A stretch of 64,000 nt of DNA from positions 1,952,001 to 2,016,000 of the forward strand of contig OZ250172.1 in assembly GCA_965237905.1 (NCBI GenBank). Direction: 5' to 3'. The DNA comes from Nitrospinaceae bacterium (GTDB taxonomy: Bacteria; Nitrospinota; Nitrospinia; Nitrospinales; Nitrospinaceae). The notes beneath the pieces were generated by a model. It saw only the letters and a list, made by a program, of their open reading frames with translations. It was not told the DNA's origin and ran no database searches. The position numbers and the translations under genes are program-made. Below, piece by piece: positions 1-64,000 of this stretch. Numbering within the stretch: the stretch's first letter is position 1; every line of letters starts with the position of its first letter.

Positions 1-97
1 TTGGGTTTTTCCATGATCGTCTCACTTGCAATAATAAAACGCCCAGCTGACAGACACCGCCGGACGGATATTTTTAATAGGATTGTGGAGGGCTATC

Positions 98-913
98 TTA
101 ACCTTTCCCGCCGACCCTGTAAAGGTCTTCCCGCCGGTCGGCAAACAGGTCGTTGTGCCCGTTGATTCGCTTGTTCCGGGCCTTTGCGAGGTCGATTTCC
201 ACCACGTGGGCTTCCTCCCGGTCCTCAGAGGCGCGGACCAGAACCGTGCCGTCCGGGTCGACCACCTGGCTCTGGCCGATAAATTTCAGGGATTCTCCAG
301 GAATGCGTTTTTCAGTGCCCACACGGTCGGAGGTTACGGCGTATACCCGGTTTTCCAGGCACCGGGTGATCATGGCCTGCGGGCAGTGGGGGAGCACCAG
401 GTTGGCCGGGTGGGCGATGATATCCGCCCCCTGCAGGGCCAGTGTGCGGGCTGTTTCCGGGAACCGCCAGTCGAAGCAGATCATGATCCCGATCTTCGCG
501 AACCCGGCATCGAACACAGTGAACGGTAGATCTCCCGGTTGAAAGAAATTATTTTCGGAATCGAAAATGTGAGCTTTCCGGAATTTCCCGATGAAACCTT
601 TGGGGCCTACGATCACTGCTGAATTATAGAGGGTTTCGCTATCCCGTTCCGCCAGCCCAGCAACCATCACCATCCCCGTATCACGGCCCCAGTCCATCAG
701 AAACCGGGTGGTGGGTCCGTCGGGGATGGATTCGGAAAGATTCTGCGCTTCGTTCAGGGACTTAAACTGGTAACCGGTATTGAATAATTCGGGGAGGACC
801 AGCAGGTCGGCCTTGCGTTCTCCCCAGAGTTTTTTCGCATGGCTGAGGTTCGCCTCCATGGCCCCGAATTCAGGGTTGGTTTGGACAAAACCTACTTTGA
901 TATTGGATAACAT
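98..913 (-). CDS. Nitrilase/carbon-nitrogen hydrolase family protein
   Basis: Glu-Lys-Cys triad motifs LPELF, FRKAH and ICFDW; C-terminal DRREDLY. Confidence 0.9.
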   Translation of the reverse strand: MLSNIKVGFVQTNPEFGAMEANLSHAKKLWGERKADLLVLPELFNTGYQFKSLNEAQNLSESIPDGPTTRFLMDWGRDTGMVMVAGLAERDSETLYNSAVIVGPKGFIGKFRKAHIFDSENNFFQPGDLPFTVFDAGFAKIGIMICFDWRFPETARTLALQGADIIAHPANLVLPHCPQAMITRCLENRVYAVTSDRVGTEKRIPGESLKFIGQSQVVDPDGTVLVRASEDREEAHVVEIDLAKARNKRINGHNDLFADRREDLYRVGGKG

Positions 914-952
914 AGTTTATTGTACAACAGAAACACCGGGCAAACCTATTTA

Positions 953-1155
953 GACAGGATCACAGGATAAAATCGGGAAAAGAATCAGGGCAAACAAAGA
1001 TCCTTCACGGAGTTTATCTTGAGCCTGCCGAAGGGTTCAGGATGATAAATTGAATGTGTTTTGTCATTCTGAGCGGAATGGAATGGAGCGAAGAATCTGT
1101 ATTTTCTCTAAGAGAGAAGAGGAATTATTATCAGATTTTATCCTGTTATCCTGTC
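953..1155. repeat. Inverted repeat pair of ACAGGAT tandem units enclosing a second repeat pair
   Basis: 953-974 GACAGGATCACAGGATAAAATC matches the reverse complement of 1134-1155 (GACAGGATAACAGGATAAAATC) at 21/22. Confidence 0.85.
999..1098. repeat. REP-like inverted pair (GTCATTCTGAG...GAAGAATCT type)
   Basis: AGATCCTTC...TTCAGGATGATA (999-1047) faces TGTCATTCTGAG...GAAGAATCT (1062-1098) and the ends are near-complementary. Confidence 0.65.
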
Positions 1156-1164
1156 AATGGTTTT

Positions 1165-1183
1165 TCTGTGCCCTCTGTGGTGA
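1165..1183 (-). repeat. 9-bp tandem unit repeat (CCACAGAGG/GCACAGA)
   Basis: Minus strand TCACCACAGAGGGCACAGA; near-identical copy at 59074-59095. Confidence 0.75.
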
Positions 1184-1194
1184 GAGGGGTTTGG

Positions 1195-2262
1195 TCAGAG
1201 ACGAGAGTTCTGGTTGCGGAGCAGGTGGTCGATCAGAACCAGCGCGACCATGGCTTCGGCCATGGGCACGGCGCGGGGCGCGACGCAGGGATCGTGCCGT
1301 CCTTCGACCCGGATTTTGGTTTTTTTGCCTTTCTGGGTGACGGTGTCCTGCTCGCGGTTGATGGAGGATGTGGGTTTCACCACCATGCGTACCACGACAT
1401 CGTTGCCGTTCGAAATACCGCCGAGGATGCCGCCGGCGTTGTTGGTTTTCGTGGTGATCTTTTTACCTTTGGTGGTGAAGACGTCGTTGCATTCCGATCC
1501 TTTAAGCCGCGCGGCTTCGAATCCGATACCGACTTCCACGCCCTTGACGGCCGGTAGGCACATCAGGGCTTTGGCGAGGTCGGCGTCCAGCCGGTCGAAC
1601 ACCGGCTCGCCGAGTCCGGACGGAACTCCCTGTGCCACCACTTCGATCACTCCACCCAGCGAATCGCCTTCTTTCCTGGCCTGCATGATGGCCTCCACCA
1701 TCTGCTCCGCCACTTTTTTATCCGGGCAACGGACGATATTTTTTTCAATTTCTTTCTGGCTGAAGGTTTGCGCGACGTATTCGCCGATCTGGCGGGTGAA
1801 GGCGAAGACCTTGATTTTGTGCCGGGCCAGAAGCTTTTTGGCGACAGCTCCGGCGGCCACACGGCCCACCGTTTCGCGCGCACTGGAGCGTCCTCCGCCG
1901 CGGTAATCGCGGAAGCCGTATTTCTGGTCATAGGTGAAATCAGCATGACCGGGCCGGTACAGGTGCTTGATCAATTCGTATTTGGAGGAATCGGCGTCCG
2001 AGTTTTCCACCATCATGGCCAGCGGGGTGCCGGTGGTTTTACCGTTGAAGATTCCGGACAGGAATCGAATTTGATCCGGTTCTTTACGGGTGGTGGTGAC
2101 TTTGCTTTGTCCGGTACGGCGGCGGTCGAGCTCGACTTGAATATCTTTTTCGGAAAGGGGCAGGCCGGCGGGACAGCCGTCCACCACGACACCGATGCCA
2201 GGGCCATGCGATTCGCCCCAGGTGGTTATTCTGAATAATTGTCCAAATGTGTTGCCGGGCAT
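1195..2262 (-). CDS. aroC: Chorismate synthase
   Basis: TWGESHG, RPGHAD, RSSARET and RHDPCV signatures. Confidence 0.98.
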
Positions 2263-2354
2263 GACGATATTTTGAGTAAGGGGTGTAACAACAGACGTTC
2301 ACCAACCGGCGGGAAGGAGATAGAAATCAACCGGTTAAGAATGGGCCAGGAAAT

Positions 2355-2379
2355 AAAAAAAGCAGGGGAAACCCTGCTT
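2355..2379 (-). terminator. Rho-independent terminator after ihfB
   Basis: Stem AAGCAGGG/CCCTGCTT with a 4-nt loop, followed by a T-run on the minus strand. Confidence 0.75.
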
Positions 2380-2436
2380 GTTCGGCGCTCCGGAATTTCC
2401 GGGAAACCCGAGAAAAACCTTTATTTGAAAAGGGTT

Positions 2437-2733
2437 TTAATCGGCGGAGATTTCCAGTTCACCGTCCACCAACTCCCGCAGTTCCTTGCCCGCTTTAAAA
2501 AAGGGCACCCTTTTGGCGGGGACATCCACCCGATCTCCGGATTTTGGGTTCCTTCCGATGCGTGCATTTCTGCTTCGGACTCGAAAACTGCCAAACCCCC
2601 TCAATTCAACCTTTTTTCCTTGCGCCAGAGACTCGGTAATACTTTGAAAGACAGTATTGACCACAACCTCAGCCTGCTTTTTGGTCAGGTTGATCTGCCC
2701 CGCAACCTTTTCTACCAATTCCGCTTTGGTCAT
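2437..2733 (-). CDS. ihfB: Integration host factor beta / HU family DNA-binding protein
   Basis: MTKAEL, ELRGFGSF, GRNPKSG and PFFKAGKELRE motifs; position after rpsA-sppA. Confidence 0.85.
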   Translation of the reverse strand: MTKAELVEKVAGQINLTKKQAEVVVNTVFQSITESLAQGKKVELRGFGSFRVRSRNARIGRNPKSGDRVDVPAKRVPFFKAGKELRELVDGELEISAD

Positions 2734-2992
2734 TTAAGTGAGTCCCCCCCTTAGAAAAGTTTGGGCGAGTATATCATTAACTCTATGCAAGTCAAGCGTT
2801 TTGAAGATTTGGGACGGTGCATTTGTGACCTGTTCGGATAGGAAACACCAAGTGAAATTCCGGCGATCAAGGGCCCTAATTTTTTGAATTTTTACGGTTT
2901 ATGGAGTTGTGGCAAACCTCAAAGAGGTTTTCAAAGGTAAAACTCCTGAGCCAGAAAATCGTCGGTATAGGAATTTTATTGAAAAAAATGGT

Positions 2993-3907
2993 CTAACTTG
3001 GCAACCAAAGAAATTGCAGGGAAGGAAACTGCGACGGCATCCAATTGGCCTTGAACTCTTTGGGGAGGGAACTCCCCATGAACCATTCCATGAATCCTTT
3101 AGGGGGCTCTTCCCACATCACCTTGGGTCGGCCTTCGATGCCCACGGCTTCTCCCAATTTGGCAATCACGTCTTCGAGTCCACCCATTTCATCAACCATC
3201 TTCAATTCAAGGGCTTGTCGTCCGGTGAATACCCGGCCATCGGCCAGTTTTCGGGCTTCCTTGGTGGTGATGTTGCGGCCTTGAGCGACGGCATCAACAA
3301 ATTGCTGGTGAACATCATCCACCACGCGTTGCAGGTAGACCCGTTCTGCGGCGGTCATTTTACGGGCGGGCGAGCCGACATCCTTATACTTCCCGCTTTT
3401 GACCACCTGCGGCTCCAACCCGATTTTTTCCATCAATTTCTCAGCGTTACCGAACGCCATAATCACACCGATACTGCCGGTCAGGGTGCCGGGGTTGGCA
3501 AAAATCCGGTCGGCCGCCACCGCGATGTAATAACCGCCGGAAGCGGCGAGACTGCCCATGGACGCGTAGATTTTCTTATTATCCGCCCGGACCCTGAGGA
3601 CCTCGTCGTAAATTTCCTGTGAGGGTCCCACGGCACCTCCCGGCGAATCAATCCTCAAAATGATGGCCTTGATTTCATCGTCGCGGCGGTATTTGGAAAG
3701 CTGGCGAACGATGTTCCTGGAGTCCATGATTTGTCCACTGATTTCCACCAAAGCGATTTTTTCCTTGCCGTCGTCGAATCCTCCGTCCGAAAGATAACGG
3801 CCGAATACTGAGGATAAAACCAGTAGGGCGACCAGACCTAATGTGAAATAAAGCAAGGTACGGCCAAACGATTTTTTCGGTTTTTCTACAGGCGGTATGG
3901 GTTGCAT
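2993..3907 (-). CDS. sppA: Signal peptide peptidase SppA (S49, short type)
   Basis: N-terminal TM segment; RIDSPGG, AASGGYY, TGSIGV and KSGKYKD. Confidence 0.95.
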   Translation of the reverse strand: MQPIPPVEKPKKSFGRTLLYFTLGLVALLVLSSVFGRYLSDGGFDDGKEKIALVEISGQIMDSRNIVRQLSKYRRDDEIKAIILRIDSPGGAVGPSQEIYDEVLRVRADNKKIYASMGSLAASGGYYIAVAADRIFANPGTLTGSIGVIMAFGNAEKLMEKIGLEPQVVKSGKYKDVGSPARKMTAAERVYLQRVVDDVHQQFVDAVAQGRNITTKEARKLADGRVFTGRQALELKMVDEMGGLEDVIAKLGEAVGIEGRPKVMWEEPPKGFMEWFMGSSLPKEFKANWMPSQFPSLQFLWLPS

Positions 3908-3922
3908 TCAGAACCTCTGAGT

Positions 3923-5638
3923 TTATTCTTCGGTTTTAGTTTCCTCCTCATCCTCTGAAGGGATATCTAATTGTACCTCTTCCAGATCGATCTGTGAAGG
4001 ATCCAGGTTCTCTTTGTAAGCTTTAATGCTGAGGCCGATTTTTTTGCTGGTGGTATCGACCTTGATCACCTTGGCCGTGATTTCGTCTCCCACCTTGACC
4101 ACTTTCTCCGGATGTGTCACTTTTTCAGAACTCAGTTGGGAGACGTGGATCAAACCTTCCAGGCCGTCGTCGAACTCCGCGAAGGCTCCAAAACCGGTAA
4201 CCTTGATAATGATGCCGGTGACTTCTTTCCCAATAGGATACTGATCGGGAATATTTTCCCAGGGATCGGCTTCGAGTTGCTTGATGCCCAGGGAAATGCG
4301 GCAGGCGTCCTTATCGATGTTCAGCACTGCGGCGGTGACTTTATCCTTCTTCTTGAGTACTTCAGAAGGATGCTTGATCTTCTTGTTCCAGGACAAGTCG
4401 GAGATGTGGATCAATCCGTCCACTCCGTCTTCCAGCTCGATAAACGCACCGAAATCGGTCAGGTTCCGTACCAGCCCTTCGACCTCGGTACCGATGGGAT
4501 ATTTCTGTTCGATACTGTCCCACGGGTTGGGCTCGATCTGCTTCATGCCCAGGGAAATCCGTTTCTTTTCTTTGTCCAGCGTCAGCACCACCGCTTCCAC
4601 CGTATCGCCGATGCTCACCATCTTGCTGGGATGTTTGACATGGCGGCTCCATGACATTTCGGAAACGTGGACCAGGCCCTCGATGCCTTTTTCCAACTCC
4701 ACGAAAGCGCCGTAGTCGGTGATGCTCACCACTTTGCCGGAGATGCGGGTTTTGACCGGGTACTTGTTGTCCACGTCCACCCATGGGTCCGGAGTGATTT
4801 GTTTGAGGCCCAGGGAGACGCGCTCTTTTTCCTTGTCGTATTTGAGGACCATTACCGTCACCTTGTCGCCGATAGCGAACATTTCGGAGGGATGGTTGAC
4901 GCGTCCCCAGGACATGTCGGTGATGTGAAGCAGGCCGTCGATGCCGCCCAAGTCGATGAACACTCCGTAATCGGTGATGTTCTTGACGATGCCCTCCACT
5001 TGGTTGCCTTCTTCCATCTTGGTCAGGGTACCGGCGCGAGCCTGTTTGCGTTCCTCCTCGAGCAGGATACGGCGCGAAAGCACGATGTTGCCGCGCTTTT
5101 TGTTCATCTTGATGATTTTCATCTGGAACTTTTCGCCGATCAGTTTTTCCAGGTTGCGTACCGGGCGCAGATCGATTTGCGAGCCGGGTAGAAATGATTT
5201 GAGTCCAATGTCGACCGTCAAGCCGCCTTTGGCTTTGGCCACCACGATGCCTTCGATAATTTCCTCCGCCTCGAAGGCCGTGACCAGTTTTTCCCAGATT
5301 TTGATCTTGTTGGCTTTTTCTTTGGACAGAACGACAATGCCGTTGTTGTCTTCTACGCGCTCGAGAAAGACTTCTATCTCATCCCCGACTTTTAGATCCT
5401 TTTCCGCTTCGGGGAATTCGCTGTGGCTGATCATGCCCTCGGATTTAAAGCCGACGTCGACGGTGACCAATCCCTTGGACAGCCCCAATACTTTGCCTAT
5501 GATGATTTCGCCTCCCCGGAAATTCTTGAGGCTCTTGTCGAAATACGCCTCCATTTCCGCATGCGCGGCTTTTTCTTCCTTCGTTAATTCCTCTTCCATT
5601 TCCATTGTGTCGTCAAGATCAAAAACTGCTTTTACCAC
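3923..5638 (-). CDS. rpsA: 30S ribosomal protein S1
   Basis: Six S1 repeats (DYGAFV...GLVHVSE...RISLG.KQ). Confidence 0.98.
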   Translation of the reverse strand: MVKAVFDLDDTMEMEEELTKEEKAAHAEMEAYFDKSLKNFRGGEIIIGKVLGLSKGLVTVDVGFKSEGMISHSEFPEAEKDLKVGDEIEVFLERVEDNNGIVVLSKEKANKIKIWEKLVTAFEAEEIIEGIVVAKAKGGLTVDIGLKSFLPGSQIDLRPVRNLEKLIGEKFQMKIIKMNKKRGNIVLSRRILLEEERKQARAGTLTKMEEGNQVEGIVKNITDYGVFIDLGGIDGLLHITDMSWGRVNHPSEMFAIGDKVTVMVLKYDKEKERVSLGLKQITPDPWVDVDNKYPVKTRISGKVVSITDYGAFVELEKGIEGLVHVSEMSWSRHVKHPSKMVSIGDTVEAVVLTLDKEKKRISLGMKQIEPNPWDSIEQKYPIGTEVEGLVRNLTDFGAFIELEDGVDGLIHISDLSWNKKIKHPSEVLKKKDKVTAAVLNIDKDACRISLGIKQLEADPWENIPDQYPIGKEVTGIIIKVTGFGAFAEFDDGLEGLIHVSQLSSEKVTHPEKVVKVGDEITAKVIKVDTTSKKIGLSIKAYKENLDPSQIDLEEVQLDIPSEDEEETKTEE

Positions 5639-5683
5639 GTTACTTCTCCTTCATATTTCAGGTTAAGGTTAATAAAATTAACT

Positions 5684-6349
5684 TCACTGTGAATGGACCG
5701 GACCGATCATTTCGATCATATAAGCCACCACGTCGTCGATGTTCATTTGGGTGGTGTCCAGCCGAATCGAGTCCTTCGCCGGTACCAATGGCGATACTTC
5801 CCGATTCTCATCTTCATAATCCCGTTGTTGCAATTGCTCGTAAATTTTTTCAAATGTCACTTCAGGAGACTTGGCTTTGATTTCTTCGTGGCGCCGTTGG
5901 GCCCGCTCTTTCTGGTCGGCGACCAGAAAAAACTTTTTATCTGCATCGGGAAAGACCACTGTCCCGATATCCCGGCCGTCCATGACCACGTTGCCGTTGC
6001 GTCCCATATCCTGTTGTTGCGCGACCATGACCTCGCGCACCGCTTTGTTCGCGGCGACGATAGCGGCCAGCTGCCCGATGGTTTCCGTCTTCAGGACCGG
6101 AGTCAAATCCTCTCCGTCGACCATCACCTTTTGGCGCTCGGTTCCCGGTTGAAACTCGAGAGAAATGTTACGGGCCACCTCGGCGATCCGCTCCGCGTCT
6201 CCTGGATCGATTCCTGCCTGTTGAGATTTCCACGCCACCGCACGGTACATCGAGCCGGTTTCAATATATTTAAAATTCAGGCGCGAGGCGATGAGCCGGG
6301 CTACGGTGCTTTTGCCGCTCCCCGCCGGCCCGTCAATGGCGATGATCAT
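5684..6349 (-). CDS. cmk: Cytidylate kinase
   Basis: IAIDGPAGSGKST and DGRDIGTVVFPDA. Confidence 0.97.
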   Translation of the reverse strand: MIIAIDGPAGSGKSTVARLIASRLNFKYIETGSMYRAVAWKSQQAGIDPGDAERIAEVARNISLEFQPGTERQKVMVDGEDLTPVLKTETIGQLAAIVAANKAVREVMVAQQQDMGRNGNVVMDGRDIGTVVFPDADKKFFLVADQKERAQRRHEEIKAKSPEVTFEKIYEQLQQRDYEDENREVSPLVPAKDSIRLDTTQMNIDDVVAYMIEMIGPVHSQ

Positions 6350-7221
6350 GTATTGGTTTCCACCAGCTTGCCCCGGTGAACGTTCGCATTGGCGAAGGTT
6401 TCCTGCAAGGCATCGGCCTGATCCTGTTCGATCAGAGTTTTAATGTTTTCCAGCGCATCTTGGAATTGATCTATCAGTTTAACAACCGGAAGCTTGTTTG
6501 CCAGACAAATATCACGCCACATCACCGGATCGCTGGAAGCAATGCGGGTAATGTCCTTCAACCCTCCGCCCGACATCGAGAGAATATCTCCGTAACTTTC
6601 GGTTTTAACGTTCGCTACCGTGTTCATGAGTGCATACGCCACGACATGCGGCAAATGGCTGAGCGCTCCGAATACTGTGTCATGTTCATGAGCGTCCATC
6701 GTCAGGGTTTGCATCCCCACCTCGGTCCACAATTCGGTCACCCGCTGAAGGGCTTCGGTCTGGGTGTTCGCGGTGGGCGTAATGATGCATTTCGCGCCGG
6801 TCAGCAAGTCCGCGCTGGCGGCTTCCAGGCCGGATTGTTCTCCGCCTGCGATCGGGTGCGCCCCCACGTAATAAATAGAATCGGGCATCAGGGCATCGAC
6901 TTCCTCGACCAACCGGCCCTTGACCGACCCGGCGTCGGTAATGATGCATCCGTCCTGGAGAAACGGAATCATCTCCCGGACACGCTCCGCCAGAACGCCC
7001 ACTGGTGTGCACAGGACGATGAGATCGGAACCTGCGACGGCGGTTTTCAGATCCGTCGATCCGGAATCGATGACGTTCTTCTTCTGCGCTTGCTTGAGGT
7101 TGTCGGCATTTCTACCGAACCCGACAATCTTTTTCACCAGCTTGCGTTGCCGGCAGGATTGCGCCAGCGACGCGCCGATCAGCCCCACGCCCAGGATAGT
7201 CATTTGTTGAAACGGTTTCAT
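6346..7221 (-). CDS. tyrA: Prephenate/arogenate dehydrogenase
   Basis: GVGLIGASL, DAGSVK, HPIAG, SHLPH and TRIASS; start moved to ATG at 7221 to avoid overlap with pheA. Confidence 0.93.
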   Translation of the reverse strand: MKPFQQMTILGVGLIGASLAQSCRQRKLVKKIVGFGRNADNLKQAQKKNVIDSGSTDLKTAVAGSDLIVLCTPVGVLAERVREMIPFLQDGCIITDAGSVKGRLVEEVDALMPDSIYYVGAHPIAGGEQSGLEAASADLLTGAKCIITPTANTQTEALQRVTELWTEVGMQTLTMDAHEHDTVFGALSHLPHVVAYALMNTVANVKTESYGDILSMSGGGLKDITRIASSDPVMWRDICLANKLPVVKLIDQFQDALENIKTLIEQDQADALQETFANANVHRGKLVETNT

Positions 7222-7226
7222 ATCGT

Positions 7227-8300
7227 CTAATCGTGGTTGGGGTACGATCCCAGCACCCGGAGGAAAATGCAACGTTTGCCCACCGAGCGAATCACTTTAT
7301 CAATATGAGGGTCATCCATATGGCCCTCGAAATCTACAAAGAACAGGTATTCCCACGACCGATTTCTCAGCGGTCGGGATTGTATTTTGGTCAGGTTGAT
7401 CTGGTTGCGCGCGAACAACTGCAGAACCTTCAGGAGCGAACCGGCTTCGTCCTCGATGGAGAACATGACCGACGTTTTATTGCGTTTGGCTTTCTTCGCT
7501 TTTTCCCGGCTGATGACGAGAAAGCGGGTGGTGTTTTTCGAGCGGTCCTCTATTCTTTCGGCGATGATTTTGAGGTCATAACATTCCGCCGCCAGTTTCC
7601 CGGCCACCGCCGCGGCCTGGTCGTCTTTGCTGGCGAGTGCCGCCGCCACCGCCGTGCTGGAGGTGGTCACCTGTTCGATGCCGGCCGCGTTCTGGTTGAG
7701 CCAGTTGCGGCACTGGGCGAGCGGTTGCGGATGCGAATAAATCTGGCGGACCTTTTTAGGGTCGCCGGACCTGGATAAATAATAAAGGGAGATCCCCAAT
7801 TTCACCTCATCGCAAATCACCAGGGGCGAATCGACGAAACAATCCAGCGTCAGGTTGACCACGCCTTCGGTGGAATTTTCAATAGGCACCACACCGTAAT
7901 CGGCATGGCCCTGCTCGACTTCGTAAAAAATGGATTCAATGCCGCTGGTTGGAACGAAGACGGAGGAATGGCCGAACTGCTTGATCGCCGCCTGATGTGA
8001 GAAGGTGGTTTCCGGACCGAGATAAGCGATGTTGAGCGGTTTTTCCAGGGCGAGGGTGGCGGAGAAAATCTCACGGAAAATACATTCCACCGCCTCTTCG
8101 GGAAGGGGACCCGGATTGGCCTGCTTCATGCGCTCGATGATCTCCCGCTCACGATGCGGAACGTGGAAATGGTTCGAGTCGTTTTTTTTGGATTTTTCCT
8201 GGCCGATTTGGATGGCCAGATTGGCGCGCCGGTTGAACAGTTGCAGTAATTTTTCGTCTATCTTGTCGATCTGGTCGCGAATCTCATCAATTTTTGGCAA
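7227..8300 (-). CDS. pheA: Chorismate mutase/prephenate dehydratase (P-protein)
   Basis: N-terminal CM domain; YLGP, PIENSTEG, SHPQ, NTTRF and ACT-domain motif IQSRP. Confidence 0.96.
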   Translation of the reverse strand: MPKIDEIRDQIDKIDEKLLQLFNRRANLAIQIGQEKSKKNDSNHFHVPHREREIIERMKQANPGPLPEEAVECIFREIFSATLALEKPLNIAYLGPETTFSHQAAIKQFGHSSVFVPTSGIESIFYEVEQGHADYGVVPIENSTEGVVNLTLDCFVDSPLVICDEVKLGISLYYLSRSGDPKKVRQIYSHPQPLAQCRNWLNQNAAGIEQVTTSSTAVAAALASKDDQAAAVAGKLAAECYDLKIIAERIEDRSKNTTRFLVISREKAKKAKRNKTSVMFSIEDEAGSLLKVLQLFARNQINLTKIQSRPLRNRSWEYLFFVDFEGHMDDPHIDKVIRSVGKRCIFLRVLGSYPNHD

Positions 8301-8445
8301 TGCAAAAGGTACCGCCCTTTCGTAGGATTTCCGAAAAACCGTTAGGTTTTCAATGGATAAGGTTGATCATTCCATAGGTTGGCCCTAGAATGCAAGCACT
8401 AATTAAAGCCAACCGCTTGTTTTTAAACTTTATGAGGGGGAAATC

Positions 8446-8754
8446 ATGATTCTTCTGGAATTCAGCATGTCACCGATGGACAAGGGCGAAAGCGTCAGCC
8501 CGTACGTCAGCCGGTCTTTGGATATCATCTCGAACAGCGGGGTGCCGTACCGCCTGGGTCCTATGGGCACCTGCCTGGAAGGGGAATGGGACGAGGTCAT
8601 GGGCGTCATCAAGCAATGTCTGGATAAGATGAGTTCAGACTGTGATCGCATTACCTGTTCCATCAAGATCGATTACCGCAAGGGGAAAAGCGGCCGGCTC
8701 GAATCGAAAATGGCCTCCGTCGAAGCCAAACTGGGGAAGAAGTTGAATACTTAA
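8446..8754 (+). CDS. MTH1187/YkoF family thiamine-binding protein
   Basis: EFSMSP..SVSPYV, LGPMGTCLEGEWDEV, IKIDYR. Confidence 0.88.
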   Translation: MILLEFSMSPMDKGESVSPYVSRSLDIISNSGVPYRLGPMGTCLEGEWDEVMGVIKQCLDKMSSDCDRITCSIKIDYRKGKSGRLESKMASVEAKLGKKLNT

Positions 8755-8765
8755 AACAAATTTAA

Positions 8766-8795
8766 CCACAGATGAACACAGATAGACACCGATGA
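8766..8795 (+). repeat. Gene-less copy of the GxxExxY-flanking 10-bp tandem repeat (3 units)
   Basis: TTAA-CCACAGATGA-ACACAGATAG-ACACCGATGA; 8762-8783 is identical to 19477-19498. Confidence 0.9.
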
Positions 8796-8868
8796 AACCC
8801 GGAGCAGGGAGGAGGGAACACGGAGAAAATTTGCTACGGGCCTTGCCTGGTCGGCCGTTCACCGGCGT

Positions 8869-9255
8869 TTATTTTGATCCACAACTCTTTTTCAGCCAAT
8901 GGGCGAATTCAGCTTCGGTCATTTTTCCGGCGGTGAGGTCGAGGATGGCCTGGGTGGTTTCGGCTTCGGGGGCGTTCATCAATTTTCCGTTGCGGGTCAG
9001 GAATACGAAACCGGTCATGAAGGCGGTGCGCTTGTTGCCGTCGACAAAGGGATGGTTTTTGAGGATGCCGTAGATGTAGACTGTCGCCAAGGTGAAGAGA
9101 TCGGGGTCTTCGTAATGGAATATTTGTTGGGGCCGGGACAAGGCAGAATCGAGCAGCGCTTCGTCCCGGATGCCGGCAGGGCCGCCGAATTCCGCCAGCA
9201 GGACATCGTGCAGGGTCAACACCACCTCGCGCAGGACCCAGACGGGTTCCTTCAT
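8869..9255 (-). CDS. doc: Death-on-curing (Doc/Fic) family toxin
   Basis: Fic/Doc motif HPFVDGNKRTA; GIRDEALLDSALSRP. Confidence 0.93.
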   Translation of the reverse strand: MKEPVWVLREVVLTLHDVLLAEFGGPAGIRDEALLDSALSRPQQIFHYEDPDLFTLATVYIYGILKNHPFVDGNKRTAFMTGFVFLTRNGKLMNAPEAETTQAILDLTAGKMTEAEFAHWLKKSCGSK

Positions 9256-9482
9256 TCGGCCAAGGCGCGCAAGGTGTTGCGGTAATGACTCATGCCTTCT
9301 TCGGCCAACCGCATCTGTTTTTCAAATTCGGGGTCGTAAGGGGTGATCCGGTAACTGCCATCCGGGGTCTCGACCAGAAAAATCTTATCCCCGTCCTTTA
9401 AATGCAGACGTTTAAGCACTTCCCGGGGCAGTGTCACCCCCAGTGAGTTGCCGACTTTCCTGACTTTCAAATCCAACATCAT
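9252..9482 (-). CDS. AbrB/MazE/SpoVT family antitoxin
   Basis: KVRKVGNSLGVTLP; 4-nt overlap with doc; GGAGAG RBS before ATG at 9482. Confidence 0.92.
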   Translation of the reverse strand: MMLDLKVRKVGNSLGVTLPREVLKRLHLKDGDKIFLVETPDGSYRITPYDPEFEKQMRLAEEGMSHYRNTLRALAE

Positions 9483-9490
9483 GCTCTCCA

Positions 9491-9534
9491 AATGTTATTA
9501 CATTAGTAATAACATTGCTTGAGTGATATGTCAA
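9491..9534 (-). promoter_or_regulatory. TA promoter with palindromic operator
   Basis: Perfect 11-bp arms AATGTTATTAC-atta-GTAATAACATT (9491-9516); TTGACA on the minus strand at 9529-9534. Confidence 0.8.
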
Positions 9535-9537
9535 TTC

Positions 9538-10179
9538 CTATTTCTGCAGTGACTTTTTAACCTTTTGCGGGCAGGCTTTATGTTTTCTGATATGGTCCCG
9601 AATATTCTCCGCCATGATGGGGTCCGGGTCCAGAAAGGATAACTTGACCAGTTTGATGAATTGGTCTTCGGTGAGTTCCCTAGATAACCAATAATGAAAT
9701 GTTTCGTTTCTTTCGTTTTCGGAGTCGGACTCGTTTCCCGGTTGGAATAGCTTTCTATGCGCTAAAAACATCTCATCCGGATACAGACCCCATGCCAGCC
9801 ATTCTTTCGGGAAATGCAATAGTTCCGCCAATCTGTTTTTAGTGAACTTCGGAATTTCATGTTTGGTGTAGCCGAAGAGTTCCATTCTAAGAGATTCCGT
9901 GCAGTCCTTGTGCCGGTTAATCGAGCTTCTCATGTATTTCCCGGACTTTTCAAATAAAGACAACTGGAACAATTTTTTTATTTGTACTTCGGTTAAACTC
10001 CCTTCCAGCCAATAGAAAAAGGCATCCAGTCTGAAATTCCTGTAACTTCCCTCATCGGCAGCCGTTTCATAGAATTTGTATAATTCCTCCAGCATTGCGT
10101 CTGGAAGCATATCCCATTCCTGCCACTCTTTTGGAAAGCGGCACTTATCCAAAAATTCATTTTTATTCATCAAATCCAT
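9538..10179 (-). CDS. Hypothetical protein made of two tandem homologous domains of about 95 aa
   Basis: FPKEW..W...PD.M, F.YWL...LTE.Q..KL..LS and I..HK.C each occur twice; start placed after GAGGGA. Confidence 0.75.
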   Translation of the reverse strand: MDLMNKNEFLDKCRFPKEWQEWDMLPDAMLEELYKFYETAADEGSYRNFRLDAFFYWLEGSLTEVQIKKLFQLSLFEKSGKYMRSSINRHKDCTESLRMELFGYTKHEIPKFTKNRLAELLHFPKEWLAWGLYPDEMFLAHRKLFQPGNESDSENERNETFHYWLSRELTEDQFIKLVKLSFLDPDPIMAENIRDHIRKHKACPQKVKKSLQK

Positions 10180-10287
10180 CACAGTAAATCCCTCAATATT
10201 AACCGATGTAAGAGTTGTGGAAGTTCCTTTATAGGATAAAGGGGCCAAGCCGGAAGGGGTAGCAAAAATTAGGAGTATAATGGGGGT

Positions 10288-10527
10288 ATGCCTAAACCCG
10301 ATGTGTCAAAGCGGCTGCGCTTTTGGAGCCGATTCACCCTTTTTGTGGGAATGGTCGCTCTGGGGCTCTATTTTGTATTTGATCCAACTACGCCTAAACT
10401 TTACAAATTGTTGATGACCCTTGGTGTGCTGGGATTCCTGCTGTTTTTCTTTATGGGAAGCGGCGGCGGAAAAGGCGGGCCGTTGGGAGGCAAAGCTCCG
10501 CCGACAAGATGGTTTGGCGGACATTAA
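10288..10527 (+). CDS. Small two-TM membrane protein
   Basis: Two hydrophobic segments and a Gly-rich tail; fills the intergenic gap. Confidence 0.6.
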   Translation: MPKPDVSKRLRFWSRFTLFVGMVALGLYFVFDPTTPKLYKLLMTLGVLGFLLFFFMGSGGGKGGPLGGKAPPTRWFGGH

Positions 10528-10560
10528 AACCTTCCCTGCATTTCCCTTCGACTTTATAAC

Positions 10561-10591
10561 AAAAGCCCCACGCCTGCTGGCATGGGGCTTT
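10561..10591. terminator. Terminator between convergent genes (icd 3-prime end)
   Basis: AAAAGCCCCACGCC-tgct-GGCATGGGGCTTT hairpin. Confidence 0.8.
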
Positions 10592-10651
10592 CAATTAATA
10601 GAGCGTGATCTATACTTCCGCCTTTTAAACCGCAGGTTACTTGTTATGCGG

Positions 10652-12922
<2,271 letters not shown>

Positions 12923-13103
12923 TTACTTAAGAATATACAATGTATCAATCAGCCCGACAGCCGAACTCATTGAAAGTCGCTAAATTTAGTTTTCCAAATT
13001 GCGCATAATATAGCCTAAGTTAAGACAAAACTCATCAATTTTTTGGCTCTCCACGGGGAAATTGGGCCTCAAAAACAGCCTGGTTTTTCTTTTTCTGGGC
13101 TGA

Positions 13104-15815
13104 TCACTCCAAATCCTCCAGTTTTTTGACCAGGAGGGTGTTGATCAGGCGTTCTTTCACCCGCTGAATCAGCGGCGGAAAGTTCAGTTTGCGTCCATCC
13201 AGTGACACCGAAAATACATCGATGCCTCGACCGCCCCGGGTGGCGATTTTGGCGCGGTGGGGCCGGATGCCGAAGTTCCGGAACGTGTGGGCAATTTTAT
13301 ACAGCATGCCGGGATGGTCGCACGCTTCGATGCGGATCAGGGTAAAGGGGTTTTCCGAGTAGTTTTCGACCTGGATTTGAGGTTCGATGGCCGCCTCACC
13401 GAGTGTCTCGTTCAACAGCCGGGTACGTTCCTTAAGCAAAGCGCCCAGGGTTTTGGTTTGGTCCAACAGGTCTTTGAGATTGCTTTCAATTTCCTTCCAC
13501 ACGTTTTCGACACTGCCAAAAATATTGATAGCCTTCTGACTGCCCACCTGAACGACGATGATGACGAGGCCATCCTGCCTCGAAAAAATTTGCGCGGAGA
13601 GAATGTTCAATGCCCGCGCGGTCAGGGTGCCCACCAGGTCCTTGAACAGGCCGGCATTGCTTTGGCCGCACAGGGTCAAATCGAAAAATTCCCCAGAGGG
13701 ATGGTCGACGAATTGAATTGCAAAGTCCTCGTCTCCTTTTTTCTCCACCAGTCGGATGTGGTCCACGATATCGCTGGAGTCCGCGGTATGCAGATAATCG
13801 TCCGGCATGGTCTCCAGATGCTGGTCGATGGCTTCTTTAGATAGTTGATCGGCCAGTTTGGAATAGACCGCCTGACGGGTGGTCTGGGGTTTTTCGTCTA
13901 AAGATTCCGGCCGCACCAGATAGTTGTGGGTGCGTTGGTACGCCTCGGTCAGTAGGATTTTTTTCCAGGAGGTCCAGGTTCCCGGCGCCACCGCGTTCAG
14001 CTCAGCGTAACTCAACAGCAGCAGGAGGCCGAGTTTCTGCGGCGTTTCGGCGATTTGACCCAGTTTGCGGATGATCGTTGGATTATGAATGTCCTCATGA
14101 AAGGCAATTTCATTCAGGGTGTGCAATTCACTGATCAGAAAAACCAGAAGCTCACGTTGTTCCGGGGTCAACGTTAAATCCTTGAACACGCGGGATAGCG
14201 ATTCGCGGGTTTGTGCAGTTGTTGATTCCTCTCCTTCCTTTTCCAGAGAATGCAGAAGACACGCCAGTTTGAGAATCACCCGGTGATCCGTTGCGTCGTA
14301 CAGTTCCTGAAATTTTTTCAGACCCTCGTCCGGCCGGTCAGGTAGGTTTTCCAGAAAATGGACCATGCGCAGGGCATGTTCGTCTGCGGTGGAGCGGTGA
14401 TAGAAATCGTAACTGATCCGGTACTGCGATTGACCGAATTCGGGAACCAGCAGGGCCAGCAGGTTGACCTCGTGCATCAGGTCCAAAACATTTTCCGAGT
14501 GTGGATGATCCAGAATGTCGAATAGAAATTCCGCCACCTTGGGGCTTGCAATGTAATGGGAATCCACGAGATCCACGTTTTGGCGAATCAGGCGATTCAG
14601 TTGCGTGTCCGGTTGCAATCCATACTGCTGGCACAGTTGGAATGCTTTGAGAAATAACGACAGATCGTTTTTAAACAAGTCCTCATTCAAATCCTGCGCG
14701 GACAGTTTGTTTTTTTTGATAATGAATCCGTTTTCCAGGTTGGTCTGTTGCAGTTGCGTCAGGATATTTTGGAGCGTCGGTTTGACTTCGAGGCATCGGT
14801 GGAATATATCTGCGCTTATATGCCGTATCCGGGTGGTGTGCATGAAATAATTGCGCATGAGGGATTCGGCATCGCCTTCACCCTCTTCCCCGCGGTAACC
14901 CAGGTGTGCCGCCAGTTCCTTTTGAATGCCCATCTCCAGCACATCGGACTTCTTGCCTTTCTGGTAATGCAACTCGTTGCGGACCCTCAGTAGAAAATCC
15001 ACCGATTCCCCCAGTTGATTCAGCTCCTCCGGGGTGACCACATCGGTCCGTTGAATTTCCTGAAGAGAGATGCCGTCGAAGGACACCGCCACCGCCCACA
15101 GCGCCGCATGGTAATCCCGCAAACCTCCCGGACCGTTTTTGATGTCCGGTTCCGGATGGCTGGTCACGCCTTCGCGGGTTTCCGAAGACTCAAAAATTAT
15201 TTTTAGATTTTCGTTGAGAAACTCTTTGGCTCTCTTCTTAAGGACGTTTTTGCGGACCGAGTTCCATAGCTTCTGGTAGAGCGGGTAGGTGCCGGTCAGG
15301 AACCGGGTTTCGATCATAGACGTACGGATGGTGGGGTCGTCCAGCGCCAACAGTTGGCACTCCTTGATCGTTCGGCAACTCTGTCCAATTTCCAGTCCGA
15401 TGCCCCACAGGACGGAAATAATATCCTGAATGAACCGGTCCAGGGTCTTGTCCATTTTTTTCTGCAGGAGAAACAACAGGTCGATATCGGAGCCGGGGTT
15501 GAGTTCCCCCCGACCGTATCCTCCCACCGCTACCAACGCGAACTTATCCGGTAGATTTTTGTTTTGATACTCTTCCAATTCGGAGAGCGTCGTGACCACA
15601 TGCCGGATGACCTCATCCATAAGCCCGGTCAGCGCCTGGATGACTTCTCTTCCTCCAGCGCCGGCCCGGTGCCAATCTTTTATTTTTTCGTGCTCCTGCT
15701 GGATCAGGTCCTTGAATTTGTGGAAATAGTCCAGGCGCACCTTGGGATCCGCCGGAATCTGCCGGACCGAAGAGAAATCGGGGTCGAACTGATGGAAGAG
15801 AGCTTTGGGACTCAT
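13104..15815 (-). CDS. glnD: [Protein-PII] uridylyltransferase
   Basis: AVGGYGRGEL.PGSDIDL NTase motif, EPDIKNGPGGLRD, an HD-like domain and two C-terminal ACT domains. Confidence 0.92.
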   Translation of the reverse strand: MSPKALFHQFDPDFSSVRQIPADPKVRLDYFHKFKDLIQQEHEKIKDWHRAGAGGREVIQALTGLMDEVIRHVVTTLSELEEYQNKNLPDKFALVAVGGYGRGELNPGSDIDLLFLLQKKMDKTLDRFIQDIISVLWGIGLEIGQSCRTIKECQLLALDDPTIRTSMIETRFLTGTYPLYQKLWNSVRKNVLKKRAKEFLNENLKIIFESSETREGVTSHPEPDIKNGPGGLRDYHAALWAVAVSFDGISLQEIQRTDVVTPEELNQLGESVDFLLRVRNELHYQKGKKSDVLEMGIQKELAAHLGYRGEEGEGDAESLMRNYFMHTTRIRHISADIFHRCLEVKPTLQNILTQLQQTNLENGFIIKKNKLSAQDLNEDLFKNDLSLFLKAFQLCQQYGLQPDTQLNRLIRQNVDLVDSHYIASPKVAEFLFDILDHPHSENVLDLMHEVNLLALLVPEFGQSQYRISYDFYHRSTADEHALRMVHFLENLPDRPDEGLKKFQELYDATDHRVILKLACLLHSLEKEGEESTTAQTRESLSRVFKDLTLTPEQRELLVFLISELHTLNEIAFHEDIHNPTIIRKLGQIAETPQKLGLLLLLSYAELNAVAPGTWTSWKKILLTEAYQRTHNYLVRPESLDEKPQTTRQAVYSKLADQLSKEAIDQHLETMPDDYLHTADSSDIVDHIRLVEKKGDEDFAIQFVDHPSGEFFDLTLCGQSNAGLFKDLVGTLTARALNILSAQIFSRQDGLVIIVVQVGSQKAINIFGSVENVWKEIESNLKDLLDQTKTLGALLKERTRLLNETLGEAAIEPQIQVENYSENPFTLIRIEACDHPGMLYKIAHTFRNFGIRPHRAKIATRGGRGIDVFSVSLDGRKLNFPPLIQRVKERLINTLLVKKLEDLE

Positions 15816-16002
15816 AGTTCGTGATGGGATCTCAAAAAAAGACAATTTATGGGTGTGTATTGGGTTCTGCTAATTGAATCCTGTATTTTAAGGAAAACAA
15901 AAGAATATGGAAGGTTTAATTGTCCGGGCCGGAACCGGGATTCAGACCTTTTTTGGAGGTGGCCGTTTTCCTGTTCCCCGGAGTGAATCCGGCCAAATTT
16001 GC

Positions 16003-16032
16003 TTGACAAAACGGGGGTTAATCTTATACGTT
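16003..16032 (+). promoter_or_regulatory. Putative sigma70 promoter of mdh
   Basis: TTGACA at 16003-16008 and TACGTT 18 nt downstream. Confidence 0.4.
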
Positions 16033-16160
16033 ACTTTTTCTCACAGTTGATTATCACCAAAATGCTTGCCGGTTTGAATACCAATTTATATCATTACGAT
16101 TATTCAAATAATCGAGAGCTCATTTCTTCTGTTTGATCTTTTTACTTTGCGAGGACGCGA

Positions 16161-17111
16161 ATGGGACTTATGCGAAAGAAGATCACCATAGTCGGCGCGG
16201 GTCAGGTCGGTACCACGGTGGCTCAGTTGGTGGCCTACAAGAATCTAGGTAACATTGTGCTGGTGGATATTGTTGAAGGGGTTCCCCAGGGGAAAGCCCT
16301 CGACCTCCAGCAGTCCGGTTGTCTGCAGGCGTTTGACAGTATTGTCACCGGCACCAATGACTACAAGGACACGGCCAATTCAGATATCGTGGTGATCACT
16401 GCGGGTTTGCCCAGAAAACCGGGGCAGGACCGGTCCGATTTGCTCCGCATCAACGCCAAAATTGTAAAGAGCGTGACCGAGCAGATCATGAAGTATTCCA
16501 CCGATCCCATTATCATTGTGGTGTCGAATCCGCTCGATGCCATGGTGTATCTCGCCAAACAAGTTTCCGGCCTGTCGAGAAATCATGTCCTCGGTATGGC
16601 GGGCGTTTTGGACTCCGCGCGGTTCCGCACCTTTGTGTCGCTGGAGCTGTCCTGTTCCCTGGTGGATGTCGATGCCATGGTCCTGGGCGGGCACGGCGAT
16701 TCCATGGTCCCGATGCCGCGCTACACCACCGTCTCCGGTATTTCCATCACCGACCTGATGACGCAGGAGCAAATCGACCGGCTGGTGGAGCGCACGCGTA
16801 AAGGCGGCGCGGAAATCGTCGGCCTCCTGAAAAACGGGAGCGCCTTCTCTGCGCCCGGTGCCTCGGCGGTCAAGATGATCGAAGCGATCCTGCAAGACAA
16901 GCGAAGAATCCTGCCGTGCACCGCGTATCTGGATGGGGAATACGGTTGGAGTAATATTTTCTTCGGGGTGCCGGTGGAGTTGGGTGCGTTGGGCATCGAC
17001 AAAATCATCGAACTGAACCTGACCCCGGACGAAAAGAAAGCGCTCGATACATCCGCCGCCGATGTGAAAGTGATGATCGACGAAGTTGATGCCTTCCTGA
17101 AAGAAAAGTAA
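16161..17111 (+). CDS. mdh: Malate dehydrogenase (LDH-like)
   Basis: GAGQVG, TAGLPRKPG, VSNPLD, GMAGVLDSARF and LGGHGD. Confidence 0.96.
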   Translation: MGLMRKKITIVGAGQVGTTVAQLVAYKNLGNIVLVDIVEGVPQGKALDLQQSGCLQAFDSIVTGTNDYKDTANSDIVVITAGLPRKPGQDRSDLLRINAKIVKSVTEQIMKYSTDPIIIVVSNPLDAMVYLAKQVSGLSRNHVLGMAGVLDSARFRTFVSLELSCSLVDVDAMVLGGHGDSMVPMPRYTTVSGISITDLMTQEQIDRLVERTRKGGAEIVGLLKNGSAFSAPGASAVKMIEAILQDKRRILPCTAYLDGEYGWSNIFFGVPVELGALGIDKIIELNLTPDEKKALDTSAADVKVMIDEVDAFLKEK

Positions 17112-17157
17112 GGCGCTCATTTGACCTACCGCATAATTTCAAACGGATTGAATACGA

Positions 17158-17784
17158 CTATTCCGGAATTTTGCCAATGCGCTCCCAGCGAATGGTGCTT
17201 TCCTCATTGTTCCACGACCAGTAAATAATTTTAACCTCCCGCACTATATCTTTTACTTCCAAAGGACCAAACAGCCTGCTGTCGATACTGTTTTCACGAT
17301 TGTCTCCGAGCACAAAAAAATATTCATCGGGAATCATCACAGGACCAAAGTCATCCCGAGGGAACACAGGTGTAGCTTTCGGTGGTTCTGTGTGTTGGGC
17401 ATAGGGTTCGTCCAAGGTTTTGTCATTGATATAAACTTTTTGTTTGCGGATTTTCAGTTTCTCTCCCGGCAACCCCACCACACGTTTAACGAATTCCTTT
17501 TGCCTGTCGTCCGGATACGGAAAAACAACGATATCTCCTCTATCAGGTTTTTGGTCGGCGAAAAACCTAAGCGTAATGATGTGATCACCTATGAGCAAAG
17601 CGGGTTCCATGCTAGCCGCGGGAATTTTGTATGCTTTATACGAATAAAGACCATAAATCACCATTAGGCCCATCCCAATAGCCACAACCAATAATCCGGC
17701 GTTAGTTAAAAACAGATGCCAGCGTTTGGTGGGTTTGGCTGGAGGTGAATTCTGCTTATGTTGGATTTGTGGAGACTCCGTCAT
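17158..17784 (-). CDS. lepB: Signal peptidase I
   Basis: IPAASMEP (Ser), FVKRVVGLPGE (Lys) and GDNRENSIDSR. Confidence 0.93.
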   Translation of the reverse strand: MTESPQIQHKQNSPPAKPTKRWHLFLTNAGLLVVAIGMGLMVIYGLYSYKAYKIPAASMEPALLIGDHIITLRFFADQKPDRGDIVVFPYPDDRQKEFVKRVVGLPGEKLKIRKQKVYINDKTLDEPYAQHTEPPKATPVFPRDDFGPVMIPDEYFFVLGDNRENSIDSRLFGPLEVKDIVREVKIIYWSWNNEESTIRWERIGKIPE

Positions 17785-17926
17785 GATTTTTCCATATTTT
17801 CTGTGTCTTTGGTTTATCTTCGGATTTCAAATGGATCGAATACCGTCTTGATGGATTTGGCCTCGTGCGCGCCCAGAGGAGAGGAACAATAAAATAGAAA
17901 TTAATAGAATAAATATTCGCATGACG

Positions 17927-18223
17927 TTATCCGAAACTTTTGGTTAATTCGATAACGATCCCTTTGGCCAGAATGTACAGACCCATCGATCCCGCGATCA
18001 GGGTGCTGAACCACAGGTTGTTCACCGGCTCTTTTTTCTTTTTAGCGTCTACGATTAACACCAGGCCCAGGATTCCCATCAGCAGGCTGAGCAGAAAGGG
18101 ACCGAGAAAAAGAACGGCTCCGGCTGATCGACCCCACGCATCGAATTGCCTGATGTAGATCGACAATCCCCAGAACATCAGCAGGGGCAGGGGGCTCGTC
18201 CATATAAAAATCTTCCGGATCAC
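17927..18223 (-). CDS. Hypothetical 3-TM membrane protein
   Basis: Three hydrophobic stretches; GTGA overlap with the arsC stop. Confidence 0.6.
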   Translation of the reverse strand: MIRKIFIWTSPLPLLMFWGLSIYIRQFDAWGRSAGAVLFLGPFLLSLLMGILGLVLIVDAKKKKEPVNNLWFSTLIAGSMGLYILAKGIVIELTKSFG

Positions 18224-18666
18224 GCCGCCGTCTCCGGTTCAATATTGTCGGGCAGTCCCGATACAAATACTTGGATCTCGTCCCGCACCCGCCGGTAATG
18301 GGACAATGCTTCATCTTCCGTCGCGGCTCCCTGTGCCAGTTTCGGTGGGTCGTCGAATCCCACATGCACCACGCGCGTTTTGCCGGGGAACACCGGGCAG
18401 GTCTCGTCAGCGTGACCGCACACGGTGACCACATAGTCGAATGGCACGTACATCACGTCATCGACGTGCTTGGACGTGTGTTTAGAAATATCGATGCCCG
18501 CTTCATCCATGACTTTGATGGCGCGCGTGTTCATCCCGTGCGGATTGATACCCGCCGAATGCGGTTCGATCACGTCGCCCTTCAACGCCTGCGCCCAGCC
18601 CTCCGCCATCTGGCTCCGGCACGAATTCCCCGTACATAAAAACAATATTTTGAGCTTATCAGCCAT
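18220..18666 (-). CDS. arsC: Arsenate reductase, thioredoxin-coupled (LMW-PTP fold)
   Basis: CTGNSCRSQMAEG, VTVCGHADETCP and FDDP. Confidence 0.92.
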   Translation of the reverse strand: MADKLKILFLCTGNSCRSQMAEGWAQALKGDVIEPHSAGINPHGMNTRAIKVMDEAGIDISKHTSKHVDDVMYVPFDYVVTVCGHADETCPVFPGKTRVVHVGFDDPPKLAQGAATEDEALSHYRRVRDEIQVFVSGLPDNIEPETAA

Positions 18667-18710
18667 GACCTATCAAGTGTAACATAAGCCTCCAGAAGGC
18701 GGTTTGCCGC

Positions 18711-18746
18711 TTGATTTTTGCTATATTTTCGCCTATGATAAGCGCA
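18711..18746 (+). promoter_or_regulatory. lexA promoter with overlapping imperfect palindrome
   Basis: TTGATT (18711-16), 17-nt spacer, TATGAT (18734-39); TTCGCCTAT-G-ATAAGCGCA covers the -10 box. Confidence 0.6.
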
Positions 18747-18870
18747 ATTGAATCGACCCTGAATCAGGTGGGTAACTGCGGAGTCCCAGCGACCCCAATG
18801 TCCGCCGTCCGCGCAGGACTCGCCTATGATGGGCCGACAATTCTAGCAACCCATTTATAGGCGGAGGACT

Positions 18871-19467
18871 ATGTATCTGACCAAACGCCAGAAGGAGATT
18901 TACCAGTTTCTCAAGGAGCATATCCAGTCGATGGGCTACGCGCCGAGCATCATGGAGATCTGCGCGAAGTTCAACCTGTCGTCACCGGCCACGGTGCACA
19001 AGCACCTCAGCCATATCGAGGAGAAAGGGCTCATCCGCCGCGAGCAGAACCTGAGCCGCGCCATCGAATTGGTGGAAGAGACAGCGGCGGCCCTGCCGGA
19101 GTTTCAACTGCTCGGACACATCATGGCGGGTAAACCGATCGAGGTGATCGAGGCGCGCGAGATGATGTCGCTCATGCCCGACCCGTCGGGTAAGGACATC
19201 TTCGTGCTGAAGGTCAAGGGTCAGTCGATGATCGACGACCATATCCAGGACGGTGATTACGTTATCGTTGAACGGCGCGACCAGGCGGAAAACGGCGAGA
19301 CCGTTGTTGCTCTGCTTAATAACGAATCGGCCACACTCAAACGCTTTTACCGGGAGAAGGATCACATCCGCCTGCAACCCGCCAATGCGGATATGGAACC
19401 CATCATTGTGAAAGAAGGTGACTTCAAAATCCAGGGCGTGGTCATCGGCGTCCTCCGAAAATTCTAA
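18871..19467 (+). CDS. lexA: SOS repressor LexA
   Basis: LTKRQKEI wHTH, Ala-Gly cleavage site (IMAGKP), Ser (GQSMI) and Lys (ATLKR); GGAGGA RBS. Confidence 0.95.
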   Translation: MYLTKRQKEIYQFLKEHIQSMGYAPSIMEICAKFNLSSPATVHKHLSHIEEKGLIRREQNLSRAIELVEETAAALPEFQLLGHIMAGKPIEVIEAREMMSLMPDPSGKDIFVLKVKGQSMIDDHIQDGDYVIVERRDQAENGETVVALLNNESATLKRFYREKDHIRLQPANADMEPIIVKEGDFKIQGVVIGVLRKF

Positions 19468-19475
19468 ACCATTTA

Positions 19476-19888
19476 ATTAACCACAGATGAACACAGATGC
19501 ACACAGATAAGGTCACGGAATCAATCATCAGTTGCGGTATGAAGGTGAGCAACACTTTGGATGCGGGTTTTTTGGAAAAGGTTTATGAAAACGCATTGGT
19601 TTTGGAATTGAATAAGGCTGGGTTAAAAGCGGAGCAACAAAAGAAAATCGCAGTCATGTATGAAGGTACGGTGGTTGGCGATTACTTTGCAGATGTTTTA
19701 GTCAATGATCAGGTCATAATTGAAGTGAAAGCACTAAAGGCAATTGATGAATCCCATCAAGCCCAACTTTTAAATTATCTGAAAGCGACACAAATGCGAG
19801 TGGGATTGATTCTCAATTTCGGAACGTCACGCATGGGCATCAAAAGAATGGTTTTATGATTTCCCATCTGTGTTCATCTGTGGTTAAT
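19476..19888 (+). mobile_element. Putative GxxExxY element bounded by a perfect 24-bp inverted repeat
   Basis: 19476-19499 ATTAACCACAGATGAACACAGATG is the exact reverse complement of 19865-19888; about 40% GC by hand count versus about 60% or more in sampled flanking lines. Confidence 0.7.
19497..19859 (+). CDS. GxxExxY protein (PD-(D/E)XK nuclease superfamily)
   Basis: GFLEKVY motif, ADVLV....IIEVK catalytic-type motif, QLLNYLKAT and GLILNFG. Confidence 0.93.
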   Translation: MHTDKVTESIISCGMKVSNTLDAGFLEKVYENALVLELNKAGLKAEQQKKIAVMYEGTVVGDYFADVLVNDQVIIEVKALKAIDESHQAQLLNYLKATQMRVGLILNFGTSRMGIKRMVL

Positions 19889-19900
19889 AGGGTTTGATTA

Positions 19901-21076
19901 ATGGGGTTTATGGTTAGAAATATTTTACATATCGACATGGACGCGTTTTTTGTTTCGGTGGAACAGGTACGCGATCCGTCCCTCAAAGGCAAGCCGGTGA
20001 TCGTCGGTGGCGATCCGGACGGAGGACGCGGCGTGGTCGCGGCCGCATCCTATGAAGCGCGCAAGTATGGCATCCATTCCGCGATGCCCGTTACCCGCGC
20101 CAAACGGTTGTGTCCTCATGCCATCTTCCTGCGTGGGACGCATGGACTCTACAGCGAATTTTCGGCGCGCATCTTCGCCATCCTCGATCGCTACTCGCCG
20201 CTGGTAGAACCGATGTCCCTCGACGAGGCGTACGTCGACTTGACCGGGTGCGAGCGCCTGCACGGTCCCATCACCGAAACGGCGGTGCGGATGCATGACG
20301 AGATCAAAAACCAGGTGGGTATCAATGCTTCGGTCGGCATGGCGGCCAACAAGCTGATGGCGAAGATCGCCTCCGGAATGTCGAAGCCCGACGGACTCCT
20401 GCGCATCCTGCCGGGCCACGAGGCGGCGTTCCTGGCGCCGCTTTCTATCGGGCGCATTCCGGGCATCGGACCCAAAAGCGTTGAGGAGTTCAAGCGCATG
20501 GGCATTCATACCGTGCGCGATCTTTCAGCACTTCCGCTGGAGTTACTGGAGGAGGCACATGGCGAATGGGGGCACCGTCTTTATGAAAAAGCGCGCGGCA
20601 TCAGTCATTCGCCGGTGATGAAGCGCGACGACACCCGCTCGATCAGTCGCGAGACGACGCTGGACGAGGACTCAACCGACCCGGCGTTTCTGGAATCGAC
20701 GCTCAGCTGGCTGGTGGAGAAGGCGGCGTCGCAACTGCGCGAGGAAGGCCTCCGCGCCCGGTGCGTGTCGCTGAAACTACGCGACTCGAATTTCAAGACG
20801 GTCACCCGCTCGCACACGTTGAACGAAGCCGCTTGCGAAGACCACGTCATCTTTGATACGGTAGCAGGCTTGTTCCGCAAATTGTTCACGCAAAAGACGC
20901 GCGTGCGGTTGGTCGGCGTGGCGCTCACGTCGCTCACCTCCGGCACGTCGCCGCAGATGGAGTTGTTCGAAAACCTAGACGCCGAGCAGTGGCAGAAACT
21001 GTATCAGGGCATCGACCGCATCCGCGACAAATACGGTTTCCGTTCCATCTTAAGAGGATCGAGCGTTATCAATTAA
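19901..21076 (+). CDS. dinB: DNA polymerase IV (Y family)
   Basis: HIDMDAFF, AASYEAR, SLDEAY and KIASGMSKPDG; the start may be 19910. Confidence 0.96.
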   Translation: MGFMVRNILHIDMDAFFVSVEQVRDPSLKGKPVIVGGDPDGGRGVVAAASYEARKYGIHSAMPVTRAKRLCPHAIFLRGTHGLYSEFSARIFAILDRYSPLVEPMSLDEAYVDLTGCERLHGPITETAVRMHDEIKNQVGINASVGMAANKLMAKIASGMSKPDGLLRILPGHEAAFLAPLSIGRIPGIGPKSVEEFKRMGIHTVRDLSALPLELLEEAHGEWGHRLYEKARGISHSPVMKRDDTRSISRETTLDEDSTDPAFLESTLSWLVEKAASQLREEGLRARCVSLKLRDSNFKTVTRSHTLNEAACEDHVIFDTVAGLFRKLFTQKTRVRLVGVALTSLTSGTSPQMELFENLDAEQWQKLYQGIDRIRDKYGFRSILRGSSVIN

Positions 21077-21078
21077 TT

Positions 21079-22212
21079 ATGGACATAGAAAAAATACGCA
21101 AAGAGTTTCCGGTGACGGATCATCGGCTGTTCATGGATCACGCTCGCGTCGCGCCATTGCCGCGGCCGGTGCAGGCGGCTATTACCGCTTTCGCCGAGGA
21201 AGCGTGCGAGCAGGGCACGGCGCATTACGGTGAATGGTTGAAGGAAGTGGAAATCGTCCGCGCCCGCTTCGCGAAGCTCATCAACGCCGAGCCGGGGGAA
21301 GTGGCGTTCGTCAAGAATACGTCGGAAGGACTCTCCATCGTCGCCAACGGCATCGATTGGAAAGAAGGCGACAACGTGGTGATCCCGGACATCGAGTTTC
21401 CCGCCAACGTCTACCCGTGGATGAACCTGAAACGCCGGGGCGTGGGAGTCCGCTTCGTAAAGGCCGTGCGCGGTCGCGTGCCGTTCGAGCAGATCACCGC
21501 CCAGGTCAATTCCCGGACGCGCGTCCTCTCGATCAGTTCGGTCGAGTTCAATAGTGGTTTTCGTAACGACCTCAAACGTATCGGCGAATTCTGCAAGGAA
21601 AAAAATATTTACTTCTGCGTCGATGCCATACAATCGCTCGGCGTGATCCCCATGGACGTGAAGGAGTGTAATATTGATTTCCTGGCGGCTGACGGCCACA
21701 AATGGATGCTGAGCGTCGAAGGGTTGGGCGGGTTCTACATTTCCAAACGGGTACTGGACGACATCCATCCCGCCGTAGTGGGATGGGACAGCGTCGTCAA
21801 TTCCGCCGATTACGGCAACTATGACTTTACGCTGAAGCCGGATGCCAGCCGCTTTGAGGAAGGATCGTTCAACACTCTAAGCATCTACGCCTTCGGTGCC
21901 GCGCTGGCACTTTTGGAAGAAGAGGGCATCGATCACATCGAGAAACGCGTCCTGCATCTGGGCGACTGCATTCTTGAATACCTGCGCCACGGCAAGTTCA
22001 AAATCCTCAGTTCCACCGAACCGGGCGAACGTTCCGGCAGTGTCTGTTTCGCGGGAGACATGGACTATAAAAAACTGGCCCCGTATTTAAGGGAGCGGAA
22101 GGTCATCGTTTCCGTGCGCGACAATTTTGTGCGCCTGTCCCCGCACTTCTACAACACCGAAGAGGAAATAGACCGCTTCTTCACCCTCCTTGACGAGTTT
22201 CTGAAACAATAA
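21079..22212 (+). CDS. Class V PLP-dependent aminotransferase-fold enzyme
   Basis: KNTSEG, DAIQSLG, ADGHKW (PLP Lys) and RLSPHFYNT. Confidence 0.88.
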   Translation: MDIEKIRKEFPVTDHRLFMDHARVAPLPRPVQAAITAFAEEACEQGTAHYGEWLKEVEIVRARFAKLINAEPGEVAFVKNTSEGLSIVANGIDWKEGDNVVIPDIEFPANVYPWMNLKRRGVGVRFVKAVRGRVPFEQITAQVNSRTRVLSISSVEFNSGFRNDLKRIGEFCKEKNIYFCVDAIQSLGVIPMDVKECNIDFLAADGHKWMLSVEGLGGFYISKRVLDDIHPAVVGWDSVVNSADYGNYDFTLKPDASRFEEGSFNTLSIYAFGAALALLEEEGIDHIEKRVLHLGDCILEYLRHGKFKILSSTEPGERSGSVCFAGDMDYKKLAPYLRERKVIVSVRDNFVRLSPHFYNTEEEIDRFFTLLDEFLKQ

Positions 22213-22319
22213 AATTTATTTAACGGTCAAGCGGACTCTGGAGAGGCAGGCCAATGCCCTTTGGACACCTTGGCGTACGCTCCAGCTTTAAATTGATAAA
22301 GGGTTAACGTATTGTTACA

Positions 22320-23027
22320 ATGGAGATTGTGTCAGATCTGAAAACAATTGCTATTACTCAATCCAATTATATTCCCTGGAAGGGGTATTTTGATGTCATT
22401 CATTCGGTTGACGAACTGGTTTTGTATGATGACGTTCAGTTTACCAAAGGGGATTGGCGAAACCGAAACCGAATCAAAACCCAGGGGGGGTTGAAGTGGT
22501 TAACAGTTCCGGTTGAAGTGAAGGGGAAATATACCCAGAAAATCATGGATACGCGTATTAGCGACCCACGTTGGGCCAGGAAACACTGGGAAGCCATTCG
22601 CCACAGCTATTCGAAGGCCGAGTTTTTTAAGGATTACCGGGAGTTATTCGAGGAATTGTACCTCACTTGTAATGAGGAATTTTTAAGCCGGGTCAATCTT
22701 CGTTTTCTTGAGGCGGTCAACCAGGTGTTGGACATCAAGACCGCGATCCGCTGGTCCAGTGATTTTAAACTACCGGAAGGAAAAAATGAGCGGTTGATTT
22801 CGATATGCCGGGAAGCAGGGGCGACGAAATATATTTCAGGGCCTGCCGCTAAGGAGTATTTGGATGAATCCGTTTTTCGGCAGGAGGGCATCGAGGTGGA
22901 ATGGATGGATTATTCGAATTATCCGGAGTACCGTCAATTATTCCCCCCGTTTGAGCATGGGGTGTCAGTTCTGGATCTTTTATTTAACGAAGGCTCCGAT
23001 GCGAAAACCTTTATGAAGAGTTTTTGA
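22320..23027 (+). CDS. WbqC family protein
   Basis: QSNYIPWKGYFD, DDVQF..DWRNRNRI, YISGPAAK.Y and SVLDLLFN. Confidence 0.92.
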   Translation: MEIVSDLKTIAITQSNYIPWKGYFDVIHSVDELVLYDDVQFTKGDWRNRNRIKTQGGLKWLTVPVEVKGKYTQKIMDTRISDPRWARKHWEAIRHSYSKAEFFKDYRELFEELYLTCNEEFLSRVNLRFLEAVNQVLDIKTAIRWSSDFKLPEGKNERLISICREAGATKYISGPAAKEYLDESVFRQEGIEVEWMDYSNYPEYRQLFPPFEHGVSVLDLLFNEGSDAKTFMKSF

Positions 23028-23035
23028 TTGCGATC

Positions 23036-23971
23036 ATGCGTCTTTCCCTTGTAACTACTTTATACAATTCTGAATCCCACCTCCAGGAGTTTTACGATCG
23101 GATCAGCAAGTGCGCGCAGGATATCACGCACGACTATGAGTTGATCCTGGTTAATGACGGTTCGCCGGACAACTCCCTTGAATTAGCCATTTCTCTCCAT
23201 GAAAAAGACCAGCGAGTGAAGGTCGTCGACTTATCCCGAAATTTTGGACATCATAAAGCCATCATGACGGGTCTTTCCTATGCGCAATCGGATTATGTAT
23301 TTCTGATTGACAGCGATTTGGAAGAGCCTCCAGAAACCCTGAAATCCTTTTGGGAGGAAATTCAGAGTTCAAAAGATCTGGATATGGTTTTCGGGGTTCA
23401 GGGAAAACGAAAAGGCGGGTGGTTTGAAAAGATTTCCGGTTCTATTTTCTACGGATTCATTAATTTGCTCAGTGATATTAAAATACCCAGAAATTTCCTG
23501 ACGGTTCGATTAATGACTGCCAGATATAATGAAAACCTCATTCGTTGCAAAGAACGTGAAATTAATTTTAGTACCTTGACCGAGTTGACCGGGTTCGAAC
23601 AAAAAGCTGTGGCGATTGAAAAGGATAGCGGTAGCCCTTCCACATATTCACTTCTTATGAAATTTTCAATTCTGGTTAATGCCCTCACTTCTTCCACCAT
23701 AAGGCCACTATGGATTATATTTTATTTGGGTTTGGGAATAACTTTGATCTCCTCGGTTTTTATTTTAAAATTATTAATTGACAGAGGAGTGTATGGTGTC
23801 GGGTTGGAGGGGTGGACCTCGGTGATTGTCTCGATTTTCTTTTTTGGCGGGTTGATAATTTTTGTACTGGGAGTTATTGGGATATATTTATCCAAAATTT
23901 TTATTGAATCCAAGCATCGGCCTTACACTGTGATCAAAAAATTATATGGGTTGAATGAAGGCATCCTGTAA
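23036..23971 (+). CDS. GT2 polyprenyl-phosphate glycosyltransferase (GtrB/ArnC-like)
   Basis: VNDGSPD, LSRNFGHHKA, IDSDL, two C-terminal TMs and RPY. Confidence 0.9.
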   Translation: MRLSLVTTLYNSESHLQEFYDRISKCAQDITHDYELILVNDGSPDNSLELAISLHEKDQRVKVVDLSRNFGHHKAIMTGLSYAQSDYVFLIDSDLEEPPETLKSFWEEIQSSKDLDMVFGVQGKRKGGWFEKISGSIFYGFINLLSDIKIPRNFLTVRLMTARYNENLIRCKEREINFSTLTELTGFEQKAVAIEKDSGSPSTYSLLMKFSILVNALTSSTIRPLWIIFYLGLGITLISSVFILKLLIDRGVYGVGLEGWTSVIVSIFFFGGLIIFVLGVIGIYLSKIFIESKHRPYTVIKKLYGLNEGIL

Positions 23972-24039
23972 TTTCTCAATCTTCCCAGGCACGACAGCCC
24001 TGAGTTTTTGCTTATTTTTGTTTGAATTTTGGACACCCT

Positions 24040-24843
24040 ATGGAATTCGTGAAGATTGATCCTCCTGGAGCCTTTTGTTTTAATGAAGCGGTATTGGATA
24101 TCCTGCAAAGGAAGCTGGGTGGTTGGGATCCCGATGTTCATTTTATAGAGGTGGGGTGTGGTGGTGGCGGATTATCCAAAATTCTATGTGAAAAGGGCTT
24201 GCGGGGTGTGGGGATTGATTTTTCGATTCAAGCCATCGAAATTGCGAAGGAAAATCTCAGTCAGTTTATTGCGTCGGGGCAATATCAATTAACCCAAGCG
24301 GATTTTATGAAGGAAAACGAGTTGGTTGAATGGAATCACCAGGCCGACCTGGTGTTCAGCATGATGGTAATGGAGCATGTTAAAGATGAAGACCTTTTCA
24401 TAGAAAACCTGTTGCGGTTAGTGAAGCCTGGAGGGTATTGCCTGCTTGCGGTTCCTGGCAGAAAAGACCATTGGGGTTACGAGGACGAAACAGTGGGGCA
24501 TCTCAGGCGTTACGACAACGGCGATTTGAAGCAGGTTATGGAAAAGGGTGGATTGGCCCAAGTGGAAATCCTGTCAGTAGGGGTTCCCGTTGTTAATTTA
24601 TTGTATGGCATTGGAAATTTTATTATCAAAAGAAGTGACGATAGGAAAAAGCTGAAATGGTCAACCCGCCAGCAGACGGAAGCCAGCGGTATCCGGGGAA
24701 TTCCTTTCAAAACGGTGTTCCCTTCCTTTTTTAAAATTATCCTGAACCGCGTAACCCTTTACCCGTTATTTATTTTGCAGCGACTTTTTTATAATACCAA
24801 CCTGGGTTTGACCATGCTCGGGATAGGAAAGGTAAAGGAGTAA
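24040..24843 (+). CDS. Class I SAM-dependent methyltransferase
   Basis: EVGCGGG, VMEHVKD, VKPGG and GHLRRY. Confidence 0.85.
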   Translation: MEFVKIDPPGAFCFNEAVLDILQRKLGGWDPDVHFIEVGCGGGGLSKILCEKGLRGVGIDFSIQAIEIAKENLSQFIASGQYQLTQADFMKENELVEWNHQADLVFSMMVMEHVKDEDLFIENLLRLVKPGGYCLLAVPGRKDHWGYEDETVGHLRRYDNGDLKQVMEKGGLAQVEILSVGVPVVNLLYGIGNFIIKRSDDRKKLKWSTRQQTEASGIRGIPFKTVFPSFFKIILNRVTLYPLFILQRLFYNTNLGLTMLGIGKVKE

Positions 24844-24896
24844 GACCTTATTTGATTTTAAAATATCAAAAATCCTGTTTTTCAGATAATCAATTG

Positions 24897-25523
24897 ATGA
24901 AATCGACAGAAATTAAAATTAAAGTTTCCGAATATTATACGGAAAAATTGAATCAATGGGGCGCTACTTCCCAAGGCGTGGATTGGAATTCCAAGGAATC
25001 CCATGAAATCCGTTTTGAGCAATTGTTAAAGGTTTGTGATTTCTCAAAGCCATTTTCTATCAACGATTTGGGATGTGGTTATGGTGCCTTGTATGGTTAT
25101 ATGGCCGAACGAGGGTATGATTTCGAATATCATGGATATGATCTGTCAGAAGCCATGATTGAAAAGGCCCGATCTCTATACGGAGAAGGAGAAAACGGTC
25201 GTTTTGATCAAAGCGATGTCCTTGAGAAGGCGGATTACACCACAGCCTGCGGGCTGTTCAATGTCAAGATGGATGTTGATCCTAAGGATTGGGGGGAATA
25301 TATTCTCGGCGTTCTGGATAAAATCAACCAGGCCAGCCATAAAGGGTTTTCTTTTAATGCTCTGACTCGCTATTCGGACAAGGAGTATATGAAAGATAAT
25401 CTTTATTATTCCGATCCCTGTTTTTATTTTGATTATTGCAAAAGAAATTTCTCTTCCCATGTCGCGCTATTGCATGATTATCCTTTATATGAGTTTTCCA
25501 TCCTCGTCAGGAAGGACACTTAA
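24897..25523 (+). CDS. Class I SAM-dependent methyltransferase
   Basis: DLGCGYG, YDLSEAMI and HDYPLYEF. Confidence 0.85.
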   Translation: MKSTEIKIKVSEYYTEKLNQWGATSQGVDWNSKESHEIRFEQLLKVCDFSKPFSINDLGCGYGALYGYMAERGYDFEYHGYDLSEAMIEKARSLYGEGENGRFDQSDVLEKADYTTACGLFNVKMDVDPKDWGEYILGVLDKINQASHKGFSFNALTRYSDKEYMKDNLYYSDPCFYFDYCKRNFSSHVALLHDYPLYEFSILVRKDT

Positions 25524-26185
25524 TGGCAAATATTGTAATATTTGGAGCAGGAGAGATCGCGGAAATCGCGCATTTTTACTTCAAGCACGATAGCGATCAC
25601 CATATTTCTGCATTTTGTGTGGACCGGGACTATCTGGAAAGCGACCAAATTTGCGGTCTGCCGGTGGTTCCCTTCGAGGAAATTGACACGCATTATCCAC
25701 CGGCGGACCATCAAATGTTTGTGGCGCTGAGTTACTCTAAAGTCAACGCCCTCCGAGCGGAAAAGTATCAGGCGGTTAAAGCCAAAGGTTATCAAGTGGT
25801 CAGTTATGTCAGTAGTAAGGCGACGGTCTGGCCAGGACTTAAGGTGGGAGAAAACTGTTTTATTCTGGAGGACAATACCATTCAACCGTTTGTCACTATT
25901 GGAAACAATGTGACGTTGTGGAGCGGAAATCACATTGGGCATCACTCCTGTATCCAGGATAATTGTTTTATCGCATCCCATGTGGTCGTATCGGGGGGCG
26001 TGACGATTGAAGAAAATTGTTTCCTGGGAGTGAACGTCACTTTGCGTGATCATATTACTTTGGGGCGGAACTGCGTTATCGGCGCAGGAGCTCTGATCCT
26101 TCAAGACACGGAAGAAAATGGCGTGTATTTAGGTACAGCGGGAGAACGTTCCCGGGTTCCCAGCAATCGGTTAAAAAAAATATAA
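25523..26185 (+). CDS. Sugar acyltransferase, NeuD/PglD-like left-handed beta-helix
   Basis: N-terminal IFGAG and hexapeptide repeats with GNHIGHH. Confidence 0.88.
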   Translation: MANIVIFGAGEIAEIAHFYFKHDSDHHISAFCVDRDYLESDQICGLPVVPFEEIDTHYPPADHQMFVALSYSKVNALRAEKYQAVKAKGYQVVSYVSSKATVWPGLKVGENCFILEDNTIQPFVTIGNNVTLWSGNHIGHHSCIQDNCFIASHVVVSGGVTIEENCFLGVNVTLRDHITLGRNCVIGAGALILQDTEENGVYLGTAGERSRVPSNRLKKI

Positions 26186-26198
26186 GTTGTAAGGCGAT

Positions 26199-27032
26199 GT
26201 GATGACACCCAAAAATAAATTTTATGGAAATACTCGCCAAGCTGAAGTCCATGATGAGATGGAGCGTTGTGTAGAGGAAATCAAGGCGGTTGGGTATTCC
26301 GTTCTTGGAAAGGTTACGCCCGAAAGCGAATTAAAGAAATACAGAAGCAAGATTGATGAAGTTTATCGCCGGCAGGAGGAAGAATTAGGGCGCGATTACC
26401 TGACTGAAATTAATGAATTACATATAGCGCGGGCTTTGTTGGCTTATGATGATTATTTTTTAAGGCTTGTGACGCATGACAACACTTTGGGAATCGTTGA
26501 AAAAATATTAGGTAATTATTTTATTATCAATCTTCAGAATGCCATCATTAGTTTGCCGGATCAGGAACATCACCAAAGTGCCTGGCATCGGGATTTGCCT
26601 TATCAAAATTTTGTCATCAGTAATCCCATTGCCCTAAACGTATTTTATTGCATTGACGAATTTTCTGAGAAGACTGGGGGAACGGAACTTGTTCCGTTTA
26701 CGCATCGAATGGACAGTATTCCTTCTGAGGAATATATAAACAAGCATAAGGTTATGCTCCATTGTCCTGCGGGTTCGGTAGTGATTTTCGATTCGATGTT
26801 GTTGCACAAGGCTGGATACAATTCATCTGAAAATATCCGCCGAGGTGTGAATCATATTTTTTCTGTTCCCATTATGAAGCAACAATATGATTTCCCCGCC
26901 ATGTTGAAGGGAAAGTTTAGTGAAGACCCCTTTCTCAATCGATTGCTGGGTTATGACAGTCAGGTTCCTTCCAGCATCGTTGAATGGAGACAGCTTCGTT
27001 ATCAAAAAATCAAACAGAGACAGCAAGGATGA
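26199..27032 (+). CDS. Phytanoyl-CoA dioxygenase (PhyH) family Fe/2OG dioxygenase
   Basis: WHRD...H triad (LLHKAG.N.S...RR) and GGTELVPFTH. Confidence 0.85.
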   Translation: MMTPKNKFYGNTRQAEVHDEMERCVEEIKAVGYSVLGKVTPESELKKYRSKIDEVYRRQEEELGRDYLTEINELHIARALLAYDDYFLRLVTHDNTLGIVEKILGNYFIINLQNAIISLPDQEHHQSAWHRDLPYQNFVISNPIALNVFYCIDEFSEKTGGTELVPFTHRMDSIPSEEYINKHKVMLHCPAGSVVIFDSMLLHKAGYNSSENIRRGVNHIFSVPIMKQQYDFPAMLKGKFSEDPFLNRLLGYDSQVPSSIVEWRQLRYQKIKQRQQG

Positions 27033-27937
27033 GATGGAAGAAGCTGGGTCAGGTGTTTGTGCCCGATAACCACCATCCCTGGATGCGAACCCATGCCGCC
27101 AATACCGTTGCCGAGCATTTGGCGGACGACTTGTTTCGAGTCTATTTCAGTTGCCGGGATGAAAAAAATCGATCCAGTATCGGATCCATCGACGTGAATA
27201 TCAACCCTCCCTTTAAAGTTAAAAGAATTTCCGAGAAGCCGGTTTTGGTCCGGGGAGAGGCAGGGTTGTTCGATGACAGCGGGGTATCCCTTTCGTGTAT
27301 TACAACCGTCAGTGGTAAAAAATTCATGTATTACCTGGGATGGAATCTGGGGGTAACGGTTCCCTGGAGAAACAGCATCGGTTTGGCTGTTTATAAGGAA
27401 CAGTCGGGTGAATACGGAAAATATGGAAAGGCGCCACTGCTGGACCGGTGTGAGGTGGATCCCTATTCGATATCGTATCCATTTGTCATGAAAGACGGGG
27501 GTGTATACCGGATGTGGTACGGGTCCAACTTGGCTTGGGGGAAAGATCAAAAGGAGATGGCGCATGTCATAAAATATGCCGAATCGAACGACGGGATTGA
27601 TTGGAAACGCGATGGAAGCATCGCGCTCAACTTTAAAAACGATCAGGAATATGCCATGTCCCGGCCTTATGTGATCAAGGAAGAGGGAATTTACAAAATG
27701 TGGTATTCCTACCGGGGAGAGGCTTATCGCATTGGTTATGCAGAGTCTTCAGATGGAGTTCAATGGATTCGAAAGGACGAACTTGTGGGGATCGATGTCT
27801 CCTCTGAGGGATGGGACAGCGAATCGGTGGAATACCCGTTTATCTTTGATCATAGAGGGCAACGGTACATGCTCTATAATGGAAACGGCTATGGGAAAAC
27901 GGGGTTCGGGCTGGCGGTTCTCGAGCAAAACCATTAA
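27029..27937 (+). CDS. Five-bladed beta-propeller, glycosylase-like protein
   Basis: Repeated blades YPFV..MWY..IGYAES.DG..W; MRWKKLG start. Confidence 0.75.
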   Translation: MRWKKLGQVFVPDNHHPWMRTHAANTVAEHLADDLFRVYFSCRDEKNRSSIGSIDVNINPPFKVKRISEKPVLVRGEAGLFDDSGVSLSCITTVSGKKFMYYLGWNLGVTVPWRNSIGLAVYKEQSGEYGKYGKAPLLDRCEVDPYSISYPFVMKDGGVYRMWYGSNLAWGKDQKEMAHVIKYAESNDGIDWKRDGSIALNFKNDQEYAMSRPYVIKEEGIYKMWYSYRGEAYRIGYAESSDGVQWIRKDELVGIDVSSEGWDSESVEYPFIFDHRGQRYMLYNGNGYGKTGFGLAVLEQNH

Positions 27938-27954
27938 CCGGAAAGAGGTTGGGC

Positions 27955-28317
27955 ATGCATTACCTTTATATTTTGATTACCATTGTTTTGACGGTCTACG
28001 GACAGCTGGTGGTGAAATGGCAGGTCAGTCTGGCCGGCGCCCTTCCCGCTTCCAACTGGGAAAAGATTCTATTCCTGAGTAAACTGTTGATCAATCCTTG
28101 GGTGATAAGCGCAATGGCGGCTGCCCTTCTGGCGGGTATGGCTTGGATGGCCGCAATGACCAAACTCCACCTTTCTTATGCCTATCCGTTTATGGGATTA
28201 ACTTTTATACTGGTTCTGATATTGAGCGGAGTTTTCTTTGACGAGCCCATGAATTGGCAGAAGACAGTGGGTGTTTTGTTGATAATGGGCGGCATTGCTT
28301 TGAGTAGCCAGGGATGA
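27955..28317 (+). CDS. SMR/EamA-type transporter (ArnE/ArnF-like flippase subunit)
   Basis: Four TMs, LSYAYPF and FFDEP. Confidence 0.82.
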   Translation: MHYLYILITIVLTVYGQLVVKWQVSLAGALPASNWEKILFLSKLLINPWVISAMAAALLAGMAWMAAMTKLHLSYAYPFMGLTFILVLILSGVFFDEPMNWQKTVGVLLIMGGIALSSQG

Positions 28318-29192
28318 GGGTTTGCCCGCAGTGCCAACAGAGTCCGTTGGCGGAAAACTGGAGGTGTCCTTCCTGCCACTATCAGCCTCTCCATAAAGAT
28401 GGATTTGTGTTGTTTGCTCCCGACTTGGTGGAAGAGTACAAAGGTTTTCCTCCAGAAAGATATCCTTTATTGGCCAAGCATGAGTCCGATAATTTCTGGT
28501 TCCGTTCCAGAAACAAATTGGTTCTCTGGGTTCTAAAACGTCACTTTCAAAATATGGAAAATTTTCTGGAGATTGGATGTGGAACCGGATTTGTCTTGTC
28601 GGGAGTGGCTTCCGCTTTTTCTGAAGTGAGCTTGAGCGCCAGTGAAATCGACTCCGCCGGTCTTCCATTCGTACGTCAAAAAGTGCAGAGCGCCGACATA
28701 TTTCAAATGGACGCCCGGCAAATTCCATTTAAAGAAGAATTTGATGTGATTGGTGCTTTTGATGTGATTGAGCATATTGAAGAAGACGAAAAGGTGTTGG
28801 GTCAAATTTATAACGCATGCAAGCCAGGAGGTGGGGTGGTCATTACAGTGCCCCAACATCCCTGGCTGTGGAGTGAAGTGGATGTCTTTTCCCATCACAA
28901 GAGACGATACACGAGAAAAGAGTTGGTTGGCAAAATGAAAGAGGCCGGTTTCGAAATTATAGAAACGATCTCTTTTATGTCTCTCCTGCTGCCTGCGATG
29001 TTATTGTCACGTTTAAAAAACACATCCAAAAATGATTTTGATCCCATGCGGGAATTTTCAATGCCAAAATTCATCAATCGGGTACTGGAAAAAATAATGG
29101 ATATCGAGCGGGTTTTAATTCAGGTGGGCCTGGGTTTTCCAGGTGGGGGCTCTCTCCTTTGCGTGGGAATAAAGAATAAAAACTATGACTGA
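28314..29192 (+). CDS. SAM-dependent methyltransferase with N-terminal Zn-ribbon
   Basis: CPQC..CPSC, NFWF.SRN, EIGCGTG, FDVIEH and HKRRY. Confidence 0.88.
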   Translation: MRVCPQCQQSPLAENWRCPSCHYQPLHKDGFVLFAPDLVEEYKGFPPERYPLLAKHESDNFWFRSRNKLVLWVLKRHFQNMENFLEIGCGTGFVLSGVASAFSEVSLSASEIDSAGLPFVRQKVQSADIFQMDARQIPFKEEFDVIGAFDVIEHIEEDEKVLGQIYNACKPGGGVVITVPQHPWLWSEVDVFSHHKRRYTRKELVGKMKEAGFEIIETISFMSLLLPAMLLSRLKNTSKNDFDPMREFSMPKFINRVLEKIMDIERVLIQVGLGFPGGGSLLCVGIKNKNYD

Positions 29193-30330
29193 AGACAGTA
29201 AGATTCCATACAATCGGCCTTTTATCGTCGGTAAGGAGCTAGAGTATATCTCGCAAGCGGTGATGGAGCACGGCCATATTTCCGGCAACGGTCCATTTAC
29301 CAAAAAATGCCAGACGTGGTTGGAGCAAAACCTGGGTTGTCCTAAAGCATTGCTCACCCATTCTTGTACGGCAGCATTGGAAATGGCCGCAATTTTGTGT
29401 GATATCCAACCGGGGGATGAAGTGATTATGCCTTCCTTCACTTTTGTTTCCACCGCCAATGCTTTTGTTCTGCGTGGAGGGGTGCCTGTGTTTGTCGATA
29501 TCCGTCCCGATACTTTGAACTTGAATGAAGAGCGGATTGCCTCCTCCATCACTGCTAAAACAAAGGCCGTCGTTCCGGTACATTACGCGGGTATCCCCTG
29601 TGCGATAGATGAAATCCTGGGTATCGCCGAGAAAAATAAATTGTTGGTGATAGAAGATGCCGCTCAAGCTTATTTGTCCCGGTACAAAGGCCGGTCCTTG
29701 GGAACCCTGGGTCACCTGGGATGTCTCAGTTTTCATGAGACCAAAAATATTATCAGCGGAGAAGGTGGAGCTCTGTTGATTAACGATGAACGGTTGATGG
29801 ATCGGGCTGAAATCATCTGGGAAAAAGGAACCGATCGCAACCAGTTCCTTCGAGGAGAAGTAGATAAATACTCATGGCAGGATATCGGGTCTTCCTATCT
29901 TCCAAGCGAATTGGTCAGCGCCTTCCTCTATGCACAGCTGGAAAAGGCGGCGTCTATAATTTCAAAACGTTCCAAGGTGTTTTTTATTTATTATGAAGGT
30001 TTAAAAGATCTCCAGGACAAAGGATGTATTCAACTGCCCCGCCTGCAGGAGGGAACGGATGGCAATGCGCACATTTTTTTCATTGTGGGCTCAGATGTCG
30101 AACAAAGCCGCCGCCTGCTCGAGCACCTCAGATCGAAAAACATTGATGCCATTACCCATTATGTTCCACTCCACTCCTCGAAAGCCGGTAAAAAGTATGG
30201 AAAGGTCTCAGGAAAGATGACGGTAACGGATGATATGAGTCGGAGGGTAATCCGGCTCCCCTTATTTTACGGCATACAGGAAAAAGAGGTGGACCGAGTG
30301 GCCCAAGCCATCAGGGATTTTTTCAGTTAG
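29185..30330 (+). CDS. rffA: dTDP-4-amino-4,6-dideoxyhexose transaminase (RffA/WecE)
   Basis: SCTAALE, EDAAQ, SFHETKN, EKGTDR and HYVPLH. Confidence 0.92.
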   Translation: MTEDSKIPYNRPFIVGKELEYISQAVMEHGHISGNGPFTKKCQTWLEQNLGCPKALLTHSCTAALEMAAILCDIQPGDEVIMPSFTFVSTANAFVLRGGVPVFVDIRPDTLNLNEERIASSITAKTKAVVPVHYAGIPCAIDEILGIAEKNKLLVIEDAAQAYLSRYKGRSLGTLGHLGCLSFHETKNIISGEGGALLINDERLMDRAEIIWEKGTDRNQFLRGEVDKYSWQDIGSSYLPSELVSAFLYAQLEKAASIISKRSKVFFIYYEGLKDLQDKGCIQLPRLQEGTDGNAHIFFIVGSDVEQSRRLLEHLRSKNIDAITHYVPLHSSKAGKKYGKVSGKMTVTDDMSRRVIRLPLFYGIQEKEVDRVAQAIRDFFS

Positions 30331-30353
30331 TTTTGCTGGGGAGAGTTGTTTCC

Positions 30354-31688
30354 TTAATGGAGAGGGGCGGCAGATTCGGAAGAGGCTGATTGAGACGGAT
30401 TGAGGGAAGCAAACGGCAGAGCCATGATGAAATACATGAGAATAATGGTTTCCGAATCGTAAAAATTATTTTCAAACATTCCTGCCACCAGGAATGCAAT
30501 GACTGCCGCGGCCGATCCGAAGACCACCCAACGTTCGTTTGCGTCAGGTGGGATTTGCCTGGATCGCCGAATCAACTGCACAAAGTAAACCACCCAAATA
30601 GAAAGCCAGGCGCATAAGCCGATGGCCCCGGTATCTACGGCAATTTGTTCGATATTGTTGTGCAGGTGCTTGTATTTTTGGAGTATCGGATGTTCCGGAT
30701 ATTGATCGGCGACGACAAACAAACATTTGAATCCACACCCTGTTAGTGGATAATCTTTGAAAACATCCCACCCGGCTTTCAACAGCATAATACGCTCACT
30801 ATTGGAAGTTTCCTGAAAGTTGGTTATGCTTTTTAAGCGTTCCGCAAGAGTGTGGGGACCAAAAATAAAAATCAAGCCGACCAGTAAAATAGGAACCAGA
30901 ACAAGCACTTTTTTCCTTATAAATAAAAGAAAGATCGCCGCCACAAATAAACCGAGCCAGGCTTGCCGGATCAGGGTCAGAACCATCGCTCCTCCCAAAA
31001 ACACTAAAGCTCCAATCAAAAAAGTTTTGGAAGCTCGGGAATCGAAAAGAATCCGGGCCAGGACCAGCGAGGCGGTCAACATAATTATCACGGAATAGGT
31101 CATGATATTGCTTAAAGAACCATGGACGCCAATACGACTCCAGATACCTTCTGGGTGAGTGAGTCCCTGAAAAATTCCGTAAGCCGCCGACACAATGCCT
31201 GCTGCAATCATAATATCCACAAGAAAATTCAGTGAGCTGACGTTTTTTAGGAAACGGATTCGGGTTTCAATGAAATTCCGTATCTTTGGAATTTTTAATC
31301 GTTGCGACAAGTCAGTGAGGAAGTCCATGGGTCGTGTCAAGGCCAGCGCATTCATTACCCAGAAAAAAACAATCGCCTTGAGGAGTTTTTTCAGGCCCGA
31401 AAGACTGAGTTCAGAATCAACTGCGGTCACTACCGATAACACACCAGCCAGAAAGAACAGTGCTATCGGCCAGATCAGAATAAATCTTGTTTTGTTCCAG
31501 GAATGGGTGAGATGTGTCTGGACCAACCATGCGGCGACCCCGGCATAGGCGGCGGCTTGGGTGATACTGATAGAAAAGGTGTAAGCCAGAGTGAATAGAA
31601 TAAAACAGAAGGTCAATAGTGCATTCGCAATCCGTAATATTGTGCTGGAGGTTTTCGAGGTAATGGCGGGCGTTTGTTTTGAAGTCAA
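30354..31688 (-). CDS. O-antigen ligase (WaaL/Wzy_C) family membrane protein
   Basis: Multi-TM; R.AWLG, SNSERI, PLTGCG and HLHN motifs. Confidence 0.82.
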   Translation of the reverse strand: MTSKQTPAITSKTSSTILRIANALLTFCFILFTLAYTFSISITQAAAYAGVAAWLVQTHLTHSWNKTRFILIWPIALFFLAGVLSVVTAVDSELSLSGLKKLLKAIVFFWVMNALALTRPMDFLTDLSQRLKIPKIRNFIETRIRFLKNVSSLNFLVDIMIAAGIVSAAYGIFQGLTHPEGIWSRIGVHGSLSNIMTYSVIIMLTASLVLARILFDSRASKTFLIGALVFLGGAMVLTLIRQAWLGLFVAAIFLLFIRKKVLVLVPILLVGLIFIFGPHTLAERLKSITNFQETSNSERIMLLKAGWDVFKDYPLTGCGFKCLFVVADQYPEHPILQKYKHLHNNIEQIAVDTGAIGLCAWLSIWVVYFVQLIRRSRQIPPDANERWVVFGSAAAVIAFLVAGMFENNFYDSETIILMYFIMALPFASLNPSQSASSESAAPLH

Positions 31689-32245
31689 TGGGAAATCCCC
31701 TTCCTTTTTCCTACTGAAAAAAGAGTTTTCCAGAGAATTTTCAGATCGAACCAGAATGAGCGGTGGTTTAAGTAATAAACTTCAAGCTCAACCTTATCGG
31801 GAATGGACAGTTCATCTCTCCCGTTGATTTGCGCCCACCCCGTAATCCCCGGAGTCAGACGATGAAGATTATTCTGGGTTCTAAGCGCAACGAGGTCGTC
31901 CTGATTGTGCAAGGCGGGCCGGGGTCCGACAAAAACCATATCGCCTTTGAGTATGCTCCATAGCTGGGGAAGTTCGTCCAAGCTGGTCTTTCTTAGAATT
32001 TTTCCTACCGGGGTGATGTATCGATCGGAATCGGTCAATAAATGTGTGGCGACATCCGGGGCGTCGGTTCGCATCGTACGAAATTTCGGCATTTGAAACA
32101 AGGTGTTATTTCTGCCGATCCGGGTGGACCAGTGAATGGCGGGTCCGGTAGAAGTGATTTTTACCAGTAACGTGATCAATAAAATTGGAATGAAGAAAAC
32201 GGGTAGGAGTAGGATGGCTAAGCAACAATGAACCCAGCGAGGCAT
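31685..32245 (-). CDS. Monotopic phosphoglycosyl (sugar) transferase
   Basis: KFRTM, LRKTSLDELPQ, VGPRP and PGITGWAQINGR. Confidence 0.93.
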   Translation of the reverse strand: MPRWVHCCLAILLLPVFFIPILLITLLVKITSTGPAIHWSTRIGRNNTLFQMPKFRTMRTDAPDVATHLLTDSDRYITPVGKILRKTSLDELPQLWSILKGDMVFVGPRPALHNQDDLVALRTQNNLHRLTPGITGWAQINGRDELSIPDKVELEVYYLNHRSFWFDLKILWKTLFSVGKRKGISH

Positions 32246-32303
32246 GATCTAGACCCTGGAAAAAGTAAATAATTCAAACCGGAGAATATCCATTTTAAGG
32301 CAT

Positions 32304-33269
32304 TTAAATGATATCCGGTAATGATTCACGCAAATGATGGTGGGCCCGAAAGCCCAGTTCCTGTTCAATCTTCTGGGATGAATAACATGCGGAGCCTGCC
32401 AGCTTTTCCAGGGTATCGCTGTCAAACATGAACCGCCGGCCCCGCACCCCTCCGATTATATCTCCCACCTTCGCCAATCCGCGAAATACAATTTTCGGAA
32501 TCCGCCAACCCGGTATCGGCTTGCCCAACGCCTGGCAAATCCACTCATACAACTCCCGGGTGGAGTAGGGCTGTCCGTCGGTTACGAGATAGGTTTGCCC
32601 GATGGCCTCAGACCTTTCCGCCGCCAGGATAGCGGCCTGGACGACATCCTCGACATGCACCATGGACCGCCGGTTGCCAAACTCGGGAATAGGGGGGAAA
32701 CGTCCTTTCGCTACTGCTTCAATCATGCGCGGCAAATTACCTTTCGGGGAAGGGCCGTAGACCATACTCAAGCGCAGGACCACTGGTTCGGGAACATAGT
32801 TCCCTTCCAATACCAACCGCTCGGCCTCCAGCTTGCTCTTTCCGTAGGGTGTGACTGGCAGGCAGGGTGAGGCTTCATCCAGACACTCGGTACCGCCTTC
32901 ATTGATGGCTTTGACGCTGCTGAAGAACACGAAACGGCGAACGCCGGAAGCCTGTGCCGCTTCCAGAACTCGGCGCGTGCCTTCGGTATTGATCCGAAAA
33001 TATTCTTTTTCGTCTTGTTTCGTTTCGCTCAGCGCATGCGCTTTTCCCGCAAGGTGAAAGACCACATCGATATCTGAAGGCATCGAGAAGGTTTCCTGCG
33101 AGGCAAGATCAGCCTGAATACTTTCATCCCATGGGCCCGCTTCCTGCTTCCGGGTCACGGCGATCACTCGCCATCCATGGGAATGCAATGTGTGGCACAG
33201 AGGTCTCCCCAACATACCGGTACTCCCTGTCACCAGAGATATTTTCTTATCCACGATTGGCGTCCACAT
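32304..33269 (-). CDS. NAD-dependent epimerase/dehydratase
   Basis: VTGSTGMLG, HLAGKAH and YGKSK. Confidence 0.9.
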   Translation of the reverse strand: MWTPIVDKKISLVTGSTGMLGRPLCHTLHSHGWRVIAVTRKQEAGPWDESIQADLASQETFSMPSDIDVVFHLAGKAHALSETKQDEKEYFRINTEGTRRVLEAAQASGVRRFVFFSSVKAINEGGTECLDEASPCLPVTPYGKSKLEAERLVLEGNYVPEPVVLRLSMVYGPSPKGNLPRMIEAVAKGRFPPIPEFGNRRSMVHVEDVVQAAILAAERSEAIGQTYLVTDGQPYSTRELYEWICQALGKPIPGWRIPKIVFRGLAKVGDIIGGVRGRRFMFDSDTLEKLAGSACYSSQKIEQELGFRAHHHLRESLPDII

Positions 33270-34317
33270 AATGCGAGGATTTTTTCAGAAAAGGCTTTTC
33301 AATAAAATGCCAAAACACATAAGCTGTGATAAATACCAATACACCAGCCACCGCCAAACCAAAATATGGATTGTAACCAAAAGCACCCGCTGAGATCAAA
33401 ACCTGTAGGATGGGGAAATGTGTAATGTAGATTCCATATGAAAAGTCGCCGTATTTCCCAAAGTTTCCGAGCCAGGGGGAAATACAAGCAAAGTAAATGA
33501 CCACAGCGGCCAGAGCCATAGGTTCCACCCATGCGACAGGAATCCAAGGCTTAATGGCGAATACCCCAATAGATGGCAATAACAGCCAAAGCCACCGCTG
33601 TTTGAAAATATCTAAATAATAATAAAGAGCGGCCCCGGAAACAAAAAATGTGAGCTGTCCCGGCAACTGTCGTTGTAATTGAAGATAAATATTAGAACCC
33701 GTTCGCACTCCCCATTCCTCAATCGCTACGGTATAGATAAGCGACAGCATATAGGTTCCCAATAGAACAGGCCATCGTCCCCATTTTCGCATGGCAATGG
33801 CAAACAGAGGGACACATAGATAAAACATCACTTCTATTTTTAAAGTCCACAACGCGCCATCCACTGCGTGAATAGGGTTTTCAGAAAAAAGCCCTGGTAA
33901 TTCATGTTGCAGGAAGTTTAGAAATAGCAAGTTGGCGGTCAAGTATTTCAGCCATTCGGTCGAAAAATATTCATTCCATGAAACATTTGTGAGTAAAACC
34001 CCTGCAAAAGCGCACAGGATAATAATAGAAGCATAGGCTGGATAAATACGCCGTACTCGTTTGGAAAAATAACTGCTGATGCTACCCGAATTTTCATAGC
34101 TCATGAAAATAAGAAATCCGCTAACCACAAAAAATGATTTCACCGCAATATCAGAGGAAAGAATCCATGCAAGCCAAGCCAGATCTTCGCTTTTTGAAAG
34201 GAAGTATCCATGCACGAGAAAAACAATCGCCGCAAATAAAAATCGCAATAGATCGAAGTTGTTGACCCGCAAACTCTGGGCCGCGTTAACCGGGGCGTGA
34301 GCTTGCTTAAATCTCAT
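33247..34317 (-). CDS. Acyltransferase family 3 (OafA-like O-acetyltransferase)
   Basis: FDLLRF, FFVVSGFLI, R.RRIYP, LWTL..E, SYGIY..HFP and IEKP. Confidence 0.9.
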   Translation of the reverse strand: MRFKQAHAPVNAAQSLRVNNFDLLRFLFAAIVFLVHGYFLSKSEDLAWLAWILSSDIAVKSFFVVSGFLIFMSYENSGSISSYFSKRVRRIYPAYASIIILCAFAGVLLTNVSWNEYFSTEWLKYLTANLLFLNFLQHELPGLFSENPIHAVDGALWTLKIEVMFYLCVPLFAIAMRKWGRWPVLLGTYMLSLIYTVAIEEWGVRTGSNIYLQLQRQLPGQLTFFVSGAALYYYLDIFKQRWLWLLLPSIGVFAIKPWIPVAWVEPMALAAVVIYFACISPWLGNFGKYGDFSYGIYITHFPILQVLISAGAFGYNPYFGLAVAGVLVFITAYVFWHFIEKPFLKKSSHYVDANRG

Positions 34318-34405
34318 CCTATTCTCCTGATTAGTGGAGTAAGCGTCCAGTCAAGAATTGGTCCTACGGTGTCAGCACAAGCACGTTTGAACATTCTGAT
34401 GACCT

Positions 34406-35170
34406 CTATTTGGCGATGAGGCCACGTTGCCGCAACTGCTGGTAGACAGGCGATCGGAAAAACCGAAGGAGACTTGCCAGATGCCATTTTAAATAGCGGA
34501 AGTTGTTGTGACTCGCTCGCCGTGCATCATGAACCACAGAGACATTCTGGCAAAGGGCGACGCGATATCCTTTCAGTGTGAGTCTGGCGCATAAATCCAC
34601 ATCTTCATAATACAGGAAATAGTGTGTGTCAAATCCGCCCATTTCTCGAAACACCTCTCTGGGGAATAGCATGAACATTCCCGCTACCCAATCTGGAAAT
34701 GATACATCCTCGTCGGTGGGTTCATGCGTTGCAGAGGTTCGCCCGAATATTTTGCCAACGATTTCAAAGGGTGTAGGAAAACATCTTGAGCTGTCTTCCA
34801 AATCGCCGGCCGAATTGACAACCTGCGGCGCAATCACGCCGATGCCTGGATTATCCAAAAAAGGCAACAGTATCGGATATGGACTCCGGCTGAGACGAAT
34901 ATCCGGATTGAGAACACAGAAAAACTCGCCCTCTGCCTCCGCGAACGCCTTGTTGTGGTTGGCGCCAAAACCCAAAGGGGAGGAATTTTTCAGTACTCTC
35001 AATGGAAAAGGGTAATCCTTCAGCGTGAAGGGAAGATCTTCCGGCACATTAAGGGTCAAAAGAACTTCTATTTTATCGTCACTGCAATAGTGCGCAAGAT
35101 CAGAAACCAAAGAAACTATAAGTTTTGCCTGCAAATGACTGACGATAGATAGGGTTATTTGTGGTCTCAA
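34406..35170 (-). CDS. GT2 glycosyltransferase (rhamnosyltransferase-like)
   Basis: GFGANHN, LNPD, DWVAGMF and YFLYYEDVD. Confidence 0.88.
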   Translation of the reverse strand: MRPQITLSIVSHLQAKLIVSLVSDLAHYCSDDKIEVLLTLNVPEDLPFTLKDYPFPLRVLKNSSPLGFGANHNKAFAEAEGEFFCVLNPDIRLSRSPYPILLPFLDNPGIGVIAPQVVNSAGDLEDSSRCFPTPFEIVGKIFGRTSATHEPTDEDVSFPDWVAGMFMLFPREVFREMGGFDTHYFLYYEDVDLCARLTLKGYRVALCQNVSVVHDARRASHNNFRYLKWHLASLLRFFRSPVYQQLRQRGLIAK

Positions 35171-35265
35171 ATCATTTCCTCGAGATTTTGTTTCTGATCG
35201 GAAAGGACGGAAATCGATACTCCCTATAATGTTTTGTCATCAACAGACGTATTCACTGGTCACAA

Positions 35266-36654
35266 TCACATATGAAGATCATGCTTCTTTTTCCAGTTGC
35301 TGAATATTTCTTCAGTGATACCATGCTTCGCATAAAGTTCCGCTAACGGCATTCCCCGCTCGTAATCTCTGAGCGCTTTGGAAACAGGGTCATCTCTGAA
35401 TGCAGCTCGGAACAATCTCGCCTTGCTGTGAATTCCGTCCATCCTGAGAACCAGATCCTGCTGCACATCAAAATTATACTTTTCTGCCAGTGAATTGATT
35501 TCCATTACATCGTCCGGATAATCAGCCCGATATTTTTTTTGTTCAGTGCGGATCATCAGCAGATTCTCTTCGATATTATCTGAAGTCAGCACACGGCCAA
35601 AGTCCGTTGGCACACTCTTGTCATTGTAATGAAACAGACGCGACAATATCATATTGCCCAAAACGGGATGATAATGAGATGAATCAATATAGTAATGTTT
35701 GCCTTCTTTTGATATATCATCGGTTGTCATCGAATTATAACCACTGAAATCCCATAACGGAGAAGTATGGTTCTCTTCCTGCAGTATTCGAACCAGCTCC
35801 CTCTTCCATTGTTCAAATAAAGGCCAAATGCCCAAAACCCGAATAATCTCCTGATGCCGGGCATGCGGTGGGGATATAAACAATTCAAGATCAATCTGGT
35901 TCTCCCTGCAATAAACTACAAGCTTGCGAAATTCCTCCAGACTGGATGCTCCTGTGTCCAGCCTATTGAATGCATACTTTCTCCTCATGCCAGCAAGGTA
36001 TACAGTTTGAAAATAAAGTTTCTCCATCTTCATAAAGCCTTGACGCAATTTGTCTTTCCTTATCGGACCAAAAAACATCCCATTTTCACCGATCGTAGCT
36101 TTATGTTTTTTTTTGGAAGTGATGGTTTTATAGGACGCCTGCAAAGCATCTTTTGAAAGCAGGGAAGCCACCATGATTTTCATGTCGAAATGCCGATTAA
36201 GACGGCCATCGTCATCGATGATCATGAAATCACCTCGATAATCCGGAACTTGCTGGAAATACACATTAAAGGTAAAAAAATCCAGGCCGAATACTGCCTG
36301 TTTCAAGGGATGAAGTGTCTGAGCGTGCTCAAGAACACGACGTGTAACAAAAGTATTTGCACCTAAAATCGAAAGATTATAACGGGGCTGAAAAGCATCG
36401 GGCCAGGCGTCATTCTCAGGGTCTATTCCAAATCCAGCCCGCGATGTTCCCAGAACGACCACCTCAGGTTCAAACTGCGCGACTTTAAATGATTTATGTA
36501 TCGTCACAGTGGTCATCATTTCGGGTTTCGGCCAGTTGACTCCATCAATTTTCACCAAAGGATACAGGCCATACGGATCAACAACAGCATTGAATAACGG
36601 TAATAAGAGAAGCATCGCAAAAGCGCTGATATATACTTTAAGATATCTACTCAC
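35266..36654 (-). CDS. MBOAT-associated periplasmic protein (SGNH-like) with IS3-OrfA-like C-terminal tail
   Basis: N-terminal TM followed by VDPY; LGTSR, DSSH; directly downstream of an MBOAT gene. Confidence 0.7.
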   Translation of the reverse strand: MSRYLKVYISAFAMLLLLPLFNAVVDPYGLYPLVKIDGVNWPKPEMMTTVTIHKSFKVAQFEPEVVVLGTSRAGFGIDPENDAWPDAFQPRYNLSILGANTFVTRRVLEHAQTLHPLKQAVFGLDFFTFNVYFQQVPDYRGDFMIIDDDGRLNRHFDMKIMVASLLSKDALQASYKTITSKKKHKATIGENGMFFGPIRKDKLRQGFMKMEKLYFQTVYLAGMRRKYAFNRLDTGASSLEEFRKLVVYCRENQIDLELFISPPHARHQEIIRVLGIWPLFEQWKRELVRILQEENHTSPLWDFSGYNSMTTDDISKEGKHYYIDSSHYHPVLGNMILSRLFHYNDKSVPTDFGRVLTSDNIEENLLMIRTEQKKYRADYPDDVMEINSLAEKYNFDVQQDLVLRMDGIHSKARLFRAAFRDDPVSKALRDYERGMPLAELYAKHGITEEIFSNWKKKHDLHM

Positions 36655-36661
36655 ATTTCAC

Positions 36662-38158
36662 CTAAAACTGAAAGTAAAGGAATTCACTGACCTGTGTTAG
36701 CCTTAAAATCGAGAAAATCATTAATGCAGAACAAACAATTGCCCACATTGTTGTTGTGCGAAATTGAAGCAAAGCCTTCAACTTCTGTGGAACCCGCCTA
36801 CTTTGCCATTCCTGCTGATCCTCAATATAACCGGTCCACTGTAGCACATTTGGCATCAGCCAAATCAGTGCGGGCAAAGCAATGAACCAGATAAATACTT
36901 GTTGTAACATTCTCCTGGAAAACAGTGTGGACCCCAATATTGAATCATGTTGAAAGCCAAACATTGTAGATAAAATAAGATTAGCTGATTCAAAACTCTC
37001 TGCGCGAAAGTAAACCCAACCGACAACAATCGCCAGAAAAGTGACCCCTCTGGCCAATATTCGTCCCCTCAAAGTACTTTTTTCTAAATCATGGCCCATT
37101 AATCTGCGCATGTGGCGCCAAACATGATTTACGATAAGATAGCCACCATGCAATCCTCCCCAAAAGACAAAAGTCCAACTAGCGCCATGCCACAGACCCC
37201 CCAGCAACATGGTTATCATCAGGTTCGTAAAACGACGAACTTTTCCCTTACGATTACCACCCAGGGGAAAATAAAGATAATCCCGCAAGAATCTTGAAAG
37301 CGTCATGTGCCATCTACGCCAGAAATCAATGATATTGACTGCCTTGTAAGGTGACATGAAATTGATCGGCAAACAAATTCCGAACATCAACGCTATTCCA
37401 ATGGCCATATCGGAATAAGCTGAAAAATCAAAATAAAGCTGAAAGGAATACCCCAGAGCCCCTATCCACGCTTCGATAACAGTAATCGTTTTTTCATCAT
37501 AAGCGGCTTGAAAAACTGGTGTCGAATATCTGGCAACTCCATCTGCAATCAGCACTTTCTTGAAAAGTCCGAGGCTGAAAATAGTCAGCCCCAGTTCCAT
37601 TTTTCCGGAATTAAAGCTGAACGTTTCCGGTTTTGAGAACTGACGCATCATTTCACCATGATGCACAATCGGTCCCGCTATCAACTGGGGAAAGAAGGTT
37701 ACAAAAAGCGCATAATGCAAAAAGCTATGTTCTTCGGTTTTACGCTGATAGGCATCTACAAGATAGGCAATCTGCTGAAATGTGAAGAAAGAAATAGCAA
37801 GAGGAAGAATAATATTGTTCAGATTAAACGATATGCCGGTTAGATCATTTGCAGTATTCACGAAGAAATTTGCGTATTTGTAATACCCCAACAGTGCCAG
37901 GTTAGCCGCAACGCCAATAGCCAGCCAGCCTTTTCTTCCGCTCTTGGCAGACAAAGCCAAACCTATCCCATAATTAAACAGCATGGATAGTAGAATCAGC
38001 CAAATGTATACTGGATTCCACCAGGCATAGAAAAAGAGAGAGGCTAAAACCAACGATACAATGGCTATTTCATGCCCGCAACGTTTGCCAAGAAAATAAA
38101 ATGTGAATAGTGTTACGGGAAGAAATAAAAAAATGAATTCATGCGAATTAAACAGCAT
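36662..38158 (-). CDS. MBOAT O-acyltransferase (AlgI/PatA-like)
   Basis: MLFNS, PLAISFFTFQ, FFPQLIAGPI, DFWRRWHMTLS, GLWHGA and EFLYFQF. Confidence 0.95.
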   Translation of the reverse strand: MLFNSHEFIFLFLPVTLFTFYFLGKRCGHEIAIVSLVLASLFFYAWWNPVYIWLILLSMLFNYGIGLALSAKSGRKGWLAIGVAANLALLGYYKYANFFVNTANDLTGISFNLNNIILPLAISFFTFQQIAYLVDAYQRKTEEHSFLHYALFVTFFPQLIAGPIVHHGEMMRQFSKPETFSFNSGKMELGLTIFSLGLFKKVLIADGVARYSTPVFQAAYDEKTITVIEAWIGALGYSFQLYFDFSAYSDMAIGIALMFGICLPINFMSPYKAVNIIDFWRRWHMTLSRFLRDYLYFPLGGNRKGKVRRFTNLMITMLLGGLWHGASWTFVFWGGLHGGYLIVNHVWRHMRRLMGHDLEKSTLRGRILARGVTFLAIVVGWVYFRAESFESANLILSTMFGFQHDSILGSTLFSRRMLQQVFIWFIALPALIWLMPNVLQWTGYIEDQQEWQSRRVPQKLKALLQFRTTTMWAIVCSALMIFSILRLTQVSEFLYFQF

Positions 38159-38232
38159 GGTTATTTAATCCTTTATTGATTATTTTTCTCCAGCATCAAT
38201 ATTGCGAATATCTGCAAGACAATGGCTGATCA

Positions 38233-38343
38233 TATTACAAGGGGAAGTCGAAGTACGGCGGCCGGACAGTGGATCAGGATAAGCGTTTGAAGGCAATGGA
38301 GCATGAGAACGCCCGTTTGAAGAAGCTCAGGAAATCACCTTAA
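38233..38343 (+). pseudogene. IS3-family transposase OrfA remnant
   Basis: Translates to YYKGKSKYGGRTVDQDKRLKAMEHENARLKKL, the YGG...KRLK.LE.EN.RLKKL zipper of IS3 OrfA; no in-frame start and no OrfB. Confidence 0.75.
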
Positions 38344-38389
38344 TTGCAGAAATCGACTGAGAGCTGTTCATGGACCGGATTCCACAGGT

Positions 38390-39001
38390 TCAAGGCTGGA
38401 GAGGCGCTTCAAATATTCCATACACACAATAAGAGCTTAAAATTTTGCTTAACCCACTGCATTTAATGGGCATATACATCATGTCAACGGTTCTGCAACT
38501 TTGGCTTGCAAATAACTGGATCAATGCATCCTGAGTATAAAATGTTTTGTGATCTGAGTCTGCCCTATAACCCTTTATCCCGGGAACTCCGGCAATGATT
38601 TGTCCCCCAGGCCGCACGACCCTTAAAACTTCATTCATGGCGGGTCCAATTTCATCCTGACTTAAATGTTCGATTACGTTATCCAGAACCACCCCGGAAA
38701 AATAACCATCAGGAAATGGAATTTTATTGTTCTCAATTAAATGAGCGGGCAGACCTTTGGATACACAATAATCCACATTAAATTCATTGATATCCACCCC
38801 TATCGTATTATCACGAAAGGCAAGAAAGTCTCCGATGCCACAGCCAAAATCCAGAACTTTTCCTTCCAGCCTGGAGTTCAATCGAGGATACAACCGGTAA
38901 ACGCGGTATATCCACCCCAACCGAGACCTGCGGTTCAAATAACGAAAATAGGATTCTCTCTCATCATTCACTGTCAAATCCAAATCCGTATCTACAGGCA
39001 T
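38390..39001 (-). CDS. Class I SAM-dependent methyltransferase
   Basis: LDFGCGIG, NVIEHL and RVVRPGG. Confidence 0.85.
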   Translation of the reverse strand: MPVDTDLDLTVNDERESYFRYLNRRSRLGWIYRVYRLYPRLNSRLEGKVLDFGCGIGDFLAFRDNTIGVDINEFNVDYCVSKGLPAHLIENNKIPFPDGYFSGVVLDNVIEHLSQDEIGPAMNEVLRVVRPGGQIIAGVPGIKGYRADSDHKTFYTQDALIQLFASQSCRTVDMMYMPIKCSGLSKILSSYCVYGIFEAPLQP

Positions 39002-39059
39002 TGTGATGTACCTGCAAAACTCTGCGAAGTAAAATGTGAATGCGGGCGAAAATCATCGG

Positions 39060-40235
39060 TTACTCTCTCTTCAAACTCGGTTTGCTTATCACTTTTCTTA
39101 TGGCTTCCAGATAGCCATAGCCATAACGCTCATCAGGTTCAAGATATGTGCTCTCAGCCCATTCGTTCCATGCATTCAGAAAAATCATTTTTTCTTTTTG
39201 TGCGCTGGCAGTGACTTGCTCGGCCAATTGATCAAACCAATATTGAAACCGCTCCGGATTGGCCCCTCTGAAGATAGTGGCCCGTTGCTTATAGCGTGCG
39301 GTATTATCCCAATCAACAAAGGCACCGGAAAATGTTGTCAACTCAGGGTCTGGGCGTTCTTCAAGAATGGTTTTCCACACAGTATCGTATTCGTAAAAAG
39401 TCGACTTTGTCACAAACGAAGCTCGAAGGCTCCGAAGCATTTCCAGAATCGGCTCAGGCAGGCCACGAACCACATGGAACCATCTGGTTTTTCTTTCGGA
39501 CTGACGAAGGATGGATGAATTGATGGCCTCAAAAGGTTGAAATTTGAAAATAGCATCAAAGCCTTTCAAGCAGTCTCTTGAGGGGAATTCGTGCTGTTTC
39601 TGTGCAATAAAATAAACACCCTTTAACCCATGTTCCAGGGCCTTCTCTCTCCAGAAATCCAACATCCTTTCGCTTTCAGGAATGCGGTGGGGTCTGTAAA
39701 TCACAAAGACGGGCTTGCCGTCGATTTTTATTGCGCGCTCATCGATCCAGGCACGAATAAGATAGTCGAAATGTTTCTGCCAACTGGATCGGGTTGGAGG
39801 GTGCTTTTGCTTGATCAGAATATGATGGTTCCGCCCATCCCATCTTTTTGACCAGGTCTCGTTGGCCCATGAAAGGCAAAAGGGGAAATCCAAATCCTTA
39901 TTGTCCAGCATGAGGCCAGTCGGAGTTTCCAGTAATTGCTTGCCATCAAACCAATAATGGTAGTGACAGAACCCATATAAACCATGTTGCTTTGCCAGAT
40001 CAATCTGCCAGCGAAGCGTCTCTACATGTGACTGATCATAATAATTACCGTTGAGGGGTTTCCTGGGCTGATAGTGTCCTTCAAATTGTGGGCCAGCCTT
40101 CTTAACGTTGACCCAGTCCGTAAAACCTTTGCCCCACCATTCGTCGTTTTCCGGAATGGCATGGAATTGCGGAAAATACATGGCGATCAGCTTCAAATCT
40201 GATTTATCACTATTTGTTGAAACGGTTTTAAACAT
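39060..40235 (-). CDS. WbsX / GH99-like domain protein
   Basis: YFPQFH.IPENDEWWGKGFTDW, NETW, WDNTAR and NAWNEWAE. Confidence 0.9.
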   Translation of the reverse strand: MFKTVSTNSDKSDLKLIAMYFPQFHAIPENDEWWGKGFTDWVNVKKAGPQFEGHYQPRKPLNGNYYDQSHVETLRWQIDLAKQHGLYGFCHYHYWFDGKQLLETPTGLMLDNKDLDFPFCLSWANETWSKRWDGRNHHILIKQKHPPTRSSWQKHFDYLIRAWIDERAIKIDGKPVFVIYRPHRIPESERMLDFWREKALEHGLKGVYFIAQKQHEFPSRDCLKGFDAIFKFQPFEAINSSILRQSERKTRWFHVVRGLPEPILEMLRSLRASFVTKSTFYEYDTVWKTILEERPDPELTTFSGAFVDWDNTARYKQRATIFRGANPERFQYWFDQLAEQVTASAQKEKMIFLNAWNEWAESTYLEPDERYGYGYLEAIRKVISKPSLKRE

Positions 40236-40322
40236 GCCCCCCCAGGGAATTTTATATGTATTGTAGATACCCGCAATATGAGATTACTCCCACGATTGGG
40301 CGAATGACACCACAACTGGCAT

Positions 40323-41164
40323 TCAACGTATTCCCAGTGAACGAGCAATACCGCGGAGTTTCGCTCGCATTGCTGTAGACAGGAAAGGCCGCAAAGCGGA
40401 CTTCAGTCTTTTACCAACCCCCCTGCGCACATCAACCGGCAGAGTCATAAGGTCAACGCTCTGCCCGGGGCGCTCCCTGGGCCCGGCCTTGATCACCACC
40501 TGATACACCAGTTGATATTGATTGGTTAAAAGCGCCTCACGTATCCTGGATGGAAGCTTCCGCCAGCGATTTGCAAACTCGGTATCCTGCGGTGGAACGA
40601 CCATAAACTGAGCCTCCTCGATTTTCAGCCCCGCGCCTTCAACAAGCGCCTGCATATTCTTAAGCCCGAAAAAGTGGGTATGGGTCCGGTCAAGAAGTCC
40701 CCAGTCACGATAGTCAAAGTCCTCATCCAGCAAGCAAGCGACAACTGCGCTGTGGGCAATATGCGGCAATGAAATAATAATATGTCCACATCATCCGTGA
40801 TCAGGTTTTTCATCGCCTCAAGGGTTGCCCATGGATCATAAAGATGTTCGAGTACATCCGCGGCGAGGACAATTTCAAATTTACCTTCATCAGAGAGCAA
40901 TTCCGGCCAGACGGGGTCGTTCAAATCGACTGAATAGACCTTTTCACAAAACGGCGATAATTTTTTGATGGCCTCTTCGTCAACCTCAAGTGCGGTGACT
41001 GTGCAGTTGCCCGTTTCCTTCAAATGCCGGGTAATAGATCCCGGCCCCGCGCCGATTTCCAGCACACGCTTGCCTTGTCCGATCATGCGCACCACTCTTG
41101 CCGGAGCGGTATCTCCATTCAAATCAACTTCGTATTCGTAATTATGGCGATTTTCTTCTTCCAC
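40323..41164 (-). pseudogene. Frameshifted SAM-dependent methyltransferase
   Basis: N-half (EIGAGPG, ADVLEHL.DP) and C-half (G.II.SLPHIAH, GLLDRTH..FF) are in different frames; break near 40789. Confidence 0.8.
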
Positions 41165-41222
41165 GCTTTACTTTCATTCCAGATAGATACATTTTTAATG
41201 ATAGCTCCTGAGTGGGCAAAGC

Positions 41223-41530
41223 TCACGGGATAGTTTTTCTCCAGTAAACGCCGACACCATCTATTTCTATAAGCTTCGGAGAAAACCCTCTCATGGAACA
41301 AAAATCGTGCACAGCTTTCTTACATCCCTCCACAACATGGTAATCGTCGACGATCACGTAACCACCCACGGAAAGCTTGTCATACAAAGCTTCCAATGGC
41401 TGGATTGTGGATTCATACAGATCTCCATCCAGCCGGAGTAAGGCCAGTTTCTTAATTGGCGCAGAAGGCAAAGTGTCTTTGAACCATCCTTTGATTTTTG
41501 GATACAAGCCGTTCTCTAATTAATTCCATT
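41223..41530 (-). pseudogene. TylF/MycF/NovP-type O-methyltransferase, C-terminal fragment
   Basis: KGWFKDTLP, LLRLDGDLYEST and GGYVIVDDY present; N-terminal two-thirds missing. Confidence 0.8.
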
Positions 41531-41548
41531 GCCTGCACCTCACGATCG

Positions 41549-42565
41549 TTATCTTTTATGGAAATTTCTCTTTATCAAACTGGAAATATATCTTAAGGGT
41601 CTCGTTATTTTCCATGACTGACTTTTTTGAATTTGAAGAAGCTCCTGGTTGAGGCTGGCGATCTGTTGTTGGTAGGGAGCTCCGATTTTTTGCTCCTGAC
41701 GCGTCAAGTAGTGTAAGGCAGGGGCAAGGCGTGACAGCTCTTTTGAAAGATCGTCAAACACATCTTCGACTTGGGGCGAATCCAGCGCGATCTTGTCATT
41801 AGCCAATTGCTCCAGAAGCTCATAAGCGGATATAACCGGTGCTGGCACAGATGCGTCAAGGCGCAAATCCCGAGTTTCGTATCGTGTGTGACGTAGTCCT
41901 TCCTCCAGAAACTCATTCTTATAAGCAGCAAGAGCGGAAGGATCCGGCTCGGACAACCCAAGCGCATTGGCAACACACGCTAATTCCAACCCAGGATCGT
42001 CAAGCAGGCGGTCGTAATCAACCACCACGCGCTTGAAGTCTTTTGTGCCAACAATCGCCGGCACGACATGTTCCAACCACAAGTAGAAACTTTTCTCTGG
42101 CTCAAAACCATCCCGGTTTCGCAGGGATTGAGCAACACTGAGGGGGTTACGTAGGGCGATGACGTAACTAACATTATAGTCACCCTGCTCAAAAACACGT
42201 TGCCAAAATAATAATAACCGAGACATTCGGGGATCTTTAATGCCGAAAATGGAAATCTGTTTCGTTTTCTCTCGCAATAACTCAAGCGCACGTCCAAAAA
42301 AGCCCGTGTTGAGTATATTTAAAAGTTTTTCAGTGGTAACAGGCGCAAGGGAATGCCAGTCAGCGCCAACGGACTGCAATAGTTCAGCGTTGAACGCATT
42401 TATCTCTGCGTCTTCCCAAAAACCTTTTATATTGTCCGGATTTGCGGATAATAGCGAGCTCCCAAGCTCCACGCCTAACAACTGCAAACTGCGGGCGATA
42501 GCACTGGTACCACTGCGGTGCATACCAAGTACGACGATGATGCGTTTTCCGTTCTCTTTATTCAA
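41549..42565 (-). CDS. Sulfotransferase-like P-loop protein with coiled-coil tail
   Basis: VLGMHRSGTS, GFWE, KDPR, RNPLSVAQSL..R and SQSWKITRPLR. Confidence 0.8.
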   Translation of the reverse strand: MNKENGKRIIVVLGMHRSGTSAIARSLQLLGVELGSSLLSANPDNIKGFWEDAEINAFNAELLQSVGADWHSLAPVTTEKLLNILNTGFFGRALELLREKTKQISIFGIKDPRMSRLLLFWQRVFEQGDYNVSYVIALRNPLSVAQSLRNRDGFEPEKSFYLWLEHVVPAIVGTKDFKRVVVDYDRLLDDPGLELACVANALGLSEPDPSALAAYKNEFLEEGLRHTRYETRDLRLDASVPAPVISAYELLEQLANDKIALDSPQVEDVFDDLSKELSRLAPALHYLTRQEQKIGAPYQQQIASLNQELLQIQKSQSWKITRPLRYISSLIKRNFHKR

Positions 42566-42879
42566 GTTATTGTAATCTCTTGCGAAGGATTATTCAAAAG
42601 CGCAACCTCTGCCACACACTTGAAGCCTACTATCCCGGTAGAGGCACCGACGGAGAGGATGGAGCATTGATTGTCATCGATATATAAAAGGCCGCCGAAA
42701 ACACCGGGGCAACTCACTAAAAGCTTTTCTTCAGCATTGATTTGATATTTTAGATCGTTGTTTTTGGCCATCATGAAATTCTGCGCGATCAGGTACATTG
42801 GTACAAGAATTGATCTAATACGGTCAGGTCTCTAAGCAATTTTCCCCCACTCTTTCTTCTACCGAATGGCCACACCAGC

Positions 42880-43596
42880 CTATCCCTTTTTTTCGGCCCC
42901 GGCCTGTTCGTAGCAAGCCAGTACTTCCTCGGTCGAACCAATCATTTTCGTCTCCGAACCTTCAAGCCAGACCACACGGTCGCAAAGGTCGCGTAACGTG
43001 TCCATGTGATGCGAAACAATAAGTACGGTCTTATCGGAAAGAATACGCTCCTTCACTATCTCCGTTGACTTTTGCCTAAAGGTTGCGTCTCCGATCCCGA
43101 GAACCTCATCAATCAGCAGAATGTCAGGGTTGGTTTGTATAGACACCGCAAATCGTAATCTGGCCCTCATCCCGGCAGAATAGGTTCGCGCCGGCTGATC
43201 AAAAAATTCTCCCAACTCGGTGAACTCCTGAATATAAGAAAGCTTAGCTTCTATCGCCTTTTGACTCACTCCCTGCAGCATGGCGTTCATAACCGCATTG
43301 TGCCGACCGGATAATTTGTGGTGTAACCCAACAAATAGACCCAGCAGGGAAACGCTGTTCCCGAATGACTCTACCGAGCCGCAATCCGGATTTATAATCC
43401 CAGCCATCACTTGCAATAGAGAGGTTTTGCCTACACCATTGCGGCCCACAACGCCGAGCGTCTCCCCTTTTCTGACTTCAAAAGAAATATTCCTAAGAGC
43501 CCAATAATTGCTGGAACTAAAAAATCCCGTTTTCAGCCGGTACCGCACACCGACATTACAGATGCGCATCGCTATATGTTGATCCATATCGCTCAC
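42880..43596 (-). CDS. wzt: Polysaccharide ABC exporter ATPase (Wzt/KpsT)
   Basis: GRNGVGKT, YSAGMRARL, IDEVL..GD and VSH. Confidence 0.92.
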   Translation of the reverse strand: MSDMDQHIAMRICNVGVRYRLKTGFFSSSNYWALRNISFEVRKGETLGVVGRNGVGKTSLLQVMAGIINPDCGSVESFGNSVSLLGLFVGLHHKLSGRHNAVMNAMLQGVSQKAIEAKLSYIQEFTELGEFFDQPARTYSAGMRARLRFAVSIQTNPDILLIDEVLGIGDATFRQKSTEIVKERILSDKTVLIVSHHMDTLRDLCDRVVWLEGSETKMIGSTEEVLACYEQAGAEKKG

Positions 43597-44357
43597 TGTG
43601 ACGCCACCCTGGGGTATTCACGATCCCATTTTCTGATTAAAAAGAATACAATGGCCAGGAGTGCTACTGAGAATATCAGAACATTCCCTAAAGCAGACCA
43701 ATCCGGGTTTACCTGATGAAGAAAAATGGATCGATGGGCTTCAACCAGAGTTGCCATTGGATTTAAGTATAAAATTTTCTGGAAAACCTCGGGTCCAGAG
43801 CTGATATCAAAAAAAATCCCGGAGAGAATAAATACCAGTGTCAATCCGTTGTTTATCACTAATTTCAATTCTGGGACGAATGGTATAAAAACTGCGAAAA
43901 TACCAGCAACCCCGGCAGTTAATACAAATTGAACGAATATAACCGGAACCAGCCCCCACCAAACCCCACCAGGGTCTATCCCATAAATCATCAGGAAGAG
44001 GAGTAGTAATCCGAATGCAATTAAGAACTGATAAAAGCTTGATAGCAAAACTGCTGCAATGAAAACATGTTTTGGAACATAAATCTGTTGTATGATATGC
44101 GAACTTAAAATAATAGAGCTCCCACCCCTATGAACTGAACTGGCAAACCATTTCCATATAACCAATCCTGGAAGAAGAAAAGGAACAGCATCTGCGCCGC
44201 CGCGGAACCCGAGCACCTCAAAAACAAGATAAAAGGCTCCCATATAAACTGCCGGTTCCAGAATCCACAAAGATATTCCCAGGAAGCCCTCAGACACTTC
44301 TGCCCGGATTTCAGCGTAGGCGCGGTACAAGATTGTGTTTAGATGGTGGAGTGTCAT
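43593..44357 (-). CDS. wzm: Polysaccharide ABC exporter permease (Wzm/KpsM)
   Basis: LG.LW.ILEP, six TMs and LNP; overlaps wzt. Confidence 0.9.
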   Translation of the reverse strand: MTLHHLNTILYRAYAEIRAEVSEGFLGISLWILEPAVYMGAFYLVFEVLGFRGGADAVPFLLPGLVIWKWFASSVHRGGSSIILSSHIIQQIYVPKHVFIAAVLLSSFYQFLIAFGLLLLFLMIYGIDPGGVWWGLVPVIFVQFVLTAGVAGIFAVFIPFVPELKLVINNGLTLVFILSGIFFDISSGPEVFQKILYLNPMATLVEAHRSIFLHQVNPDWSALGNVLIFSVALLAIVFFLIRKWDREYPRVASQ

Positions 44358-44482
44358 AATTGTTTTAACTGATGGAGGAGCGCTTTAGGTGCAAAGAAAA
44401 AGTTTTGGCGGAAAAATATTTTTAATTGATTCAAAAAAACCAATTTTAGCATTTTATCAGATTTTTGAAGCGGATCAAGCAA

Positions 44483-46411
44483 TCAGGTGGGGATTGAGGG
44501 TTTTTTGAGGCTCCAGGCATTGGAATTCATGGCATCGGCATCCTGCTCCTCCCCCGTGCCGAGTGACCAGAGAGCTTTAATCGTATCGTCATGGTTGCTA
44601 TTTTTCGCGATGCGGTATAGGGCGTCCAGTTTTGTTTCAAAATCGGAGATCTCGGGGGCTTGGGTGTTCAGGATTTTAATCTTTGTGTGGAACGTTGGTA
44701 CGGCGGTTTCATCGAGATTGATGAGCTCCTCCTGTAGCTTTTCCCCGGGCCGGATCCCGGTAAATTTGATTTCAATGTCCTGATCCGGAACATACCCGGC
44801 GATCTGGATCATCTTTCGGGCGAGGTCGACGATTTTGACCGGCTTGCCCATTTCCAGCAGGAATACCTTGCCTCTATCTCCAATCGCCGCGGCCTGCAAA
44901 ATCAGCTGGGCGGCTTCTGGAATGAGCATGAAATAGCGCTCCATCTCAGGATGGGTGACGGTGACTGCCCGCCCTTCGCTGATCTGCTTTTTGAACAGGG
45001 GGACGACACTGCCGTTGCTTCCCAGCACATTTCCGAAACGAACGATCATAAACCGGGTTTTACTGTTTCGTCCAATATGCTGAATAAATTTTTCCGCCAC
45101 CCGCTTGGTCATGCCCATCACACTGGAAGGCCGAACCACCTTGTCGGTTGAGACCAGGACAAATTTTTCCACAGCATACTTTTCGGAAGTTTCGGCTACG
45201 ATACGGGTGCCGATGACGTTGTTGATCACCGCTTCGTCCGGATTGTCCTCCATCAAGGGCACGTGTTTGTGCGCCGCCGCGTGAAACACCAATTGAGGTT
45301 GATGGTCCGAGAAAATAGTCTGGATTTTTTCTTTATTGGTAATTGAGCTGAAAACGAAATGCAGGCGCGTGTCCTGATGGCCGATGGGGAGCCCTGATCT
45401 CAATTCGTAAAGATAATTTTCACACCGGTCCACCATTATCAGGATGCTGGGGTCGTACTCCAGAATCTGACGGCACAATTCGGACCCGATCGATCCCCCC
45501 GCGCCGGTCACCAGTACCCGCTTGCCCTGTATCAAACTCCGGAGGGAAGCCAAATCCAGTGACACCTGATCCCTGCTCAGCAAATCCTGAATATCAATAT
45601 TTTTGATTTTCGAAATATGAACTTCCTTGGTGCCCAAGTCGGTGATGGAGGTGGCAATTTTATATTTGACTCTGCATCGGGTACAGATATCGATAACTTC
45701 TCCCAGGCTTTCGGTGGAGAGGGTATTGATCGCGATCAGCAGTTCCTTAATGCCCAGTTCTTCGGCCAGATCGGGGATTTCCTGCCGGTTGCCCAATACT
45801 TTAATCCCCATTAAGGAGTTATGGGATTTTTTCGGATCGTCATCGAGGAACCCGAGCACTTTATATTGTGGTGAAAACCTCTGGATATATCTGAGCAGAT
45901 GGGCTCCCGTATCACCCGCGCCCAGAATCAGAACCGGCATACGGTGGCCCTCATCCATATTGTTTTGTTGAATAAATCGTTCCCGGAATATTCTCCATCC
46001 CAACCGCGATCCACCCAGCATCATGATGAGCAGGATCATATCGATGATGATGACCGACCGTGGGATTAAAAGTGAACGGTTGTATAAGAAGGAGGTAAAA
46101 AGAACCAGGAGTGTGCCCGTGACCACTGCCTTGAGAATCTGAATCAGGTCTTCCATGCTGGAATATTTCCAGAAACGGGTGTAGAACCCGAAATAGAAAT
46201 AGGCGGCGGCACGGGAGATCAGCACTAAGGGAATCAGGCTGAAATAAATTACCAGGATTTCCGATGGAATGGTGCCTTCGTATCTCAACCAGTAGGCAAG
46301 ATATAAAGAGAGACACCCTAGAGCGATGTCAAATGCAAAAAGAGCGATGCGCCCCGGCCTAAACTGAAACCCACTCAATGAAAATTTCAAAAACAGTTCC
46401 CCTTTATTCAA
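44483..46411 (-). CDS. Nucleoside-diphosphate sugar 4,6-dehydratase (CapD/WbpM/PglF)
   Basis: N-terminal TMs; TGAGGSIGSE, HAAAHKHVP, STDK, RFGNVLGS.GSV and RPGEKL. Confidence 0.93.
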   Translation of the reverse strand: MNKGELFLKFSLSGFQFRPGRIALFAFDIALGCLSLYLAYWLRYEGTIPSEILVIYFSLIPLVLISRAAAYFYFGFYTRFWKYSSMEDLIQILKAVVTGTLLVLFTSFLYNRSLLIPRSVIIIDMILLIMMLGGSRLGWRIFRERFIQQNNMDEGHRMPVLILGAGDTGAHLLRYIQRFSPQYKVLGFLDDDPKKSHNSLMGIKVLGNRQEIPDLAEELGIKELLIAINTLSTESLGEVIDICTRCRVKYKIATSITDLGTKEVHISKIKNIDIQDLLSRDQVSLDLASLRSLIQGKRVLVTGAGGSIGSELCRQILEYDPSILIMVDRCENYLYELRSGLPIGHQDTRLHFVFSSITNKEKIQTIFSDHQPQLVFHAAAHKHVPLMEDNPDEAVINNVIGTRIVAETSEKYAVEKFVLVSTDKVVRPSSVMGMTKRVAEKFIQHIGRNSKTRFMIVRFGNVLGSNGSVVPLFKKQISEGRAVTVTHPEMERYFMLIPEAAQLILQAAAIGDRGKVFLLEMGKPVKIVDLARKMIQIAGYVPDQDIEIKFTGIRPGEKLQEELINLDETAVPTFHTKIKILNTQAPEISDFETKLDALYRIAKNSNHDDTIKALWSLGTGEEQDADAMNSNAWSLKKPSIPT

Positions 46412-46646
46412 CGGTCAATAGACACCCCTTGAATACGGCGGCCCAAGGATTCCGGGCGTACCCGAATGTAACCTGGAACAGGGTATGCGTTAAGCATCGA
46501 AACTAAAAACCATTATAACAACAAATACTTGATAGCCCAAGTCCTATGGGGCCCTGGCTTGATTTCCCTCTGCCCGAACGCTCAGGGTCGGGCGGAAAGG
46601 GCTTTCTTTTGTGTCAGATACTCGATCAGATATCTGGGTAGTTTTT

Positions 46647-47720
46647 TCAGCGGATGATGACCCCGTGTTCCAACAAATATTCGTACAGCGTCTCTGCGGT
46701 GATCTTTTGTCCGGCGGAACCCCAATGGGTGTCGTTAGGCAAATAAACGTCCTGTACCTTATTGTTGATAGCAGATTCAATCGCAGCCTTCAAAGGTGGA
46801 ATGTTTAAAGCGTTCGCGGATTTGATCAGATCGTACCAGCTGTTATTTTTATATTTATCAGATTCCAGAAAGCTTGAATAGGCCGTTAATTTGTCGGGAG
46901 CCAGCAAGGTTACGAGTAAGGTTTTCCGGTTTTTTTGGATGGTATTCTGTAAGGCCGTAAACTTGCAAACCGCCTTTTTCACCTCCTCCTCTTTTGTATT
47001 CAGCTTTAACACGTCATCTCGATAAACCAGAAGGTAATCGCTCATTCGGTTGGAAAAAAAAGTATTTTGTTTCAGGGAAAATTTGAAAGCGCGTGTGGAC
47101 TTTTTGTTGATCATGATTTTAATATTGTGTTTTAAATAATGGACTCCGGTGCTGATATTGGGGTGAAGGAGGCCGAAAGGAGCCTCCCGTTCGTATGTGT
47201 TAATCGAGTGGTGCAAAGGTTTAATAGTAAGAGGGTTGCGGGAAAAATCAGGGTTGGGCAGTCGCCGGCAGTCTTCCTTCAGGCCGATTCGTTTTCCCCA
47301 GGCGGTAAAGGTGCGTTCCGAAGTTTCCAGGATGATGATTTTCGGAGGGGTCTTCCTGAGAGCCGGGCTTTTAAAAAACTCATCAAGGTCAACCCAGTCT
47401 AAATGATAGCTGACGATTGTCAGGCCGGTGAGTTGCACTAGATAATTCTGCCACTGGGAAAGCGGAAAATGGTGCGAGAACGAATCGCCTAGAACAATGA
47501 TGTCATAATACCGCTTATATGCAGAGCCGGATTCATAGTCATACAGTGTGGTTTCGAATATCTCTTGGGGAGCATTCCAGCCGAAGTCGTTTTCGGTATA
47601 GCCGTCCAGCCGGGTCAAGTCTCCGCTCAGAGGCTGCATGCCCACTCCCAAAGCAACAAAGACGATAAATAGAATCGACAATGGGACAACAATAATCAGG
47701 TTGTAATCTCGATAATTCAT
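46647..47720 (-). CDS. AlgJ/AlgX-like SGNH O-acetyltransferase partner
   Basis: GDLTRL, LGDSFS, PDK and DTHW; directly downstream of an MBOAT gene. Confidence 0.75.
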   Translation of the reverse strand: MNYRDYNLIIVVPLSILFIVFVALGVGMQPLSGDLTRLDGYTENDFGWNAPQEIFETTLYDYESGSAYKRYYDIIVLGDSFSHHFPLSQWQNYLVQLTGLTIVSYHLDWVDLDEFFKSPALRKTPPKIIILETSERTFTAWGKRIGLKEDCRRLPNPDFSRNPLTIKPLHHSINTYEREAPFGLLHPNISTGVHYLKHNIKIMINKKSTRAFKFSLKQNTFFSNRMSDYLLVYRDDVLKLNTKEEEVKKAVCKFTALQNTIQKNRKTLLVTLLAPDKLTAYSSFLESDKYKNNSWYDLIKSANALNIPPLKAAIESAINNKVQDVYLPNDTHWGSAGQKITAETLYEYLLEHGVIIR

Positions 47721-47723
47721 AGG

Positions 47724-49277
47724 TTAAAACTGAAAGTATAAGAATTCACTGATACCGGTCATGTTGAACAGGCACACAATGGCAATGATCAAAACCGCCA
47801 GGGACCAGCCTCGGTTGGGTTTCCATTGAATGAAATGAGTTTCTTTGGGATCTTCAATAAAATTGATGGCCGGTCCAAACTTCCGCATGATCTGCTGGGT
47901 GTTGGGTAATAGCCAGCACGCCAGTAACAGAGGAAGAGTCCAATACAGAAGAGCACGGTTGATGTGGATCGCCAGAATCCCGGTTTCCACCCCCCAGTCT
48001 TTCAGCAAGGGACCGATGCGGTGCATTTTGGCCATCCATGCCTCATTGATGGGGAAACCGTTGTACCCCACCATTCCCTCATACATTCTCATGGCCGCAT
48101 CCAGATTATCCGCACGAAAGATTACCCAGGCGATCACCACGACGATAAAAGTCAACATGCGGGAGGCGTGCCGATAAAGCCATCCCTGAAAACTCCAGCT
48201 CAAGGCACTGCGGATGGCCTGCCAGGCATGGTTGATAAAAAGATAAGCACCATGCAGTCCACCCCAGATCACAAACGTCCACCCCGCGCCGTGCCATAGC
48301 CCGCCCAACAGCATGGTAATTATCAAGTTAACGTATTGACGTGCAGGACCCTTCTGGTTGCCCCCCAGCGGGATGTATAAGTAATCCAACATGAATCGGG
48401 AGAGCGTCATGTGCCAGCGCCGCCAGAAGTCAATGATGTTCGTAGCTTTATACGGCGAATTAAAGTTGAGCGGCAGGCGTACCCCGAACATCCGGCCCAG
48501 GCCGATGGCCATGTCGGAGTACCCCGAGAAATCGAAATACAACTGGAAGGTGTAAGCCAGCGCCGCCGCCCAACCTTCAAAAAAAGTGATGTCCGCCCCT
48601 GTTGCGGCGGCATTGAACACGGGCGTTGAAAATTGCGCGACGGTATCGGCAATCATGACTTTCTTGAACAGGCCGATAAAGAAAATGGTAATGCCTATCG
48701 AAAAGTCCTCATGCTTGAATTTGTAGAGAGAATCCCTGGCGAATTGGTGCAGCATCTCCTTGTGGTGGACGATGGGGCCTGCGATCAGTTGAGGGAAAAA
48801 AGTGACGAACAGGCAATATTGAAGAAAATTATGCTCGCGGGTTTCACCCAGGTAAACGTCCACTAGGTAAGCAATTTGCTGGAACGTAAAAAATGAAATC
48901 GCCAGCGGCAGGATGATGGGGGCGAGATGAAATTCCGTGTCGAACCCCTGGTTCACGGCGATTACAAAAAAATTGGCGTACTTGAAATATCCTATGGCCG
49001 CCAGGTTGCCCGCGATGCCCGCCACTAGCAATCCTTTTTTCCCCAATGTAGAGTCGGAAGAACCCATGGCGAGGCCGACGCCAACGCTGTAATTGAACAG
49101 GACCGATCCGATCAAAAGACCCAGATAAGCCGGGTTCCACCACCCATAAAAGAAAAGGGAAGCGGCCACCAGCCAGGAAATGGCGATACGATGATGGCCC
49201 CAGGCGCCTATCCTGAAAAAAACGAATAAAGCGATGGGAACGAAAAATATAATGAAAGGATACGAATTAAACAGCAT
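47724..49277 (-). CDS. MBOAT O-acyltransferase (AlgI/PatA-like), second copy
   Basis: Same MBOAT signatures as 36662-38158. Confidence 0.95.
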   Translation of the reverse strand: MLFNSYPFIIFFVPIALFVFFRIGAWGHHRIAISWLVAASLFFYGWWNPAYLGLLIGSVLFNYSVGVGLAMGSSDSTLGKKGLLVAGIAGNLAAIGYFKYANFFVIAVNQGFDTEFHLAPIILPLAISFFTFQQIAYLVDVYLGETREHNFLQYCLFVTFFPQLIAGPIVHHKEMLHQFARDSLYKFKHEDFSIGITIFFIGLFKKVMIADTVAQFSTPVFNAAATGADITFFEGWAAALAYTFQLYFDFSGYSDMAIGLGRMFGVRLPLNFNSPYKATNIIDFWRRWHMTLSRFMLDYLYIPLGGNQKGPARQYVNLIITMLLGGLWHGAGWTFVIWGGLHGAYLFINHAWQAIRSALSWSFQGWLYRHASRMLTFIVVVIAWVIFRADNLDAAMRMYEGMVGYNGFPINEAWMAKMHRIGPLLKDWGVETGILAIHINRALLYWTLPLLLACWLLPNTQQIMRKFGPAINFIEDPKETHFIQWKPNRGWSLAVLIIAIVCLFNMTGISEFLYFQF

Positions 49278-49378
49278 TAGTTTAATTCAAATGTAACTGC
49301 AATGAGGATGCGTGGATTTTTTATCATGAAGGTCGTGATCAAAAAAGAGAGTATGACATGGGGAGCTGGCCGGTTTTT

Positions 49379-49981
49379 TTAAACTTTAAAAACCCTGGCT
49401 TGATCAAGGTATTGGATAATTTGCCCGGTACAATCCTCCACCGAATGTTCGGAGGTTTTGATATGAATTTCCGGCGACACAGGTGGCTCATAAGGAGAGG
49501 ATATGCCGGTGAAATCGTTGATCTCTCCCTTACGCGCTTTTTTGTAAAGTCCTTTGGTATCCCGTTCTTCGCAAACCGCCAGAGGGCAGTCGACAAAGAC
49601 CTCAATGAATCGGCCATCGTCCATGGATTGCCGCACCCAATCCCGATCTTCCCGGAACGGTGAAATGAAAGCTACGATCACCACGAATGCCTGATTGGCG
49701 AGCAATTTTGCCACTTCGCCGATTCTACGGATATTCTCTTTCCGGTCTTCTGCAGAAAACCCGAGATCCTGATTCAGTCCACTGCGGACCACATCCCCAT
49801 CCAAAATAGTAACCAACGCTTTCTGCTCGAAAAGAGCGTTCTCCAAAGCGATGGACACAGTGGTTTTCCCAGCACCGGATAAACCGGTAAGCCATACAAT
49901 AGTGCCTTTTTGTTGAAACCGTGCTTCCCGTTGATCGCAGTTTACTTTTTGAGGGGCTGATTGAGTTTGTGAAATTTTCAT
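49379..49981 (-). CDS. cysC: Adenylyl-sulfate kinase
   Basis: TGLSGAGKTT, LDGD.VR.GL, ENIRR, RDTKGLY and FTGISSPYE. Confidence 0.96.
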   Translation of the reverse strand: MKISQTQSAPQKVNCDQREARFQQKGTIVWLTGLSGAGKTTVSIALENALFEQKALVTILDGDVVRSGLNQDLGFSAEDRKENIRRIGEVAKLLANQAFVVIVAFISPFREDRDWVRQSMDDGRFIEVFVDCPLAVCEERDTKGLYKKARKGEINDFTGISSPYEPPVSPEIHIKTSEHSVEDCTGQIIQYLDQARVFKV

Positions 49982-50224
49982 GAAGGTCCTTGATTAAAAA
50001 TCAGTAAGTTTCATTTAGATTCCGGTTGTGGGTATGTTTCTGGAGGCGACCGGAAAGCATACTATTTAATTGTAGAAGGAAAAATTTCCTTAGACAAGAG
50101 ATATATAAATATCTGAATTAAAAGAGGGGAGACTTTTCTTGCTTCTGAGAAAATGTTTGGCTTGCGGCATCGATTTCCGCTCTGAAGAGTTGTCCAGTGA
50201 GACGGACCGGTTGGAGGTCTCCGG

Positions 50225-50977
50225 TTAATAAATATCCGATGACCAGTCCAGGCTCTCCAGGTGTTCCCGCAAATGGGAGATGGTCCGAAAACGGTCCAGA
50301 ATCAGCGACCGCTTGAGTCCACAGCAAATTTCCTTCACTGTGCCGGGCATGTTGGAATATCTTTTGGCTCCCCCCAGGCAATCGTAAAATATCCGGATCA
50401 ATTCGCAAATATCCTGTTGCCGTGTTTCCTTTTTCGCGATGGGGCCGTTGAACAGGTCCAACAGCTTGATCTCGAATGCCAGCCCGAACCGGTTGACGAT
50501 AATATTGTCGGTATGCAGATCGCCATGGGTCTCGTTCAGCAGATGGATTTCTTCAATCCCGCAAGCCAATGCATACAACAGGTGGAGCGCCTGATACGGG
50601 TGAAGCCTTTGTCCCGGAAATTTCTTCAAAAATTCCGATAACAAATCCCCTTCCACATAATCCGAGATCAAAACGGTGATCGGGATTTTCCGGACCAGCA
50701 GGATTTCTTCGGTGTGATACTGGATTAGGATAGGAACCTGGCGGAGCTTATGCAGTTTCTGGGCATAGATTTTGGCAGTTTTGTTGCCGAGGTTTCTCTG
50801 CGGAAAAAACAGTTTGGCCGCCCGTTCGATGCCCGTGCGAATTTCGCGGATCTTGTAGACCTCGCCCTCCCAGCCCGCACCCAGCAGGGAGAGGATCTCA
50901 TACTTCCCGGCTATTTTACGTCCCGATATGAGGTCGAACGAATTGATCACCGCTTTCAAAGCGCCCTTTTTTCCCAA
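50225..50977 (-). CDS. Protein kinase-like protein
   Basis: LGAGWEGEVY, AAK, HGDLH..NI and LLDL. Confidence 0.82.
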   Translation of the reverse strand: MGKKGALKAVINSFDLISGRKIAGKYEILSLLGAGWEGEVYKIREIRTGIERAAKLFFPQRNLGNKTAKIYAQKLHKLRQVPILIQYHTEEILLVRKIPITVLISDYVEGDLLSEFLKKFPGQRLHPYQALHLLYALACGIEEIHLLNETHGDLHTDNIIVNRFGLAFEIKLLDLFNGPIAKKETRQQDICELIRIFYDCLGGAKRYSNMPGTVKEICCGLKRSLILDRFRTISHLREHLESLDWSSDIY

Positions 50978-51183
50978 GACAACTCTCCCTGATCAATATG
51001 AAAACCGATACTTCATTTTTACGGAAAAATCCCCTTTTGGCAATCGTTTTCCAGTCGAAATGAGAGAGCAAAAGAATGGTTGGGTATTCCGGGATGAACT
51101 CGGAAAGGGGTCGAAAAAATCGTCCCCACCGGCTCTTTAACAGAAGAGGGGCCGGCAGGGATGCAATGAAGTTGATCTTGAAA

Positions 51184-51600
51184 CTATTTGCTGGCGCAGA
51201 CGGCGGTCACCCCGCATTTGATGTAATGGTTGTTGATGCCAAAAAAATCCTTGGATTTCGGACCATGCCGACCCTCACACACGCAGGCATTTTCAGTCTT
51301 GCTCTTTTTGGCGCCATCCGGTCCCTTCATTTTAAAGGGATCGTCACCGGCTGTGCCCGATTCTGCCCACCACTTTTTACATTGGAAAAGCACGGGATAG
51401 TCATCGTCGCATTCGGCGGCCACAGTAATTTGGCCAGGGTCATCATCGGTTTCCTTGGTGCTGGACTCCCCCTGGGCTGAGAATTCCTTGAGGATCCGGG
51501 GCGCGTTGGGATCAACGGCTTTTCCGCCACAATGAATATTCATAAAGGCAAACAGTGTCAATATTAGAGCAGTGCCGAGACGGGTTGTGGAAATTTTCAC
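51184..51600 (-). CDS. Cys-rich putative lipoprotein
   Basis: Signal-like N-terminus ending at Cys24 (NIHCGG); six further Cys. Confidence 0.6.
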   Translation of the reverse strand: MKISTTRLGTALILTLFAFMNIHCGGKAVDPNAPRILKEFSAQGESSTKETDDDPGQITVAAECDDDYPVLFQCKKWWAESGTAGDDPFKMKGPDGAKKSKTENACVCEGRHGPKSKDFFGINNHYIKCGVTAVCASK

Positions 51601-51731
51601 GGAGTGCCTCCTCGTTGGGTTAAACCGGTGTATATCTCAAGGTACAATAAACTCAATGAGGTAGCAATACATTTACATATAATTTCTATTTATTTGCGGC
51701 GGGTTTTGGCCTTCCCGAAGCCTGATTCAAT

Positions 51732-51769
51732 AAAAAGACCCATCCCCGGTCAGGCCGGGAATGGGTCTT
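51732..51769 (-). terminator. Rho-independent terminator after the VWA gene
   Basis: AAGACCCATCCCCGGT-cag-GCCGGGAATGGGTCTT hairpin with a T-run on the minus strand. Confidence 0.75.
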
Positions 51770-51814
51770 GTGGTTTTGATCTAACCCCTGTTGCCAGATG
51801 GCTAGAGGATCGGA

Positions 51815-53794
51815 TCAGTTCAACTGGGTGATCTGGGGTTCGTCCGACAGGGTGAAGGCTTTGCGCACCAGGTCGACAAACTCCCGCCGATAGGGATCGG
51901 TCCTCTGTTGGGGATCATCCACAATTTTAAGAACTTTGCCGAAGCTGGTGTGGCCCTTGTGCTCGGACTCGCGGAGCATCATGCCGAACGAGGCCACCGC
52001 CGCCGCGAATTTGAAATCGCCGGAGGCCCTGGCAAATTTTTGATGCTTCATGGTAACCGGAAAGGCGATGAGCCGACTCCTGCTCCCTTCCGGCTCCTTG
52101 TAGCGGAGCTTCACCGTTAACAGCTCGTCGGAAAACGCCTCCTCCGACAAAGAAGTTTTGTGAGTGTATTTCAAGGCATCGACATCGCCGCCTTTCTTCG
52201 TCAGGCCCGCCGGGACAATCTCGTACAGAGCGGTCACCGTGTGTCCGGCGCCGATTTCACCCGCATCCTTTTTGTCATCGTTGAAATCCTCTTTGTTCAG
52301 CATACGGTTTTCATAACCGATGAGCCGGTAGGAGGCCACCTTGAGCGGATTGAACTCGATCTGGATTTTCACATCCTTGGCGATCGTCATCATTGTGCCG
52401 CCGATTTGCTCGACCAGCACCTTTTTGGCCTCGCGCAGGGTATCGATGTAGGCATAGTTGCCGTTGCCCTTGTCCGCCAGTTTCTCCAGAGTCGAGTCCT
52501 TGTAATTGCCCATCCCATAACCGAGGACGGTGAGGAACACGTTGCTCTTGGCGTTGGTTTGGATGAGGTCGACCAGCTCGCCCTGATTGGTGGTGCCGAC
52601 GTTGAAGTCGCCATCCGTCGCCAGAATCACCCGGTTAACCCCTCCCTTAATGAAATGCTTCTTCGCCACCTGGTAAGCCAGCCGGATACCCGCACCGCCG
52701 TTGGTCGAGCCGCCTGCTTCCAACCCTTCTATGGCTTCGAGGATGTCAGATTTGCGGTCGCCTGTGGTCGAGGGAAGTGCCAATCCGGAGGCGCCTGCGT
52801 AGACCACCATTGCCACCCGGTCGTTTTCTCCCAGGTTTTCCGCCAGCAGTTTTAATGACTTTTTCACCAGAGTCAGTTTGTTGGCCATTCGCATGGAGCC
52901 GGACACGTCGATCAGAAACACCAGGTTCGAGTCCGGTCGCTGGCTCCAGTCGATGTCCTTACCCTTGATGCCGATACGCACCAGCTGATGATCGGGTTCC
53001 CAGAACGCCTGCGCCGTTTCGACATTGACCGCAAACGGATGCTCGTTTTCATTGGAGAACTCATAATGGTAAGGAAAGTAATTGACCAGCTCTTCGATGC
53101 GCACACTGTCCTTCGGCGGCAGTTGACCGTTATTGATGAAGCGTCTCATGTTGGCGTAGGAAGCGGAATCGACGTCCACCGAGAAGGTCGATAAGGGATG
53201 ATTCAGAACGTTGCGGAAAGTGTTTTCGGTGATGTGATCGTAGGCTTCGGTATTGAACTCGGGCTGGGGACGCGGCGAATGCGCTTTCCAGTACACCATA
53301 CCCCGCTGGAGACGCTTGGCCAGATGGGTCTTTGATTTTTGACGCACGGGCGCACCCATAACAGCACCGATTCCCCGTTCCGTTCCTTGGGGCTGTCCCA
53401 ATCCCGGTTCGATATAAGTGCCGGGAAGGACTTTATCCATATGATAATCGGATTGATAGGTTTTCCCGCTACCCGCATCAATTTTCCAATCGTGTCTGTC
53501 AAAGCGCCTCAAGGGTGGCTTACGCTTCGGAACGCTTTCTTTCGACAATCCCCAGTTTTCCGTTACCGCTTCCGCCCTCGGTTCCGCTTTGCTCGTCACT
53601 TCCATTTCCAACAGCGATAGCTCGTTTAAATCTCGCTCCAGCAGCAGTTGATCGGTTGAAGTATCCTGGGATGATTGTGTAGCAGGCAGGTTTTGTTTTT
53701 GGTCTTGAGGGGCTTGGCTGACTTCCGGTGGCGCGGCATTCTTGGAACATGATGCTACGGCCAACAGAGCCAGTAGTACGAAAAGTTTGCGCAT
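51815..53794 (-). CDS. YfbK-like VWA-domain lipoprotein
   Basis: Lipobox VASC, STFSVDVDSASY, DVSGSM (MIDAS), ATDGDFNVG and DAGEIGAGH. Confidence 0.9.
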   Translation of the reverse strand: MRKLFVLLALLAVASCSKNAAPPEVSQAPQDQKQNLPATQSSQDTSTDQLLLERDLNELSLLEMEVTSKAEPRAEAVTENWGLSKESVPKRKPPLRRFDRHDWKIDAGSGKTYQSDYHMDKVLPGTYIEPGLGQPQGTERGIGAVMGAPVRQKSKTHLAKRLQRGMVYWKAHSPRPQPEFNTEAYDHITENTFRNVLNHPLSTFSVDVDSASYANMRRFINNGQLPPKDSVRIEELVNYFPYHYEFSNENEHPFAVNVETAQAFWEPDHQLVRIGIKGKDIDWSQRPDSNLVFLIDVSGSMRMANKLTLVKKSLKLLAENLGENDRVAMVVYAGASGLALPSTTGDRKSDILEAIEGLEAGGSTNGGAGIRLAYQVAKKHFIKGGVNRVILATDGDFNVGTTNQGELVDLIQTNAKSNVFLTVLGYGMGNYKDSTLEKLADKGNGNYAYIDTLREAKKVLVEQIGGTMMTIAKDVKIQIEFNPLKVASYRLIGYENRMLNKEDFNDDKKDAGEIGAGHTVTALYEIVPAGLTKKGGDVDALKYTHKTSLSEEAFSDELLTVKLRYKEPEGSRSRLIAFPVTMKHQKFARASGDFKFAAAVASFGMMLRESEHKGHTSFGKVLKIVDDPQQRTDPYRREFVDLVRKAFTLSDEPQITQLN

Positions 53795-54011
53795 GGCTTC
53801 CTCCAAAGTGAAGTGGGTGGTTTCTCTATGCGTCCCCCAGACTACCCATAACAATGCTCCAAATGCACCTACAAAATGAAGCCGCTCCGGGCTTCCGTAA
53901 AAAGCGGTAACTGCTTTAATTTGAAGACCGTGCAGGAAAAAGAAAGCTCAAAATGAACGGGGGCAGAATTATTTACTGAGGAAAAACGGGTTTTAAGAAC
54001 GTGGTGAAGAG

Positions 54012-54034
54012 GAAAAAATGGAGTCGACGGGAGG
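54012..54034 (-). repeat. Degenerate copy of the tRNA-Thr 3-prime end (att-like)
   Basis: GAAAAAATGGAGTCGACGGGAGG versus 55344-55366 GAAAGAATGGAGCCGGCGAGAGG, 19/23. Confidence 0.5.
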
Positions 54035-54047
54035 GTCCCCTATGCGG

Positions 54048-54563
54048 TTACCGCTTCGGGGTTTCATCAACAGATTTCTTGGGATGAGCTGTAGGGCTAA
54101 TGAACAACTCATCGGAGGTGTCTTTATGAAAGATTTTGGCAAGAACACTTCCCAGCCACCCCGTCAGTATCAAAAAGCCGCCCCAAACGGTCATATGAAA
54201 ATTCAACTCTCCTCTGGTATTGTGTGCCAAATAGGGGCTGTTGTCGGCAAGAATAAACGCCCACACGATGAGGATGGTAAGAAAGGCTGACAGGACCGCG
54301 AACCTTTTCCCCAGGGAATAGCCTGTGATCAATATCACAATATAGAAAAAATTGAGGGAAGACAGTTTGGGTTCACCGAAGAAGTTGACAGCAGTCAAGC
54401 CGGATAAAATAATTAGAATGACAATATCGTTAAGGTTGTGTCGAAAATAACTTTGTATTCGGTAAACGCCACCCCCTATATCTTCTCCCGAAAAATCGGA
54501 ATCCCTATTATTTCTCGTTGTCTTGGAATCTCTAGTGCTTTTTGTTGCCGGTGGCAAGGCCAT
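54048..54563 (-). CDS. Hypothetical 4-TM membrane protein
   Basis: Four hydrophobic segments (LNFFY...GY.LGKRFAVL). Confidence 0.65.
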   Translation of the reverse strand: MALPPATKSTRDSKTTRNNRDSDFSGEDIGGGVYRIQSYFRHNLNDIVILIILSGLTAVNFFGEPKLSSLNFFYIVILITGYSLGKRFAVLSAFLTILIVWAFILADNSPYLAHNTRGELNFHMTVWGGFLILTGWLGSVLAKIFHKDTSDELFISPTAHPKKSVDETPKR

Positions 54564-54954
54564 ATTGGCTGCTCCTATAATTTACATACCTTATAATTGT
54601 AAAAGTATTGATCCATTTGTCAAGGGCTACGTGCATCATCTTACTCTTGAAAATTAAAGGATTTACGGCCATCTCAAATCCAATGAATGAGCGGATTTTT
54701 ACAACTGATTGATTCTTAGACGGCTATTATCCTGCTGGCGAAGGAGGGAAGTGTGGACTTGGATCCAGCGAAAAAAAGATTTTACTTTCGGAAATCCAAA
54801 TTCTGGAGTGGTTCTAACATTTCCTGATAAAAGGCCGCGAAATCCCTTTTGACGGGACAGGAAGGGAGGCATGTTTGGCTGAAACCGCTGGCTGGAATGC
54901 CAGCCCATGAATGCGACGATGGGTAACACTCTGGACCGGTATTTTTTGGAAAGG

Positions 54955-55212
54955 TCATTTTTCACGAAAAAACCCCGCCACGATCACTACAGCCAACGTA
55001 ATCCCGGAAGCCAGATAAACAAATAACCATATGGTCGGTCTACCCACCGTATCTACGAAGCTTTCACTGCCGTACAGGAACCCCCAATTGAAAACATAAA
55101 CAAAGTTGATCATTAATCCCAATTTGTCTTTTCTGAAAAAGAAGCAAAACGTGCTCAAAAACATACAAGCAATCACTTGTCCGAACGGAATGGAAAATTC
55201 CATAGCACCCAT
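54955..55212 (-). CDS. Hypothetical small membrane protein
   Basis: Three hydrophobic segments; AGGAGGT RBS before ATG at 55212. Confidence 0.6.
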   Translation of the reverse strand: MGAMEFSIPFGQVIACMFLSTFCFFFRKDKLGLMINFVYVFNWGFLYGSESFVDTVGRPTIWLFVYLASGITLAVVIVAGFFREK

Positions 55213-55350
55213 AACCTGGGACCTCCTGTTCAAAGAGTATGCGTTGATTCAGGTTGGTAAGGTGTTTTATTCGCTTTCAACACCTGGATTTTTAAATCAC
55301 CACGATGCGGAATATCTTTTAAGCGGAAATTTTATGACTGACAGAAAGAA

Positions 55351-55426
55351 TGGAGCCGGCGAGAGGAATTGAACCCCCGACCCACTGATTACAAATCAGT
55401 TGCTCTACCAACTGAGCTACGCCGGC
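55351..55426 (-). tRNA. tRNA-Thr (TGT)
   Basis: 76-nt cloverleaf GCCGGCGTAGCTCAGTTGGTAGAGCAACTGATTTGTAATCAG...TTCAATT...CGCCGGCTCCA with encoded CCA. Confidence 0.97.
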
Positions 55427-55644
55427 CTATTTTCAGAAAAAGAAGGTGGCTCGCCATCGACCTGCAAGCGAACCGATTCCCATTATAAATGAAATTCCCT
55501 GGAAAAAAACCGGAGGTTTTCCGTCGGAAGAGACTGGTAATGAAATATCCATTTTTGGAATTTATCGATTATCATGGATAGGTATAATCATAGGCCTACA
55601 AGTATCTGAATAATAGCTCCCTATTTGAATTTTTGAAAAATTGC

Positions 55645-58143
55645 ATGGGTTCCTTTCTGATTCGTCTATACAACCAATGGGTTCTTGAAAAGCCCCGCAT
55701 CTGGCTGGGGATAATTGCCCTTGCCTTGCTGGGGTTCGGGTTCACCGTTCCCAATTTCAAGCTGGATGCCTCGTCCGATTCGCTGGTGCTGGAAAACGAC
55801 GAGGACCTGAAGTATTCCCGCGCAGTCAACAAGGCGTATGGCAGTGACGATTTCCTCGTCATCACCTGGACGCCGAAGACGGCTCTGTTGTCCGATGAAT
55901 CCCTGAATGGCTTGCAAAGCTTGAAAGACGATCTGCTGAAAGTGGACCGCGTCGAAAAAGTGATTAGCATTCTTGACGTACCGCTGTTCAACAGTCCGCG
56001 CATCACGCTTTCCGAATTGAGCGAAAACGTCCGCACCCTCAAAACGGAAGGCCTCGATAAGAAACTGGCCGCCCGCGAATTCGCCGAAAGCCCGATCTAC
56101 AGCAAGCTCCTCGTCAGCGCCGACGGCAAAACCACCGCTCTCCTCGCCGTGTACAAACGCGATGCCAAATATTTCAACCTGCTTGAAACGCGTAACGACC
56201 TACGCGAGAAAAAATGGGATTCGAAATTAACGGAGAAGGAAGCCGTCACTTTGAAGAAAGTTTCCTTCGAGTTCAAGCAATACCTGGCGGAAGTACTGGA
56301 TCGGCAAGCCCGGGAGGTTCAGCAGGTGCGCGATATTCTCGATAAATACCGCGACCGCGCCGACATCTTCCTGGGTGGCGTGCCGATGATCACCAGCGAC
56401 ATGATCGCCTATATCGAAAGCGATCTTTCGATTTTCGGCATCGCAGTGACGGCTCTAATGATTCTCGTCATGTGGCTGTTCTTCCGGAGCAAGCGATGGG
56501 TCCTGCTCCCCATGCTGACTTGCGCCATCTCGGTGTGGATGATGGTCGGCGCGCTCGGCTGGCTGGACTGGCGGGTGACCGTCATTTCCTCCAATTTCGT
56601 TTCCATATTAATCATCATCACCATTTCGCTGACCATTCATCTGATCGTCCGCTACGGCGAGTTGTACGCGGAGAATCCCGACGCCAAACAGACCGACCTG
56701 GTGAGCGACACCGTGCGCCTCATGTTCCAGCCCTGTTTCTTTACGGCAATCACCACCATCGTGGCGTTCTGCTCGCTGGTGGTCAGCGATATCCGCCCGG
56801 TGATCGATTTCGGATGGATCATGACCCTCGGCATTTCCCTGGCGTTTGTGGTTTCCTTTATTTTTTTCCCTTCGTTTTTGAAAATGATGTCGCCGAAACC
56901 CTCGGTCTCCGCCCACGATATCACCAAGCGGATGACCAACGGTATTGCTCTCGTTGCACTCCAGCACAAAAATAAAATCCTCGGCCTGTTCGCAATCCTG
57001 GCGGTGGTCAGCGGCATTGGGTTGAACAAGATGGGCGTCGACAACCGCTTCATAGATTATTTTAAGGACACCACCGAAATCTACCGCGGCATGAGCGTCA
57101 TCGACAAACAATTGGGTGGCACCACGCCGTTGGAGATTCTCATCGACGCCGACCAGAATTTTTATGATTACCTGAAGATGCTGGAAACAGAAATGGATGA
57201 GTTCGAGATCGACGACCCGTTCGCCGAGCATGAGGACACGCAGGATGAAAATTACTGGTTCCATCCCAACAAACTGTTGGAGGTGGAAAAAATTCACGAT
57301 TATCTGGAAAGCCTGCCGGAAATCGGCAAGGTCCTGTCCATGGGAACGACACTCAAGATCGTCCGCTTCCTGAACGGAGACGAGGTGCCGGAGGATTACG
57401 ACCTCGCCGTTTACCGCAAGGTGCTCCCGGAAAACGCGAGGAAGAGTTTTCTCGATCCGTATTTGTCCAAGGATGCCAACCAGGTGCGCATCACCCTGCG
57501 CATTGAGGAGACCGACCCGCGTCTCAACCGCGGTGAGTTGATGGAAAATATCAAACGACACCTGGTCGATAACATGGGCATCGCCGAAGACCGTATCCGC
57601 ATCACCGGTATGGCCGTGATGTTCAATAACATGTTGCTCAGTTTGTACACCTCACAGATACAAACCCTGAGCCTGGTCTTCGTGGCCATTCTCATCATGT
57701 TCATTTTTCTGTTCCGGCGGGTGTTGCTGGCGGTGCTGGCGATTATTCCCAACGTGTTCTCGGCGATGTTTATTCTGGGGTTCATGGGATGGATGGACAT
57801 CCCGCTGGATATGATGACCATCACCATCGCCGCAATTACCATCGGTATCGGCGTCGACGACACCATCCATTACATCCACCGCTACCAGCGTGAGTTCGGC
57901 CTGGACGCCAGCTACCGGGAGAGCCTGATACGCTGTCACGGCAGTATCGGCCGCGCCATTTACTACACGTCGATTACTGTGACTGTTGGATTTTCCATCT
58001 TGACCCTATCGAATTTCATTCCGACCATTTATTTCGGTTTGTTGACGGGTTTGGCAATGATCCTCGCCCTGCTGGGGAATTTGTTTCTACTCCCGCTCCT
58101 GATCGTTCAATTCCGCCCCCTCGGCCCTGAACACAAAAAATAA
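55645..58143 (+). CDS. MMPL/RND family transporter
   Basis: Two 1+5 TM halves with large periplasmic loops; GIGVDDTIH and GGTTPLEI. Confidence 0.9.
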   Translation: MGSFLIRLYNQWVLEKPRIWLGIIALALLGFGFTVPNFKLDASSDSLVLENDEDLKYSRAVNKAYGSDDFLVITWTPKTALLSDESLNGLQSLKDDLLKVDRVEKVISILDVPLFNSPRITLSELSENVRTLKTEGLDKKLAAREFAESPIYSKLLVSADGKTTALLAVYKRDAKYFNLLETRNDLREKKWDSKLTEKEAVTLKKVSFEFKQYLAEVLDRQAREVQQVRDILDKYRDRADIFLGGVPMITSDMIAYIESDLSIFGIAVTALMILVMWLFFRSKRWVLLPMLTCAISVWMMVGALGWLDWRVTVISSNFVSILIIITISLTIHLIVRYGELYAENPDAKQTDLVSDTVRLMFQPCFFTAITTIVAFCSLVVSDIRPVIDFGWIMTLGISLAFVVSFIFFPSFLKMMSPKPSVSAHDITKRMTNGIALVALQHKNKILGLFAILAVVSGIGLNKMGVDNRFIDYFKDTTEIYRGMSVIDKQLGGTTPLEILIDADQNFYDYLKMLETEMDEFEIDDPFAEHEDTQDENYWFHPNKLLEVEKIHDYLESLPEIGKVLSMGTTLKIVRFLNGDEVPEDYDLAVYRKVLPENARKSFLDPYLSKDANQVRITLRIEETDPRLNRGELMENIKRHLVDNMGIAEDRIRITGMAVMFNNMLLSLYTSQIQTLSLVFVAILIMFIFLFRRVLLAVLAIIPNVFSAMFILGFMGWMDIPLDMMTITIAAITIGIGVDDTIHYIHRYQREFGLDASYRESLIRCHGSIGRAIYYTSITVTVGFSILTLSNFIPTIYFGLLTGLAMILALLGNLFLLPLLIVQFRPLGPEHKK

Positions 58144-58150
58144 CCGAATG

Positions 58151-58172
58151 TGTCACCCTGAGCGTGTCGAAG
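58151..58172 (+). repeat. REP-like unit (GTCACCCTGAGC.TGTCGAAG)
   Basis: Resembles ATCTTGAGCCTGCCGAAG at about 1017-1034; lies between convergent genes. Confidence 0.55.
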
Positions 58173-58180
58173 TGCGGTGA

Positions 58181-58872
58181 TTAACCCAAGTGGTAATTTT
58201 TCAATTGTGGGTGTTCTTTTACCAATTGGTTCAGGTGGTTCCAAAACTCCAGGCCGTTGTCGGCGGTGATCAGTTTATCCAGATTCGCCTGCAGGACTTT
58301 CTTAAATGCTTCCTTATGTGCCGGCGGTATTGAAAGCTGGCTTTCAGGCCCTCCAGATACTCTCCCTCTCCGGTAACCATATCCCGTTGAATGTCGGGGA
58401 AGTTGTGCGCGGCAAACCGCATGGACGTCACCCGTTGACGGAACATTTTGAGATCGCCGGTTTTTTCCGGAACCATTTCGATGTGATAATTGGTCGGGGA
58501 GTACTTGATCATGTTTCCGGATAACGCATCCACGGCCATCGGGGTCAAAAAAGTAAAGGTTCCGGTGATGTCCAGAATCATAGCGGTATTGTCGTTAAAT
58601 GTTTTCGCCAGCATCATTTCCTGGGTTTGATAGCCCTCTTTGGTGAATTTGAGTGTTCTGTTTTGAAGCCTTCTGTCGATTGCGAGGGTCAGAGGGGTTT
58701 CTCCGATCTTGCTTCCATCCAAAAAGACTTTCGTTTTATCGACATTGGAATTGAACGTGATCACGTCCTGCCCGTCGGAAAAAATCGTCGCACAACCGCC
58801 CAAGGCCAAGAGAGCCGTTAAACCAAATAACCTAAATATTAGATGAGTGTTCTTGAAATTGCGTTTAAGCAT
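58181..58872 (-). pseudogene. PEGA-domain lipoprotein with a helical (DUF3015-like) C-domain and a 1-nt frameshift
   Basis: Lipobox LGGC, PEGA motif (IGETPL, KEGYQT) and GEGEYL; the reading frame continues in another frame to TAA at 58181. Confidence 0.65.
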
Positions 58873-58936
58873 GAACTTTCTCCTCTCCTAATGATTTTAA
58901 AATCACCCCTATTTTATCTTACTTCCTTCATTTTTC

Positions 58937-59095
58937 CTTCGTGTCCTCCGCGGTGAATTTTTCCTGAAAAATCCTGTTATCCTGTCTAAAATTTCATCTT
59001 ATTATTTTTGTCCTAATCGGTGTCCATCTGTGTCCATCTGTGTTCATCTGTGTTCATCTGTGGTCAATTGGTTTTCTCTGTGTCCTCTGTGGTGA
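58937..59095 (-). repeat. Stack of short tandem repeat families, including 5 units of the GxxExxY-flanking decamer
   Basis: 9-bp family at 59074-59095 and 58937-58956; decamers at 59016-59063; ACAGGAT family at 58971-58986. Confidence 0.88.
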
Positions 59096-60325
59096 TCAGG
59101 TTGCCGGGTCTTTGGGGGCTTTGAATTTTTTGCCGGCAGTGTAGGTGGCATCGACAAAATTTTCGCCGAAGTAATAGAATAGATCGCGGTAGTCGTTCGT
59201 TTTGAGCAGGTTGAAGTCGGCGCGTTGTTTGGGAAGCAGTCCTCCGTAATCCTTTTCCGCGCCCAGTGCTTTCGCGGAACCATAAGTTCCCGCCGCCAGC
59301 GCCTGCTCGGGAGTGAGGCGGTACATCGATGCCGCCAGGGTCAACACGGTTTGCATATTATAGGTCGGCGAGCTTCCAGGATTGCAGTCCGTTGCCAGCG
59401 CCAAGGTCACTCCGGCGTCGAGCATGGAATGGACGAGCGGGTGTTTGTCCCCGCCGAGGAACAGCGTGACGCCCGGCATGAGTACCGCCGTGGTGCCCGC
59501 CGCGCGCATGGCCTGGATATCATTCGGGGTGGCGTATTCGAGATGGTCGCACGACAACGCCCCCAGCTTGGCCGCTTCGGTGCACCCGCCCTGGTGCGAA
59601 AACTCCTCGACGTGCGCGCGCAGGTCGAATCCCAGCAGTTTCGCCTGTAGAAACAGACGCCGCAAGTCCGCGACGGTGAACACGTCTTTTTCGCAGAAGA
59701 TGTCAACGCCGTCCGCCAGGCTCCTGAACCGCGGCAGGTTTTCAATAATTTCCTCCAGATATTCCTCCCGGTCCTCGCCTGTCGGCACGGTGTGCGCGCC
59801 GAGGTAGGTGAGGGTGACCGGTACTTTGAGCGTGGTGCGCAGTTTCCTGCCGACCGTCAGCATTTTCATCTCGGATTTAAAGGTCAGTCCGTAGCCGGAT
59901 TTGATTTCGAACGCCGTGGTGCCGAGGGCCATCATACGCTTCATGCGTTTTTTAGCGGCGTCGAACAATTCTTTTTCCGTCGCGCGGCTCGTGGCCTGCA
60001 CGGTGTTCAGAATACCGCCGCCGTTGCCCAGGATTTCCATGTAGGGGACGCCGCGCATGCGGTCGACCATTTCATCCTTGCGTTCGCCGGCGTAGATGAG
60101 GTGCGTGTGACAATCGACGAAGCCCGGCACCACCGCCCGGCCCTGGCAATCCACCACCTTGGCATAGCTTTTCGAGGATTTGATTTCCGGGTTTTTCAGG
60201 ATTTTGAGGATGCGTCCGTCTTCGACCAGCAGAGCGCAGTTTTTGCGGAGGCGGATGCCCGGTTGGGTGGAGGCGTCAGCCTGCACCAGTTGGCCGATGT
60301 TGCGGAAACAGAGAGTACCGCTCAT
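59096..60325 (-). CDS. hutI: Imidazolonepropionase
   Basis: PGFVDCHTH, EIKSGYGL, DIFCE, DHLEY and ATDCNPGSSP. Confidence 0.96.
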   Translation of the reverse strand: MSGTLCFRNIGQLVQADASTQPGIRLRKNCALLVEDGRILKILKNPEIKSSKSYAKVVDCQGRAVVPGFVDCHTHLIYAGERKDEMVDRMRGVPYMEILGNGGGILNTVQATSRATEKELFDAAKKRMKRMMALGTTAFEIKSGYGLTFKSEMKMLTVGRKLRTTLKVPVTLTYLGAHTVPTGEDREEYLEEIIENLPRFRSLADGVDIFCEKDVFTVADLRRLFLQAKLLGFDLRAHVEEFSHQGGCTEAAKLGALSCDHLEYATPNDIQAMRAAGTTAVLMPGVTLFLGGDKHPLVHSMLDAGVTLALATDCNPGSSPTYNMQTVLTLAASMYRLTPEQALAAGTYGSAKALGAEKDYGGLLPKQRADFNLLKTNDYRDLFYYFGENFVDATYTAGKKFKAPKDPAT

Positions 60326-60429
60326 GAGGTTACCTTTTCAGCTAGGTTTTTCAAGTAGTTGCTAGATTTATCGAGCGGTTTTGAAATTCGCCTCATAAAT
60401 GGAGCAACTACACAGGCTGAAGGAAGAAG

Positions 60430-60508
60430 CCCCCCAGCCCCCTTCGGAGAAGGGGGAGCCAAATCAAAAGCCCGTCACCCTGTGGGTGCTCCCCATGAGG
60501 GGAGAGGG
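60430..60508. repeat. Two C-rich/G-rich REP-like hairpins
   Basis: CCCCCTTC-gga-GAAGGGGG (60438-60456) and CTCCCC-atga-GGGGAG (60489-60504), each preceded by a C-rich leader. Confidence 0.6.
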
Positions 60509-60540
60509 TTTAAAATTACCTGCGGCGGTTCGCCGCCCGG

Positions 60541-62261
<1,721 letters not shown>

Positions 62262-62262
<1 letters not shown>

Positions 62263-63185
62263 TAGGCCCCTTTGCGTGAGGCAACCCCCAGACAGAAATA
62301 GTAGTAGATGCCGACGGCGAGGAGGCCGGTGCGTTCCTCTTCGATCAGAGGGTTGTATTCCGAAAGGTCGAACAGGTCCACTTTGGGATGGGCGCCGGCA
62401 GTGAAGGCCATTTCAAGCGCTTCTTTAGCGCGCAGGCCCATGATGCCGGGGCAGGACACGCCGGGTGCATCGGCGGCGCGGATCGAATCGAGATCGAAGC
62501 TGACGAACAGAGAATCGCATTCCCAGGCCAGGCGGCCCAGGGCGTTGCGGAATGCTTGTGCCGCCGAGTCGCCACGGGACACTTCCGAATACCAGATGAT
62601 AGTGGCTTCTTTTTCCTGGACGTAGCGGGTGTGCTCGCGGCTGACCTGGCTGCCCTGAGCGGCGAATTCGATGAAATGCTCTCCGGCGAAACGGGAGTCT
62701 TCCAAAAGGAGGCGGAAGGGAGACCCGCTATGGGCCTGACCGTCTTTCAGGGGACGCACGTCCAGGTGCGCGTCGATATTGATCACGCCGACCGGGGTCT
62801 CCGGTTTCGAGTCGAGTAGCGCCCGGGCGTTGGGGTAGGACTGATCGTTGCCGCCACCGACGACGAAGGGGATGCCGCCTTTTTGGATGATGGAGGCTGT
62901 CTGCTGGGTAAGAGCGGTATGCGATTGGTCCAGAGGCAGGCCGGCTGGGATGTCCCCGGCATCGGCGAGGGTGATGCCGGACAGATCGATATCCATTTCC
63001 GGGTTGTCGGCGGTGCCATAGCGCCGAATCCAGGAGCGGAACTTTTCGGGTCCGAGGCGGGCTCCGGGCCGCCCCCCGTTGATCTCCACGCCGGTGTCAT
63101 AGGGGAATCCCAGGAGGACCACACTCCCCTCCTGCCCGGGGTGAATGATATCTGCCAATTTGGGGTCGTCGGTCATAATATCCAT
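62262..63185 (-). CDS. hutG: Formimidoylglutamase (arginase family)
   Basis: G.P.D.GV..NGGRPGA, NIDAHLD, SG.PF and SFDLD; adjacent to hutU. Confidence 0.88.
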
Positions 63186-63375
63186 TTATAGAACGGTTTT
63201 GGGGGAAAGTAAACCTCTGTCAGAGCAATAGGGTTCGCTCTCTTTCCCGGCCGGCAACTGCGGGAATATCCCTGAATTTCGGTCCCGTGGTGTTTTTCTT
63301 GTCATCCACACTCTCTTTTTGATATATTTCTACTCATATTATCCCCCGGCCATCTCTATAAGGAGACTTTTATTT

Positions 63376-63702
63376 ATGCCCAGTTCCATCGAAGCGTTAA
63401 AGCAGGCTGTTGAGCTTGAACAACAGGCCCTAGATTTATATATCATCGCCATGGACAATGCGGTTCACGAGGAAACGAAACAAACGTTGAAAGAATACGC
63501 CGACGACAAGCAACAGAAAATCGACACGTTGTCCTGGATGGTCATGGCGGAGTCTGGAGACCTTGAGAAAGAAGAGTCCACTCCTCAAAACGGTGGCGAG
63601 AGACTGGCGGCCGGTAAGTGTCCTTTTTCCCGCAGCGACTTGGAGGGAATGGGTTTTGATATGTCCCAGTCCACGATGGACGACGACCATTCCAAATCCT
63701 GA
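63376..63702 (+). CDS. Half-ferritin/rubrerythrin-like protein with GKCPF tail
   Basis: ALKQAVELEQQALDLY helix pair; AAGGAG RBS. Confidence 0.55.
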   Translation: MPSSIEALKQAVELEQQALDLYIIAMDNAVHEETKQTLKEYADDKQQKIDTLSWMVMAESGDLEKEESTPQNGGERLAAGKCPFSRSDLEGMGFDMSQSTMDDDHSKS

Positions 63703-63735
63703 ATTATAGAACCTTTTATTTTTGAGAGACGAATT

Positions 63736-64000
63736 ATGGCGATTGAAAATCCTCATGATTTACTGATCGAGTGTTCGGATTGCGGGGTGGAGAATATGTT
63801 TTCCGAATACACCCCCGAACAGGCGACGGTTTGCAACCAGTGCCGAACGAGGTTGATACAGCCTGATTTCGACCAGACGTATAATGAACACCGGTGTGAT
63901 GATTGCGGTTTTGTAATGTGTCTGTTGAAGGACACCCTGTTCGAAAAAGGCAAGACCGCCTGCCGGTGCGGGAGCTTCAACATACAAGCAATTTCCAAGT
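63736..64000 (+). CDS. Zn-ribbon-type Cys-rich protein (runs off the window end)
   Basis: Own translation from ATG at 63736: MAIENPHDLLIECSDCG...CNQC...CDDC...CRCGS, open to the window end. Confidence 0.7.
   Translation, partial: MAIENPHDLLIECSDCGVENMFSEYTPEQATVCNQCRTRLIQPDFDQTYNEHRCDDCGFVMCLLKDTLFEKGKTACRCGSFNIQAISK

Follow-up and report, generated by a model that had tools for sequence, protein, structure and literature searches.

Introduction

In the Ssn system, a small single-domain nuclease gene carries a cognate oriented repeat (NTS/SRM) on both sides, and copies of this repeat are scattered through intergenic DNA (Chenal et al. 2025, PMC11893778). As presented in that paper, Ssn is a GIY-YIG enzyme whose repeat is a hairpin and whose cleavage activity was shown in vitro; Ssn homologues have different repeats, 42% of the genes were reported to be flanked by the repeat, and domestication was proposed (PMC11893778). 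The RAYT (TnpA-REP) proteins are described as HUH tyrosine transposases, which cut and join, and the REPs as imperfect palindromes with a GTAG tail (PMC5581495, PMC8266576, PMC3733652). In the same accounts, RAYT genes are low-copy, mostly vertically inherited and rare on plasmids, their inverted repeats also occur as gene-less pairs or mosaics, and the protein groups co-evolve with their repeats. PF13366, the family of the GxxExxY proteins, is entered as 'Unknown', with multiple transfers, in the list given in PMC3424549.

Here we describe a GxxExxY gene that lies between two arrays of a 7-base word in inverted orientation (the arms) in a window of 64,000 nucleotides, the whole stretch of DNA analysed, from a Nitrospinaceae genome (G000). 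The original prediction, made from the letters of the window, had likened the locus to RAYT/REP, and the analogy is a fair one. The pairing of gene and arms is real and widespread. It is also apparently unpublished: searches of open PubMed Central and bioRxiv returned no account of repeats flanking GxxExxY genes.

Results

The cassette between lexA and dinB

The elements first noticed in the window were recovered (Table 1): an exact 24-bp inverted repeat encloses a 120-aa GxxExxY ORF, with three words on the left and two on the right, and the cassette splits the lexA-dinB pair. The gene-less recurrences of the repeat reported near 8766 and 59016 likewise correspond to arrays. The window contains 10 copies of the CACAGATG core where 1.36 would be expected, a count reached in none of 100 shuffles. 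Nine of the 10 copies lie inside the window's three arrays, and the isolated one is at 41846. The GC content of the cassette is 0.40, matching the estimate of about 40%, while the '60% or more' given for its neighbours was slightly high for lexA (0.556; dinB, 0.594).

Table 1. Features of the lexA-dinB cassette and gene-less arms of the window.
Feature	Positions	Strand	Description
Gene-less inverted ACAGGAT 8-bp pair	953..1155	.	encloses Ssn-type hairpins; cognate to the paralogue outside the window
Gene-less solo arm, 10-bp family	8762..8793	+	12 nt past a stop codon (crude ORF call)
lexA	18871..19467	+	TIGR00498, 204.6 bits; upstream; stop 9 nt before the arm
Left arm	19476..19510	+	A/T-rich head (TTAAC), then three CACAGAT words (19482, 19492, 19502) at 10-bp spacing
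Perfect inverted repeat, 24 nt	19476..19499 / 19865..19888		built of 10-bp units
7-codon upstream frame	19487..19510	+	MNTDAHR-stop, from the first word; overlaps the gene start in another frame
GxxExxY gene	19497..19859	+	120 aa, predicted PD-(D/E)XK fold; TIGR04256 143 bits, PF13366 137 bits
Right arm	19865..19888	-	head and two CACAGAT words, inverted; pairs over 24 nt with the left arm
dinB, DNA polymerase IV	19901..21076	+	NF002677, 343.2 bits (cut-off 256); downstream
Gene-less tandem composite of three arm families	58971..59091	-	CACAGAG 9-bp 59076-59091; CACAGAT 10-bp 59016-59067; ACAGGAT 8-bp 58971-58985

The TTAA at either end, which had been offered as part of the inverted repeat or as a target duplication, lies within the 24-nt inverted repeat. 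TTAAC is the start of 26 of the 35 10-bp arrays of G000, solo arms included, and TTAA is therefore part of the arm. The cassettes that occupy the same site in another family start with TAGCC, AAACC or GCACC. TTAA as a target duplication was rejected.

The left arm provides the GxxExxY start codon and first codons (MHTDK). When folded as DNA, single arms, the left arm of the cassette among them, formed no hairpin (0.0 kcal/mol), and only an inverted pair is predicted to fold. In the predicted RNA, left and right arms form a perfect stem of 24 bp (fold z -3.18), and the start codon has a predicted unpaired probability of 0.04-0.11.

A predicted PD-(D/E)XK nuclease

The protein passes the TIGR04256 cut-off of 35 bits over the whole model (positions 2-116 of 116), and the GxxExxY motif is present as GFLEKVY. 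Residues G24, E27, Y30, D66, E76, K78 and L95 are invariant in 97 sequences, and Q90 and Y94 are nearly so. A QxxxY motif is a mark of RecB/Cas4-like nucleases acting on single strands. The structure model (pLDDT 94.8) contains the core fold of PD-(D/E)XK proteins with its E, D and ExK residues, and the catalytic residues are predicted to be intact on a Cas4/RecB-like core. Cas4 SSO0001 (Z 8.4, rmsd 3.6, 99 residues aligned) and the BpuSI nuclease domain, also at Z 8.4, shared first place among the fold matches. The top Foldseek matches were Cas4, lambda exonuclease and Hjc, with a best E of 1.5e-3 and none at E≤0.001. The tRNA splicing endonucleases were weaker fold matches (Z 5.4-6.1), and DNA nucleases outranked RNA nucleases in both fold searches. 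A sequence search for a solved structure of a close relative returned one match, at chance level. A common fold by itself demonstrates no function. The family was found in 8 of 72,556 plasmid records, all non-mobilizable, in none of 50,697 phage records and at 5 loci of IMG/VR.

GxxExxY genes are flanked by inverted word arrays

From 207 loci collected, 155 were kept as full-length and non-redundant with a flank of sufficient length; the remaining 52 were partial, short-flanked, broken, duplicate or without a hit. This sample over-represents relatives of two query proteins and a single bacterial class. At 137 of 155 loci, inverted arrays of at least two tandem words stood on either side of the gene, compared to 9 of 155 when the downstream flank was shuffled. 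The corresponding count for direct orientation was 51. Moreover, in a separate scoring of the first 101 loci, an inverted match was obtained at 85, against none of 84 control windows. The arms have a common word grammar, C-R-C-N-R-A-N or ACAGGAT, and usually contain three words each. That gene and arms are associated is virtually beyond doubt.

The co-variation of word and protein phylogeny implied by the original prediction was also observed. On the protein tree, whose clades are strongly supported, word class changes 16 times against a shuffled mean of 61.4, and none of 200 shuffles gave so low a number. Since kin share labels and the arms travel in cis, this match of word to clade reflects long co-inheritance, not recognition; plain cis co-inheritance also results in clade-matched words.

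The spacing of words was 10 bp in 230 of 248 cases in the GAT-word class and 8 bp in 114 of 149 in the AAG-word class. The 10-bp spacing is restricted to words ending in GAT, AAT, GAA or GAC, and the CGCAAAG/CGCGAAG, CRCAGAG and ACAGGAT clades have spacings of mostly 8 or 9 bp. Helical phasing, proposed earlier as a principle of the repeats, was abandoned as a family rule because of the 8-9 bp spacing in the AAG, GAG and ACAGGAT classes.

CGCAAAG doublets are present in 15 of 18 GxxExxY-positive genomes and in 3 of 43 negative relatives, counts in which kin are not independent. They are absent from G000 and G010, where the GxxExxY genes are of other clades. Residue 7 (T or S) was compared with word position 5: proteins with A-words have 36 S, no T and 6 other residues, and those with G-words have 81 T, 12 S and 2 other. 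As a specificity residue it was rejected, the comparison comprising only three independent pairs (sign test p 0.5, not significant). No other specificity column stood out among the columns listed.

GxxExxY homologues occupy many unrelated operon gaps across phyla. At 92 loci with crude ORF calls, the gene is co-directional with its upstream neighbour in 78 and with its downstream neighbour in 67, and the arm head usually lies about 30 nt or less from the upstream stop. In G038, the whole cassette with its arms is tandemly duplicated at a spacing of 619 bp (L040/L053, G038:C17:22448-23417).

History of the lexA-dinB and bioA-queD sites

Thirty dinB loci were fetched, and the full lexA-dinB junction was available in 25. 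GxxExxY is present in four of these junctions (G000, G010, G053 and, with an internal stop, G041). Three further copies at the same site were found through the gene itself (G033, G077, the latter with the same flanks as L062, and L066), and the gene at lexA-dinB is known from seven genomes of two families; L062 and L066 are named records of Nitrospinaceae. Between G000 and G010, GxxExxY has a dN of 0.060 and a dS of 0.638 (dN/dS about 0.09), and the neighbouring genes have dN/dS pairs of 0.030/0.516 (lexA) and 0.069/0.545 (dinB). The bioA-queD paralogue has diverged similarly (dN 0.067, dS 0.761). These values mark the lexA-dinB gene as an old resident under purifying selection. No near-identical second copy of it was found in G000. 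The self-contained, currently mobile element of 410 bp first envisaged does not agree with a gene held at one site by seven genomes of two families, diverged like its neighbours and lacking a near-identical copy.

A recent insertion at lexA-dinB was rejected in view of the host-like divergence and of the occupation of the same site in two families. Low third-position GC (0.31-0.44; surrounding genes, 0.40-0.82) is a feature of all seven same-site copies of this old resident gene. In L041 (G033) and L369 (G077), the right arm is missing after the GxxExxY stop and another gene intervenes before dinB.

G008 is nearer to G000 than G010 is at lexA, dinB, bioA and queD, yet it lacks both GxxExxY genes. 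Its lexA-dinB gap contains a decayed right arm and other hairpins, as do those of G009, G007 and G002, the last being an assembled junction without GxxExxY. At bioA-queD, G008 and six other relatives have a clean stop-to-start junction, and G026, from another family, has kept a right-arm remnant. Empty-site alleles, from which ends and a target duplication were to be read, were clean at bioA-queD in seven relatives, but the gene-less alleles of lexA-dinB often keep a decayed arm, with no duplication.

In family f2, the gene distances are at odds with the lexA/dinB distances. On the host tree, presence of the gene at lexA-dinB requires 6 changes against a shuffled mean of 6.4, three of the seven positives having been fetched via the gene; since presence is unclustered, gain and loss are indistinguishable at this site. 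No joint skipping the cassette was detected in the assembled contigs, which drop rare variants, of two runs that contain the locus and are possibly the window's source. Together, these comparisons suggest a gene that has long been resident, has often been lost and has to some extent been exchanged at the same site.

Gene-less arms are the ends of mosaics

G000 contains 35-36 arrays of CACAGAT at 10 bp, the figure varying with the clustering rule. A second GxxExxY paralogue, 47% identical, lies in the bioA-queD gap (L001, G000:C1:590595-591069) and is bracketed by its own inverted array, ACAGGAT at 8-bp spacing. This 8-bp family is dispersed in G000 as 32 arrays. A third arm family, CACAGAG at 9 bp, accounts for 19 arrays and has no gene there.

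Inverted partner arrays were found on the tail side of 37 of the 87 arrays of G000 and on the head side of none. No inverted partner is present within about 400 nt for 50 of the 87, and several partners come from another family. A 10-bp arm opposite an 8-bp arm cannot pair with it; the polarity is nevertheless retained in such mixed pairs. Foreign hairpins adjoin the tail only of 45 arrays, the head only of 7, both ends of 3 and neither end of 32. They are of two kinds, one found on the flanks of an Ssn-like GIY-YIG gene in G020, the other on those of DUF559 genes in G000 and its relatives, and at the arms of G000 the SRM-type hairpins are found solely as cargo between arms. Hairpins of the Ssn or DUF559 type are located no more than 200 nt from 23 of the 36 10-bp arrays, so the arms could ride on other nucleases. 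Gene-less elements are mosaics with GxxExxY-type arms at their outer edges, heads outward.

The strand of the arms relative to neighbouring genes follows no single rule in G000 (crude ORF calls). Arms are scarce from about 2.83 Mb to 0.59 Mb of this genome, where one array was found, and this arm-poor stretch surrounds the cumulative GC-skew maximum (116 kb, putative terminus).

Among 20 arm loci of G002 and G008, 14 could be mapped to G000, and eight of them, which represent six distinct sites, lack a 10-bp arm in that genome. One site has the same outer arms in G002 and G008 around different hairpins, and is empty in G000. Seven of 20 G020 arm loci mapped to fetched blocks of G013, none of which has an intact doublet. 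Finally, five G020 sites were compared with three congeners: two of the sites are empty in every congener, and the other three are common to at least one. The two new insertions took the place of about 15 and about 80 nt of host sequence, and no target duplication was seen on comparing filled with empty alleles. As these two sites are empty in the congeners, their arms were probably gained on a branch now without the gene. Gene-less arms are dispersed and polymorphic.

In G020, an arm-capped mosaic replaces the spacer between two putative tRNA genes, recognised by eye (L160, G020:C1 ~9100-9430). In G019, an unrelated small A+T-rich ORF is located where G020, G013 and G017 have arm mosaics (L328, G019:C1 ~1022750-1023390).

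Arm-rich genomes without the gene, and other small nucleases

Two genomes are rich in arms, with 36 CACAGAT doublet matches in G020 (single contig, 96% complete) and 43 in G002 (97% complete, 80 contigs), and no GxxExxY gene was matched in either, even with the family alignment at E≤1. Of the 61 genomes surveyed, 27 that are GxxExxY-negative contain one or more CACMGAT doublets. Repeat number follows the gene for CGCAAAG and does not for CACAGAT, as G002 and G020 show. With G020 arm-rich in the absence of the gene, the gains either preceded a recent gene loss or used other machinery.

An Ssn-like GIY-YIG gene lies between SRM-type hairpins in G020 (L210, G020:C1:561063-561278). Ssn-type hairpin matches occur without an Ssn match in G002 (155), G010 (75) and G000 (26-27). 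The biochemically proven Ssn pair is thus equally loose, and the pattern of repeats without a gene weakens neither pairing much. Absence of the gene lowers the case for a role of GxxExxY in spreading but does not refute it.

DUF559 genes were found in all five genomes tested. Of the 20 arm loci of G020, 16 are near DUF559-type hairpins and 9 near Ssn-type hairpins. The DUF559 genes L214 (G000:C1:2957452-2957760), L221 (G000:C1:2708248-2708562), L215-L217 and L222 are flanked by their own C-rich/G-rich hairpins, and a loose pattern of the DUF559-type hairpin gives 344 matches in G000. On sequence grounds, DUF559 and its hairpins may represent a third pairing of a small nuclease with a repeat. 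No description of this pairing was found in open PubMed Central or bioRxiv.

Discussion

We propose that the GxxExxY enzyme would bind its own 7-base word and nick the DNA near the arm head, and that recombinational repair would then copy the arms, with the hairpins they enclose, into intergenic gaps. To judge from the junctions, the predicted cut would fall about 7-17 nt outside the head. The substrate would be DNA, either single-stranded or as a paired stem, the arm alone forming no hairpin. To our knowledge, PD-(D/E)XK hydrolases have no joining chemistry, so that spread would need host repair. The gene itself would move rarely, through the same copying, into operon gaps. That the protein recognises its word is probable in our estimation. 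For the whole sequence of events, in which a resident nuclease binds the word array, nicks near the head and leaves host repair to copy arms and cargo, the chances seem evenly balanced. The stem formed by both arms in the mRNA is predicted to hide the start codon and would thereby limit the amount of a self-targeting nuclease; for an enzyme that has 35 targets on the chromosome, a buried start codon is plausible as a brake. Placement between lexA and dinB may tie expression of GxxExxY to DNA damage here. Since homologues lie in many unrelated operons, no SOS function is assigned to the family.

The widest form of the proposal is tentative, and we would sooner doubt it than rely on it. The many GxxExxY proteins would then all be 120-aa nucleases with sequence specificity, each of which reads its own 7-base word in triplicate and serves as the end-cutter in a community of three enzymes, with Ssn and DUF559 as the others. 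The arms would define slots, with the hairpins of other nucleases as exchangeable cargo, and mosaics and genes would home into intergenic gaps by nick-and-copy without a transposase.

It is unlikely, but conceivable, that the arms are cis-regulatory passengers. Their RNA stem would then silence a nuclease that is either useful to the host or toxic, and they would spread only within mosaics moved by Ssn, by DUF559 nucleases or by ordinary recombination. The position of the start codon inside the predicted stem agrees with this; any inverted sequence, however, gives a stem, and the three-word grammar across phyla is left unexplained. So is the strict head-outward polarity, which extends to mixed ends that cannot pair. 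G020 and G002 are arm-rich without a GxxExxY gene, as expected of passengers, but the Ssn pair likewise has repeats without its gene. Carriers are at hand in the Ssn-like gene of G020 with its hairpins and in the DUF559 genes, and many arms of G020 are near hairpins of both types, yet the 32 of 87 arrays of G000 without an adjoining foreign hairpin are not accounted for.

An RNA-level system is distinctly improbable. The arms would pair in the transcript, as in ORF-bearing rRNA intervening sequences, and the loop would be excised by RNase III or by the protein, which would make operon insertions tolerable. The perfect 24-bp stem is predicted at lexA-dinB, but more than half of the arrays (50 of 87) have no inverted partner nearby and several partners are cross-family. 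Co-direction with the flanking genes and the closeness of the arm head to the upstream stop are compatible with such a system. The tRNA splicing endonucleases are among the weaker fold matches, below the DNA nucleases in both searches, and an RNA role alone copies no arms round the chromosome.

Least probable of all is an autonomous 410-bp element with terminal inverted repeats and a TTAA duplication, recently inserted at lexA-dinB: the low GC of the cassette, the many operon gaps occupied across phyla, near relatives in Acidobacteriota at another site, the clean bioA-queD alleles and the distance conflict in f2, which points to some lateral exchange, would suit it, but TTAA is the arm head, the genome has no near-identical copies, two families share the site with host-like divergence, gene-less lexA-dinB alleles often retain one decayed arm with other hairpins, new insertions replace host bases without duplication and the gene is rare on plasmids and phages, so that its 'recent' and 'TTAA duplication' parts are largely refuted.

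If the nick-and-copy proposal is true, HUH and GIY-YIG are joined by a third, unrelated chemistry among the systems that pair a nuclease with a repeat, a common class of intergenic mosaics is explained, and very small nucleases with natural specificity variants become available. The orphan PF13366 family gains a candidate substrate that can be read from the flanks of each gene, as for Ssn, and G000, with two paralogues and two different words, is a built-in control.

Like Ssn, the GxxExxY gene has an oriented repeat on both sides (137 of 155 loci), which is dispersed in intergenic DNA. It differs in being of the PD-(D/E)XK type, not GIY-YIG, with a nuclease activity predicted from the fold, and its arm, built of 7-base words in tandem, is non-palindromic and unfolded alone, whereas the Ssn repeat is a hairpin. 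As in RAYT/REPIN, inverted cognate repeats surround the gene, are abundant genome-wide and also form gene-less pairs; the gene is low-copy, without recent duplicates except for the tandem pair in G038, mostly vertically inherited and rare on plasmids. The protein, however, belongs to PF13366 and is not an HUH Y1 transposase, and PF01797 had no match in G000. Nor is the arm, at 0.0 kcal/mol alone, an imperfect palindrome with a GTAG-type tail.

The nearest folds are Cas4/RecB-like (SSO0001, PDB 4ic1), with a common E...D...ExK core and the near-invariant QxxxY. Unlike Cas4, GxxExxY is a minimal core of 120 aa whose conserved columns do not include the iron-sulphur cysteine set; it has no CRISPR or helicase context, and its Z score is tied with restriction-enzyme domains. 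With IS elements and MITEs the system shares a gene or cargo between terminal inverted repeats, and the multi-word arms recall Tn7- and Mu-type ends, which consist of several tandem sites. Unlike IS elements and MITEs, it lacks a DDE or HUH transposase, a target duplication and a multi-copy gene, and its element ends vary by about 7-17 nt outside the head. It also differs from rRNA intervening sequences, the cassette lying in the lexA-dinB gap and not in an rRNA gene. By analogy, GxxExxY with its arms would work like Ssn/SRM and RAYT/REPIN while being a member of neither.
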